The notes beneath the pieces were generated by a model, which was not told where the DNA came from, did no database searches, and saw only the letters and a list, made by a program, of their open reading frames with translations. Source: Hyaloraphidium curvatum SAG 235-1 (taxonomy: Eukaryota; Fungi; Monoblepharomycota). From it: DNA of 64,000 nucleotides. A program made the translations under genes and the position numbers. Below are positions 1 to 64,000 of the stretch, piece after piece (the first letter of the stretch is position 1; each line of letters starts with the position of its first letter). The stretch lies in NCBI GenBank assembly GCA_025558095.1, contig JAIVFI010000015.1, forward strand, positions 372,001 through 436,000, written 5' to 3'.

Positions 1-2
1 GG

Positions 3-3000
3 CGTGCGTGGTGCTACATCTGGAACCTCCGCTGGACGGGCCAAATGCTGTACTTTACGGCGAGTTGGCGGCCGGCAGAAGAAACCCACCGCCTTTCTGA
101 CACGTTGCTGACCGACAGCACGATTTCAACCCCACGGAGCACCTACCCTACCGCATCCCGCCGGGCGCCGCCATTGACCAGCTGCCGACGGAGCAGGCGA
201 TCTCGCTCAGGCAGATCAAGGAGCCGATCACGCCGAGGGTGGGAGGCCAAAGCACAACTGCAAGACGGCGCCAGATCTTTCGCCCATACGGATGGCGAGA
301 CTTCGACACCCTGCGCGATCTGCTCGTGACCGTTAAGGCTGTCGCCGATAACGACAAAGAGCGATTGGCCGTTGATCAGCTCACCCACCTGATCGTGGCC
401 GTTGGGACCAATATTGACGCGTTCGTAGGGACGGCTGGTGTTGTGTGCCCTCACTGACTTGCCCTCCTTTGCCAGCCCCAACTCGGCCTCCTTCCTCCTC
501 AAGAAGCCCAGAACATGCTTCGTGAGGTGTCTCCAGGACTACTCCGTGCCGCGGCAGGTCATGGTGCCCATCCTTTATCTGGTCGAGAAGGCTGGAATCC
601 ACATGGGCGTGGAGTTTGGCGGGCAAGTCGAGGTGACACACGAGTGCCAGTACGTCGGCCGCGTGCTCTCGGCGAACGGTTCTGACACACCGGCCCAATA
701 GCCTTTGCGACGATCCGCTATCAACCGAAACTGCCAAAAATGCTCGTCTCGCGGTTCCCCTCACCGCCGACCAGGCGCTTGATCTCCACCACGCACGCAA
801 CCACTTTTGGGTTGTTGCGGATGGCGAGGTGGCCCGGAAGGTCAAGGCGGCCGCCTCGGACCTCGTGCTGTGGTCAAGCGAGAACGTCGGACCCTGGCGG
901 GGCGCGCTTCGGGCTCGGAACATTGACGTGCCCACGGGCGATGGCGCGGCAATCCTGGGCTTTCGGAATATGAGCAGTTTGATGCTCGCCCCACTGCGCG
1001 CTGGGTACGACGTGGACTGGCTCCGGAGCGGCACGTGGTGGGTTTCGGCTCGAACGGCGCATGGTCGATGGATGATTCTCAACAGGAAGGCGCCCGACAG
1101 GCAAGTTCTCGGGGAACGCATCGTCACCTCGTTCGCCAGCAAGAGGGCACTTTCCCACGATGCCCGCCTTTTCCCCGCACTGCACGATACGGAGGCATGG
1201 CTCAAGGTTCGCCAAATCGCGCAAAGCTTCGGTGAGGCCGTCTCCACCGCGCACATTGCCGACCGCCTCACCAGGCACCTCAGACGGATGGTTCAAGGAC
1301 TCTGACAAGATCACGTTCGCCGCGGCCCTCGACACGACCCCCCTCCTGCCCATCACCGACATCCCTCGCCGACCGACCAGCGCCGGCGCAGGCAACATTG
1401 CAGCCACCCTGGGGCAACCTTCTTCGGCGGGATCGACGGAGCCTACCAAGGAGCACGTGGTCGTGGAATCTTCCCCGGGCCCGGCCACCGCGAGCCCCGG
1501 TCCTGCGGCGCGCAGCCGAGTAGCGGCGACCCCGGATCCCGCAAGCCCAACCCTGTCGGGTTCACCGAGCGCCCAGGAGTGCTGGACTGAGGACGGCGCC
1601 TGCGCCGCCTGCGGAGTCTCGAAGGTGCTGGTCGGCAAGACAAGGCATCGCAGCTTCTGCACCGAAAAGGTGCGGCGCTTCGTCTCCGCCACGATGCGCG
1701 CGGGAAGGCCGAGCAGCGACTACGAGGCGAAGGTCAGGTCAGCTCTTTCATGTCAGTTGCTTTACTCACGCTGCGTTTACTCCAGATCTCTACCACGGCC
1801 CACGGCAGGCCGGTGCAGTCGGCTGTTTTGGACCACCTGCGGCACATCCTAGTCCGCGAGTTCGAGGCCGAGGCACACACCGAGAAGCTCCGCAAGGAGC
1901 TGGGCCTCGCTATGGGAATGTTTCAAAGGCACTGGGTCGGGGAGCGCAGCTACGTCCTGGACACGGCCACCGTGTCCAGAATGGCCACCATGGGTACGAG
2001 CGAGTCCGGTGCCGTGCGGTTCGTCACTCATTCCCGATATTCTGCGGCAGTCGCGAGTCGGCTACAGCTTGGCCATCGCGAGAGCAGGTATCAGACGGGG
2101 GCAGGCCTGACTGCCGGCGGCGACGAGTTCGCCGCAGACCGCAAGGCGACAGCGGTGGCCATGTACGCGTCGGTCAAGCGCGACTTTGTTCCGATGCTGA
2201 TGAGGGACGAGCGCGCATCGTACGAGGAACGACTGCTGAGCTCGGTGAGTTTCTGTGACGGTCATTAGCGCTCGCTGGCATTTAGCATCCATCTTGCAGG
2301 ACCTCAACTCTGTTGTTGGAGAGTTCATTCGCAACGCCAAGCGGCTGGCGATTTGGGAGACTCCCAAGGACATCCGCAAGCTTATTCGCGGCCAAGTTCA
2401 GAATGCCGGTGCCTTGTTCCCGACAAAGACCCAAAACCATGTCTGCCGCACAATCTGGGAATCGCTTTTCGACTTTACCGTCATCACGGCCTACCGTCTG
2501 GAACTCGGCGCAACGATCCTGCTGGGCAAGGTGAAACTGGCTGAGGCTGCGACAGCCCCGCGCGCCGCCGCAGGCGGAGGAACCGAGGCACAAGGCGGCC
2601 GCGCCAGCCGGAGGAAACGGCGCACGTACCACGAGGACAAGGACGATGAGGCGGAGAATGAAGCCGAAGCAGCGGCTGACCAAGCCGAATCGGATCTTGG
2701 TGGTGCCCAGCAGCCGGCCGCGCAGGCCGACGCCACCGCGGCTCCCCGCGTGTTCTCGGACGAACAAGTCGCCGCGGCCGAGCGAATTCGAGCGGGTATC
2801 TTGCGGTGCCTGGGTGGGGAGGAGATCGCGAGGAAGGTGTTCGAGGAGCTGAAAGGGATAGCGAGAGTTCAGGTCAGTTTCTGATCTGCAGCTCACCGCA
2901 GACCCCAGCGGGCCGCTGACATCACACCTGCAGTACCTGCCTGTTCCTCCCTGGCCGCTGCGGAGGGTATTGACGGAGGAGATCGTCGCCGGCTTGGCGG

Positions 3001-6000
3001 AGGGCTACTTCGAGAGACATGGGTACGAGGCTGCAGCGATCGCGGCGTTCGGGCCCATTGCAGTGAGTGACTTTCGCGAGCTGCGTTGGCCTTGGCTGCT
3101 AACGCCCCGTGTCCTCGGTAGACGCAGGAACGCGGGCGGCTGCAAGGGCTGACGGACGACCAGCTGCTGAACGAGATCGCCGATGAGCAAGCTCAAGAGG
3201 CAAGAACCGTCGATGCAAATTGATGGGGCCGCGATATAACGAGAGCATTCGCCCACAGACTATCGTCGACAAGTACAAAGACGACCGTGCGGCGTACGAG
3301 AAGGCCTATCAGCTGGCCATTCGCGGAGTTTCGGACGGCTTCAGGCAGCCGCGATATTGGTATCTCACGACGTTACAGAAGTACCCAGAGTTCTGCGAAC
3401 AGCACCGAGACGCCACGGAGCTTGCGGAGAAGGGCAAGATCGTGCCGCGCTGGGTGCCTACACAGAAGATGCAGCGGGCGGAGGTGAGCGACCCCAGTTT
3501 CGAAGCTCTCGGGTCTCACTCGGTGCGCAACTTCACCACCGACTCCAGGAAGGCGCGCAAGCTGCGGATGGGGAGCAACCGGCCGCGGAGCCCGACCAAG
3601 AGACCGACGAGCAAGGGGACGGGGAGGAGGAGGAGGACGAGGAGGAGATTGAAGATTTCGAGGAAGAGGACGCGGGCGGGGACGCCGCGGGGCAACCACA
3701 GGCACCGGATACCGGCGGTCCGGTGGGCGGCCACGCGGTGCCGGCGGCCGAGGGTGCCGAGGGCCGTGCTGCCGCGAGGAAACGCAAGTCCAAGTACGAC
3801 ATCAAGTGGAACCTCATCCACCTGGCCCGACACGCCATCGTCAAGGGCCTCGAGGAGGTCAACGAGGAGAGAAAGCCAGCGCTGGACGTCTACAAGGCCC
3901 AGTTCGACGAATACCGGAAGGCGCGCGAGGAGCGGGTAAAGCAGGCGGCAGAGGCTATGCCGCTCAGGAGTTCGGAAGGCTCTGCTGCTGGGGGTGGAGC
4001 GGCGTCGAGTGCGGCGTCGAACGAGCCACGCCGTTCGCAGCGCCTTTCGCAGCGTGTGATCGCCGGCGAGGACGGCGGGCCTGTCGGAATGGGCCCACTC
4101 GTGCCGATCGAAACGCAGGACGCAGGCGGTGGTGGTGCCTTCGACGAGCTCCGCTTCATGGAGCTTGCGGAAGAGCGCAAACGCGGGCGCAAGGCGCGCC
4201 GCACCGTCGAGCCGGCGGCCAGGGCGGCGGCTTCTTCTTCTGCACCTCCGCCGCAGTTGAAGAAGAACCTGTTCGAGCAGAAGTGGCGGGGCGACGACAA
4301 GCCGCCGGACAGCAAGCCGATCGAGGAGCTGCCGCGACCGAAGCGGCCGCTACGGATGATCAAGATCCCGCAACTGACCCCACTGGCCTCGCACCGCTTT
4401 GGATTCTACTTCCGCGAGGTCTCCGCCATATCCGACTTCCTGTGCAGGTGTGTTCGGATTTCCGGGACCGCGGTCACCTTCGGCTGACGATTTGTCTGCA
4501 ATCGCAGACTCAAGCTCGACCCGACTCGCTCTTCCTCCAAGACCGCCGCGCGCACTGCTTTCCTCGCGGACCGAGACTTTTACCTCGGCTGGATTTTCGA
4601 TCTCTCCGACTTCAGCCACCTGTTGCGCGGCTGCATCGTCCGGGACACTCCAACAATCATGCATTTCAATGGCCTGCAAACAAACGGAGTGGAGCTGCGG
4701 TTCATCTTGACGCGGGTCGAGTGGGTGCCGAAGTCGAAGCAGAAGAAGCTGGCGGAGGAACGGCTTCGAGAGGCCAAGAAGCGTGCTTCGGGGCTCACGG
4801 CGGCGGAGAGGAAGGACTTTGACAAACGGAAGCGGAAGCTCGACGAGGAGCTCGACGAGGAGGAGAGGAAAGAGTTCGGACGGCTCTCGGGTAGGTGTCA
4901 CTTACGTCGTCGACGCTGTCAGGCTCCTTGACTTGACTCGCACCTCAGACCGGATTCTCAGCTCGCTACCGCGGAAGCTGCTCGAGTTCGAGGACCTTCT
5001 TCAGGAACCCTTTATCTTGGCCACGGATCCCGGGAACAAGGCCATCACGACGTCGGTCGCCATCATCTCCAAGCAGCACTTCGAAAGGATCCTCGAGATG
5101 GTCAAGCTGCAGCTCGACGATCCGAAAAGACCAGGCAGCAAGCTCGTGCCTAACCCGTTCAACACCGCCATCACCGTCATCCAGCCCAACGGGACGCGGT
5201 TCAAGTACACCTTCTCCTACAAGTACGAGAACGGCCTGATCAAGAGCTGGGACCTGATCCCGTCCAAGAGCCTCAACATCGAGCCGCACGTCCACAACGG
5301 CCGGCTTTACACGCGGCAGCACAAGTACTCGTCCGACAAGTCGCCGGAAGCCTGCGTGCCGAAGCCGCAGTACCTCTCGACGCCCGAATCCATCAAGGGC
5401 AACTGCCCGGAGGAAAAGCAGAGGCAGCGGCGGAGGGCACCGGGCGAGATCGCGCCATGCGATTTGAGCGATGAGCGCTGTCAGGAGTTGTTCGAGGAGC
5501 GGCGGGCCAAGTTCCTCAAGGTCAGCGGCAAAACGCAGGAGGAGGCGGAGAAGATCTGGGACCGCCTCGGGATGCTTCCCGGGGCCGCGCGGTACGAGCT
5601 CGAGCGCATGTGTCCGAGCGACCACATCCGGCGCGCAAAGGGAGTTCCGAAGAACAACAAGATGCGAGAGGGCTGGCGGAAAGAGGCAGGAGTTCTGAAG
5701 GTGAGCATGATCGTGCCTTTTCGCGAGATCACGACTCATCGAGTCCGTCTTCACGAACAGGAGGCTTGTTTCTGGGACGCGGAAAAGAAGGACTACGTGA
5801 CGCGCGCCGCCTCCGTGGAGGAATGGTCGTCGAAGCTGCCGACGCCTCGTACCAGCGATCCGGACCTGTTCCAGAGACATGCACGCTGCATGTTGCAGAC
5901 GCTTCCCGGCCTGCTGGGTAGGTTCAGCAACCCGCGCGACATTCAGCAGCTTCTGACACCGTTCTCTTGCGCCTCAGCACACTACGGACGGTATCGCGAA

Positions 6001-6755
6001 CGGTGAGGAGTCCGCTTGCCAATCGCTTTGGTCATTCTGCTCACCCTCGGACCTCAACAGGCAGCTGCGCATGACCAGCAAACGCCGCGGGGACCACACG
6101 ATGGCCAAGATGGCGGAGGTCTACTTTGCACCGGACGTGCTCGTGCGGCCGTACGATCCTGGCGGCGGCGGCGGCGGGGACGTGATCGTGGCGAGCGACA
6201 ACACGGCGTGGATCTCTTTTCAGAGTATTGCTGGGACCGTACTACCGTACGGCGACGCGAACTTTTCGACCAGCATCCGGGGAAGACCTCCCACTCCGAA
6301 CCGTCAGGTGAGTTCGCGAGCACACGAGGACCGCGAGATTGCTGACCTTCTGCCGACCACAGCTCGTCAAATCTCTTCGGCGCCTCGAAGAGGAGGGCAG
6401 GGACCCGCGCAAGAACCAGCACCTGGCCGAATGGCGCAAGGATCTGTGCCTCTCGTTTGTCCGCGAGTTCCGAACTTCGCGGATGTGCAGGGAGTGCCAC
6501 ATCACCGTGTGCAAGCAGGCCAAGGGAAGGGAGTGCGGGTTGTTGCAGAACAACAAGACGATCTGGGGTGTTAAATGTGAGCATCAATGTGGCCGCGGAC
6601 AGGGCCGACGAGCTGACCGATGATTTGCAGACTGCGAGCTCTGCCACGTGATGTGGAGCAGGGACATTAACGCAGCTTTCAACATCCTCTGGATCTTCTT
6701 GTTTACCATCCTCAACGAGGGAGACAGGCCCGAGGGATTTTTCGTTGAGGTTTAG
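3..6755 (+). CDS. Fanzor: Giant intron-containing Fanzor (eukaryotic TnpB/Cas12-related RNA-guided RuvC endonuclease); 5' end outside the window; about 1,900 aa in-window after splicing
   Basis: Predicted introns: 60-118 (GC-AG), 421-475, 650-701, 1232-1283, 1733-1785, 2245-2299, 2873-2933, 3063-3121, 3200-3258 (GC-AG, least certain), 3484-3548, 4448-4507, 4891-4948, 5701-5760, 5918-5977, 6003-6060, 6308-6362, 6577-6630. Each preserves frame. The spliced C-terminal half has Fanzor-type motifs in order: QLTPLASHRFGFYF; WIFDL...HFNGLQTNGVELRF (TDG-like); RuvC-I ILATDPG (D 5026-5028); LLAHYGRYRERQLR; YGDANFSTSIRGRPPTPNRQLVKSL; RuvC-II VREFRTSRMCREC (E 6465-6467); WGVKYCELCH; RuvC-III WSRDINAAFNI (D 6663-6665); DRPEGF; stop TAG 6753-6755. 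The family call is much firmer than the continuity of the N-terminal exons. Confidence 0.88.
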
Positions 6756-6775
6756 AGTGGGGACGTTTAGAGTGG
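6750..6775 (+). repeat. 11-bp direct repeat GTTTAGAGTGG x2 spanning the Fanzor stop codon
   Basis: Exact copies at 6750-6760 and 6765-6775, separated by GGAC. Confidence 0.85.
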
Positions 6776-6905
6776 CTGTATGCCTCGCGACGTTAGTCGC
6801 TTTCTTGAGTAGTAGTAGAAGCCAGTGCAGGCGGCCGCAGCACATTGAGGAGACACCCCGGGCCCGGAGCTCCGCGCATCGTGCCTTCTGCGCACCGGCG
6901 TCTCT
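6756..6905 (+). ncRNA. Candidate Fanzor omega-RNA scaffold (boundaries uncertain)
   Basis: Lies directly 3' of the Fanzor stop. Stems seen: GTGGC 6772-6776/GCCGC 6834-6838; TGCCT 6781-6785/AGGCG 6829-6833; hairpin GCGAC-GTTA-GTCGC 6787-6800; GAGAC 6850-6854/GTCTC 6900-6904 enclosing GCGCA 6874-6878/TGCGC 6889-6893. The position is consistent with known Fanzor/TnpB loci. Short stems can arise by chance in GC-rich DNA. Confidence 0.4.
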
Positions 6906-6986
6906 GATAGGCGGCTGTTCGGGGCGCATCGGCAGGGTAGGTGTGTTGCGGGGCGCGGCGTATGCCCGCTGACCCCTGCCCGCCAG

Positions 6987-7962
6987 ATGGACGACGACTC
7001 GGCCGAGAACCGCTGGCGCAAGGCGGCCAACGCGCGGTGGGAGCGGTTCAAGAAGACGCAGGCGTCGGGCGACAAGAAGGCGCGCGCGCTGGCCACCGCG
7101 AACAAGCGCGGCGCCGCCGCCCCCGCCGCGCCGTACCCCGGCGTCAAGCGCGACGCGCGCATCCGCAAGCCCGTCGTGCTGCCGCAGCAGGGCGGCTTCG
7201 CGCCGCAGCCGCCCAAGCCGCGCAAGCAGGGCGGCGACGAAGACAACCCGTGGCGCCGCGCCGCAAACGCACGCTGGGAGAAGCACAGGCTGCAGTCGGG
7301 CGCGGGCACCCCCGCCCCGCAGCGGGCCCCGCGCGCCCCCGCAAAGCCCCGCGCGGCCCGCAAGGCGGACGATGCCGAGGCCGACGGCGGGCTGGCCGCC
7401 GTGTTCGACGACGAGACCATGGGCCTCGAGGGCGAGGAGCTGGAGACCTTCAAGAAGATGTGCGACTCGGTGCTGGCAAAGACAAACAGGCTGTCGGGCG
7501 ACTCGCGCAGGCTCATCAAGGAGTTCCTGGCCGGCCAGTACGGTGGGTGTCGCGGCGGGTGCCCGATTGGGAGCCACCGCTGACTCGCCGCCAGACGAGG
7601 AGATGGTCTCGGTCGAAAACATCATCCTCAACGACGAGATCGTGCCGCATCCCGACGAGCCCGGCAAGTACTGCCGCGAGACCCTCACCTTCGAGATGGA
7701 CTACCGCAAGGGCAAATGGCGGAAGCTGAAGCGCAGGTGGAAGCGCGCCATCCTGCAGCAGGAGCTCCAGGACGCGGGGATCCCCTACACGGACGCGGAC
7801 GCGGACGCCAAGGCCGAGGACGACGGGGCGGGCGCGGACGGCGCGGCAGGGGACGAGGACATGAACGGCGAGGGCGCCGGCGCCGACGGCGACGCAGGGG
7901 AGCAAGGGTTCGCGGGCGACGATTCGGCCGCCGGGGACGGTGAAAACGAGATGGACTCTTGA
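6987..7962 (+). CDS. Basic protein with a NELF-A-like C-terminal domain and a duplicated WRxAANARWE motif
   Basis: Exons 6987-7542 and 7595-7962 (intron GTGGGT..CTGAC..CAG). The spliced segment TNRLSGDSRRLIKEFLAGQY-DEEMVSVENIILNDE...TFEMDYRKGKWRKLKR resembles the NELF-A C-terminus as recalled (ANKVTRPEKALILGFMAG...VFEMNYATGQW). An apparent leader intron lies at 6937-6986. Confidence 0.6.
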
Positions 7963-8002
7963 GCGGATCGCTCCTTCAACCATTCGCCATTCGATGTAGC
8001 CT

Positions 8003-11000
8003 CTAGTATTTTTCGGCCATGATGAGCAGAACAAGTGCGCTCCAACCCGTGAACGGATGCGAGCGCTGTCCGGCGCCGTTCAGCGGCGAGTACTGCTCCC
8101 AGATGTAGCCCGTCCGGCGGTACTCCTTGTAAACGTTCTCCATGACGTTCCTTCGGAGCTCGGCATAGATCCGCTGCGCCTCGGCACCGAGCGAGCCCGG
8201 GCACTCGGAGTACCACTGCGGCAAGGAAGGTCAGCGGTGCGCGGCACCCGGGTAGAGGTCCCACGAACCTTCTTCAGCGCCGCAAGGACCAAGTAGTTGA
8301 CGTTGATCCAGATCGGTCCCTTCCAGTAGTTCTCCCCGCCCCCGAAATCGTCGTCCGATGCCGACAGCGACATGATGCCGTAGTCGGACCACAGGTGGTC
8401 CGGATCCCGGAGCAGCTCCAGCACACCTTCCACGCTCGGGTGGCACGGCGGGACAACGCCGAGGATGACCGGGAACAGGCCTACGTAGCCGATGCGGCCG
8501 ATGAAAGTTCGGGTGCCGTCCTCGCGCATGACGACGTCCTGGTAGAACGACTCGTCGTCGTTCCAGTGCACCTCTGTGTCACCAACACTCAGCCCCCGCA
8601 TTCTGCTGCAACGCAAACCCACTCACTCTCGAGCGTGTTCTGCACCCGCTCCAGCTGCGCCAGGAACTCGGCACGGTCGTCCTCCTTCCCCAACCACCCC
8701 GCCAGCTCCGCCAGCGCCTTGGCGTACAGCCCGATCCAGCTCAGCAGGTCCACGTGCAGCTCGCCCTCGTCGGGGGGGTTCGCGCGCGGATAGTCGTCCA
8801 GCCCTACACGCAGAACCGGACTGTCAGCGGCTAAACAAGGTGCAAACGACGACGCACACGAACCAGACGTTAGCGTGTGGTTCACCGTGCGCCCGGTCCA
8901 CCGGAACCCGTCGCATTCGGGACACGCATCGATGGTGCGCCCTCGTTGCGTCCGCCGCATCCACGAGTAGTGCAGCTTCAACTTGTCGTACGCCCCCAGC
9001 AGAAACACCGTCGCCGCGGCGCGGTCCGTGAGCAATCGTCTCCGGAGGTACTTGAGGTCGTCGGCTGTGGATATCGGGGGTATCTCGTTGCCTAGAGCCG
9101 ACATCAGCAGCGAGCAAGATGCTTTCATTCGAATCCGAACACACCTGCGGTCGATTCGGATGCTCGAAGGTCCGCAACGAAACTCAACACAGGGAAAAGC
9201 CATGTGGGTGGGTTGGCGAACGTGGAATCCTGGACCTGGAACTCGGAAGGCACCTTGCACACGGCGCTGTGTCAACTTGCAGCATGCAGGGGGAAGCGGC
9301 TTTCCTACCTTGCTGCGGGCTTCAGGGCCGAGAATCTGTTCTCTGGCAACCCATCCGTCATCATCTAGCAGATTTAGCCAATGCTGGAGGATGTCCATGC
9401 TGGCGAAAGAGTGGTAAGGAAAGTGCGGCGCAGCGTGCACGCGTCACTGATACCTCAGATCGTTGTCCCACTTCTGGACGAGAAGCTGATGGAAGCCCTC
9501 ATCCCTGTCGGTCGGCAACGTAAGATTCTAATCGGCTGTCGCCCGACGGGCGCGCTCACCAGAGGAACCCGCGCGGGAAGAACGGCCGCGACGGCACCGC
9601 CGTGAACAGCACCTGGGGTGCGGTTTCGTGGAAACCCATAGGGGAGTCGTCCTTCTGGAGGCCCGAGCCGTAGAAGTACCTGACGGTGGAGACGTTGAGG
9701 CGTCGCGTCGTGCCCGTGACGTTACCAACACGCACCCCAGGGCGCCAATCATGTTGCTCAGCGCAAACTTGGCCATCTTGATGTGCTTCTTGCCCAAACC
9801 TGCCTCGTCCAGACCAAATACGTCTTCGAACCTCGAATCAAACGCATTGACATCGGCAGTGAGTCGCGTGCCCAGGACTTCCTTGGCGAAAGATTCGCCT
9901 GCGACACTGTCAGCTCAGGCCTTGTCTCAGTCGGACGAGTGAAAACACCTTGCTCCAAAGTAGGGCTGTCTTGGCCAGCGCCCTGCGACATGAACACGAG
10001 GTCCACCTGAAGACGATGAGAAGGCGCTCGCGGGGTTGAGCGACGGCCGCACCTCAAAGGGAGCTTCCAGCGTCTTCTGAGTGACGAAGATATTGGAACC
10101 GGGCGCGGCGTGATTGGGAAGCTGAAACAGCGCCGCCGGCGGCGGAAAGACTGTCGCATTGGGATCCAGCTTGCTCCGTGCCTCGGTCAGGATCAGCTCG
10201 GCCACTCTGTCTGTGTTGCGCACGATCCGTCAAGGAAAGCTCGTGGCGCTTCTCGCCAGCCATACCCTTGACGTTCCACACCGAAGCCCGAGGCGATTGG
10301 GTCCCCCAGAATCGAAGTGGCATGCCCCCGGATCCGACTTCATCTGCAGCGAATGGTCAGACATGCACTTTGCGCTGTCCAGTCCGAGCCCCACTCTCGA
10401 GGAAAAACAAAGAGAAGTTGCCCAGCCCGGGGGCCTGCCCGTCAACAGCGAACCTGCCCCTCTGGAACCCGTGAGGACGAAGCTGGACCGACTTCCAAGT
10501 AGACGACATACCCTCGCCTTGCCACTACGGCGGAGAGCGACCTCACCGGTTTCGGCGGTGTCGAGCGCGACATAGAATAGTAACGAGATGTGGGCAGTCT
10601 CTGGAACGGCGTCGAGTGAGCCTCGAGCATCCGCCATGGGGAAGAAACCAACTGCTCTTGTGCGGTACACCGCTTAATCGGAGAGCCCAGTCGTCTGCAG
10701 AGAAGAGAACCGGAGCAATGTGAGGCCTGTTCGCCCTCCGTCGCGGGTTGACAGCTCCCACTCTGGTTCGCCCCGGTCCCCTTCACAAAAGACGTCGTCA
10801 TGGTGACGTTGTTCAGGGGATCGTTGATCTCCTGGACACCGAAAGTCCGCCCATCGTGCTTCGCCCAACCGTACTGGGCCAGGTTGTCCCCCTGCTCGCA
10901 ACTGTGGCGGATACCTTGCCACGTCGGTCGTGAGCCAGAGCTCCTTTAGACCAGTTCCGTGCTCACTCCTAAACCCAGCATAGTCCCCGAGACCGAACCA

Positions 11001-11240
11001 CATCAGGCCGGCGAGGACCGTGTCCGTGCTCCGCGATCGTGCCCCGAAGTACACGTTCGGCCGGTAGGTCCCCCAGAACAGCGACCGGTTGTGTGCCTCC
11101 GACATCCATTGCGGTGGAGACGCGTCCTGGCCTGAAGCGGGTCCTAAGAGGAGCACAAGAACGAGACCGGCAGCCACCGCGGCGCGTTTGACGCGCCCAG
11201 GGCCCCGTCTCATTGTTCCGTGCGTGCGGGGCGTCATCAT
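8003..11240 (-). CDS. CWH41: Mannosyl-oligosaccharide glucosidase (glucosidase I, GH63), multi-exon
   Basis: N-terminal hydrophobic segment; LFWGTYRPNVYFG, GWVAREQILG, TLTSGLDDYPR, ENYWKGPIWINVNYL, GYIWEQY, HPFTGWSAL. The start could be 11240 or 11213. Confidence 0.93.
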
Positions 11241-11295
11241 CAGCGCCCAAACTTCGGTGCGCGAACCCCCCGCTTGATCGGCCCTGGGAGACACG

Positions 11296-12767
11296 ATGGA
11301 CCAGCTACCGAACGGTGAGAGCATCTTTGTGCCCACTATGTCGGATCCTGGACGCTACATCCGCGATTCGGGCCGTATCGCAGAGCTTTTCGAGCTGGTG
11401 TCATCTGCGACCTCGGCCTCGGAGCTTCTGCCCAAGGTCATTCAGACGATGAAGGCCTGCGACGGCCTGGAACAGAATCCCATCCTGTTCGACTTCTACT
11501 GTCGGCAGGTCATGACGTCCCCCTTCGTGAAGGATCACATGGTCGACGCCGCGGTGTGGTTGCTCGGCGCCGTCACGGTCCCCGCGGATAGCTCCGATGA
11601 GGCGTACAATGCGATCCTGCTGGCTCTGCTGGAGACTTTTGTGACGGAGGACTCGAGCAGCATATGCTCGGAGCTTGTGGCTCGGGGATACCTTCCGACG
11701 CTGAAGGTCGGACGAACCGACCCTGGGCGGCTCGCGGGGAAGACTAAAGTCTGGCCGCCAGACCTACGTCATGATGCAGCATGGCAAATGGGCATCCCGA
11801 CCGGCCATTCGTTTGATGTACGACACGTGCAGGTTGAACCGTCTGTCCCGAGACGACCTGGGTGCGTCCGCTCCGGGCCGGCCCCGCGGTCTACTAATGA
11901 CCTCCACCAGCATTCGTGGACAAGCCGTTCTTGGAGTTTCTGTTTGACCTGGTGGAGCAGACCCGCTACATAAGCGAAGAATTGGAGGATTACAACTATT
12001 CCGTGATCCGATTACTGGTGTGACCTGCTTGGGGTACCGCGAGACTGTTCACTCATATGTTCCGCAGCTCGTCCTCAACGAGCAGTTCATACCCAAGACG
12101 GCGCCAACAGAGAACCCCGTCATCTCGCTGATCGTGGAGCGGATCAACTCCAGCAAGACGCTGAGCGAGAACGTCGTGTTCATGTTCAACCGGGCAGGTG
12201 AGTAGTATCACCTCACTCTGTCGCTCGCTCAACTCATTCCGCCGCACAAAAGAGGACAGTGCCGTCCAGATGCTCATCACCAAATTCCTCTACCTCATCT
12301 TCACCGTTTCGCCGACGAGGGAGTGGTTCTACACCAATGACCTCAACATAGTCCTGGACGTCATTCTGCGCGAGGTGACCGCGGTTGGAAGCGAGCAGTC
12401 CGCGGTAAGTCTGCGGACCGAACGTTGGGACCGAACGTTGCGCACGAGTTCTGACTGCCGCGTCTGCCAGCTCCAACAAGCGTACCTCCGCATCCTCTCC
12501 CCTCTCCTCCTAAACACCCAACTAGTGACTTCCGCCTCCTTCACCAAGCTGCCAGAAGTCAAGCGCCTCCTGGAGCAGCTTTGTGACTCGCCGGCGGGCT
12601 TGGTGGACCCGACCGTGAGGCGCCTGGCGGAGCGCACGGCCGGCGAGTGCGGACACCTCTGGAACGGCTCGCCGAAGCAGCCCGCTCCCTCGGCTCCGGC
12701 GGGCCACGCCCCACCTCCGCCGCGGCGTCCGGCACCACCGCCACCGGTTTCGATGCGATCTACGTAG
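11296..12767 (+). CDS. LDB17: LDB17/Dip1/SPIN90-like (DUF2013) Arp2/3 activator, multi-exon
   Basis: LSENVVFMFNR, FYTNDLNIVLDVILRE and YLRILSPLL motifs, with a proline-rich C-terminus. Confidence 0.78.
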
Positions 12768-12897
12768 CGATAATGATATGACCCAAGTCTCTTACAGAGC
12801 TAGTACAGACCACGAGACATCTATCCCTTGCAGACCGGCGGCGTGCCAAGCTTCCACCGCAAAAAGTGCGCGTCCAGCACACCGAATTGAGCGGAGT

Positions 12898-14046
12898 TTA
12901 AATGATAGAGTCCATCTTGGTCTGTACGGTAGGCGGACTGGGTGAGCTCGGATACCCGGCGACCTGCCCGACGACCCACATAGACGTTCAGCACCCCAGC
13001 CATGATCTCCGTGACGCCCAGCTGCTTGCTGCGGTCCGTCCATTGGCTGTGCTCCTGCAGCATCTCGTCGACGCGCTGGAACGCGGCTTCCCGCTGCGCG
13101 TTGCTGATGTTTGCCAACGCGTTCTCGAGCACGTTTGCGGCGTACGCCGCGCACACCAGCGCGATGGTGCGCTTATCGGGGTTGGCGATGCGGCCCAGGA
13201 GGCAGTCCACTGTGCGCTGGATCAGGGTCTCCTTGACGGAGGGGTCCGCGACGGGGTGCGTGGCCATGTCGAAGATTACAAAGTTGCGCTTCTCGGTGCG
13301 CAGGACGCCCTTGTCCACGAGGCCTTTTGCGATGCGCTCGCGGACTTGCTTCAGCTGGTAGCCGATCTTCATGATGTTCCAAGTCTCGCCTGGTGGCCGG
13401 GCGAGGGGTCAGCCGAGGTTCTGGCGGAGAACGCGCGGCGCACCCACCGCTCAGCAGGTCAATCCAGTTGCCCACGCTCTGTTTTTCCAGCTTGATCAGC
13501 TTCAGCGCCTCGTCCAGCAGCACCTCGCCCGTGGGCGTCTCGTTGACGACCTCGACAGTGCGCTCCGCCAGCGGGCGCCGGCGCGAGTCCTTTGTGATCG
13601 CGATGCGGTTCCGTATCGACAGCTCCATGAGGATGCATCCGCGAAGCACGTAGGAGATGTTGTCGTTCCAGAAGGACAGGTAACCCTGACGAGGGACGCG
13701 GCAGGCGGGTGCGGCACGGGAGCGGGGGGCCGGCGCGGGGAGGGGGCGGGGCCGGCGGTCAGCGGAGCGGCCGCACCATCCCCGGGTGTGCGCCCACCTG
13801 CACGTCCTTGATTCCCAGCAGCAGCACCTCCTCGAGCAGGGTCAGCTTCGACTTCTCGCCGTCCTTTCCCTTGTCGTCCTCGTCGTCGAAGCGCTCCGAC
13901 GGGTCGACCGCCACGTTCCTGTCCCTGCGCGGCGGCGCGTCCGCGCCGTTCGAGCCGAGGTCCGCCGACGAGCCCGCGAGGCCGTCCGAGTCGCCGCCCG
14001 CGAAAGCGTTGCGCTTCCGCTGCGTGAGTCCCTGCGCGGACGCCAT
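12898..14046 (-). CDS. VPS74: Golgi phosphoprotein 3 family protein (Vps74/GOLPH3)
   Basis: [71 protein letters not shown]. The last exon ends TKMDSII-stop. Confidence 0.95.
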
Positions 14047-14236
14047 GGCGGGGCCGGGGCGGGGCGCGCCCGCGTCTGTGCCCTCTGCTGGAGGCCTCTG
14101 CTGGAGGGCCGCGGAGGGCGCGTGCGAGTCTGACTGGAGCAGCTGCGGCGCGACGACTGGCCTGGCTGACTGACCGGCGGGGTGGGTGTTAGCACTTGGG
14201 GGGTATGTAGGAAACTCCTAAGCACGAGCACGAGCG

Positions 14237-17200
14237 ATGGAGCAGCCCACGCCGGAGCGGCGGGGCCCCGGGCGGCCGCGCAAGAAGGGCGGCAGTCACA
14301 GGCCGTCTGCCGCTGCGGAGCCCGGGGAGCGGGAGCGCCCGGCCACGCCGCTGCCGCCTCCCAAGCCCCGCGAGGAGCGGCCGTACACCGACTATATTCC
14401 GGACCTCGACCCGCTCGCCCGCCTCGCCGTGCGCCGCAATGCGCCGCCCGCCGCACGCACCGCCCCTCCCGAGGCCGCGGGCCCGGCTGGAGCGGCCCCG
14501 GAAGGCACCTCGCGGCCGGCGACGGTTGGCGCACCGGAGCTTCGCACCGACGCGTCGGACGCTCCCGGGACGCGCCTCGCCGCCCCTCAGGCCGCATTGC
14601 ACGTCAATGGAGTCGGGGAGGGCGGCGAGGGACCCGGATCGGACGCGGCCAACCGCGACGGACCCGCGGACCGTGACTGGGGTCCCGAAACGCGCCCCAC
14701 TGAAACGGCAGCAGCGATCGAGGTCGTTGTCGCCCAGGATCCCGGAGAGCCGATGTCGGTGACCCCGCAGAAGCGCCGCCTGGTGGCCTGCTGGACCAGC
14801 GACGGCGTCTCGAGCGACGAGCAACCGCCCTCCGGCAAGCGGTCCCGCATGTCGTCGGAGCCGGCGCCCGAATCTTCCGTCCGCCACGAGGCGGCACCTG
14901 ATAGCCTCGCGCCACCCGAGACCATCGCGCGCCTGCACTCTGCCCCTCCCGACCTGCCCGGCCCACCCGCACCCGGAAGTCGGCCGGACATCTCGCGGCC
15001 CGTGCCGCTGGGGCCCTTTGGGCTCCCTTCGCTCGTCGACGCCGAGCTCTCGGCCAAGCTCGGATCGCTGCCCAAGGCCAAGTTCGTGAGGCTGCCCTTT
15101 GCGGTCGATCCGGCCCACGACCCGGAGGAGAACTACTACCGCCGACCCGAGGGACATTACGTGCGCTACGTCGGTTGGTATCTGCTCCGAGCCCTGGCAT
15201 GGACTTGCCTGACGCGGCTTCAGAACCCGCCGAGATGGATCTGTACGAGATGACCGAGTACGACATGGACGAGCAGGACCGGCACTGGCTTTCCATCTTG
15301 AACACCGAGCGCAAGGCGGACGGCGACCCGGACGTGCCCGAGGCGTTCTTCGAGGCTGTCATGGACAAGCTGGAGAAGGAGTGGTTCACTCTGGTGAGCA
15401 TGGCCGTGGCTGCCCCGTATGGACACCGGCTGATCCGTTCCACCAGATGAAGGAGATTCCGAAGCGGCGAGAGGACGTGCCCTATCCGGAGGACATTGTC
15501 TGCAACATCTGCAACGACGGCGAGGCCGAGAACCTGAACGCGATCGTGTTCTGCGACGGCTGCAACCTCGCGGTGCACCAAGGTTTGACTGCGTCGGCGG
15601 CGCCCTGGCCGTTTGCTAACGCCCGGCACCAGACTGCTACGGCATACCGTACATCCCCGAAGGCCCTTGGCTCTGCCGCAAATGCATGCTCTCCCCCGAG
15701 GCGCCCGTGAGCTGCATCTTTTGCCCCAACGAGGGCGGCGCTTTCAAGCAGACGACGACCAATCGGTGGGCACATCTTCTGTGCGCCATGTGGATCCCGG
15801 AGGTCGGGATCAGCAATCCGGTGTACATGGAGCCGATCGACCAGATCGGCAAGGTGCCCAAGAGCCGCTGGAAGCTGGTGGGGCACGCCGTTTGCCGGCC
15901 TGACAAGCTCGCTGGCTAACGACGCGCCGCTCCAGTACTGCTACCTGTGCCGTACGCAGCGTGGCGCGTGCATCCAATGCTCCCACATCAACTGCTACCA
16001 AGCGTTCCACGTCACTTGCGCCCGGAAAGCCGGGCTGTACATGATGCGGGACGCCGAGGATGGAACGGAGCAGTTCTGCGACAAGCACGGTCCGGTGTGT
16101 TTGGCCGTCGGCGACCTGTGCTGCCGCAGCTAACGCCCTCGGAAAACGCCTCCAGAAGGATCACGTCATCGACCCCGTCGCGCTCGAGATCGCCAAAGCA
16201 CCTGGCGAAGCGTCGCGGCGCAAGAAGATGGGCAAGGCCGCCCTCAAGCGGTACAACACGCAAATGGAGTCGCAGCCTGCCGGGGACGAAGCCTTTGGCG
16301 GCGATCAGTCTGACGGGGACTCGGACGAATGGCACGATGATGGCGAGTCGCGCCGTGCCTCCGGCAAGTCCTCCAAGCGCCCCGCAAGGGCGAGCAAGGC
16401 ACGGTCCAACAAGGCGGCGCAGGCCCACCAGAAGAGCTACTCGGCGAGCTCCATTGTGGCTCCGCAGTGGGTCATCTCCAGCGTCCTGCTGGCCCTGCAG
16501 CGGGATCCCGTGAGGAAGAAGTCGCAGGTGGTGCAGCGCATCGCGCGGTACTGGTCGCTCAAGCGGGCGAGCCGGCGCGGTGCCCCGCTCCTGAAGCGGC
16601 TCCACCTAGAGGTAGGCGGTCCCCATGCTGCCGTTCCGGAAAGCGACTTACCGCTCCTCCGCCAGCCCTGGACGGCATCGTCTTCAATGTCCAAGGAGGA
16701 CGCGGAGGCGCGTGCACGCAAGCTCGAGGTCTGCTCGTCCTGGGCGCGAGGCGCAGCATGTCAGCTGACCGACTCGTTTACCTAGGTCCTCCTTGCGATC
16801 CGGCGCGACCTCGAAAAGGTCCGCATGCTCGTCGAGCTCGTGCACAAGCGGGAAAAGGCCAAGCTCCGCGAGATGCTCGTGCAGAAAGAGTGCGTCGAGT
16901 TCGTGTCGGAGCCGGTGACGTACGTCCTCAGGTCGACCCTCGAGGAGGTCAAAAAGTTGGTTGCTGCGGTGTCCTGGCACCGCATACCGTTGATTCGCCC
17001 CTGTCCCACCTTAGGCTGGACAATCAAGAATACTTCTGGGAACCGATCTCTGCCGCCGAAGTCCCGGACTACTTCGAGGTCGTCAAGGACCCCATGGACT
17101 TTGCCACGATGGGCACCAAGGTGGAGGGGTACAAGTATGGTTCGGTCGCCGAGATGAAGGTCAGTGCGCGGATACAGCATCCGTGATCGACCGAGCTGAG

Positions 17201-18239
17201 TGGCTGGTGATCTTAGAGCGACCTGGACCTCATCTGCGCCAACGCTATGCTCTACAACACAAAGGATACCCCGTACTTTAAGGCGGCGCAGAAGCTGCAG
17301 CAGCGTGCAGCCCCCTTGTTTGAAGAGGCGGAAGCCAAGCTCCGTTCGCTTGGCTTTGACGAGGATCTCGGAGTCATACCCATGGAGCTACCCGAATCGG
17401 TCTTTGAGCTCGTGCTGCCACCCCCGCCCAAGCCTCCGACGCCTCCGCCGGAATTTGCTTCCTCGGAACCTCCCGAGACCCAGGACGACGGCGACAGCAC
17501 CGCCCCTGACGTCCCTGATGGTGATTCGAACGCTTCGGTTGTTCTGGAGACAGAGAGCGCCGGCAGAAGTATGAAGCGGCGGACGGTCGACGGTGAGGCT
17601 GCGGCTGCGGAGCGGCGGTCCAGCAGGAGCCGCCGGCCCCCGGAAACAGAGGACAGACGCGGCTCCGCACCGCCATTGGGAGGCTCCGGCGATGCACCGC
17701 TGCCGGCACGGGTTGCCGACCTGCGCAAACAGCGCAAGTCCGAGGGCTCGCGGCGTTCGGAAGGATCGCGGGATGCTGGGAAAGAGCCGAAATCCGCGCC
17801 GGCTGGTCGCGATCGCGGTCGAAAAACGGCCGCCGCAGTGGCCCAGGATGGCCAGACTGGCGTGTTCAGCATCAAGGCTGAGCAAAGCGACTCGACCAAA
17901 GCTCAGAAGACGTCCCCGGGGAAGGCAACACCGGCGACGGCGCCGCCGAGGGAGCGGTCGCACGCGAAGAAGCCCGCGCCGGCTGCGAACGAGCGCACCT
18001 CATCCGCAGCCGACCTCGACCCCACGGAAAGGGTCTCGAATGCGGTTGCAGCGATCATGTCGGCGCGCGATCGCGACGGGCGCAAGGCGGGGGCGCTGTC
18101 GACAGAGGCGTCGGAGGAGGGACGGCGGAAGCGGTTGACGATGAAGGAGGTGTTCGGCGTCGCTCTTCCGGTTGCCGCCTGGAAAGACGTCGTGGATTTG
18201 GAGTCGGCAAAGGCGCTGCAGCCGTTCTTGCCGGCATAG
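14237..18239 (+). CDS. NTO1: NuA3/BRPF-type scaffold (EPC-like, PHD-Zn-ePHD, bromodomain)
   Basis: [12 protein letters not shown]; [27 protein letters not shown]; [27 protein letters not shown]; [16 protein letters not shown]; bromodomain [20 protein letters not shown]. Confidence 0.9.
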
Positions 18240-18345
18240 CGAAATAGATCCTACTGGCAAGGTATACGAACGTTTACGCAGGGGATCACACCCAAATAAA
18301 CCCACAGACCCCTCCCCTCACGTCTGGTGGGAAGATAGGTCCACG

Positions 18346-21053
<2,708 letters not shown>

Positions 21054-21095
21054 CCATGTTTCAGAGTTACACGATAGATACCTGCGTTCTCTACT

Positions 21096-24000
21096 TCAGC
21101 CACTGCCCTGGCCCCCGGCCTTTGTCTTTGCGCGCAGCTCCGCCAGCCGCTATCGGGGAAACGTTAGGCTCCTAGCCACAACATGAATTCCACGGTACTT
21201 GCCTGTTGTCTTTCATCCTTCTTCCGATCCCTGTCCGAAGCTCGGGGGGCCGTGCTGGATGCCTTCACGGATTGCATCCAGGAGTCTGCCCAGTCATCCA
21301 GGGGCTTCACAGAGCTGGGAGACGTCTTCGATCCCTCGAGCGAGCTGACAGAGGACTGCTTCACAGGAGTGGGGGCCAGCGGCGGAGGCAAAACAGGTTT
21401 CGGCGGTGCGGGTGCAGCCGGCGCCGAGGGCACAGATGGCACTGTGGGGACCATGGGAGCCGGCAACGAAGGTTTTGCAGGCGTCGGGTTCAGCGGCGCA
21501 AAGTCGGCGAATCCTGCGCCCGTCTGTCCGAAGGCACTTTGGGCGTTGGATTGGGATGCTGACACGCCGAGTTGCGGCGTTTCCGCAGATAGCCGCGAAG
21601 CGCCCGACGGAGCCGGCAAGACAGGGACACTCTGGTGCCCCAACGCCGGCGAAGCGCCCGAGGGTTCCGCAAAGTTGGCCCAATTGTCGTCCGAGGGCCT
21701 TCCAGGCTCCTCTGTTGCGCCCCAATCGCCCCACAGGTCCGTAGATGCCTCCGGTAACGATACGAGAGGCTTCATTGCAAGAGAAAGGGACGTCGGCGGC
21801 GGGCTACTCGGCGGTTGCCGGCGAGGCTCAAGCGGGACGGAGCTGGGCCCATTGGCCGCTTTGGGAGTAGGAGACGTCGAGGGGGTTTGTGGGGAGGAAG
21901 CCGAAGAGTTCGGTTTGGCGGCAGGCGTTGCAGCGGCGGTGGATGTGCCGATAATGGCGCTGGATGCTTTGTCGATGACGGTGCTGGCCAGCTTAGAAGG
22001 GACGGAGTTCCAAAACCGAACGAGCGCACAGACCGCAGAGTTGGACTCACGGAGTAAGACATGCCCGCGACTGCGGAACCTGCCCAGCCCATCCAATCCG
22101 AGCTGCTCGCCGGGGCTCCACTAGATGAAATGGCGCTTGCGTTCTGCGGGGGCGCCTGGGGCTCAGGAATCGCCGATGCTACCTTCTCCAGTTTGCGCAA
22201 GCAAATCTCAAGAGCTTTGAAGGCCTGGTTGCGGACATCCGGCACAGGATCCAGCAACAATGGCGAGATCGCCGGAATAGCCTTCTGGGCCAGTTCCACC
22301 GCTTCATGATAGTCGATTGTTGCCCCGAGCGACAACAGGCCGGCATGGCGACTCGGTGGAAACGGATCGCGAAGGCTACGAACAAAAGCGGGAATGAGAA
22401 CCTTGGAACGGGTCTGCAAGGAGCGACATTAGATGGTGAGTGCTTCAGCTACCACTCGCTCCGCGGAACGTACAGTTTCGGACAGGTGCTTGCTGATCTT
22501 GCCCAGGAGAATGGTGGTGTTGGTTCTGATGCCGGGTTCCTCGTCCACCTGCAGCTTCGCAAGATACCGGAGGAGATCGTTGTTGGCGATCCTTTCGTTT
22601 AGCTTGGGGACTATGATGAGCATGGACTTGAGCGTGTACTCGCGCATGACACCCTGGTTGGCAAAGCATGGCCTGTCAGTCACAGGCGCCCCTTCAATTC
22701 CAGAATAGACAGCGCTCACGCTCGTGTCGTTGAACCCTTTGACAATCTCCGGGAATATCTTCTCGTTGACGAGACGGTTGTTCGCGCCCTCGAAGCGGTC
22801 GGCAAAGCGCTCCAGGTTTTCCAGGAGCGCCACACGCATTTGTCGCTCCGGAGAGGAGAACATCTTGACCATCGCCCCGAGCACTATCCGCTCGTAGTCC
22901 TCCTTCGAGAGTGATTCGCCGAGCTTCAAAATCGGCGCAATCATTTTCGCCCCTCCAGCGCCAAACTCGAGGGCGTTCACAAGTTCGGGCAGCACTTTGT
23001 GCTTGGCAAATGCCTCCGGGAAACGGTCAATCTTGCTGACGAGTTGCGTGACGAAACGCTCCTTCTCGGACTGCTCCTTCAGGTTAATCTGCTCCAAGAA
23101 GTTCGCAACCTGAATAAAGTCCGTGTCGAAAAAGCTCCCAGGGCGTGTGCCAACGTCCAAAAGACCGGCCGGGTTCAGTCGAGACGCGGGGTTCGGATCC
23201 AAGAGGGCCCGGTAAACCCCGAAAAGAGGCTGAGGAATATGCTCGCGAGACTGCCCCAGCTGCTCAGGCCGGCTAAATGGCCCGTTGAATACCTCGTACA
23301 GCAAGCAGCCGTAGCACCACGAGTCAAACGTAGAGGGTGGTTGACTGGAGAGAAGTCAACGGTGAGAACGCGCCAAGGAAAGCCGCATCCAAAGACCCAC
23401 TTTCTCACGATGCCATACGACGCTTTCCGCACTTCCGGCGGCGCGTATCTTTGGGAGTCGGGCAACTGGCCACCATAGAGCGGAAGCATTGCGGAGTCTT
23501 CCTTGAGGGATCCAGCCAGCTCCAGTCCTCCCAGCTTCCACTCCCCGGCTTTGGTTGTAAAGATGGACGAGATCCTCAGATTGCCGTGCACGAGCGAGCT
23601 GTCCATGTTCAGAAACTTGAATAGGACCTGAAATGGCGCGTTCAGCGTCGAAGGGACATGCCTCCGGCCCAAGAACAGACCGCCATCTTGTAAAAACCCC
23701 ATTGCAGCAGACTATCGTTGCGCGAGCCTTCCTTAAGTTGGTTTGCGAGTGGTTCCACCCTTTCCGTCACGACGACAATCTTCTCCTCGGTCTGGCACCG
23801 CGAACCCGGTCAAACGCGGTCCCGCACGCGGCTGGCTCAACCACGGTATCCACCTCCTGGCTGTCGAGGTAATGGAGAATGCTCGGGTGCCGAATGGTCT
23901 TGAATCGCTTCAGCGCGTTCCGCGCAAACGGGAGCTTGTCCTTCTGCTTCACACAATCGAACACAAAGACCGAAACCGGGGAACCGTCCTCCTGCGATGC

Positions 24001-24178
24001 TCCGTCTGTACGTGCTCCTCGCGTCGGGCACTGCCTGACCCACTCTCTTGGTTCCGACGTGGAGGGACCATATACTCGTCCAGTCGAGACCGTCGACGCG
24101 GTCCCCGGTCGTGTAGGGGAACGACGGCGCCGACGCGGCCGTCACGACCCTCGAGGCGAGGGACTTGACAAAATCCAT
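21096..24178 (-). CDS. CEX1: SCY1-like pseudokinase with HEAT repeats (SCYL1/Cex1)
   Basis: ARNALKRFKTIRHP, VHGNLRISSIFTTKAGEWKLGGLE, KHKVLPELVNALEFG, EPGIRTNTTILLGKI, RSLRDPFPPSRHAG. Confidence 0.88.
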
Positions 24179-24267
24179 GCTCGCTCGGCGTGGACTACGC
24201 CGCGAGGCACTGCCCGAAAGTCACCTTGGTCAACCAAATGAACTCATCAAACACCCATCAGCCCGTG

Positions 24268-27200
24268 CTACAGTTCGTCCTCGTTTAACACCCACATCCC
24301 CCCCTCCTTCTTCGCAATGCCCTTGAGGAGCGTGCGAAAGAGCGCGATGTCCTGGCCGGAGATCGCGGCCTGGAACTGCGCGACAATCTCGCTCGAAGAA
24401 GCCCGACCGCCCTTGTCCCTGAGAAAGTCCGCCACCTTGCCCGCCAGTTCCACCGCCGGAACTTCCTCAGCGGCCATTCCTACGCCCGTCTCCCCGCTCT
24501 TCTCCATCTCGGCCGTCCGCCGGAGGTTCGCCAGGAGCGCCGAAGAGGACGGTGCCTGGGTTGCCGGCGGTGCGGCAGACCCCGGGTCCGCGTTGCCCGG
24601 GCGCACCACGAGCCCTCCCGTCTGCGACTTCTTCCCGAAGCGCGGCAGGCTTCCCGGCGCACCCGCCGACCCCGATCGTCCCGTCCACGTGGGCGTGTCA
24701 ACCGCGTGACCCCGGTTCCTGCGTGATTTCTTCAACGCCGCGATCGCCCTGTTGGCGATCCTCGCAGCCTCCTTGTCCACGATCGAAACCTCGGGATTGT
24801 CCGCGTCCATGATCGCATCGTGCTTCAGGGCGCTGTGTACGCCGTTTTTCCGCTGGAACAGGCTCTCGAGGATCTGCCGATCATCGTCCTCCGCAAATGT
24901 CGAGCGGCCCCGAGGCGCGTCAGCAACAGAATCGTCGTTGTCATCTTCAGCGGCGCCGTCCGGCTGGTACGGCCGGACGCTTGCCACATTTTCGATATCG
25001 AGTCGCTCCCTGCTATTCGTCAACGGCGCTGCTAGGGAGCGGGTAGCGACCTTACCCACCTCCGCGAACGCTTCTTGCCCAGTTTGACCTCCACATCCAT
25101 GTCCATGTCCGCAAAGATGCCGCCCGTCTCCGTCTGGCCCTTGGTTTCGGGAGCCAGGGTGAAGAGATCGTGCAGATCGTTGGACTTGAAGAAGCGCCGC
25201 TGCTTGGGGTCCTTGAGGATCTTGTTGGTGAGGAACTGCTTGAAGATCTGGCGGTGGTATATCTTCTCCTCGATCGTCCCGGCCATCATGAGGCGGTAGA
25301 TGGACACTTCCTTCTTCTGCCCGATGCGCCACGCCCGCTCCCTCGCTTGGATGTCGGTCGACGGGTTCTGATTGCGTGCGTCAGCTAACGAAAGCGGTGT
25401 CGCCACGCTGCACACGCACCCAATCGGGGTCGTAGATAATGACGCGGTCGGCCGACTGCAAGTTGATACCCAACCCGCCGACTTTCGTCGTGAGCAGGAA
25501 CACGAAGATGTCGGAGTTTGTGTTGAACTGGTCCACCAGCATGTTCCTCTGCCCTATCGCGGTGCCGCCGTCCATGCGAAGGTACCGGTACTCTGCAAAT
25601 CGCGGTCAAACACGTCGAAGGTCCGGCGCGCGAGGCACCCACTCTGCGAGGAGATGAACAGCTCAATGATGTCGCACATCTGGCGGGTCTGGCAAAAGAG
25701 CAGCACCCGGTGGCCTGTGGCAAACCACGTCTCCAACAGCGCCTTGACGACCAGCATCTTGCCCGATCGCCGTGCGTCTCCGTACTCGGGTATCTGGGGG
25801 CTTGCTGCTCAGCCAAGCACATCCGCGAGCGAGCCGCTGGCCCACCTCGGCCCGCCGTTTCAGGTCAACGAGGTCCGGGTGGTTGCAGATCTTGCGGAGA
25901 TGGTCTATGCCGGACAACACGTGCCGTTTCCCGCTCAGGATCGCACGGACCTCGCTCGACTTGAGGTACTTTTCGTACGACGCGCGCTGCGACGGGGTCA
26001 GGGAGCAAAACAAGACCTGGGGATGGTGCGTTGGCCGCGTGCCCTAGTGGCTTAGAATGCACGCACCTGCTCCGTCTTCTTGGGCAGCTGTGACGCCACG
26101 TTGACCTTCAGCCGCCGCAAGAGGTACGGCGTGATCAGATCGCGCAGCACGGTTGCGCACTTGTACGCGGCTTGGACCTGGATGTTGGTCGCGTTGGCGT
26201 AACCTCCGAGACGGATCGGGATCGCAAACTCGTTCTGAAAGACCGGCAGCGTCTAGAGACCATTGTCAGCCAAACGAGCGGCGGCTCTTCCGATCCGGAG
26301 CTTACCCCGAGCCGACCGGGGAAGACAAAGTCCATCAAGGACCACCTGGACACAACCGTCAGGTCCAGCATACCTGAGAGTCCACGACAACCTACAGCTC
26401 AACGAGGTTGTTCTGGATCGGAGTCCCCGTCATCAGGATCCTATGGTTGCACTTGACCCAAATGTTATCCATCGAGGAAGATGGTACCGGAGTCACGACC
26501 TACGAGCAGCTGCTTGCACGTCAGGGTGATCTCCGCGTCCGGATTCCGAATCTTGTGGCCCTCGTCGAGGATCACGTAGCCCCACTGCCGCTTGAGGAGC
26601 AGGTGGCGGTACTGCTTCACGCTCTCGTACGTCGTCACCAGGACGTGGCCCTTGCCAAAGACGGTGTTCACGATGCTCTTTGCCCCGTCGTTGGTTACCC
26701 GCATCACCGGCACGTTGCCTCCCTCGCTGTCGCTCCCGTACGTCGTCGTGGTCCGCGATTTGGACATGCCGCTCCCGGAAGAGTGCAGGATGACGACGCG
26801 GAAGGGCGGCCACCAGCGGTGGAACTCCTGCGTCCACTGCTTCATGACCGTCGCCGGGCACACCACCAGCACCGGGCCTTTAATCAGTCCCGAGTTGCTC
26901 AGGCCGGCGAGGAAGGCGATGATTTGCTGTCGAGGGTGTCAGTTCGCCTACAAGCCCAGGGTCTCGCCCGCGAGCCCCGAGCTCACCACCGTCTTGCCCA
27001 GACCCATCTCGTCCCCGATGATGCCGCCGACGTCCTGGTCGTGCAGCTCCCAGAGCCACTTGACCCCCGTCCTCTGGTACTCGAACAGCTCGTTCCAGAT
27101 CTCGCCCGGGCATCGGTAGCCCCTGTCGAACTGCGCGTCCTCGGCAAACGGCGACGGCAGCGTCATCTCCCCAACGGGGTCGTCGTCATCGGGCAGGCTC

Positions 27201-28201
27201 CCGTCGGCGTTCCGCTGCCGCCTCCGCCGGCGCCTCCGGGCCCACTCTGCCAGCCGATCCTGGTACGCGTTTTCGTTGCCGTCGTCCACGTAGCGCAGGT
27301 TGGACTTGGTCCCGCCGCCCGCCCGCGGCCTGCGCCTGCGCTTCCGCCGCGTGCTGCCCTCCAGATCGTCCAGGGACGACAGATCGTCCGATCCGGCTTC
27401 CCCGGCCTCCCCGTCGTCATCATCGTCATCGTCGTCGTCGGACGCCGACTCATCCTCCAGCTCGTCCGCGTCCGCAACGTAGGCGCCGTGGCCAAAGTCC
27501 CCCGGTCCCTCTTCCTCGGTCGTGTCGCCGTCGGTGCGTGCCGGGCGCGCGACGGCCGACGGTGCAGGAGCGGAGCCCGACGGCTCGCCGCCGGCCTGCA
27601 GCCTGCGCTCGTGTCCGCCGGCGGCAAAGGGCGTGATCTTCCCCAGCTGGATCAGGCGCTCGCGGTCCTCGCGCGACGCCGCCGACGCCCGCCCCTGCCC
27701 CGCGGCCTCCTCGTCCCGCTCCCGCATGCGGCCGAGAATGTCCCGCTCCTGCTGCTTCAGGTCCGCGACCTTCTTGCGCTGCGAATCGCGGGTGAGGGGA
27801 ATCGAGGGCAGGCGGGATCGGAGGAGCCCACGGCGGCGTCCAGCTCGCGCTCCAGCAGATCCGGCACGCCCGACCTCCGCGCCAGACGCTCCCTGATGTC
27901 GTTGACGCGCTGCTGCGCGGCCCTGCGTGCGTGGGGCGTCAGGCGGCACCCGGGACGGGCGCTGCGAAACGCACGCCAGGTCGCGAGCCGTCCTCCTGAG
28001 CCGCTTCTCGTCGGCGGCGTCGTCCCTGCCGCGCATCGCGGCGTCTGCTTGGTCGGCGAGGTCGCGCTCCAGCGCGTCCTGCTCGCGCAGCTCGACGCCG
28101 AGGCCGAACAGCTGGCGTTCCAGGTCGTTTTCCGCGGGAGCGGGGGGCGCCGGGGGGCCGGGGCCGGCGGGCTGCCGCTCCTCGCCGCCGTCCCGCTGCA
28201 T
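24268..28201 (-). CDS. RAD26: SNF2-family transcription-coupled repair ATPase Rad26/CSB (ERCC6)
   Basis: [80 protein letters not shown], and a C-terminal winged-helix-like tail. Confidence 0.93.
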
Positions 28202-28346
28202 CGTGCTGGGCGTGCCTCCAGCGGCCTCCAGCGAGGGGACTGGTTGTCCGGTGGGGCCGGTGTCGTGCCAACCCCGTCCGCGTGATGGCGCGGCTGGATC
28301 GCCCGAAAATCTGGGGACGAGGACACCGAGGGGACAGCGCGCCACG

Positions 28347-29771
28347 ATGAGATTCCGCTGCAACGCAGTGCAAGCCGTGGCGCTTCTCGCGGCGGCCGTG
28401 ATATTCGCGCTGCGGGGCCGTTCTCCGCCGGCGCCCCCGCCGCCCCCGCCCTGGGCGAACCTCACCGGCCTTCTCGCACACACGTCGTGGGACGAGCGCA
28501 TCGAGCGCTTCGATCGCTTCGCGGGCGTGTGCCTCGACGTGCCCGACACGCTCGAGGTGTTCAACCCCGAGGCAGCCTTCTTCGCAGCACCGGGGGCCGG
28601 CCCCGCCGCCGAGGCAGCGCTCGGCGACGCGCTGGGCGGCCCGATCCTGCTGCTGCCCGTCGTCGCCGCCTCGCACCCGAACGTGTCGGGCAGGCCGCGC
28701 GTGCACTACCCCGGCAGGACCTTTTTGCCAAACTGCCTGTGGTCGACGTGGCCGGTGGCGGGCCACATCCTGTTCGGCGCCTCCATCGCCATGGAGCTCG
28801 GCGCGCGCAAGCCGAACGTGCCCACGTTCGACAGGGTGTCGATGGTGTGGTGCCCCTTCTGGAAGCGCTGGGAGGGCCAGTTCTACTGGGAGTTCGGCCG
28901 CCGCGTCACGGAGATTGCCTTTTCGCGCTGGCCCGCCGTCGGCCTGCTGCCCGACGCGTCGGACGAGCGCTTCCCCATCATGCGCGGCGTCTCGTGCTTC
29001 GACGAGCTGTACGTCGCCGTGCGGCGCCAGGGCATCCTCATGAACCACGCCGACGCCGACACCTTCCTCGAGTACCTCGCCGAGGTCGAGCCAAAGAGCA
29101 AGCACCTGCTCCTGCCCGACCCCGAGGGCCAGGAACGGCGCAAAAAGCAGCTGTGCGCGTCGCGGAAGCTCAACATCGCCGTCTTCCAGCGCTCGCAGAA
29201 CTACAAGACCCGGCGGTTCGTCAACCTGCCGCAGGTCGTGCGCGCGGTGCAGAACTTCACCTCCGTGCCCGTGCGCGTGCTGGACGTGAACCACACGATA
29301 CCCCTCGCCGAGCAGATCGGCTTCTTCAACTCGTTCGACGTCCTGGTGACCCCGGTCGGCAGCCACATGTCCGCCATGATTTACATCGGCGGCCGCAAGG
29401 ACAAGGCGGTCCTCGAGGTTGGCTCGAGCGTGCGGGATACGTTCTGGAAGGAGAATGCGGAGCGGCTGGGCTTCAACTCTTATGCCATCAGCACGGGGCA
29501 CACGCCGGCGTCGGAGAAGCTGGCCGCCGGCATGGAGGGGACCTGCATGGCGGGGCACGTCGGGGACAACCCGGGGCAGGCAAAGTTCTGCGAAAAGCAC
29601 TGCGAGATCACGGATGACGACATGACCGTCGACATCCCGCTGCTGAAGGAGCACCTGGCGTGGACGATCGAGAGGCTGTGCGAGGACACGCTGGAGGAGA
29701 GGCGCCGGAAGCAGGCCGCGCGGAACGAGCCGCAGGGCTGCGCGGCGCATCCGGCAATGTGCGGGTGCTAG
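28347..29771 (+). CDS. Intronless secreted or membrane glycosyltransferase, GT61/DUF563-like
   Basis: N-terminal hydrophobic segment; RRFVNLPQV and PLAEQIGFFNSFDVLVTPVGSHMSAMIY resemble the GT61 C-terminal motif. Strong G/C third-position bias in this frame. Confidence 0.6.
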   Translation: MRFRCNAVQAVALLAAAVIFALRGRSPPAPPPPPPWANLTGLLAHTSWDERIERFDRFAGVCLDVPDTLEVFNPEAAFFAAPGAGPAAEAALGDALGGPILLLPVVAASHPNVSGRPRVHYPGRTFLPNCLWSTWPVAGHILFGASIAMELGARKPNVPTFDRVSMVWCPFWKRWEGQFYWEFGRRVTEIAFSRWPAVGLLPDASDERFPIMRGVSCFDELYVAVRRQGILMNHADADTFLEYLAEVEPKSKHLLLPDPEGQERRKKQLCASRKLNIAVFQRSQNYKTRRFVNLPQVVRAVQNFTSVPVRVLDVNHTIPLAEQIGFFNSFDVLVTPVGSHMSAMIYIGGRKDKAVLEVGSSVRDTFWKENAERLGFNSYAISTGHTPASEKLAAGMEGTCMAGHVGDNPGQAKFCEKHCEITDDDMTVDIPLLKEHLAWTIERLCEDTLEERRRKQAARNEPQGCAAHPAMCGC

Positions 29772-29915
29772 AATATTAGGGCGGTGTAACCACATGGCAT
29801 GGATGAGAGGAGGGTGGTGATGCGATGCATGCCAGATGTCTTTTGCGTCTTTCGTCTGATCAGACCCGGGCGGGTGCGTGCAACCCCGTCGTCCCCCACG
29901 GCCCCCCTAGGCTCG

Positions 29916-31311
29916 ATGGGCCAGACGCTGTCGGCGGAGCAGGCGTCGCTGCCGTTTGCGTTTGCGGCTGCGGCGGCCGATGCGCGGGCGGCGCCGGTGC
30001 ACCCGCCCGATGCCGCAGCGCCGAGCCGCGCCGGCGACGGCCCGCCCGGCCCGGCCGACGCCGACCCGCCCGCGCCGCCGGCCGACGCGGACGACGCCGA
30101 TGGCGCGGCCGCGCCCGACGACGAGGCGCTGCGCGCCATCCGCTTCGGCCAGCTCACGTCGCTCGTCACCATCGGCCTGTGCTCGCAGGGCCTGGTGCGG
30201 CTCGCGCCGAACGTCGGCCTCCTCTACGCCACCACGACGCTGCAGCTGTGGGTGGAAGCTGCCCGGCACGCCGCCGGCCGCTGACCCGTCTCCCAGGTGC
30301 TGCAACAACCTGACCTCCATCCCCTCGGAAATCGGCCATCTGCAGAACCTGCAGATCCTGTCCGTCGCCCGCAACAGGCTGACGGAGCTCCCGGACACCA
30401 TCGGCTACCTGGCGAAGCTCGTGGAGCTCCGCGCGGCTGATAACTGCCTGCGCTCGCTGCCGCCGTCCATCGGGATGCTGAAGAAGCTGACGACGCTGTC
30501 GGCGGAGAACAACGAGCTTGCGTCGCTCCCCATGGAAATCGGGGGCGTCACGGCGCTCGTCAACCTGGACTTGTCGGGCAACCCGATCCGGACGCTGCCG
30601 GCGGAAATCGGCCGCCTAAAGTTCCTGCGCAAGCTGCGCCTGGAAGAGTGCCCGCTCCTGACGGAGTTCGAGTACCCGCCGACAAACCCCTGCCCCAGCC
30701 TGAAGGAACTTTCCGCGCGCGTCATTGTGCGCAACCAGCTGCCGATCCTCCAGGACACGCAGGAGGAACTCAAGGCCTACTTGGCATCCGCTCAGAGCTG
30801 CAGCTTCTGCGGGGGTCCCTACTTCGAATCGTGCGTGAAGCGCTACCGGCAAGCAGAGAAGAACGAATTCCGGTTTTGCGTTGAGTATTCGCTCTGCGTC
30901 GCGCATTGGACGACGGAGCAGGAAAGGTGGGCACTCGGTTTCGGCATCGTTTGGCGGACCTGCGCTAACTGCTGCACATCGCGTGACAGAATATCTGCCC
31001 TCTTTTGTCCGCCGCCGGAAACGGCGCCCTCTCCCATCGCCTCCTCTCCGAGCACGACGCCGCCGAGCTCCCCTCTGTTTGGGCGGAGACGGCGGACGTC
31101 GCAGTCTGCCTCGGGCATGTCCCGTTCGAACTCTGTTACTTTGCCGCTTTCTTCGGCCATTTCCAAGAGCCCCTCGCTGCCGGACCTTCCACCCGTCGAG
31201 GCCGGCACGGCTCCTAGGAACCAGAGCGTGCTCGCTCGTTCGCGGTCGATATCATCGCTGCTGAGCCCGACACGCAGCATTTTGCGGTCGACTTCTTTCT
31301 CGCGTGGTTGA
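29916..31311 (+). CDS. Leucine-rich repeat protein, LRRC58-like (LRRs, BC/SOCS-box-like motif, Cys-rich tail)
   Basis: MGQTLS start (myristoylation-like); LRR units such as NNLTSIPSEIGHLQNLQIL; PSLKELSARVIVR..YLASAQSCSFCGGPYF. Confidence 0.75.
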
Positions 31312-31350
31312 TATTGGATGGGAACGTGCCTACTTGACAACGTGGAAGTG

Positions 31351-31983
31351 CTAGGAAGTCATGTACTTTAAGCGTCTGCTGTTTGCCACGAGAAGCTCCT
31401 TCTCCTTCTGCTCGATCCGCTGCGCCAGGCTCTGGTTCAGGAGCTTCAGTTGCTCATACTCGATGAGGTTCACGCCCGCTATTGGCGCGACCCGTCAGCA
31501 TTCAGGCGTGGACCAGGGGTGCAACTCCCTCCCACCAGAGAGCTCCTCCTTCTGCCTCAGCAGCCGCTCCTGGCGCTTGGATGCACTGGAGAGGCGCATA
31601 AATTCGAGGCGAGCCGAGCGAATTGCTTCCATTTTGCCGCTCAGAGTCGACCATGTCGCCGAAACCTCCCCGGCCGCGATGGGAGGGGAGGCCCTCGTGG
31701 CGACGTCGGTTCGGAGTCCCTGCAGCTCTGCTTTCAAGCCCGCTGCGCGCTCCTCCAGTGCCACTAGGTCCGACAGCTGCCGCATCCGCGCCTGGTGCTC
31801 GCTGGCCGCCGCTGCCCGGCCCAGCTTTGCACGCTGGAGCACGGAGAGCGACTCTAGGAGTCTTTCGGACGCATCCGCCTCCGCGATCGAGTCCTCGCCC
31901 TCCGAGAAATGATCGAGCTTGGATTGAAGCTCGCGGAGGTGGCGCGCGCACATCTCGGAGAGCTCGTCTTCGGCCGAACGCAT
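31351..31983 (-). CDS. Short coiled-coil protein, CCDC96/CFAP184-like (DUF4201), apparently C-terminally shortened
   Basis: Intron 31479-31535 joins LLRQKEELS to AGVNLIEYEQLKLLNQSLAQRIEQKEKELL, which resembles the recalled CCDC96 motif LIDFEQLKIENQ..EKIEERNEEL. Stop at 31351-31353. Confidence 0.55.
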
Positions 31984-32047
31984 GGGGTGGCCGGCGGAGA
32001 TTCAGAGAGCAATAAAGGTCATTGCCGCATGGCAGGCAACACCCACC

Positions 32048-33271
32048 ATGGAATCCAGCGGCGCACCACGCGTCGCAACCATGTTCTCGACCCTCATTAG
32101 CCCAGACTTTGATGCCGTGGTGTTCGAGCTCGGTGAGCGCGACGCATGCGGGCCGTTGTCACGAGCTGACGCGTCTCCGCGGTCAGGCTCGTTCTACCTC
32201 CGGGGCGGCCTATCGGACGAAGCCCACCCCAGATTCGTGGTTCCATGGACGACGCGAGGACTGGAAATGGGCGGAGACTCGGATTCCGGAGCTGGTGTCG
32301 AGTTGCGCGTCTGGCCTCTTTACGGCGGGAAGGACAGCTTTCCGGACGATCTGGCGCGGGATCGGCTCCGCGAGTCTTTGCATTCCGCATACGATAGGTG
32401 GGCATGTCCGCTTTCGGCGGGGGATGATCGTTTCTGAAGCTCGGAACAGGCACCTGTTGGCGGATTCGGGCAAGAGGAAGGTGCTTGTGGTCGTCAACGG
32501 GGCCAAGGTTCCTGCGGCACTGGAGTTCCTAGTGCAGGACGTCCTGGCAAAGGAGCTACGGGTACCTCTGGTCAGGTTTGTGGACGCCAACGCCGCGGCA
32601 ACGCTTGCGCACGGCCGGACGCACGGCCTTGTCGTCGACATTGGCTTCTGGGAGACGACGGTCACCCCTGTAAGCGTTTCACCCTCGAGGGAGCGACCAA
32701 CGCCCACCGTGGTCCCTTGCTTCCAGGTGTTCGATTACACTCCTCTCCTGCCGCTGGCGAAATCAGTCCCCTTGGGGGGAAACGCCATCAACCAGGAGCT
32801 GCTTCACCTGCGCGGTGCCGCGGGCCATCGGCTTGCCCTTGACGACACGAAGTTCGAATTGATCGTACCCGCCGATGACACGGATGGACGCGTCCGTGCC
32901 GCAGATCGGGCAACGGAGATCCTCTTTGCCGGGGACGAAGACGGGACGAGTGTGGCGGACTGCATCCTCTCTTCGTTGGCACAGGTGAGCAGATCCGCGG
33001 CGGGGCTCTATGGGACTCAAGTAACCCTGCACAGTGTCCCCTCGACATCCGGAAACCGCTGGCGGGCAGCATTGTCCTCACAGGCGGTGTGTCCATGCTG
33101 CCGGGCCTCGCGGGGAGGCTCTTCTCCGAGCTGCGCGGCGCGCTCAAGAGCGACGCGCGCTACACGAAGATCCGGCATCTGGCACCGTCACTGCGCATCT
33201 CGACATCATCCTTCCCGGCCAGCAGCGTTTGCTGGGCTGGCGGCTCGCTGTACGCGGCGACCGTGAAGTAA
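32048..33271 (+). CDS. ARP10: Actin-related protein 10 (dynactin Arp10/Arp11)
   Basis: AVVFELGS..RGGLSDEAHPRF, GLVVDIGFWETTVTPVFDY, IVLTGGVSMLPGL, WAGGSL. Confidence 0.8.
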
Positions 33272-33284
33272 ACCAGGGTCGCCT

Positions 33285-33992
33285 TCACTCCGTCTTGTGC
33301 GATCCATAGTAGGACTGGAGCATGTCCACCAGCTTCCGTCCCCTCTTTCGTGCGACCGCTTCCGGCTTCTGCTGCAGCGCAAAGGCCTCGAAAGTGCCCT
33401 TGACCACGTTCATGGGGTTCATACTCCCGATCACCTTCGCTGATATGTCCTGGATGCCGGCGCACCGGCAGATCTCGTGGATGGTCTGGTTCGCGGATAT
33501 ACCATAGCCTGGAGTGGAGTTAGGGCCCGTCCGTCGCGGAGGCGCGGCGACTTTCCCACCTGGAGGCGCGGGCCGTAGCGTGATCTCCGAGCTGACGAAC
33601 TTGTGGGTAACGGTGCCGTAGATCGTCCGATTATCGTAGCGGTTGATTGCGACCATGTCGCGCGCGGCTCGCCGGGTCGCCTTCTGCACCGCGCTGCCGA
33701 GATCCGAGGATTTCCCTTCGCCGTATCCGGCTGCCCCGTTGCCGTTCCCCACGACGACCAGCGCGTACATCGACCGCACTTTGCCCGCCCGGGACATGCG
33801 CACCGTCCTCCGTACGTGGAGTACGCGTTCGATGAGTTCCGCCTCGCCCTTCCCGTCGGACGCGTTCTTGGCGTCATCCGCCGCCGCCGCGGCGGCCATC
33901 GGCCTGCGCTGCATCGTGGCAGCAAATGGAATCCAGGATCGAGGCGCTCCTGCGCCCGCGCACAGCGGTCGGAGCGATGCGACGGCGAGCAT
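33285..33992 (-). CDS. MRPS5: Mitochondrial ribosomal protein uS5m
   Basis: Presequence-like N-terminus; ALVVVGNGNGAAGYGEGK, RYDNRTIY, EICRCAGIQDISAKVIGSMNPMNVVK. Confidence 0.92.
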   Translation of the reverse strand: MLAVASLRPLCAGAGAPRSWIPFAATMQRRPMAAAAAADDAKNASDGKGEAELIERVLHVRRTVRMSRAGKVRSMYALVVVGNGNGAAGYGEGKSSDLGSAVQKATRRAARDMVAINRYDNRTIYGTVTHKFVSSEITLRPAPPGGKVAAPPRRTGPNSTPGYGISANQTIHEICRCAGIQDISAKVIGSMNPMNVVKGTFEAFALQQKPEAVARKRGRKLVDMLQSYYGSHKTE

Positions 33993-34058
33993 TTTCGTGT
34001 TTTGTGGTGCGTCGTCGACGCCGTCGCGGTGCCCCCTTGCGGCCCCTCTCCCGCGTCA

Positions 34059-35516
34059 TCACTGGATCGAAGCTATCGTCACATCCCTGCCCCACTGCAA
34101 CAGATCGCCGCCGACGAAAGCAAAGTGGATGTTGATGTACGTGAGCGAGCTCCGCAATACGAGGGCGTCGGGATCGGCGGTGGAAGCGAGAGAGCTCGCC
34201 ACCGTGGACACGAGCTGCCGGCGGATGCGGTCGAACACGGAACCAGATCCCGTCCCCTTCGTGGGCAGTCCGCTTTCTTTCCCCTTCGGTCGTGCGTTGC
34301 CGTCCTCGACCGCAACCTTGAATGGGAACCGATCAGGGCTGATTGCCGGGATGCCAATGCCATAATCTCACTTCGCACTGGCCTTTTCCGCGAGGTCCAC
34401 GCATGATGATGTACTCTTTCCGATCCGCCTCGTCGCCCTTGCCAAACAGCGCAAGCTGCGCTTTGCCGAGCGCGTTTCCCGACAGCTTTTCGAGGAACAC
34501 CTGCGAAAGCGCCGTGAAGCTTGCGGCACCCTGGAAAAACACGATCTTTGTGCCCCAAGGTGGACACGGGAACGGGGTGTACAGGTCGGGTGATAAGCCC
34601 GAGGCGTCCTCCGCAAGATCGTAAAACGAGTCCTCGTCGACGGCGGTCGCGCCAATCGTCGCGTCCTTCGGCAGAATCGCCGCAAGCTCCACGCAGAGCC
34701 ACTCGTTCTGCTGAATGTCCAAGTGCAGATTCGCGTCCTCGAAGTTGTTTACGGCGTAATAGACCAACGGAAACGACGGCTCGTGGCCCGTGTCTTTGAC
34801 TGAAGGAGGCGGCGGTCATCATCGGAGAGGGTTAAAGGATCAGGAGCACACTCACGCTGCATATTCGACTTGAAAGGGGTCGCAAATACCTGAGATGACG
34901 GTGAGTGGGGTACGGGAAACCTCGGATCGCTCACCTTCCGACTATTCCGCCGGATAGCTCTCATCACCGTCTTCTTCCGGTTCGTTGCGTCCGAGCCTCC
35001 AGTCCTCTGTTCCGTGTCGAGGCTCGGGCGATCCCCCGAAGCGTCCTGGCTCACGCTCTGCCGTTGGCATACCGTGACGGTGAGCCGGCACGGCAGGTGG
35101 ACCACGAGGTTGAGCCAAAAGGTCCCCTTCCAGTCCACGACGTCCTCCAGCTTGGGCATCGTTGAGCCGACGCGCCGCCTCACAAAAACGCTGCTGTCGT
35201 CGTACTGGGCCTGGCGAACGAAGAAGAGCAGATCGTCCTCGTCGACGGAGTCCCCGCCTTTGAGGAAGAACTCTTGGAACAGGTCGAACCACCGAGGATC
35301 CCGGGCGTCCATCTCCTCTGATTCGCACTTTCAGCCAGTGCCTTCCCGTGGCCGCCGGAGTTGCCCACCGGAAGGCCCGACCATGACCCACGGACTCTCC
35401 ACATTGTCGCGCCGCTCGTCCGCTTTCGACGCGTCAAACGGAGATATGGGAGGCTGGAGGTTCTGCTCTATCAGCTGGCTCACGACCCGCCGAACAAAGT
35501 CGAGCTTCGCCGCCAT
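34059..35516 (-). CDS. KIAA0930/DUF2045 family protein
   Basis: WFDLFQEFFL..DDLLFFVR, VDWKGTFWLNL, PLVYYAVNNFE, LCVEL, VFFQGA, MRGPRGKGQCEV. Confidence 0.75.
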
Positions 35517-35578
35517 TGCGGTGCTTCTTGGCGATCATCTGATCGAATTGCAGCCGCGGGGACAATCGTCCCTCGAAG

Positions 35579-38500
35579 ATGCTCGAAGACGACGGCCGCC
35601 TGCGGCCGAGGGAGATTGCGCCAATCGTGCTCAAGTCGCTCTATGGGGAGAGGATCGTAACCCTGTTGTCTTTGGTGGAGCCGGGCGGCGATGGTTCCTT
35701 GTCGCCCCCGGCATCCCTCGCGGGGGTCGCTCCCCCGGACGCGGCCTCTTTCGCCGACTTCCTCGCCGGAACTCTCGTTGCTCTTCCGTCCGACGTCCTT
35801 CCGCCGCGAATCGAACCGAATCTGCCAATGCTGCAGCAGCAGATGCAGAGCGAGGTGGCGATTGGAAGCCCACCACTGCAAGGCAAAGCCATCGCGCTCA
35901 TGGCGCCGTCCGCAGGTCGTTCACCGTGCGATCGAGCTACTGCTCCTTGCAAATCCGATGCGGCCGAACGTACTGGCTCACGGATACCGCCGGTGCAAGG
36001 AACACGGATCCCTGGTTCGCACCGGCACCGGCGCGATCGAGAACATCTATCCCAACACGCTGGTCAACCATGCACAGACCGCGTCCTGGAGCATCCTCCT
36101 CGCTCGGTGAGAACAGAGTGCTCTGATGGCTTTCATCGATTGCCTGACCGTGGCCCAGAACGGGGCAAGATTTCATGTTGTTCTTGCTTACCGAGTGCGA
36201 CATCTTTGTCTCGCTCCCCAACCGATGCTTCTTCCAGCTCGCAGGTAAGATTCGACACCAGTAACGCATATGTCTCGCCCAGCTTTGATTCGCGATAGGG
36301 TACCCCGCGACGGAGCGGCTTTCAAACCTTCGGCCGGCTCCTGTTGAAGGACTCACGTGGCTTCACGATCGTGACTCTGCCGGAAACCGCCCCCGGAAAC
36401 GAACCCTCAATAACGTTGTCCGCGATGTGCCCAGCAAGCGGCGGAAGCACCGGCGCTCTCCTTTGTCTCCGCTGGTCGTAGATCAGCCACACACGACGGC
36501 CACGGAGGATATCCCGCCGCAGCTTCCAAAATCTCTTCCACAGTTTTGCCGGTGCGTTGACGAAACACTCTGTTCCTGACGATCTCTGAATTCAGGAACA
36601 GCAAGCCGTCTGCCCTTTTGTTCGGCCGATCGACCATGTTGTATGCGCGAGCGGCCCAAGGGCACAAGGGACGGACGTGGCTAGGACTGCCCCGCCACCG
36701 TGAGAAATTGGTCTTGGCGCGTTTCGGCCTTCGATCACTAACAAATCGTCCGGTTCCAGACTTGCTGAGCAAATCCGTGCCGGGAGCCCAGTCCGGTCTC
36801 GCCGCAATCGCCCGCGTTTTCCCGAGACTATTTGGGCTAGACAATGTGTTTACAAGTCAACGGCTTGATCCGAAGATGGCGAACTGCGCCGCATGGGGTT
36901 TCTCCGAAAGCAAGTCTGCTTTTGGCGAGGCTCCCTCGGCACGGCGAGCTCTCAAGCGATTGAGATCGTTTCTTCCTTTGTGGGAACGAGTGCTCCGGAA
37001 CCACCAGCGAACCAATTACAGCGCTTTGTTGGATCGGCATTGCACATCTCCGCGCAGCGGAAAGGACGACCAACGGGTTCTCGATGAGGCTTTACCTGTC
37101 GGCAGGGTCGTTGCGTTTATCCGGGCCGCTTCGAAGCGGGTGTTTCCTAGTGCCGTGTGGGGCGGTGCGGAGAATGAAAAGCGCGTGCTTTCCGGTGAAG
37201 TCTGCTATCCGCCGGGCTCAGGTGTGCCCAGCTCACAGTCGCAGCCATCGACCGCTTCATTCGGCTCGGACGAAATGAAGACCTTTCCTTGCACGACTTC
37301 TGCCAGGGAATTAAGGTGTTGCCGCCGAGTTTCTGCGGCATTGCAATGCTAATGGGCCCTTCAGATCAAGAGCATCGCGTGGATGTTCGGGAACGAATGC
37401 GTCACATCGGTTTCGCGCACCACCCACCTCTCCAACCACGATCTTCTCTCCGAAATTCTGTGGTGGTTTGTTCAGGGGTTCCTAATTCCGTTGGTCAGGG
37501 TACGTTTGGCGGACATGCATTGTATGACCTGTTCATGGCATTGTCATTTTCAGACGTGTTTTTACGTCACCGAGTCATCCGGCAACAAGAACCGGCTATT
37601 CTATTTCCGCCAAGACCGATGGCAGAAACTGGTTGCCCAGAACATGCCAGCCATTCGCAGCACTTTTGTTCGAGTGAACCATGTAAAGCGGTGCACGGGC
37701 AACTTCGGTCTTATTGCTCACCTTTCCGACAGACCCAAGTGCTGAGAACCGTTGCCGATCGCCCATTTGCATTTTCGTACGTTCGATTGCTGCCGAAGGA
37801 AGCGGGCATGAGGCCGATCGTCAACTTGAGGCGGCGATTCTCGACCGAGGTAGGCCGCAAGACTCGTGAAGGATTAGCTTCGTTGACTTGCTGTCACCAG
37901 GAAATCGTCTCGGCGTTTCGAAAGAAAAAGGACAAGGTTCCTAAGGAGGCGCTGGGGGATCTGCAGTCGAAGCTTCCCGAGTCGGGAAGCGCGATCAACA
38001 CCGTTTTGAACCCCGCTTTCCAGGTCCTTACCTTCGAAAAGGTTCGAGAGGTAGCCTCCCTTTGGCGCAACTGACACACTGGCCGATTCCCTAGAACCGT
38101 TCCATGGACTCTTGTGCCGGAGCAGTTCTGGGGCTTACTGACATCTACGTCCGGCTCAAGGACTTTAGATGTCGCATCGCAGACAATCAAGGCCAGCTGC
38201 CTCGTCTCTACTTTGCCAAGGTCGACGTCACACAGGCTTTCGACACCATCGATCAGGCGCTCTTGATGGATGTTTTGCGGGGCATGCTCCTCGAGGTGGG
38301 CGGCTTCGCCGTTTGCAGGGTTCAAGCCTTCTCAGGCACGGATCCGGTAGGACGAATACGTCGTGAACAAGTTTGGAGTCTTGTTCCCCTCCTCCGGTTG
38401 CATCCGGAAATCGTTCGAGCGAAAGGCTCGATCCGCCGGTACGTGTCTTGGGCATCCGTTGAGACTCTGGAACTTATTGTGCCGCGCAGATGGCTTCCTT

Positions 38501-40040
38501 CAGTTTTCGGAGCTGGCAGCGCATATGGCACAGCTAATGCGAAACGCTGTGTTTGTTGATCAGGTTGGACCATGCGATGTTCCCTGTCGAACCTTATTCA
38601 ACGTGGTGATTGTCAGGTCGGATGCCTGTTCAAGGACAGAGACGATATCCTCTACCTCATCGAGGAACACATTCTCAACAACTTGGTAAAGGTCGGCAAC
38701 AAGTTCTATCGGCAGGCATCCGGGATCCCGCAGGGCTCGGTCTTGTCAACGTTGCTCTGCAAGTGCGTTGGGCCAAAATGCGATTGGCGCTGGCCTAACA
38801 CCCGACCAGCTTCTTCTACGCCGATCTCGTGCGGAACGAGCTTTCGTTTACCTCCAAAGACGACGGGGTCGGTCCGCTTTCCGCGCCTTTGTCGCTGTTG
38901 TTCACCGGCCTTCCTAGCTCTTGATGCGGTTCGTGGATGACTTTCTCTACATCACCACACAAAGACAAAGCGCCGAGTTGTTTGTGAAGACGATGCATGG
39001 AGGTCCGTGGGTGCGGAGACTGGGTTGGGGCCGAAACATGACGCAGGTTCCAGGTTTTCCGCGATACGGCTGTCGCATCAATGCTTCCAAGACTCTGGTC
39101 AACTTTGACTTCGCGATCAATGGAGCAAGCATTCCTCGAATGTCGCCGCTTGCTAGCACGACGTCTTCGGAGCGTGAGCGACTTCGTCAGTCGACTGTCG
39201 GCGTCCCTCTGACGCACGCAGCAGTCGAGTTTCCGTGGTGCGGTCACCGCATCGGGACCTCTAGCCTTAACGTGCACGCTGACTACGCCCGGTACTTTGG
39301 AAACGGTGCGCACTAATGCAGCTCCCCGTGCGGTCAGCTAAACGTCTGTTCGAAGATCTTTCCGCAACCGTGACGCAGGAGACGGCTAAGCGAGGCGGCT
39401 CGAGCATCCTAACCAAGCTCATGCAGTGCGGCTTCTTACCGACCATGCGGTACCGCTGCTTACAACTCGCAATCCAATCTCAGGTTCCTCAAGCCCCGCA
39501 TCCATGCCCTGTATCTGGACTGCAGCCTGAACTCGCGTGTGTCGGTTCGACGCAACCTCAGCGAGAACTTCTCGATCTGCGCGATGAAGCTCCATGCATA
39601 CCTGCGCAAGCTTCCTCCTCTTCACCCCGGTTACCTTTACCGTGCGCGCGACGTGCTGTTGCTCGCGTGGGCACTCTCTTGATTGATCTCGTTCACCCGC
39701 CAGGCGCCATCGATTCTGCCATCAAGTTCGCCGGCATACTCGCCAAAACCAGGACACGCAACGCGGCCGCTACCTCACGCAGCTGTACTTTCGAACTGCA
39801 GTCGCAGGACGTCGAGTGGTAAGTGTTAGAAGCCCCGCGGCTTCGCGATCTCCTGCTGATCACCAGTCCAGGCTTGGATGGCGGGCTTTTTCAACGGTGC
39901 TGCAGCGCAAGCAAACGCGCCACGCGGATCTGCTCCAGATGATGTCGGAGAAGGAAGGAGATTTGCTCAGAACGGTCTCGGCGGAGACCCAGGCTCAGGA
40001 TCGGGACCTGGACGACGTCGCTAGGCGCATATTGTATTGA
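35579..40040 (+). CDS. TERT: Telomerase reverse transcriptase, multi-exon
   Basis: TEN motifs NVLAHGY, YPNTLV and FFQLAG; T motif FYVTESSGNKNRLFYFR; RLLPK..MRPIVNL; motif A YFAKVDVTQAFDTI; B' GIPQGSVLSTLLC; C LMRFVDDFLYIT; D YGCRINASKT; E FPWCG. Confidence 0.96.
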
Positions 40041-40241
40041 GTCGGCGATTGTTTGTGCTTAGCTATATAGTGGTTCTCAGAAAACCAGCGCTTTTCCTTT
40101 CCTTGTGCAACCCCCGGGCGACTGTCCGGCGGCCTCTCCTGCGTGCTTCTGCCGGTCTTTTTGCTCGGCGTTTGTCGCGCAGCGCCTGTCTTTGCCGCCT
40201 TTCTGTGCGCCCCTGCGTTGCGGACTGCCTGAGGACCTGCG

Positions 40242-42689
<2,448 letters not shown>

Positions 42690-42936
42690 GCTCGTGGCTC
42701 TGCTTGCCGCACCGCGCCGTTCTCCGCACGCCTCCGCCCGATCATCACTTCGACTCTGTTGCATGTGGCCACGATTACCCATAGAAGGCCGACGTCCATG
42801 TTGTAAGGGCGATGAAATACACTTTCATTGTAATTCCTTGTGGCTGTCAATCGGTAGGGGCCTTTTGAGGAGAGTGCTGGGTACAAGTGCCCGCCACGTA
42901 CAACGCCCCGCGAACAACCTCCCCCCGCCCACCACG

Positions 42937-44835
42937 ATGTCATGTAAGCGGCCCTCTGTCGCGCCTTGATCAACAGCGTTGACGAACATGGAACGCGACA
43001 GTCCGCGTGCTCAATTTCCTGCGGCCTTTCATCGCCGTCATGCCGGAGGTCGCGGCACCGGACCGAAAGGTGCACTGAACACTGGGGACGCCATTCCGCG
43101 CGACTGAACGGCGTTTCCCTGCGGATAACGTCACAGGTCCAATTCAGGGAGAAGGTTCTCTGGACAGGCGTCACCCTGTTCATCTTCCTGGTGTGCTCCC
43201 AGATCCCCTTGTACGGGATCATGTCGTCGGACTCATCCGACCCCGTGAGTTGCTTCGGCTCGAATATTGCCGGACCCGGTATTCACGACCGGCCCGCAAC
43301 GCCCTGGTGTGACGGCAGTTCTATTGGATGAGGATGATCATGGCCTCGAACAGAGGAACGCTCATGGAGCAGGGTATCACGCCCATCGTGACTTCCGGCA
43401 TGATCATGCAGCTCCTAGCCGGAGCGGGCATCATCGAAGTGGACTACTCGCTCAAGGAGGATCGCGCGCTGTTCAGCGGGGCGCAGAAGTGTGAGGACCG
43501 CGGCCTCGCCCCGCAACGCGCGGGCTTCTGACCCTTCCGTGCAGTGTTCGCCATGATCATTTCAATCGGCCAGGCGTTCGTTTCCGTCTGGAGCGGAGTC
43601 TACGGAAACCCCAAGGAGATTGGTGCCGGGATAAGCCTGCTGCTCATCCTTCAGCTCTTCGTGGCCAGCGTCATCGTCATCCTCCTGGACGAACTGCTCC
43701 AGAAAGGCTACGGACTGGGTTCCGGGATTTCGCTCTTCATCGCCACGAACATTTGCGAGAACATCGTCTGGCGTGCTTTCAGCCCCAGCACCTTCAACAC
43801 GGGTCGCGGTTGGTTCCCTTTCGAACTCGGGAGAGCGCGCTCGTCTCACTCGGAATCCAGGCACGCAGTTCGAAGGAGCCATTCTCAACCTCTTCCACCT
43901 CCTGTTCACCCGCTCGGACAAGATGCGCGCCCTCCGTGAAGCCTTCTACCGGCAAAATGCCCCGAACATGATGAACCTGCTGGCGACCGTGGTGGTTTTC
44001 GGCGTCGTCATCTACCTCCAGGGATTCCGCGTCGAGATTCCGGTCAAGAGCAACAGGGTCCGGGGCCAGCAAGGAACCTACCCCATCAAGCTGTTCTACA
44101 CGTCCAACATGCCGATCATGCTGACGTCCGCCCTCGTGTCCAACCTGTACTTCATTTCCCAACTGCTCTACAACCGCTTCCCGGACAACATTATGGTGCG
44201 CCTGCTCGGGGTGTGGAAGGTGGGTCTCGAGCCCTTGCTGTGTTGTAGGTCGCGTTGACGTCTCCTCGAACAGTCGAACGAAGGTGCGCCGCAGCAGTTT
44301 GCGTCGGGGGGCTTCGCCTACTACGTTTCGGCGCCCGAGAGCATCGGTGCTGCGGTCTCGGACCCGATCCACTTTGTGATCTACCTGGCCTTCATGCTCG
44401 GAGCCTGCGCCTTCTTCTCGCGGACCTGGATCGAGGTCTCGGGCTCTTCCCCCCGGGATGTCGCCAAGCAGCTCAAGGACCAGCAGCTCGTCATTCGCGG
44501 CTACCGCGAGGTGTCCATGTACAAGGAGCTGAAGCGCATCATCCCGACGGCGGCGGCACTCGGAGGGCTCTTCATCGGCCTCCTGTCCGTGACGGCTGAC
44601 CTGCTCGGTGAGTCACGTCGTGCTCCTCTGTGGACGCCCCTCTTATCCTTCGCGATCGCGCTCAAGGTGCCATTGGCTCGGGCACCGGCATCCTGCTGGC
44701 CGTTACGACCATCTACAGCTACTTTGAGCTCATGGTCAAGGAAAACGCGCAGCTCCAAGAAACGGGCGATGCTGTCTTCTGTGAGTCCCTTTCCGATCCC
44801 GCAGCCGATGGACACTAAATGCAGGCGCAGGGTGA
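42937..44835 (+). CDS. SEC61: Protein translocon subunit Sec61 alpha
   Basis: [82 protein letters not shown]. Confidence 0.97.
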
Positions 44836-44939
44836 GAGTAGAAAAAGATGTAATTCGCGAGGGTCGAAGACAGATGATACCCCGACATCCCTCCGACCGC
44901 CCCGGGTATCATTGGTATAGGAGCAGCCGGCGGGAAAGC

Positions 44940-45696
44940 TCAGAAAACGCTCAGATACGACTCCGCGACTATACTGGTGACGCGGCGGCTCGGCTGTCAG
45001 CAGCGCCGACCAGCGCGGGGACCGAGCGACCCACCGTGCCCGGGCATTCAGACTGAGCTTCATCTCGCTGATCTCTTTGTCGACGTCCTCCATGAACTGG
45101 ATGATAAAGTCCACGAGCTTGTGCTTGTACATTTGCTCGGTGTGGAAGTTGGTGATGAGGAAGCTGATGTCGTATCCCTGGCGGCACGGAAACCGCCGAA
45201 TCAGATCGTGGAAACACATCGACCGGCGAGGAGATCCGTACGGGAACCGGCTTGCGCCGCAGGATCACAAAGTTCTCGGCGCGCTGCATAAGGAACCTCG
45301 TGAACTTGTGGCACAAGACGCGTTCGATCTCGTCCGCCTGCTTGATTTTGATGCTAATGCGAAGCGAGTTGATGGATCCTTCCACGAGGACGCGTTCCGT
45401 CTCTGTCCGGTTGATGACGACGGGGGTCAACAGGACCTCTTTGGTGACCCTGTCGGACGGAGCTTCCTCAGCCCCAGCAACCCGTCCGCACGCGTCCCAA
45501 CACACTGCGCCTCCACTTCGGGCTTGTTGTGCCTCTCGACCACTTGCGACGAGAAGTTCTCCAGGCACAAGGCCGCGGTGAGCGTGGAGCGCACCGCGTT
45601 CAGGTATGGCTTCAGCGTGTTGGCCTGCGTAGGAGCGCCGAGGATCGCGATGCGTGTAAGGATGAATCTCGGAGCAACGGCCGCCTCTCGCACCAT
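44940..45696 (-). CDS. ARPC4: Arp2/3 complex subunit 4 (p20)
   Basis: [75 protein letters not shown]. Confidence 0.96.
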
Positions 45697-45854
45697 CGCG
45701 ATCCGCGCGCCGGATTACGGCGTGTCTCGTGGACGCCGACGCGCGTGCCAGGGCCTGGATGAGTGATCGAACGGGCGACGCTACAGACGCTTCCCCAAAC
45801 AGTCCGCCCAAAAATTGTTTCCTGCCTGCACGCACCCCCAGAGAGTCCGCAAGG

Positions 45855-47472
45855 ATGGCATTCTGGGGTCTCGTCGTGTACCCCAACAAGTCCTACACGT
45901 GGGGATGTCGGGCGTGCTGGCCGAAGCCCACATTGAGGTTCCTGGCCCCTCCTCCAGACAAACGGTCGACCAGCCCTTCCGCATCACAATGGCTGCTCTC
46001 GGCGAGGCCCCTGCCGCTGGGCGACACACCGTGACCGTCACTGTCGATGACGACACCTACGTTCTTTGCAGTCTCACGACCGACAAGGCGGGTCAATCTG
46101 TCGTTCCACGTCCCCCGCCGTGCAACTCACCCCACCGTTTGCAGGTTGAGCAACAGCAGCTCGACCTTGTGTTTGGCGAGGGCGAGGACATCACCATCAA
46201 GATGGTGGGTTCTTGGGGTGTCAACCGGTTGCGGCAACTGATCTGCCTGTGGCTCTTCAGAACGGGCCGTCTCCCATTCACCTGACGGGAACGTACGTCG
46301 TGCGGAACCGGCATCGCTGGGATTCATGCTGATGCTGGCCGTGGCTAGCTTCCTTCTGGATGATGAAGAGCCGGACTTCTCGGACTTTGACGACGAGTCC
46401 ATCGATTCGGACGACTTGATGATCGAGGGCGAGGACGGCGAGGAGGATAGCGAGAACGAGGTCGAGAGGTGAGCTTCCATGCCGATCGTCGCGGTTTGTT
46501 GCTGACGCGACCTTCAGGATGCCGCCGGGCAAGGGTGCGTGCGCGCATGACGATCCGTGCTGGGCTCTGGGCTGACTTTTACAGTGAAAGTGCTTGGCGA
46601 GGACGACGAAAGTGGGAGCGAAGAGGAGAGCGGCGAAGAAGGTTCCGGTGATGGTGACGAGGACAGCGAGGAGAGCGAGGAGGAACAGCCGGCTCCCAAG
46701 GGGAAGGCGGAGAAGCCGAAGGGCAAGGCTGAGAAAGGGGCCCAGAAGCCCGAAGGTGAGCGCCTTTTCTCCGGCACGACCCGTCTGTCTTCCTGACACA
46801 TCGATCTCAGTGAAGCGCAAAGCCGAGTCTGGGCAGACTCCCCAGCAGCCGCCCAAGAAGCAGAAGGTGGAGGACGGTGCGGCCTCGCAGAAAGCCACAC
46901 CCGCAGCAAAGCCGCAGAAGGCCGACGGCCAGCAATCCGGCAAGCAGACTCCCGCAGAAACCAAGGGCACGCCTGCAAACGTCCAGAAGGAGGCGTCAAA
47001 GCCTGGAACCGCCACCAAGGCCGGCGACAACAAGTCGAAGCCTGCCACTCCGGCAACGGACACGGACAAGACCCCCAAAAAGAAGACTCTTCCCAGCGGT
47101 CTGGTCATCGAGGACAAGGTCGTTGGCAGCGGTGCCAAGGCCAAGAACGGCAAGACTCTTGCTCTGCGCTACATAGGAAAGCTTGCAAGCGGCAAGGTTT
47201 TTGACTCCAACACATCGGGCAACCCCTTCAAGGTGCAGCTGGGAAAGGGGAGCGTGATCAAGGGTTGGGAGGTCGGCCTGCAGGGCATGAACGCTGGTGG
47301 CACGCGTGTTCTGGGCATCCCCCCAAACTTGGCCTACGGTGCGTCTCTTTTCGGTGTGGAATGGTGGTTGGTTGGTATGCTGATTCGTTTCGTAGGCGCC
47401 AAGGGAGCTCCTCCGGATATTCCACCAAACAGCACCCTGACTTTCGAGATCAAGCTGCTGAGTGTTGACTAG
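45855..47472 (+). CDS. FPR4: Nucleoplasmin-like / FKBP-type PPIase (Fpr3/Fpr4 family)
   Basis: MAFWGL.. NPL domain ([21 protein letters not shown]), acidic and basic linkers, then [42 protein letters not shown]. Confidence 0.88.
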
Positions 47473-48221
47473 AAGGATGAATGATTAGAGAATGTTGATC
47501 CATAGATCAAAAATGGATGACTGGTGGTGGCCTATTCTTTACCTACTTGCCAAGTGGCCGATATCAAGAAAATGAAAGGTCAGATCCCCGCTTGGACACC
47601 CTGACCACAATCGGTCTGGCAAGAGATGTCCCATGCTTGCACTCCGATTGCCTCTTCCAAGTCAAATGCATGCTCCTTTGAAGTTCATGACCATGAGCCG
47701 CTCTCAAGTAGTCCCTGCTGTATTTGAATCAACTGACCCAGTTGGAAGCACTCTAGTACAACGCTTGCTGATCATTCCGTGAGTGTCAGGATGGGCCTCG
47801 GGAGATGGCCTAGTCATGGGTTGGTTAGGGAGAGCAGATGGGGCAGCCATCCAACGGCTCCAAACACATCCATCCATCGCCAGCAACACTCCCCCATTTG
47901 GAGGCAAGTGGATCGAGTGGAGTCCCCCACCGCATGCTCCTCCACGCCCCGGGGATTGAGTTCCTCGGGCTGCCTAGGCCAGGCTCCCTGATGTCACATC
48001 GCACGTCACACCTCCCCCCAAGCCCGGGCGATCCAATCGCCGTACAAGACTCCCCCAGAGACCATACATGCAAAGAAAGTACAAGACAGAAGACAATCCA
48101 GAGTTACACGTAGAGAAACTCCCCCAGAAACCAAGGAACGGCTGCCCACTAGCCTCAGGCTCATCATGGGCAGAGATTCCCGGCAGGGTCCGGCTCGCAG
48201 AGAACGCTGGCCTCAGGCCCA

Positions 48222-51200
48222 TCACGTACTGGAAGCCGAACCCGAATTAAGATCCACCACACCAATGCGCGCACGGAAAAGTTCAAAAGGGGTCGGAGCT
48301 AAAGGTTTGGTAAAGCCGTCCCCAAGGTTGTCGTCTGACACCACCCGCGCAGTCTCAATGGTTCCATTTTGCACAGTGTCGCAAACCAGGTGGTACTTGA
48401 TATCGATGTGCTTCGTTCGCTTGTGGAACTTAGGATCACGAGCGAGCTGTTCAGCAGACTTGTTGTCCTCGAAAAGTCGCGTAGGTGTCGTCCGCGCAAA
48501 GCCAAGTTCCTGCAGGATGGAGCGCAGCCAGAGAATGTTGCGAACTGCATGCGCCATAGCAACATACTCGGCTTCCGTAGTAGACTGTGCAACGATGGAT
48601 TGCCGCTTGGTCAGCCAGGCAATGCTGGAAGCACCCATGAGGATGACGAGACCCGTGGTCGACTTGCGGGTCATCACACAGCCAGCAAAATCGGCATCCG
48701 CATATGCACAGAGATCCAAGCAATCACCAGACGCAGGGCGACGGCCAAGAACGAGTCCATAGGTACGGGTGCGGCGCAGATAGCGCAAAACATCTCGAAG
48801 CGCCTTGATGTGAAGAGGCCCGAAGCTGTTGGCAAAGCGAGAAAGAAAAAAAACCGCAAAGGCAATGTCTGGCCGTGTTGTGATAGCAATCCAAAGTAGA
48901 GATCCAATCAGGCCCTTGTAGTTGAAGCTTTTGACGTCGTCTTGGATCTTCGTTGGCAGGCTGTCAAACACGGTGTGGTCGAATGGGCGCAGCAGCTGGA
49001 GTGCATCCGGGCGCATCGGCGTGAGTGCAGACTTTGTCTCCTTGCTGGGAACATCACGCGTGAAACCGAAGTCGCGGAGAACGCGGTCGATGTACGCCGT
49101 CTGCGACAACGAGATTGTGCCGGTAACGGTGTCGCGACGGATGTGCACGCCCAAGCAGTAAGTGACAGCCCCCAGCGAGTTGATGTTGAAATGCTGCTTG
49201 AGGCTGGCAAACAACTCATCGATCTCCAGTTGTGAGGTGGCAGCAACCAGTAAGTCGTCCACGTAGATAATAATGCGGCCGGCCGCAAAGCGCACGTAGA
49301 GATAGCTCTCGGAGGCCAGCTTCACGAATCCAGCCTGGCGGAGGAAATGATCAAGCATTGCAAGGAACAAGCACATCGCTTGCCGTAATCCATAGAGACT
49401 CTTCAGCAGCCGAAGCACTGTGCGCGAGGAAGACTCCTTGAGAAACCGCCATCCCGGAGGCGGCCTGATGTAGACAATGTAGTCCAGCGGAGCATGCAGA
49501 AACGCCGTCTTGATGTCCCAGTGATCACAGAGGAGTCCCAGCGTGGCAACAAAAAGAAGGAAGAGGCGGAAAACGACTTGGTTAGGAACGGCAGCGAACG
49601 TATCGTAGTATGTTTGCTCGGATTGGCGGTTTCCATCCGCCACCAAGCGTGCCTTGAAGCGCGTAACGTTGTTGTTCTGGTCCTTCTTGACGTCGTAGAC
49701 GTAGTGCGAGGGCACCACCTTGTCCTCGTCACCAGTGGGGAGTTGTTCCGTCTCCTCGACCACACCCATCTCAAGAATCGACTTGTTCTCCTCCTGCCGC
49801 GCTTCCTCCCACTGAGCCGCATGCGGTGACCTCTGCGATTTGTTGTATGTGCGCGGAACGGTGACATCGTGCACTGACAGCAGGGTCACCGTGTAACACA
49901 CCGGGCTCGTGTCTGGGTGAGGGGCGTTGGTACCTGGTATGCGCCACATCTCGAAGGCTGGGAAGCGGAAAGGAGGGGAGAATGTCAACGGGGTGACAGT
50001 CGAAGACATGGCAAGGGGGTCCTGGAGACCGTCATCTGGCCAAGGGTGCTCGGCATGCCATCGCACCCCATCACCCGGCTCATCGCCATTGCCAGCATCC
50101 ACTTCCTCCCGCTCCGCTTCCGGTGGGTACTCAATCTCTTCCTCAAGGAGCTCCCACTCGTATGCTTCGTTCGCCTCATGTCGCTGTGCAGATTCCTGGG
50201 GGCCCGTTCCCGCATCCTTGCGCTGTGTCCGCTGATCATCGTCGCTGTCTTCATCCATCGCTGGATCCACCGGCTTGGAGAGCCAAGGGGGGAGTCGGGG
50301 ATGCACAAGAGCGAAAGGTCGTTGCTTCCCCAGCTCGTCAATCTCGCGGAAAGAGCCGGGCGAGCGTTTAGAATAGCGCTCGTTGAAGACAACCGATCGA
50401 GCATGAACTATCTTGCCTGTGGTCAGATCCAGAACCGTGTACGCCTTCAGATGCTTCGGGAAACCGAGGAAGATTGCACGGTGTGCACGGTCGTCCAGAG
50501 CCTTGCGCTGGCTGGGGAGGATGCCATACCAGCACTCCGACCCGAACGTGCGGAGACGTGACAGGTCGGGTTTAGTCCCTGTCCACAGCTCATGCGGCGT
50601 GGTAATGTCCGTTCCGTTTGCGCCCCGTTGCATCGTCTTCACCGTTGGGAGCATGTTGCGGACTTCAGTCTTGTATGCGAGGGCGTAGTTCCAGAAATGC
50701 TTCTCGACGTCAGCCTGAATGCAGAGCGCAAGTACCCCTTCGACCTGGGAACGATGCTCGCGTTCGGGTACCGCGTTCTGTTGAGGCGTATCAGCTATGG
50801 AGACCCAGAAGTGAGTGCCTCGTTCACGTAACCAGGTCTGGAACCAGCCCAGCTCCCTTGCGTTCCATCGCCCGAGCTCGGTACCCTGGTCAGACTGGAG
50901 GTGCTTGAGGCGTTTCCCGGTCTGCGTCTCGGCCCACACGATGAGCTGCTGAAGGAGAGGTGCCGCTTCGTCCTTGGTCTTCAGGGGGATCGACCAAAGC
51001 TTCTGCGACCACTCGTCCTTGACGTCCATCCAGTAGCGGTCGCTGTGCACGGAGGTGATATCGACCGGGCCCTTGAGGTCAACGTGCCAGAGATCCATAA
51101 CATCCTTGACGTGCTCACGCATCGAGGGGCGGAACGGCGCGGTCATCAGCTTCGCGCGCAGGCAGACGTCGCACTCGATAACCTCCTACTCGGGGCCCAG

Positions 51201-51854
51201 ATCGACGTGCTCAAGGCCAAGCACCGCGCCCGACCTCTGCGCTATCCGGATGCGCTCAATGTGAGCGTGCGCACACCGGGCATGCCACAGGTGACGGTCG
51301 TAGAGACGTGACATGCGTACCCCGCGCAGTCGGATCAAATCCGCGTCGGTGAGTCCCCACATGGCCTGCGACGTTGACCCCGGTTTGCCGACCTCGATCG
51401 ACATCGGGAAAACGCCGTTCTGCTGGGGAAGAATGCATAACTCCGTGCCGTCCACAAGGTATAGCAGTTTCTGCATCTGCTTGTCCGTCAGGTAACGGTT
51501 CTTGGATCGAATGCCGGCAGCAGCCAATGCCGTTTCCGAGAATAGGCGGCACGGTGTGCTCGGCATGAAGAGAACGTTGTCAAGCCGAACAACGGGTCCG
51601 CTCGTGCGAAAACGCACGTACATGGTGCCACCCTGTGACACCTCCACGGGCCCTGTAAGTCCATGCACAACGAACTTGGGTATCGAGTAGACTTTGGTCA
51701 GGTTGCTTAGGGTATTGGTGGAGTTGCAACTCGTGCCAGAATCGAAGAAGGAATCGCATTTGTTCGCTCGGACATGGTTAATGTACGCTCGAGCATGTTG
51801 AGCTTGTACCATGCCGCCGTCGATGTCCTCCCCCGAAACGGCGTTGGCCGTCAA
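48222..51854 (-). pseudogene. Copia family A pol (protease, integrase, RT, RNase H) with a premature stop
   Basis: WHARCAH/CDVC zinc motif, WHVDLKGP, QSDQGTE, FKARLVA, WDIKTAFL, IYVDDLL, YADADFA, STTEAEY, KHIDIKYH. In-frame TAG at 51186-51188. Confidence 0.88.
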
Positions 51855-51859
51855 GGTCG

Positions 51860-52082
51860 GTTGGAGTGGCTATGGGGCGTGGGGAAGACGTAGCCCCAGT
51901 GGTCTGAACCGGGTCAGAACTCAGATGGACGGGATGGGGAGAGGGACAGTTTCACGTTGACCCGTTGTCCATTCCCTTGTGATGACAAGTCCCTAGATGA
52001 CCCCTCCGATCGTACCCAAGTATCCCCACACGCCAATAGACTCCCTATTGATACAGAATCGTAGCAACGATCCATTCCAACA
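51860..52082 (-). repeat. 3' LTR of copia family B (223 bp; lacks one terminal base)
   Basis: Identical to 57210-57432 by direct comparison. Confidence 0.95.
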
Positions 52083-52130
52083 CTCCCCCTCGTTGCAAGA
52101 TTCCCAAGAAGTGTCCAGAAATCCCCAAAG

Positions 52131-55100
52131 TTAGTCACGAATCTCTACAATTCCCATAAGTGCCCTGAAACGTTGAAACTTCTCCCTTGGTAGCTGTTTG
52201 GTGAGCAGATCCGCAAGCTGGTCCTCTGTGTTGATGTACTCCAGCTGTATCTCTCCACTATCAATTTTCTCCCTCACAAAATGGTACTGCACTCCAATGT
52301 GCTTGGTACGTTCATGAAAGACAGGATTCTGCGCCAGCTTGATAGCCCCCTCATTGTCCTCCTTGATGACTGTTGGCCCTTGCTGAGGAAATCCCAATTC
52401 CTCCAATAAACTCCTTAGCCACGCAACTTGACGTCCAGCATAAGATAGAGCCATGTACTCGGCCTCTGTTGTTGAAAGAGCCACCACTGGTTGCAGTTGC
52501 GACTTGTAGATGATAAGACCGTTCCCCATCATCACTACAACCCCAGTTGTTGACTTCCCAGTGTCAAGATCCCCAGCAAAACTGGCGTCTGCATATCCAT
52601 GCAATGCTTTGGTCATGTCCAGATTCGGATCCCTCTTGTAAACCAAGCCAAAGTCAGCTGTTCCCTTCAAGTATCTGGTTGTCTTCTTGACTTGCTCCAC
52701 TGCTTCACGAGTAGGTGCCATCCCATGACGGCTCTCCGTGATAATAGGTAAGGCAATGTCCGGCCTGGTGAAGTTCATAGCATACATCCAACTTCCCACC
52801 ATTGATCTGAACGGAAAACGTCCGATTTCCTGCTCCTCAGCAGCAGACAACTCCGTCTTCCGTTTCCTGAGCTTCACCCCAACGTCCATAGGTACAGAAA
52901 CTGCATTGCAAGTGTCCATTCCGAAGTCCTCCAAGGCTTTCTTGATGTAGTTGGACTGCTTGATTGTGATTGTTCCAGCCTTCTCGTCCTGCTTGATTTC
53001 CAAAGCCAGGAACTTTTTCATGCGACCCATGTAACGTATCTTAATCCGCTTTCCCAGCTCCTCAAGAAATGCAATCGTCCGTTTTTCGTCCGTTGAGCTA
53101 CATCCAAAGTCGTCCACATGAATAATCATCAAAAGAAACCAATCATCTTGCCGCAGAAAGTAGATGCAGTACTCCTTTGAGCAACGTATAAGCCCCATCT
53201 CCGTGAGTATCTCGTGCAGGTGTCTGTGCCAAGCACGTGCAGCTTGCACAAGTCCATAAACCGCAACTCCAGGTCGAATTACAGTAGGTCTTCCATCAGT
53301 AAACTCAGGTAAATCCATCCCTTGAGCTGGATACAAGTAAACTTCCTCGTTCTCCTGGAGCTTAGCCTGTAGAAATGCAGCATTTGCATCTGCCTGATGT
53401 ACAATCATGTTGTTCTGAGCAGATATCCAAAAGAAAAGCCGTACAGCAGCAGCAGAAGGTACAGGTGCAAAGGATTGACCAAAAGAAGATGGATCCTGCC
53501 AATCACCCCTTGCCACCCATCGAGCCTTGTAGTTTTCCTCCCCCACAATGCTGCCATCAGCTCCAGGTTTGAGGTCAAATACAAATTGGCTTCCAACCGC
53601 GAATTTTTCCTTGCCCTCAGGCAAGCCCATGATGTTGTACGCATCTCTGCTCTTGAAGTTGCCAATCTCACGTTCCATTGCCTTGGCCCACATCTCACGA
53701 TCCTCTGAACGCATTGCCTCTGCATAGTTCCGTGGTACACGTGCTCCAGTGCTTGCAGCAAAGATTCCATCCATGTGTGCCATGTCCTCCCAAGTTGGTA
53801 GGTGTCCCTGCCAGTCCAGGTGGTCCTGGACCTCCTCCATCAGGAAATTGATCGATTCCAGCGTGATCACGTTGATCTCCTTCTCGTTGCTCGTGTTGGG
53901 GGCTTTCCACCACTCCCCAGGAGGTCTTGGAGCTCTGCTGGATGACCTTGTAGGAAAAGGTATCTTGGAACCCGTTCCAGCCGCCCCAGCGCCTCCCTGA
54001 GCTCCGCTGCTTGATGAAGATGCTCCTCCAGGCTCCCCACGTTGGTCTGTGGCTTCCCTAGCCGCACGATCACCAGAAAGTTGCGATCCACCAACTGCCT
54101 TTCCTCCCCCTGGATCGCCACTTCCACTGCTCCCAGAGCCTCTTCCACGAGCCACCAGCTCGTCCTCACTTTCGCTCTGAGCTCGTTGATCGCGTGACAG
54201 ACGTAAATCCGCGCCTCGGCTGCCGGAACTTGAAGATTGATGTTGAGTACCTCCAACTTCCAGTCTTTGACCTCCTCCCCCGGCCTCCTGGCGCTCAGGT
54301 TGACGCTGCACACGGTCTCCCTGTGTCCCACGATGCTCCTGGTTGCCGTCGTCGATAGGATCTGCGGAACGGACCCGCCGTGGCGTCTCCGGTGACGCCT
54401 CCAATTCCTCAGGCTGCGCCGACTCCTCCACGGCAAGTCGACGGTTCAATACAGCGCTCGGGTCCGCGTCCTCAGGTAGTTTTTCGACCAAAACTCTGCT
54501 TTCCAGAACCCGCATGTAGCTCTTGAGCGTCTTGTTTGACCAGCGTTCCTCGAAAACGACATCACGTGAGTCAAAAATCCGCCCGGTCTCAAGATTCTGG
54601 ACCGTAAATGCCTTCGATCGCGAGCTCATTCCCAGGTAGCGGCATTGTACCGCCTTAGCATCCCATTTGCCGCGCTTATCCTTGTCGACGATCGCGTAAC
54701 ACGTTTCTCCGAAACGTCGGATGTGGCTAATGTTCGCCCGTCTCCCAGTCAGCAGTTGAAACGGCGTAGACCCTTTCTGCCACGTCTTTGTGTTCGGCAA
54801 ACGATTCCGTGTGTTGATGTGATGATGCAGTGCGTATCCCCATAACGACTTCGGCGCTTTCGAGTCGATCAGGATGGTCCGGGTCCCTTCCTCAGCCGTC
54901 CGGTTCCGCCGCTCAATGACTCCGTTCTGCGCAGGCCGATTCGTTACCGACGATTCCAACTTGATTCCCTCGTTCTTGCAGTACGCTTCGAGCCGTTTTG
55001 ACGAGAATTTACCTCCGGGATCGACCCGCATGCATCCGACCTTTAGGCTGAACTGGTTCTTCACCCACTCGGCAAAGTGCATCATCCAGTCCTCCGCCTC

Positions 55101-57035
55101 CGATTTGTGCTTCAATAGGAACGCAAACTCCGCAGAAGTGTACTCGTCGACTGCATGCAATGCCCAGCGTTCTCCATGCACCGTTGCAACGTCCGATTGT
55201 ATCAGGTCCCAGTGAGTCAGCTCAAACGGCCGCGAGACTTTCCGCTCCGACTCCGGATAGGGCAACTGATGCATCTTCCCCATCACGCACTCCTTACAGA
55301 AGTTGTTGAGGTTTCCAGCAAACACGTACTCCTCCAATCCATCCACAATCCCAGCCTGTTGAACCTTCCTGAGTGCCGCGATCGGGTAGTGCCCGCAGCG
55401 CCCATGCGCAATCTCCGCGCTCAAATCCCCTTCCTGAGCACTCAGCATGATCTGTTCGTCATGCTCGTTGAGGATTTCCGCGTTGAGATAGTAAACGTGA
55501 CGATCTATGCGGCAAGTGCCCCGCACGTCGCCGCCCTTGGTGATGGCCCCTCCATCCGGACCCAGAAGCGTGTAGTATCCCATCTGCCCTAGTCTCCCAA
55601 TCGAAATGAGCGTTGCAGGAAGATCTTTGATGAAAAGCACATCTTCCAGGGTGACGATGTCGCCAGAATTGGTGAGCTTGATCTTGAGCTTTCCGACTTC
55701 GATCGCACGCGCGATCCCTTTTCCCATTCGAACATCAACTGCATCGCACGGCTTGATGCCGTAGAGCAGTTCCCTGATTCCCGTCGCGTGCACGGACGCG
55801 CCGCTATCCCCCATCAGCCTGCCGCGCATCTCCTGGCCCGTCTTCGCCGCGTGCACGACGTGTTCCGGGGGTTTTTCGTATCCACCGTCCCCCATCGTCT
55901 CCCCATCGTTTCCCTCGATTCCGCCCTCCATCATGAACAGGAACGCGCCGAATCGATCTTCCAGATCGGGGAGATCGCCCAGGGTGAGCGTGTTCTGCTG
56001 CTCTCGTGCCGTTTTCCCATCGTCCTTCCTCCAGCACACGGCCTCGAGATGACCGTCCTTTCCGCACTTGTTGCAGGTTTTGTCACGATGGGTGCAGTCC
56101 TTCTTGACGTGTCCACCCTTCCCGCAGCAGAGGCACGTGATTCCCGAGCCGTTTTCGCCCTCCGCCGTGGCCTGCCGACCCCCGCGATTTCCGAATCCTC
56201 GCCCGCGACCCCTTGAACCCCCGCGGTCACCTCCATGGCCACCCCGTGATCCTCCGCGACCCCTGCCACGGTTTAGAGCGTACATCAACGTGTTTGGAGC
56301 GGGATTCACGGTTATGTTGGCTGCCCCAGGTGAGTACGTATCACCATTTTGCTCAGCTCGCTTGATCATAGTCTCCTCTTCCATCTCCATCCTCTTCTGA
56401 AGGTATGCAACGTTCAAGATAGGGTGTTTCTTCACTCCATTTTCAGTCTTCCACTCGTGTTTGGTCTGTGCTCCCAGCCAAATGCCGTCAATCTCGGCCC
56501 GGACTTGATCAAACTCAGGTAGGTCCTTCAGGACTTTCCTCCAGATGCTCATATCATCGTCATCTCCCTTCAGCTTTCCCAGTGCTTCAACTTCCATCTT
56601 TTTCTGCATGAAGCGGGTAAAATTCGGAGCCACCCGGTCGGTTTTGATGAACTCAAAGCTGTAGTACTGGACCTCGGCGTTCCCTTGCTGCGCCACATTT
56701 TCCGTCACGAAACGCTCCTCTAGGTAGTCCCAGATGTCCTTAGCAGTGTCCATCCTGCTGCAGATCCTTTTGAGACCAATAGAGAGTGATCCTACCAGGA
56801 TCCCTTGAGCTTTCTGGTCCTTCGTGTTCCAGGCTGACAAATCATCTTCCGTCTTTCCTCCCTGCCCTACCACGGGCTTTGCCACCTTTCCAGTCACAAT
56901 TTGCCAGTCACTCTCCCTCTGGAGCTTGGCCTTGATGTCAATTAACCAATCCTGGTAATTGGTTTGTGATCCGGTTTCCTCGAGCTTGGCCCCCCCAAAC
57001 AATGCCACACGGGTTCCTCCGACCGAAATCTCCAT
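52131..57035 (-). CDS. Copia Gag-Pol polyprotein, 1634 aa
   Basis: Two CCHC knuckles; protease DSGAS; HGRCGH/CKEC; integrase D-D-E (HWDLI, VDPGG, GVIERRNRT); RT QADANAAFL and HVDDF; RNase H YADASFA, TEAEY, EDN, QLADLLTK. Confidence 0.96.
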   Translation of the reverse strand: MEISVGGTRVALFGGAKLEETGSQTNYQDWLIDIKAKLQRESDWQIVTGKVAKPVVGQGGKTEDDLSAWNTKDQKAQGILVGSLSIGLKRICSRMDTAKDIWDYLEERFVTENVAQQGNAEVQYYSFEFIKTDRVAPNFTRFMQKKMEVEALGKLKGDDDDMSIWRKVLKDLPEFDQVRAEIDGIWLGAQTKHEWKTENGVKKHPILNVAYLQKRMEMEEETMIKRAEQNGDTYSPGAANITVNPAPNTLMYALNRGRGRGGSRGGHGGDRGGSRGRGRGFGNRGGRQATAEGENGSGITCLCCGKGGHVKKDCTHRDKTCNKCGKDGHLEAVCWRKDDGKTAREQQNTLTLGDLPDLEDRFGAFLFMMEGGIEGNDGETMGDGGYEKPPEHVVHAAKTGQEMRGRLMGDSGASVHATGIRELLYGIKPCDAVDVRMGKGIARAIEVGKLKIKLTNSGDIVTLEDVLFIKDLPATLISIGRLGQMGYYTLLGPDGGAITKGGDVRGTCRIDRHVYYLNAEILNEHDEQIMLSAQEGDLSAEIAHGRCGHYPIAALRKVQQAGIVDGLEEYVFAGNLNNFCKECVMGKMHQLPYPESERKVSRPFELTHWDLIQSDVATVHGERWALHAVDEYTSAEFAFLLKHKSEAEDWMMHFAEWVKNQFSLKVGCMRVDPGGKFSSKRLEAYCKNEGIKLESSVTNRPAQNGVIERRNRTAEEGTRTILIDSKAPKSLWGYALHHHINTRNRLPNTKTWQKGSTPFQLLTGRRANISHIRRFGETCYAIVDKDKRGKWDAKAVQCRYLGMSSRSKAFTVQNLETGRIFDSRDVVFEERWSNKTLKSYMRVLESRVLVEKLPEDADPSAVLNRRLAVEESAQPEELEASPETPRRVRSADPIDDGNQEHRGTQGDRVQRQPERQEAGGGGQRLEVGGTQHQSSSSGSRGADLRLSRDQRAQSESEDELVARGRGSGSSGSGDPGGGKAVGGSQLSGDRAAREATDQRGEPGGASSSSSGAQGGAGAAGTGSKIPFPTRSSSRAPRPPGEWWKAPNTSNEKEINVITLESINFLMEEVQDHLDWQGHLPTWEDMAHMDGIFAASTGARVPRNYAEAMRSEDREMWAKAMEREIGNFKSRDAYNIMGLPEGKEKFAVGSQFVFDLKPGADGSIVGEENYKARWVARGDWQDPSSFGQSFAPVPSAAAVRLFFWISAQNNMIVHQADANAAFLQAKLQENEEVYLYPAQGMDLPEFTDGRPTVIRPGVAVYGLVQAARAWHRHLHEILTEMGLIRCSKEYCIYFLRQDDWFLLMIIHVDDFGCSSTDEKRTIAFLEELGKRIKIRYMGRMKKFLALEIKQDEKAGTITIKQSNYIKKALEDFGMDTCNAVSVPMDVGVKLRKRKTELSAAEEQEIGRFPFRSMVGSWMYAMNFTRPDIALPIITESRHGMAPTREAVEQVKKTTRYLKGTADFGLVYKRDPNLDMTKALHGYADASFAGDLDTGKSTTGVVVMMGNGLIIYKSQLQPVVALSTTEAEYMALSYAGRQVAWLRSLLEELGFPQQGPTVIKEDNEGAIKLAQNPVFHERTKHIGVQYHFVREKIDSGEIQLEYINTEDQLADLLTKQLPREKFQRFRALMGIVEIRD

Positions 57036-57196
57036 CCCGGCCGCCGCAGCACCTCTAGTGCTTCACGCGCTCTTTCTAGCGCCCACTGAGTCCACCCAGG
57101 CGGTCCTGGAGACCAGACTCAGCTGGATGCGGTCCCCTCGGCTGGTTGCGCCACACGCAACTTCAAAGCCGCGCAAAAGTGTTCTGGACACCCTTT

Positions 57197-57208
57197 GGGC
57201 TCATAACC
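57197..57208 (-). other. Primer-binding site GGTTATGAGCCC (half tRNA-iMet type)
   Basis: Abuts the 5' LTR. It is complementary to the initiator Met tRNA anticodon arm GGGCUCAUAACC, as in copia/Ty5-type elements. Confidence 0.85.
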
Positions 57209-57432
57209 TGTTGGAGTGGCTATGGGGCGTGGGGAAGACGTAGCCCCAGTGGTCTGAACCGGGTCAGAACTCAGATGGACGGGATGGGGAGAGGGACAGT
57301 TTCACGTTGACCCGTTGTCCATTCCCTTGTGATGACAAGTCCCTAGATGACCCCTCCGATCGTACCCAAGTATCCCCACACGCCAATAGACTCCCTATTG
57401 ATACAGAATCGTAGCAACGATCCATTCCAACA
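57209..57432 (-). repeat. 5' LTR of copia family B (224 bp, TGTTGG...CCAACA)
   Basis: TG..CA termini with short inverted ends, and an adjacent PBS. Confidence 0.95.
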
Positions 57433-57779
57433 GGTCGGCATCACAGCGGCCTCCCCGCCGCCACGTAGTTAGCAGTTGAAGCCGTCATTGAAACCGTTGT
57501 AGGAAGAGTCGTAGTCATAGCCAATGTAGCCAAATGCAGGGTCGACACCAGCAGGATCAGCTTCAGCACCAGTAGCAGTGTCTTACCGGATGCAAATCAT
57601 CGTTGTCGAATGAGATCGTTGTCGAATGAGACAAAAGAGGACAGAGATGGTCAAAGGTCGGAGGAATGGGATGTAAAGGAGGAGGCGTCAGTCACCTTCG
57701 TCCGCATTAAGAGCGTCTTACCGTATGTAAAGGAGGAAAGGGGAAAGAGGAATCATGTTGGTAGAGAGTAGGCAGTCCG

Positions 57780-58005
57780 CGCCACACAGGCGATCGCCAC
57801 ACAGGCGGTTGGTGACACGCAGGCAATCAGCGCCACACAGGCAAATATCGCCACACAGGCGGAAACGCGCCACACAGGCGATCGGTGCCACACAGGCAAT
57901 CGGCGTCACACAGACGATCGGCGCCACACAGGCGAAGATGCGCCACACAGGCAAGAGCGCCACACAGGCGAGAGCGCCACACAGGCGAGAATGCGCCACA
58001 CAGGC
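57780..58005. repeat. Array of 13 copies of the 12-bp core CGCCACACAGGC with 3-7 nt variable linkers
   Basis: Cores start at 57780, 57795, 57813, 57831, 57849, 57868, 57886, 57904, 57922, 57941, 57958, 57975 and 57994. Three of them are degenerate. Confidence 0.92.
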
Positions 58006-59307
58006 GAGGATAGACGTACCATGCATCCCATGAGCCGGATCCTCGGCAATCATTGCATACTCCGGCGGTCGGTAAGGGCAATCTCGAGCAAGATGGTCCG
58101 TCCCATAGCACACGTAACACTTGCGTCCTCCCGGTCCTCCCGGAAGCTCAGCGTGCTCGGTTTGCTGAGGTAGTGTGGGTGTTTGGATAGCAGGTCTGGG
58201 AACCGGCTGCGAAACCGGCGGGGGCGCCCATCCACGACCACGTGCAGGCGCATAAGAGGCACCGCGCGGTCGGTACAGACCTCGCGGGGGCGCACGCAAG
58301 GGAGGCTGCCCCTGTTGGGTCACGTAAGTAGGATGGTGGGCGACCGGGCGGCCATAAGCCGGGCGTCCGATCGAGTAAGGCTGATAACGCATCTGCGGGT
58401 GGTACTGGGGACGACCAAGGATGCCACCACCACGGAGAGCTTGTTGGGGCGGCTGATAGGCAGCGAAACCGGGTCCGAATCCAGCAGGGGGCGGGAGCGT
58501 CGCCGGAGCTGTCATCTTGACAGGTGCATGGGGCATCTTGTTCCCTTGGGCTGTGTTAGCCGCATCCCGCATGCCATTGAACGAGAATGTTATACTCTCG
58601 CTCTTGCCGTCTTCGTCAAAGTGCCCGTCCTCGTCAATGACTCAGCCCCAGTATCCTTGGAGTTCCGCGAACGGGAAGCCTTCGGTGAACGTCACCATCA
58701 GAGCCACGTTGTAGTCTGAGAGTGGTTTCTTGTGCGCAAGTCTCTCTGACTTGATGCTCAGCAGCTCGTTGAAGTTTTGGTCCACAGTCTTTGAAGCGTC
58801 CCACTGCCACTTGTTTATGCGGACTTGGGACGCGTGTACCAAGTGCGCCTTTCCGACTTTGAACTTCTTGTGAATCGCGATCCAGAGGTCGTAGGCCGTC
58901 TTGGGCTCGTCGAACGCTTCCTGGAGGACGTCGTTGAGCATCAACATGAGCTCGCCGTAGGCCTTTTCGGCCGTCGTCCTGAACTTGTGTTCCGTGAGGA
59001 TCGAGTGCGCGGCCTTCTCTTCCTCGGCAAGGATGGTCTGCCTCTGCCGGTCTGTGGTTTCTGGAGCGGCGCTGCGCTCAGCAGCCCTCTTGCGGGCCTG
59101 CTCGAGCTGCCAGTCGATGCTGAGGACGTTGTTGATGACGTACTCGTACACCCCGAGCTTGTTGAGGTAGATGGGGGCCTTGCAGCGCCGAGTACATGAC
59201 CAAGATCGAGGAGGATCCAAGGCTCACGTTTCCACCACTTCTCAAAAACCCCTGGTCACAGGTGCCCAGAGACAGGTGCGGATGAGGTAGGTGGCGTGCC
59301 TGGTGTT

Positions 59308-59456
59308 TGTTGCGTCATTCCCCTCTCCCTAGAGCCGCCCTCCTAGGTTATTGTCTAGCCAAGATCCACCCATCCATCCAAGTCCAACATCCAACTCCAG
59401 GACCAACTCCAACTCGATCCAACGGCTCCAAACACATCCATCCATCCCCAGCAACA
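59308..59456. repeat. Short LTR-like sequence (TGTTGC...GCAACA, 149 bp)
   Basis: 6-bp inverted termini. Its last 40 nt match 47849-47888 with one mismatch. No TSD or PBS seen. Confidence 0.55.
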
Positions 59457-60207
59457 AGCTCTCCTGGTTGCGCAATACAACGACACACCGGCGCGACCGG
59501 ACGAGTTTCACAAAGCCGACCAACCACACCCCAAAGACCCCTGCAAAACACACAGTCAGTCAACGGGCGGCCGCCGTCCGAATCTCCTCATGGACTTATT
59601 ACAACGGTTTGGTGCCGTGAACCTCCCGCCCCGAGCCGATGGGTCCCGACACAATCGCGCGAGATGCGAGGCCTGCAGGGTTGCTTGCAGAAACTATGCC
59701 GGGACTAATTATCGGCGACAGATTGGCGAATTGCGAAGCGATCATACGAAAATCACGTCAGGCAAAACACCGCAACAGGTTTCGACCGGTTTGGAGGGTC
59801 TAGTCGGGAACGACAAGAGTATGTTGTTGTTGTTCGTGACGCCGGCACCGGCCACCACTGCCCAACAAGTAAATAGCGGTGTCAAGGTGTCTAGCGCCGA
59901 GAACGCGTGTCTAGCGCCGCAACTACGATGAGAAAGCACTATTCCCGTTTGCATGCGTCCGGGAACACCAATAGAAGAACCCCTGTGAAGGTTGCCGCGG
60001 AATAATGAGTCCTAGGGGCTCACTGCACCGCCGTTCTGGCGGATCCTCCCACCCTCAGTTCGTCCGCACTGCGGTACCGACGTTCCGCTACGTCTTTCTA
60101 TATCACATGCAGGGAATCGCCCGTTACCAGGTGCCTACGAAGGCGGCAAGTGCTACCGCCGGCGCCGCGCGAACGCGTGGCTCCCTCACCCGTCCAGCAA
60201 CCACACC

Positions 60208-61479
60208 AAGGTAGTTGGTGGATCGCAACTTTCTGGTGATCGTGCGGCTAGGGAAGCCACAGGCCAACGTGGGGAGCCTGGAGGAGCATCTTCATCAAGC
60301 AGCGGAGCTCAGGGAGGCGCTGGGGCGGCTGGAACGGGCTCTGTCTAAGGTACCTTTACCTACAAGGTTATCCAGCAGAGCTCCAAGACCTCCTGGGGAG
60401 TGGTGGAAAGCCCCCAACACGAGCAACGAGAAGGAGATCAACGTGATCACGCTGGAATTGATCAATTTCCTGATGGAGGAGGTCCAGGACCACCTGAACT
60501 GGCAGGGACACCTACCACCTTGGGAGGACATGGCACACATGGATGGAATCTTTGCTGCAAGCACTGGAGCACGTGTACCACGGAACTATGCAGAGGCAAT
60601 GCGTTCAGAGGATCGTGAGATGTGGGCCAAGGCAATGTGGAACGTGAGATTGGCAACTTCAAGAGCATCTCTGCGTACAACATCATGGGATTGCCTGAGG
60701 GCAAGGAAAAATTCGCGGTTGGAAGCCAATTTGTATTTGATCTCAAACCTGGAGCTGATGGCAGCAAACTACAAGGCTCGATGGGTGGCAAGGGGTGATT
60801 GGCAGGATCCATCTTCTTTTGGTCAATCCTTTGCACCTGTACCTTCTGCTGCTGCTGTACGGCTTTTCTTTTGGATATCTGCTCAGAAAACATGATTGTA
60901 CATCAGGCTGATGCAAATGCTGCATTTCCACAGGCTAAGCTCCAGGAGAACGAGGAAGTTTACTTGTATCCAGCTCAAGGGATGGATTTGCCTGAGTTTA
61001 CTGATGGAAGACCTGTTGGAGTGGCTATGGGGCGTGGGGAAGACGTAGCCCCAGTGGTCTGAACCGGGTCAGAACTCAGATGGACGGGAGGGGGAGAGGG
61101 ACAGTTTCACGTTGACCCGTTGTCCATTCCCTTGTGATGACAAGTCCCTAGATGACCCCTCCGGTCGTACCCAAGTATCCCCACACGCCAATAGACTCCC
61201 TATTGAGATAGAATCGAAGCAACGATCCATTCCAACAAGACCTACGGTTATTCGACCTGGAGTTGCGGTTTATGGACTTGTGCAAGCTGCACGTGCTTGG
61301 CACAGGCATCTGCACGAGATACTCACGGAGATGGGGCTTATACGTTGCTCAAAAGAGTATTGCATTTACTTTCTGCGGCAAGATGATTGGTTTCTGTTGA
61401 TGATTATTCATGTGGACGACTTTGGGGGTGTAGTTCCACGGACGAAAAACGGACGATTGCATTCCTTGAGGAGCTGGGA
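60208..61479 (+). pseudogene. Degenerate fragment of copia family B pol (IN-RT linker and RT N-terminus), opposite orientation to the intact copy
   Basis: Near-identical to the reverse complement of about 53050-54100, with indels. Interrupted by a solo LTR and cut off by a LINE. Confidence 0.9.
61014..61237 (-). mobile_element. Solo LTR of copia family B with TSD AGACC
   Basis: 224 bp, about five substitutions versus 57209-57432. AGACC lies at 61009-61013 and 61238-61242. Confidence 0.93.
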
Positions 61480-62739
61480 GCAGACGACACCACTTTGATC
61501 TCGAAGACGGTGAAGGATGCCAAGATGCAGCTGGATCTTCTGTCTGCATATGCCAGTGCCAATGGGCTGGAGATCAACGTCAGCAAGACAGAGTGGATGG
61601 CCAGGAGGACACCTCACCGTGTAAAGCTCATGTACAGGGACCAGGAGCTGAAGAGGGTTGACAGCTTCAAGCTTCTGGGGTATCAGCTGACCTCAACCGG
61701 CCGGAGCAAGGACCATGTGCATGGCAGAGAGGCCAAGATGAACGCTGCTTATGGGCTCTGGCTCCGTGACATCAGGGAGCAGCCTGGCATGAGTCCTGAC
61801 CTCCAGCTCAAGCTCTACAACACGAAGGTCAAGGCAGTGGGCCAATATGGGACCCCGTTTGTCGTGGAGATGCCGAAGGAGGAGTACCTTGCCGGGGAAA
61901 GCACTAGGGACAAAGTGACATGCATAGCTCTTCGTGCTGTCACTCATCTGCCCAAGTCTACCTCCCTGGCCTGTCTGTATGCGATCACTGGCCAGTACCC
62001 CCTTGCAGTTCATGACCACGAGTCGGCACTCAAGTTCCTCATGCGCATCAAAACAGCGGATCCTGCGCTGTACCTACTTTACAAAGAGCTCAAGATCGAG
62101 GCACTGAAGGGGTCCTGGAACTGGGCTGCCTTCCTGAGGGAACTACTTGTATACTATGGCGGCGAAGATGGGAGGGAGATGTGGGAGAAGGACACTTTCT
62201 CATGGCCCAAGGAGACTGTGGAGAATCTTGTGGAGGGCAAGTTCAGGGAGATCAATGCCCAGAGGCTCAAGGACAACGACAAACTGCACTTTTGGAGGAT
62301 GTGTGACATGACCTTTGGCCACATCGGACCGTCCCTGATCCGGGTGGAGAAGCACCGGAGGGATGTCCAAAAGTTGCTGTGCTCTACCCACGACCTGGAG
62401 GTGGAGATAGGCAGGCACCAAGGACTTGAGGTGCAGCAGAGAACGTGCAAGCATGACCCTGAGCACATTGGAGACGAACAACACTTTCTGTTTCACTGTT
62501 CAGCAAATGCGGAGCGGCGCCAGAAGCTGCAGACTAGATTGGAAGCACTAGGCCGCGAGTGGAACATGGAGACCTGCCTCTGGGCTCTTAGCATCAAGGA
62601 GTTCGAGCCCACGATCAAAGCGAGGCGGCAGAAGGAGAAGGCCCTCAACTCCATTGCCAGCTTCATCTCAAAGTCCATGAAGGACAGGAAAACTGGGAAA
62701 ATGAAAAAGACACACGACGACGATGAACTTTGCAATTAG
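61480..62739 (+). mobile_element. 5'-truncated non-LTR retrotransposon (LINE) ORF2 C-terminus
   Basis: Begins at ADDTTL (RT catalytic motif); GLEINVSKTEWM, VDSFKLLG, HDLEVEIGRH..RTCKHD..DEQHFLFHC (degenerate zinc knuckle). No poly(A) tail or TSD recognised. Confidence 0.85.
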
Positions 62740-62997
62740 CAGCAAACTGATGGTGTAACAGCGGCCAAGCCAGGGGCAGGTCCGGGTCACCAATACTATT
62801 CTTTTCCTCAACCCATGACTAGGCCATCTCCCAAGGCCCATCCTACACCACCACCACCAAGGAGCTGCAAAGATTCCGAAGAAGACTACCAGCATTCAGC
62901 GGAGCCGTGCAGTTTTGGTGGCCTTGACGAAGCAAGGGACAAAGCATATGGTGTTCCATGACTGAGCTACAAACATTCAAGTGGCTATGTGAGTCCC

Positions 62998-64000
62998 TCA
63001 CTCCTTGGGGTCACGTGCTATCCTCTTCACGGCAGTCTTGCTTATGTCATGGATGACGAATTTGTGCTTTGTCTTGATTGTCGGGGAGCCTTCATAAGTG
63101 AGCTTCTCCAAATCGCTGACATCCTTCCCCGAGCCCGCTCTTGAAGAGGCAAAAACCTACAAGGGAGGCGAGCACTCAACCTCATAGACAAAGGAGCGCA
63201 ATCAAAGTGTCTCTCGTACCTCTGGCAAAGTTGGATCATAGTCGTCCACACTCAGGAAGACCGGCGTCGATCGGAACGACACGCGGGTGCGTGGTGCCTC
63301 CTGGTACTCCTCCGACCGAACGCTCTCGGCCTCGAGCAGTTTTTCCATACGTTTCGTGAGCTGCGTCTGCATTACGGCACCCTGCGCTGAACGTCAGCCG
63401 AGCAGAGGGGAGTCCTACGGCTCAAGGCACCTGTTCCGCCAGTTTGCGCTCCAACACTTTGAGCTTCAGGATGGCCTGCACGCGAAGCATGGACAGCCCG
63501 TGCTCTTCGGCAAGCTTCCGCGGGGTCCATTCCTCAGGATCCTCCGAGAACTGGGCGAAAATGCGCTCCCTCAGGGCATCCGACACCGGCGGTACCACCC
63601 TGAAGTACGGATTCATGGGGAAGGGCTTCGCGGTGCCTGGCGTGAGACACCCAGTCGAACGCCATCGCAATTCAGCATGCTACCTGCACGTTGTTTCCAG
63701 TAACGAACCTACGAAACAGCGCCCGGTTAGTGTACCCTCCACAGTCTGCCCGCAGCACCGTTTACCGATTCGAAGGCTCCACCTTACGGAACCTTTCCAC
63801 CTTTTCCAGAGCAGTAGGTAGGTCCACCTTTCCCCCGCCATCGGCAGCTGCCGACCCGGAGCGTCGTTGCCGAACCACGCGTCCGGCGTGGAAGGTCCTT
63901 TGGAAGGTCCTCACGGCTCCGGATCCGCCGTCAACGCGGGCGCCGGGCACTCCAGCAGGACTGGAGATGAAGCTCGTACAGCATCGCGCGCAGACCGCGC
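62998..64000 (-). CDS. MRPS35: Mitochondrial ribosomal protein mS45 (Bot1/MRPS35 family); 5' end outside the window
   Basis: PFPMNPYF..PPVSDALRERIF..TPRKLAEEHGLSMLRVQAILKLK; later exons PVFLSVDD and KHKFVIHDIS..RDPKE. The 3' end is approximate. Confidence 0.78.

Follow-up and report, generated by a model that had tools for sequence, protein, structure and literature searches.

To our knowledge, the Fanzors described so far are compact enzymes of some 600 residues, and what they do for the transposons that carry them has yet to be tested. Fanzor1 (SpuFz1, GtFz1 and PpFz1; PMC10432273, PMC11423790) shares with the locus described here a DPG motif in RuvC-I, a glycine at the canonical RuvC-II glutamate position, a relocated glutamate before a C4 zinc finger, an RD motif in RuvC-III, a short conserved non-coding stretch from the stop codon to the right end, introns at host density and a chytrid-grade fungal host. 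In contrast, most Fanzor1 proteins have 600-700 aa (PMC11423790) and the present one about 3,400, with 402 residues between the catalytic Asp and Glu and a RuvC insertion that exceeds the FRI domain of PpFz1 (roughly 100 aa), while the element carrying it has neither terminal inverted repeats nor a conserved TAM beside its left end. Pairings of Mariner with Fanzor and of IS630 with TnpB are already known; neither so large a size nor the asymmetry of the ends nor the distal motif is described in the literature consulted. In fact, a literature search to which most subscription papers were closed returned no account of a Fanzor in Hyaloraphidium or in giant transposons.

Hyaloraphidium curvatum is a freshwater, early-diverging, chytrid-grade fungus. 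The window analysed here, 64,000 nucleotides of its DNA (G000:C15:372001-436000), was studied together with the 31.9-Mb genome of 55 contigs, which was searched; sites upstream of the window are given negative numbers (C15 position minus 372000). The locus probably encodes a Fanzor1-like nuclease that has a very large extension at its N-terminus and travels in a transposon, one moved by IS630-type transposases and sited by a module of its own. What is unusual here goes beyond the original prediction: a protein of about 3,400 aa, an element headed by an IS630-type transposase gene and a motif at the target site.

Gene model and genomic setting

The original prediction had placed a spliced Fanzor/TnpB-like nuclease at 3-6755. 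The gene is there, but this interval covers only about half of it, since the 3' half alone falls inside the window and the start lies about 5 kb upstream. The features of the locus, all on the + strand, are the following.

C15 359029-359037, +, target-site motif CAAGGGNTT in host DNA
from C15 359059, +, left end of the element
C15 359110-360078 (-12890 to -11922), +, truncated IS630/Tc1-like transposase ORF, 322 aa
C15 360079-366783, +, internal module
from C15 366784, +, upstream exons, about residues 1-1518, the first three uncertain
1-6821, +, in-window part of the element
1-4447, +, exons of the N-terminal extension, about residues 1519-2769, 38-70% identical to the C23 paralogue
60-118, 421-475, 650-701 and 1038-1100, +, predicted introns (those from 1232 on are seen in RNA)
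4508-4890, +, exon before RuvC-I with putative WED-region strands, 70% identical to C23
4949-5700, +, exon with the RuvC-I Asp (codon 5026, residue 2924), followed by a long insertion
5761-5917, 5978-6002 and 6061-6307, +, three exons ending in YGDANF, Gly at 6251, with RNA joints
6363-6576, +, exon with the relocated catalytic Glu (codon 6465, residue 3326) and the first CxxC of the zinc finger
6631-6755, +, last exon with the second CxxC, the RuvC-III Asp (codon 6663, residue 3374) and the stop codon
6769-6821, +, conserved right end with two small hairpins, a candidate scaffold of the omega-RNA
6822-6840, +, right flank, predicted guide segment starting GCCA(GT); an RNA contig crosses the end

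The claim that the three catalytic residues are joined in one spliced frame holds: the codons are GAT at 5026 (in ILATDPG), GAG at 6465 (in VREFRTSRMCREC) and GAC at 6663 (in SRDINAAFN), the YGDA glycine codon lies at 6251, the stop codon is 6753-6755, and the exon-by-exon translation is free of stops over 1101-6755. Between 1232 and 6630 there are 15 introns of 52-65 nt each, of which 13 appear as joints in the contigs of run X1 (1232-1283 through 6003-6060), one of these being the single GC-AG intron (3200-3258); run X1, whose contigs are spliced, is therefore RNA. For introns 6308-6362 and 6577-6630, the RNA contigs have loose ends whose 10-15 letters are those of the neighbouring exon. Thus all three junctions on which the original prediction had staked its splicing are used, the first (6003-6060) by an RNA joint and the other two by these exon-matching ends. 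The contigs were compared over 1101-7000 and are uninformative on expression levels and transcript ends.

Further upstream, an RNA contig of 7,533 nt extends 3,355 nt 5' of 1101 and stays in frame and stop-free to 5916; judged by its length, it reaches about -2730 to -2850, so that about 2,700 codons are spanned by RNA. Splice-site modelling extends the open frame back to an ATG at -5216, giving 31 exons and 3,403 aa, stop-free throughout. The first three exons are uncertain because the C23 paralogue is frameshifted there, and the size is therefore given as about 3,100-3,400 aa, of which about 2,700 are RNA-spanned. The NCBI model of the locus (DFJ74DRAFT_94870, 456 aa) has identical 3' junctions, although it may share its RNA data source with run X1, and it starts after the RuvC-I Asp. 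An intact, expressed Fanzor of about 3,400 residues represents a size class that annotation, and published spacing patterns as well, would miss.

An RNA contig (6688-6936 and 6987 onward) leads from the last Fanzor exon across the right end and is spliced (6937-6986) into the downstream host gene, so the element end may overlap the 5' leader of that gene or be read through. Two divergent genes of the host flank the insertion. The neighbourhood consists of ordinary host genes (cytochrome b5-like, chaperonin, kinase, glucosidase), which rules out a viral context. Elsewhere in the window, 52001-57000 has a lower GC content (0.49-0.57) and a strongly negative GC skew.

Fanzor identity and the giant extension

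Several lines agree with the original identification as a Fanzor/TnpB protein: the motif order, the relocated Glu, a match to PF07282, matches in the ESM Atlas and the retention of D/G/E/D in a metagenome homologue. Fanzors are defined by a Glu that has moved to a position six residues ahead of the zinc finger (PMC13565253, 10.1101/2023.08.09.552727). The DPG, Glu-minus-six and RDxxxxxN signature is present as ATDPG, E-FRTSRM-C and RDINAAFN, and the order D ... [TS][TS]xx-C4 zinc finger ... RD (PMC3627910) as D2924, T3329-S, C3333 and RD3374. The YGDA glycine, equated with the canonical RuvC-II Glu position by its motif rather than by alignment to a TnpB structure, stands 53 residues before the Glu (about 45 in the definition) and is kept in L054, P0002 and the sister-family copy. 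The D-to-E spacing of 402 residues lies outside the 125-275 or 120-280 of published patterns; it is due to a large insertion, likewise present in the metagenome homologue L054, and could mean that the RuvC fold is impaired. In the exon 4508-4890, LQTNGVELRF, within the putative WED-region strands, may resemble the TDG motif of Fanzor1.

The queries in the searches were the NCBI annotated proteins and single exons. The locus protein (P0006) scored 26.9 bits against Pfam PF07282 (cut-off 26.3), and the nearest ESM Atlas clusters of the C23 protein were eukaryotic and giant-virus PF07282 proteins, with feature scores of 0.95-0.96. AlphaFold2 modelling of a paralogue (P0007), from an alignment of only 10 rows, gave a pLDDT of 42.8 and no Foldseek match, and PDB sequence searches gave no relevant match. 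Searches for homologues brought up H. curvatum proteins and two metagenome fragments and nothing else, so no reference Fanzor sequences, and scans of metagenome and viral contigs yielded none. The homologue on metagenome contig L054 (34-60% identity) conserves D/G/E/D, has matching 3' intron positions and carries two similar hairpins 3' of its stop codon, so the lineage is not confined to the H. curvatum strain. As for the type, the linked enzyme is a DDE transposase, an association with which the Fanzor1 label would be consistent; the frames scanned gave no resolvase match, as the serine recombinase of Fanzor2/IS607 would, and no Rep/helicase gene of a Helitron-Fanzor, the internal module being scanned in part. 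Additional Fanzor families are indicated by PF07282 matches above cut-off at G000:C2:397554, C2:426655 and C5:336026.

At about 3,100-3,400 aa, the protein is outside the Fanzor1 norm and about five times the usual size. The extension, some 2,700 N-terminal residues, was compared exon by exon with Pfam and PHROGs and in one Atlas search, and no family was found; neither XPG nor OTU domains were detected in it with Pfam and PHROGs. The only near-full-length paralogue, C23, has a nonsense codon and frameshifts, while exons 2 onward keep their order in it and almost all intron positions recur. Over 3,050 codons, dN/dS against C23 was 0.33 (5' part), 0.26 (middle) and 0.28 (core): by this sequence comparison, the protein is under purifying selection, along its extension too. 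The last two exons, at 90-92%, belong to the best-conserved part, and the catalytic residues and four cysteines are retained across the paralogues and the distant homologue. With an intact triad, purifying selection and transcription, nuclease activity is plausible.

The IS630-headed element, its ends and its target site

The element measures 19,763 bp (G000:C15:359059-378821), with the Fanzor gene at its right end and a transposase ORF that begins 51 bp inside a left end common to C21 and C12. The transposase has the HTH and DDE domains of the IS630/Tc1/mariner group; in the C15 copy it is C-terminally truncated, keeping the DDE motifs and lacking about 40 residues conserved in all relatives. 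A transposase-Fanzor fusion was rejected for this copy, since the transposase stops 11.9 kb before the window with no open spliced path between. In C23, an IS630 gene lies upstream of the Fanzor in the same orientation, whereas a deletion copy in C12 joins the left end directly to the Fanzor 3' part. Internal segments are shared, as a mosaic, with other IS630-headed elements, and 34 IS630 transposase matches were found genome-wide. Moreover, ten copies of a sister family have a PF07282 match, mostly 7.8 kb 3' of the transposase, one Fanzor end having been read directly. Between L005:3700-7200 and C23:306.7-310.2 kb, identity is 87-98% for the most part; it drops to 55-65% in the 6 kb that follow and recovers in the final 500 bp, a sign that copies have recently undergone gene conversion or exchanged modules.

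Other copies show further variation. Two young IS630 families (copies 98-100% identical), on C3, C4, C5, C6, C7, C11, C15, C16, C25, C28, C35 and C36, have transposase frames of about 800-850 aa, with about 450 extra residues, and variable left junctions (TA, TC, small deletions near the end). At G000:C15:545.1-546.6 kb, a sister-family Fanzor end abuts a 5'-truncated C23-type transposase, and its left flank closes with a 13-mer that the C23 left end has as well; this may be an insertion of one element into another, with about 95 bp deleted. Within the element, at L005:1460-1605, lies a short repeat (about 130 bp) with some 15 further occurrences in the genome.

A right end of 53-62 nt, about 94% identical, is common to four loci, C15, C23, C12 and C29, and their homology stops sharply at 6821. 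The copies differ in extent, C23 being near full length, C12 the 3' 1.7 kb and C29 the 62 nt alone. Among the four, folding z-scores were not significant and there was neither significant covariation nor an Rfam match, although the second hairpin, being invariant across copies, can give no covariation signal. A terminal intron at the right end was discarded, no RNA joint being found. The solo right end (G000:C29:418170-418231) is identical to that of C12, has no left end within 15 kb and is crossed by an RNA contig that continues 255 nt into the flank; in this it is similar to the 'ghost' omega-RNA loci of Spizellomyces, which have no protein.

The two ends do not match each other. Terminal inverted repeats are absent, a 9-bp subterminal inverted match being all that was found. 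There is no TA target duplication, since the left junctions have CA or TA and the right flanks start with GC, CA, AC or GT, and no long duplication was found; GCCA(GT), at both junctions of the C15 copy only, is a candidate target duplication of 4-6 bp. Outside the left end, CAAGGGNTT lies 21 bp away (start 30 nt upstream) in all three left ends of the C15-element family, in flanks otherwise unrelated, against 4 occurrences in a background of 194 kb; the count is in-sample. In the sister family a related motif is exact in 5 of 10 flanks, 25-26 bp upstream and always at -34, with one extra N permitted, a relaxation chosen after viewing those flanks; its background rate was 0.00115, and flanks shifted by 100-300 nt gave 0. 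A third family has GCGTCGATC in place of CAAGGGNTT (5/5, in-sample, offsets -31 to -16). The motif is independent of transposase relatedness, families 62% identical differing in it and families 40% identical sharing it.

Insertion at a fixed offset and in one orientation from a short motif, the pattern of CRISPR-associated transposons (CASTs), is thus found in 3/3 and 5/10 cases, with none in shifted controls. Pairing of a guide with its target received no such backing: the four known right flanks, compared with the 45 nt before 21 left junctions, matched no better than random 12-mers, right ends of sister families and of the C13 and C21 copies lying outside this small sample. The homing model also expects a TAM-like sequence directly at the left end, where nothing is conserved beyond (T/C)A. 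As a separate observation, the reverse complement of the left end (L011:7029-7080) contains GCAAGG, as does the flank motif, a 6-bp match that could be chance. End-like targets occur for some bacterial IS elements, and an end-like target sequence is a further possibility for the motif.

Possible mechanisms and comparison with known systems

In the reading we consider probable, the last 600-900 residues would form a complex with an omega-RNA that comprises the right end and about 15-20 nt of flank, and this complex would cut DNA matching that flank, i.e. the element-free allele, which would help to keep or restore the insertion. Such cutting of element-free alleles has been proposed for TnpB and Fanzor (PMC13565253). 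IS630-type transposases would move the element, probably supplied by sister elements since that of the C15 copy is truncated, and the site motif would most likely be read by an element-encoded DNA-binding module, either the extension or a transposase appendage, rather than by guide pairing. The guide RNA, the cleavage and the motif recognition are all inferred, the nuclease part from characterised Fanzors.

A different role for the giant complex, directing integration itself, must be weighed, and is judged unlikely. The motif would then be the TAM (or TAM plus seed), recognised with or without guide pairing, and the IS630-type insertion would take place at or near the cut or footprint, 21-26 bp downstream of a family-specific motif. 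SpuFz1 cuts the target strand 20-21 nt after the TAM (PMC10432273), and the agreement of the 21-bp offset with this distance keeps such an explanation a candidate. It also agrees with a motif that follows the family and not the transposase, with the absence of TA duplication and terminal repeats, with sister families carrying transposase and Fanzor 7.8 kb apart within one element and, weakly, with the C29 solo right end, which lacks a left end and has GGTTG at the same offset (4/9 positions). Nevertheless, 0/4 right flanks match the 21 left-junction sequences above random 12-mers, the motif of 9-10 nt is longer than the reported TAMs of 3-5 nt, and the triad is intact, unlike that of transposon-guiding effectors such as Cas12k, which are nuclease-dead (PMC10691335). 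A protein that no longer cuts, a Fanzor-derived scaffold or regulator with selection acting on the extension and on RNA/DNA binding, while a host factor tethers the transposase at the motif, seems less likely still. In its favour, some 80% of the protein has no relation to nucleases, a large insertion splits RuvC, the element sits between divergent genes, where host factors bind, and no in vitro cleavage was seen with an algal Fanzor that contains introns (PMC10530073). This would leave unexplained why every catalytic residue and cysteine is kept across paralogues and the distant homologue, and why the last two exons are so well conserved; moreover, with two motifs in three element families, tethering would need two host factors.

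The most improbable reading, to which we give very little credit, is that the Fanzor is an ordinary protein of 450-900 aa, as annotated, and the upstream exons are separate genes. The NCBI models of three copies (413-593 aa) would fit it, as would the fact that RNA joints were placed from 1101 onwards only. It is opposed by the single RNA contig that runs in frame, without a stop, from upstream of 1101 to 5916, by the 31 exons without a stop codon and by the conservation of each exon after the first, in order, in C23.

From the fixed-offset motif a TAM or binding site can be predicted concretely, so that it becomes directly testable whether Fanzors serve homing only or also choose insertion sites. 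If site choice were true, it would offer a eukaryotic route to the targeted insertion of large DNA; if integration were directed by the Fanzor, this would be natural Fanzor-directed DNA insertion, a eukaryotic parallel to CASTs.

Tn7/TnsD also inserts in one orientation and at a set distance from a short motif. The type V-K CAST (Cas12k) shares this pattern, and there, as in the present element, a Cas12/TnpB-family protein travels with a DDE transposase; the likeness is one of insertion pattern only, since here no TnsC/TniQ was found, the triad is intact and there is no guide-target match. In general architecture, the element resembles the Mariner/Tc1-Fanzor elements (PGv-1, PUl-1; PMC3627910) and the DDE-6 branch of IS630-TnpB (PMC10691335), with a DDE transposase of the IS630/Tc1/mariner group on the left, TnpB/Fanzor on the right and chimeric cargo between them. 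Those elements have symmetric ends, with TA duplications in the Mariner ones, whereas that of H. curvatum is 19.8 kb long, has asymmetric ends with GCCA(GT) repeated at the junctions, and is preceded by a motif 21 bp outside the left end.
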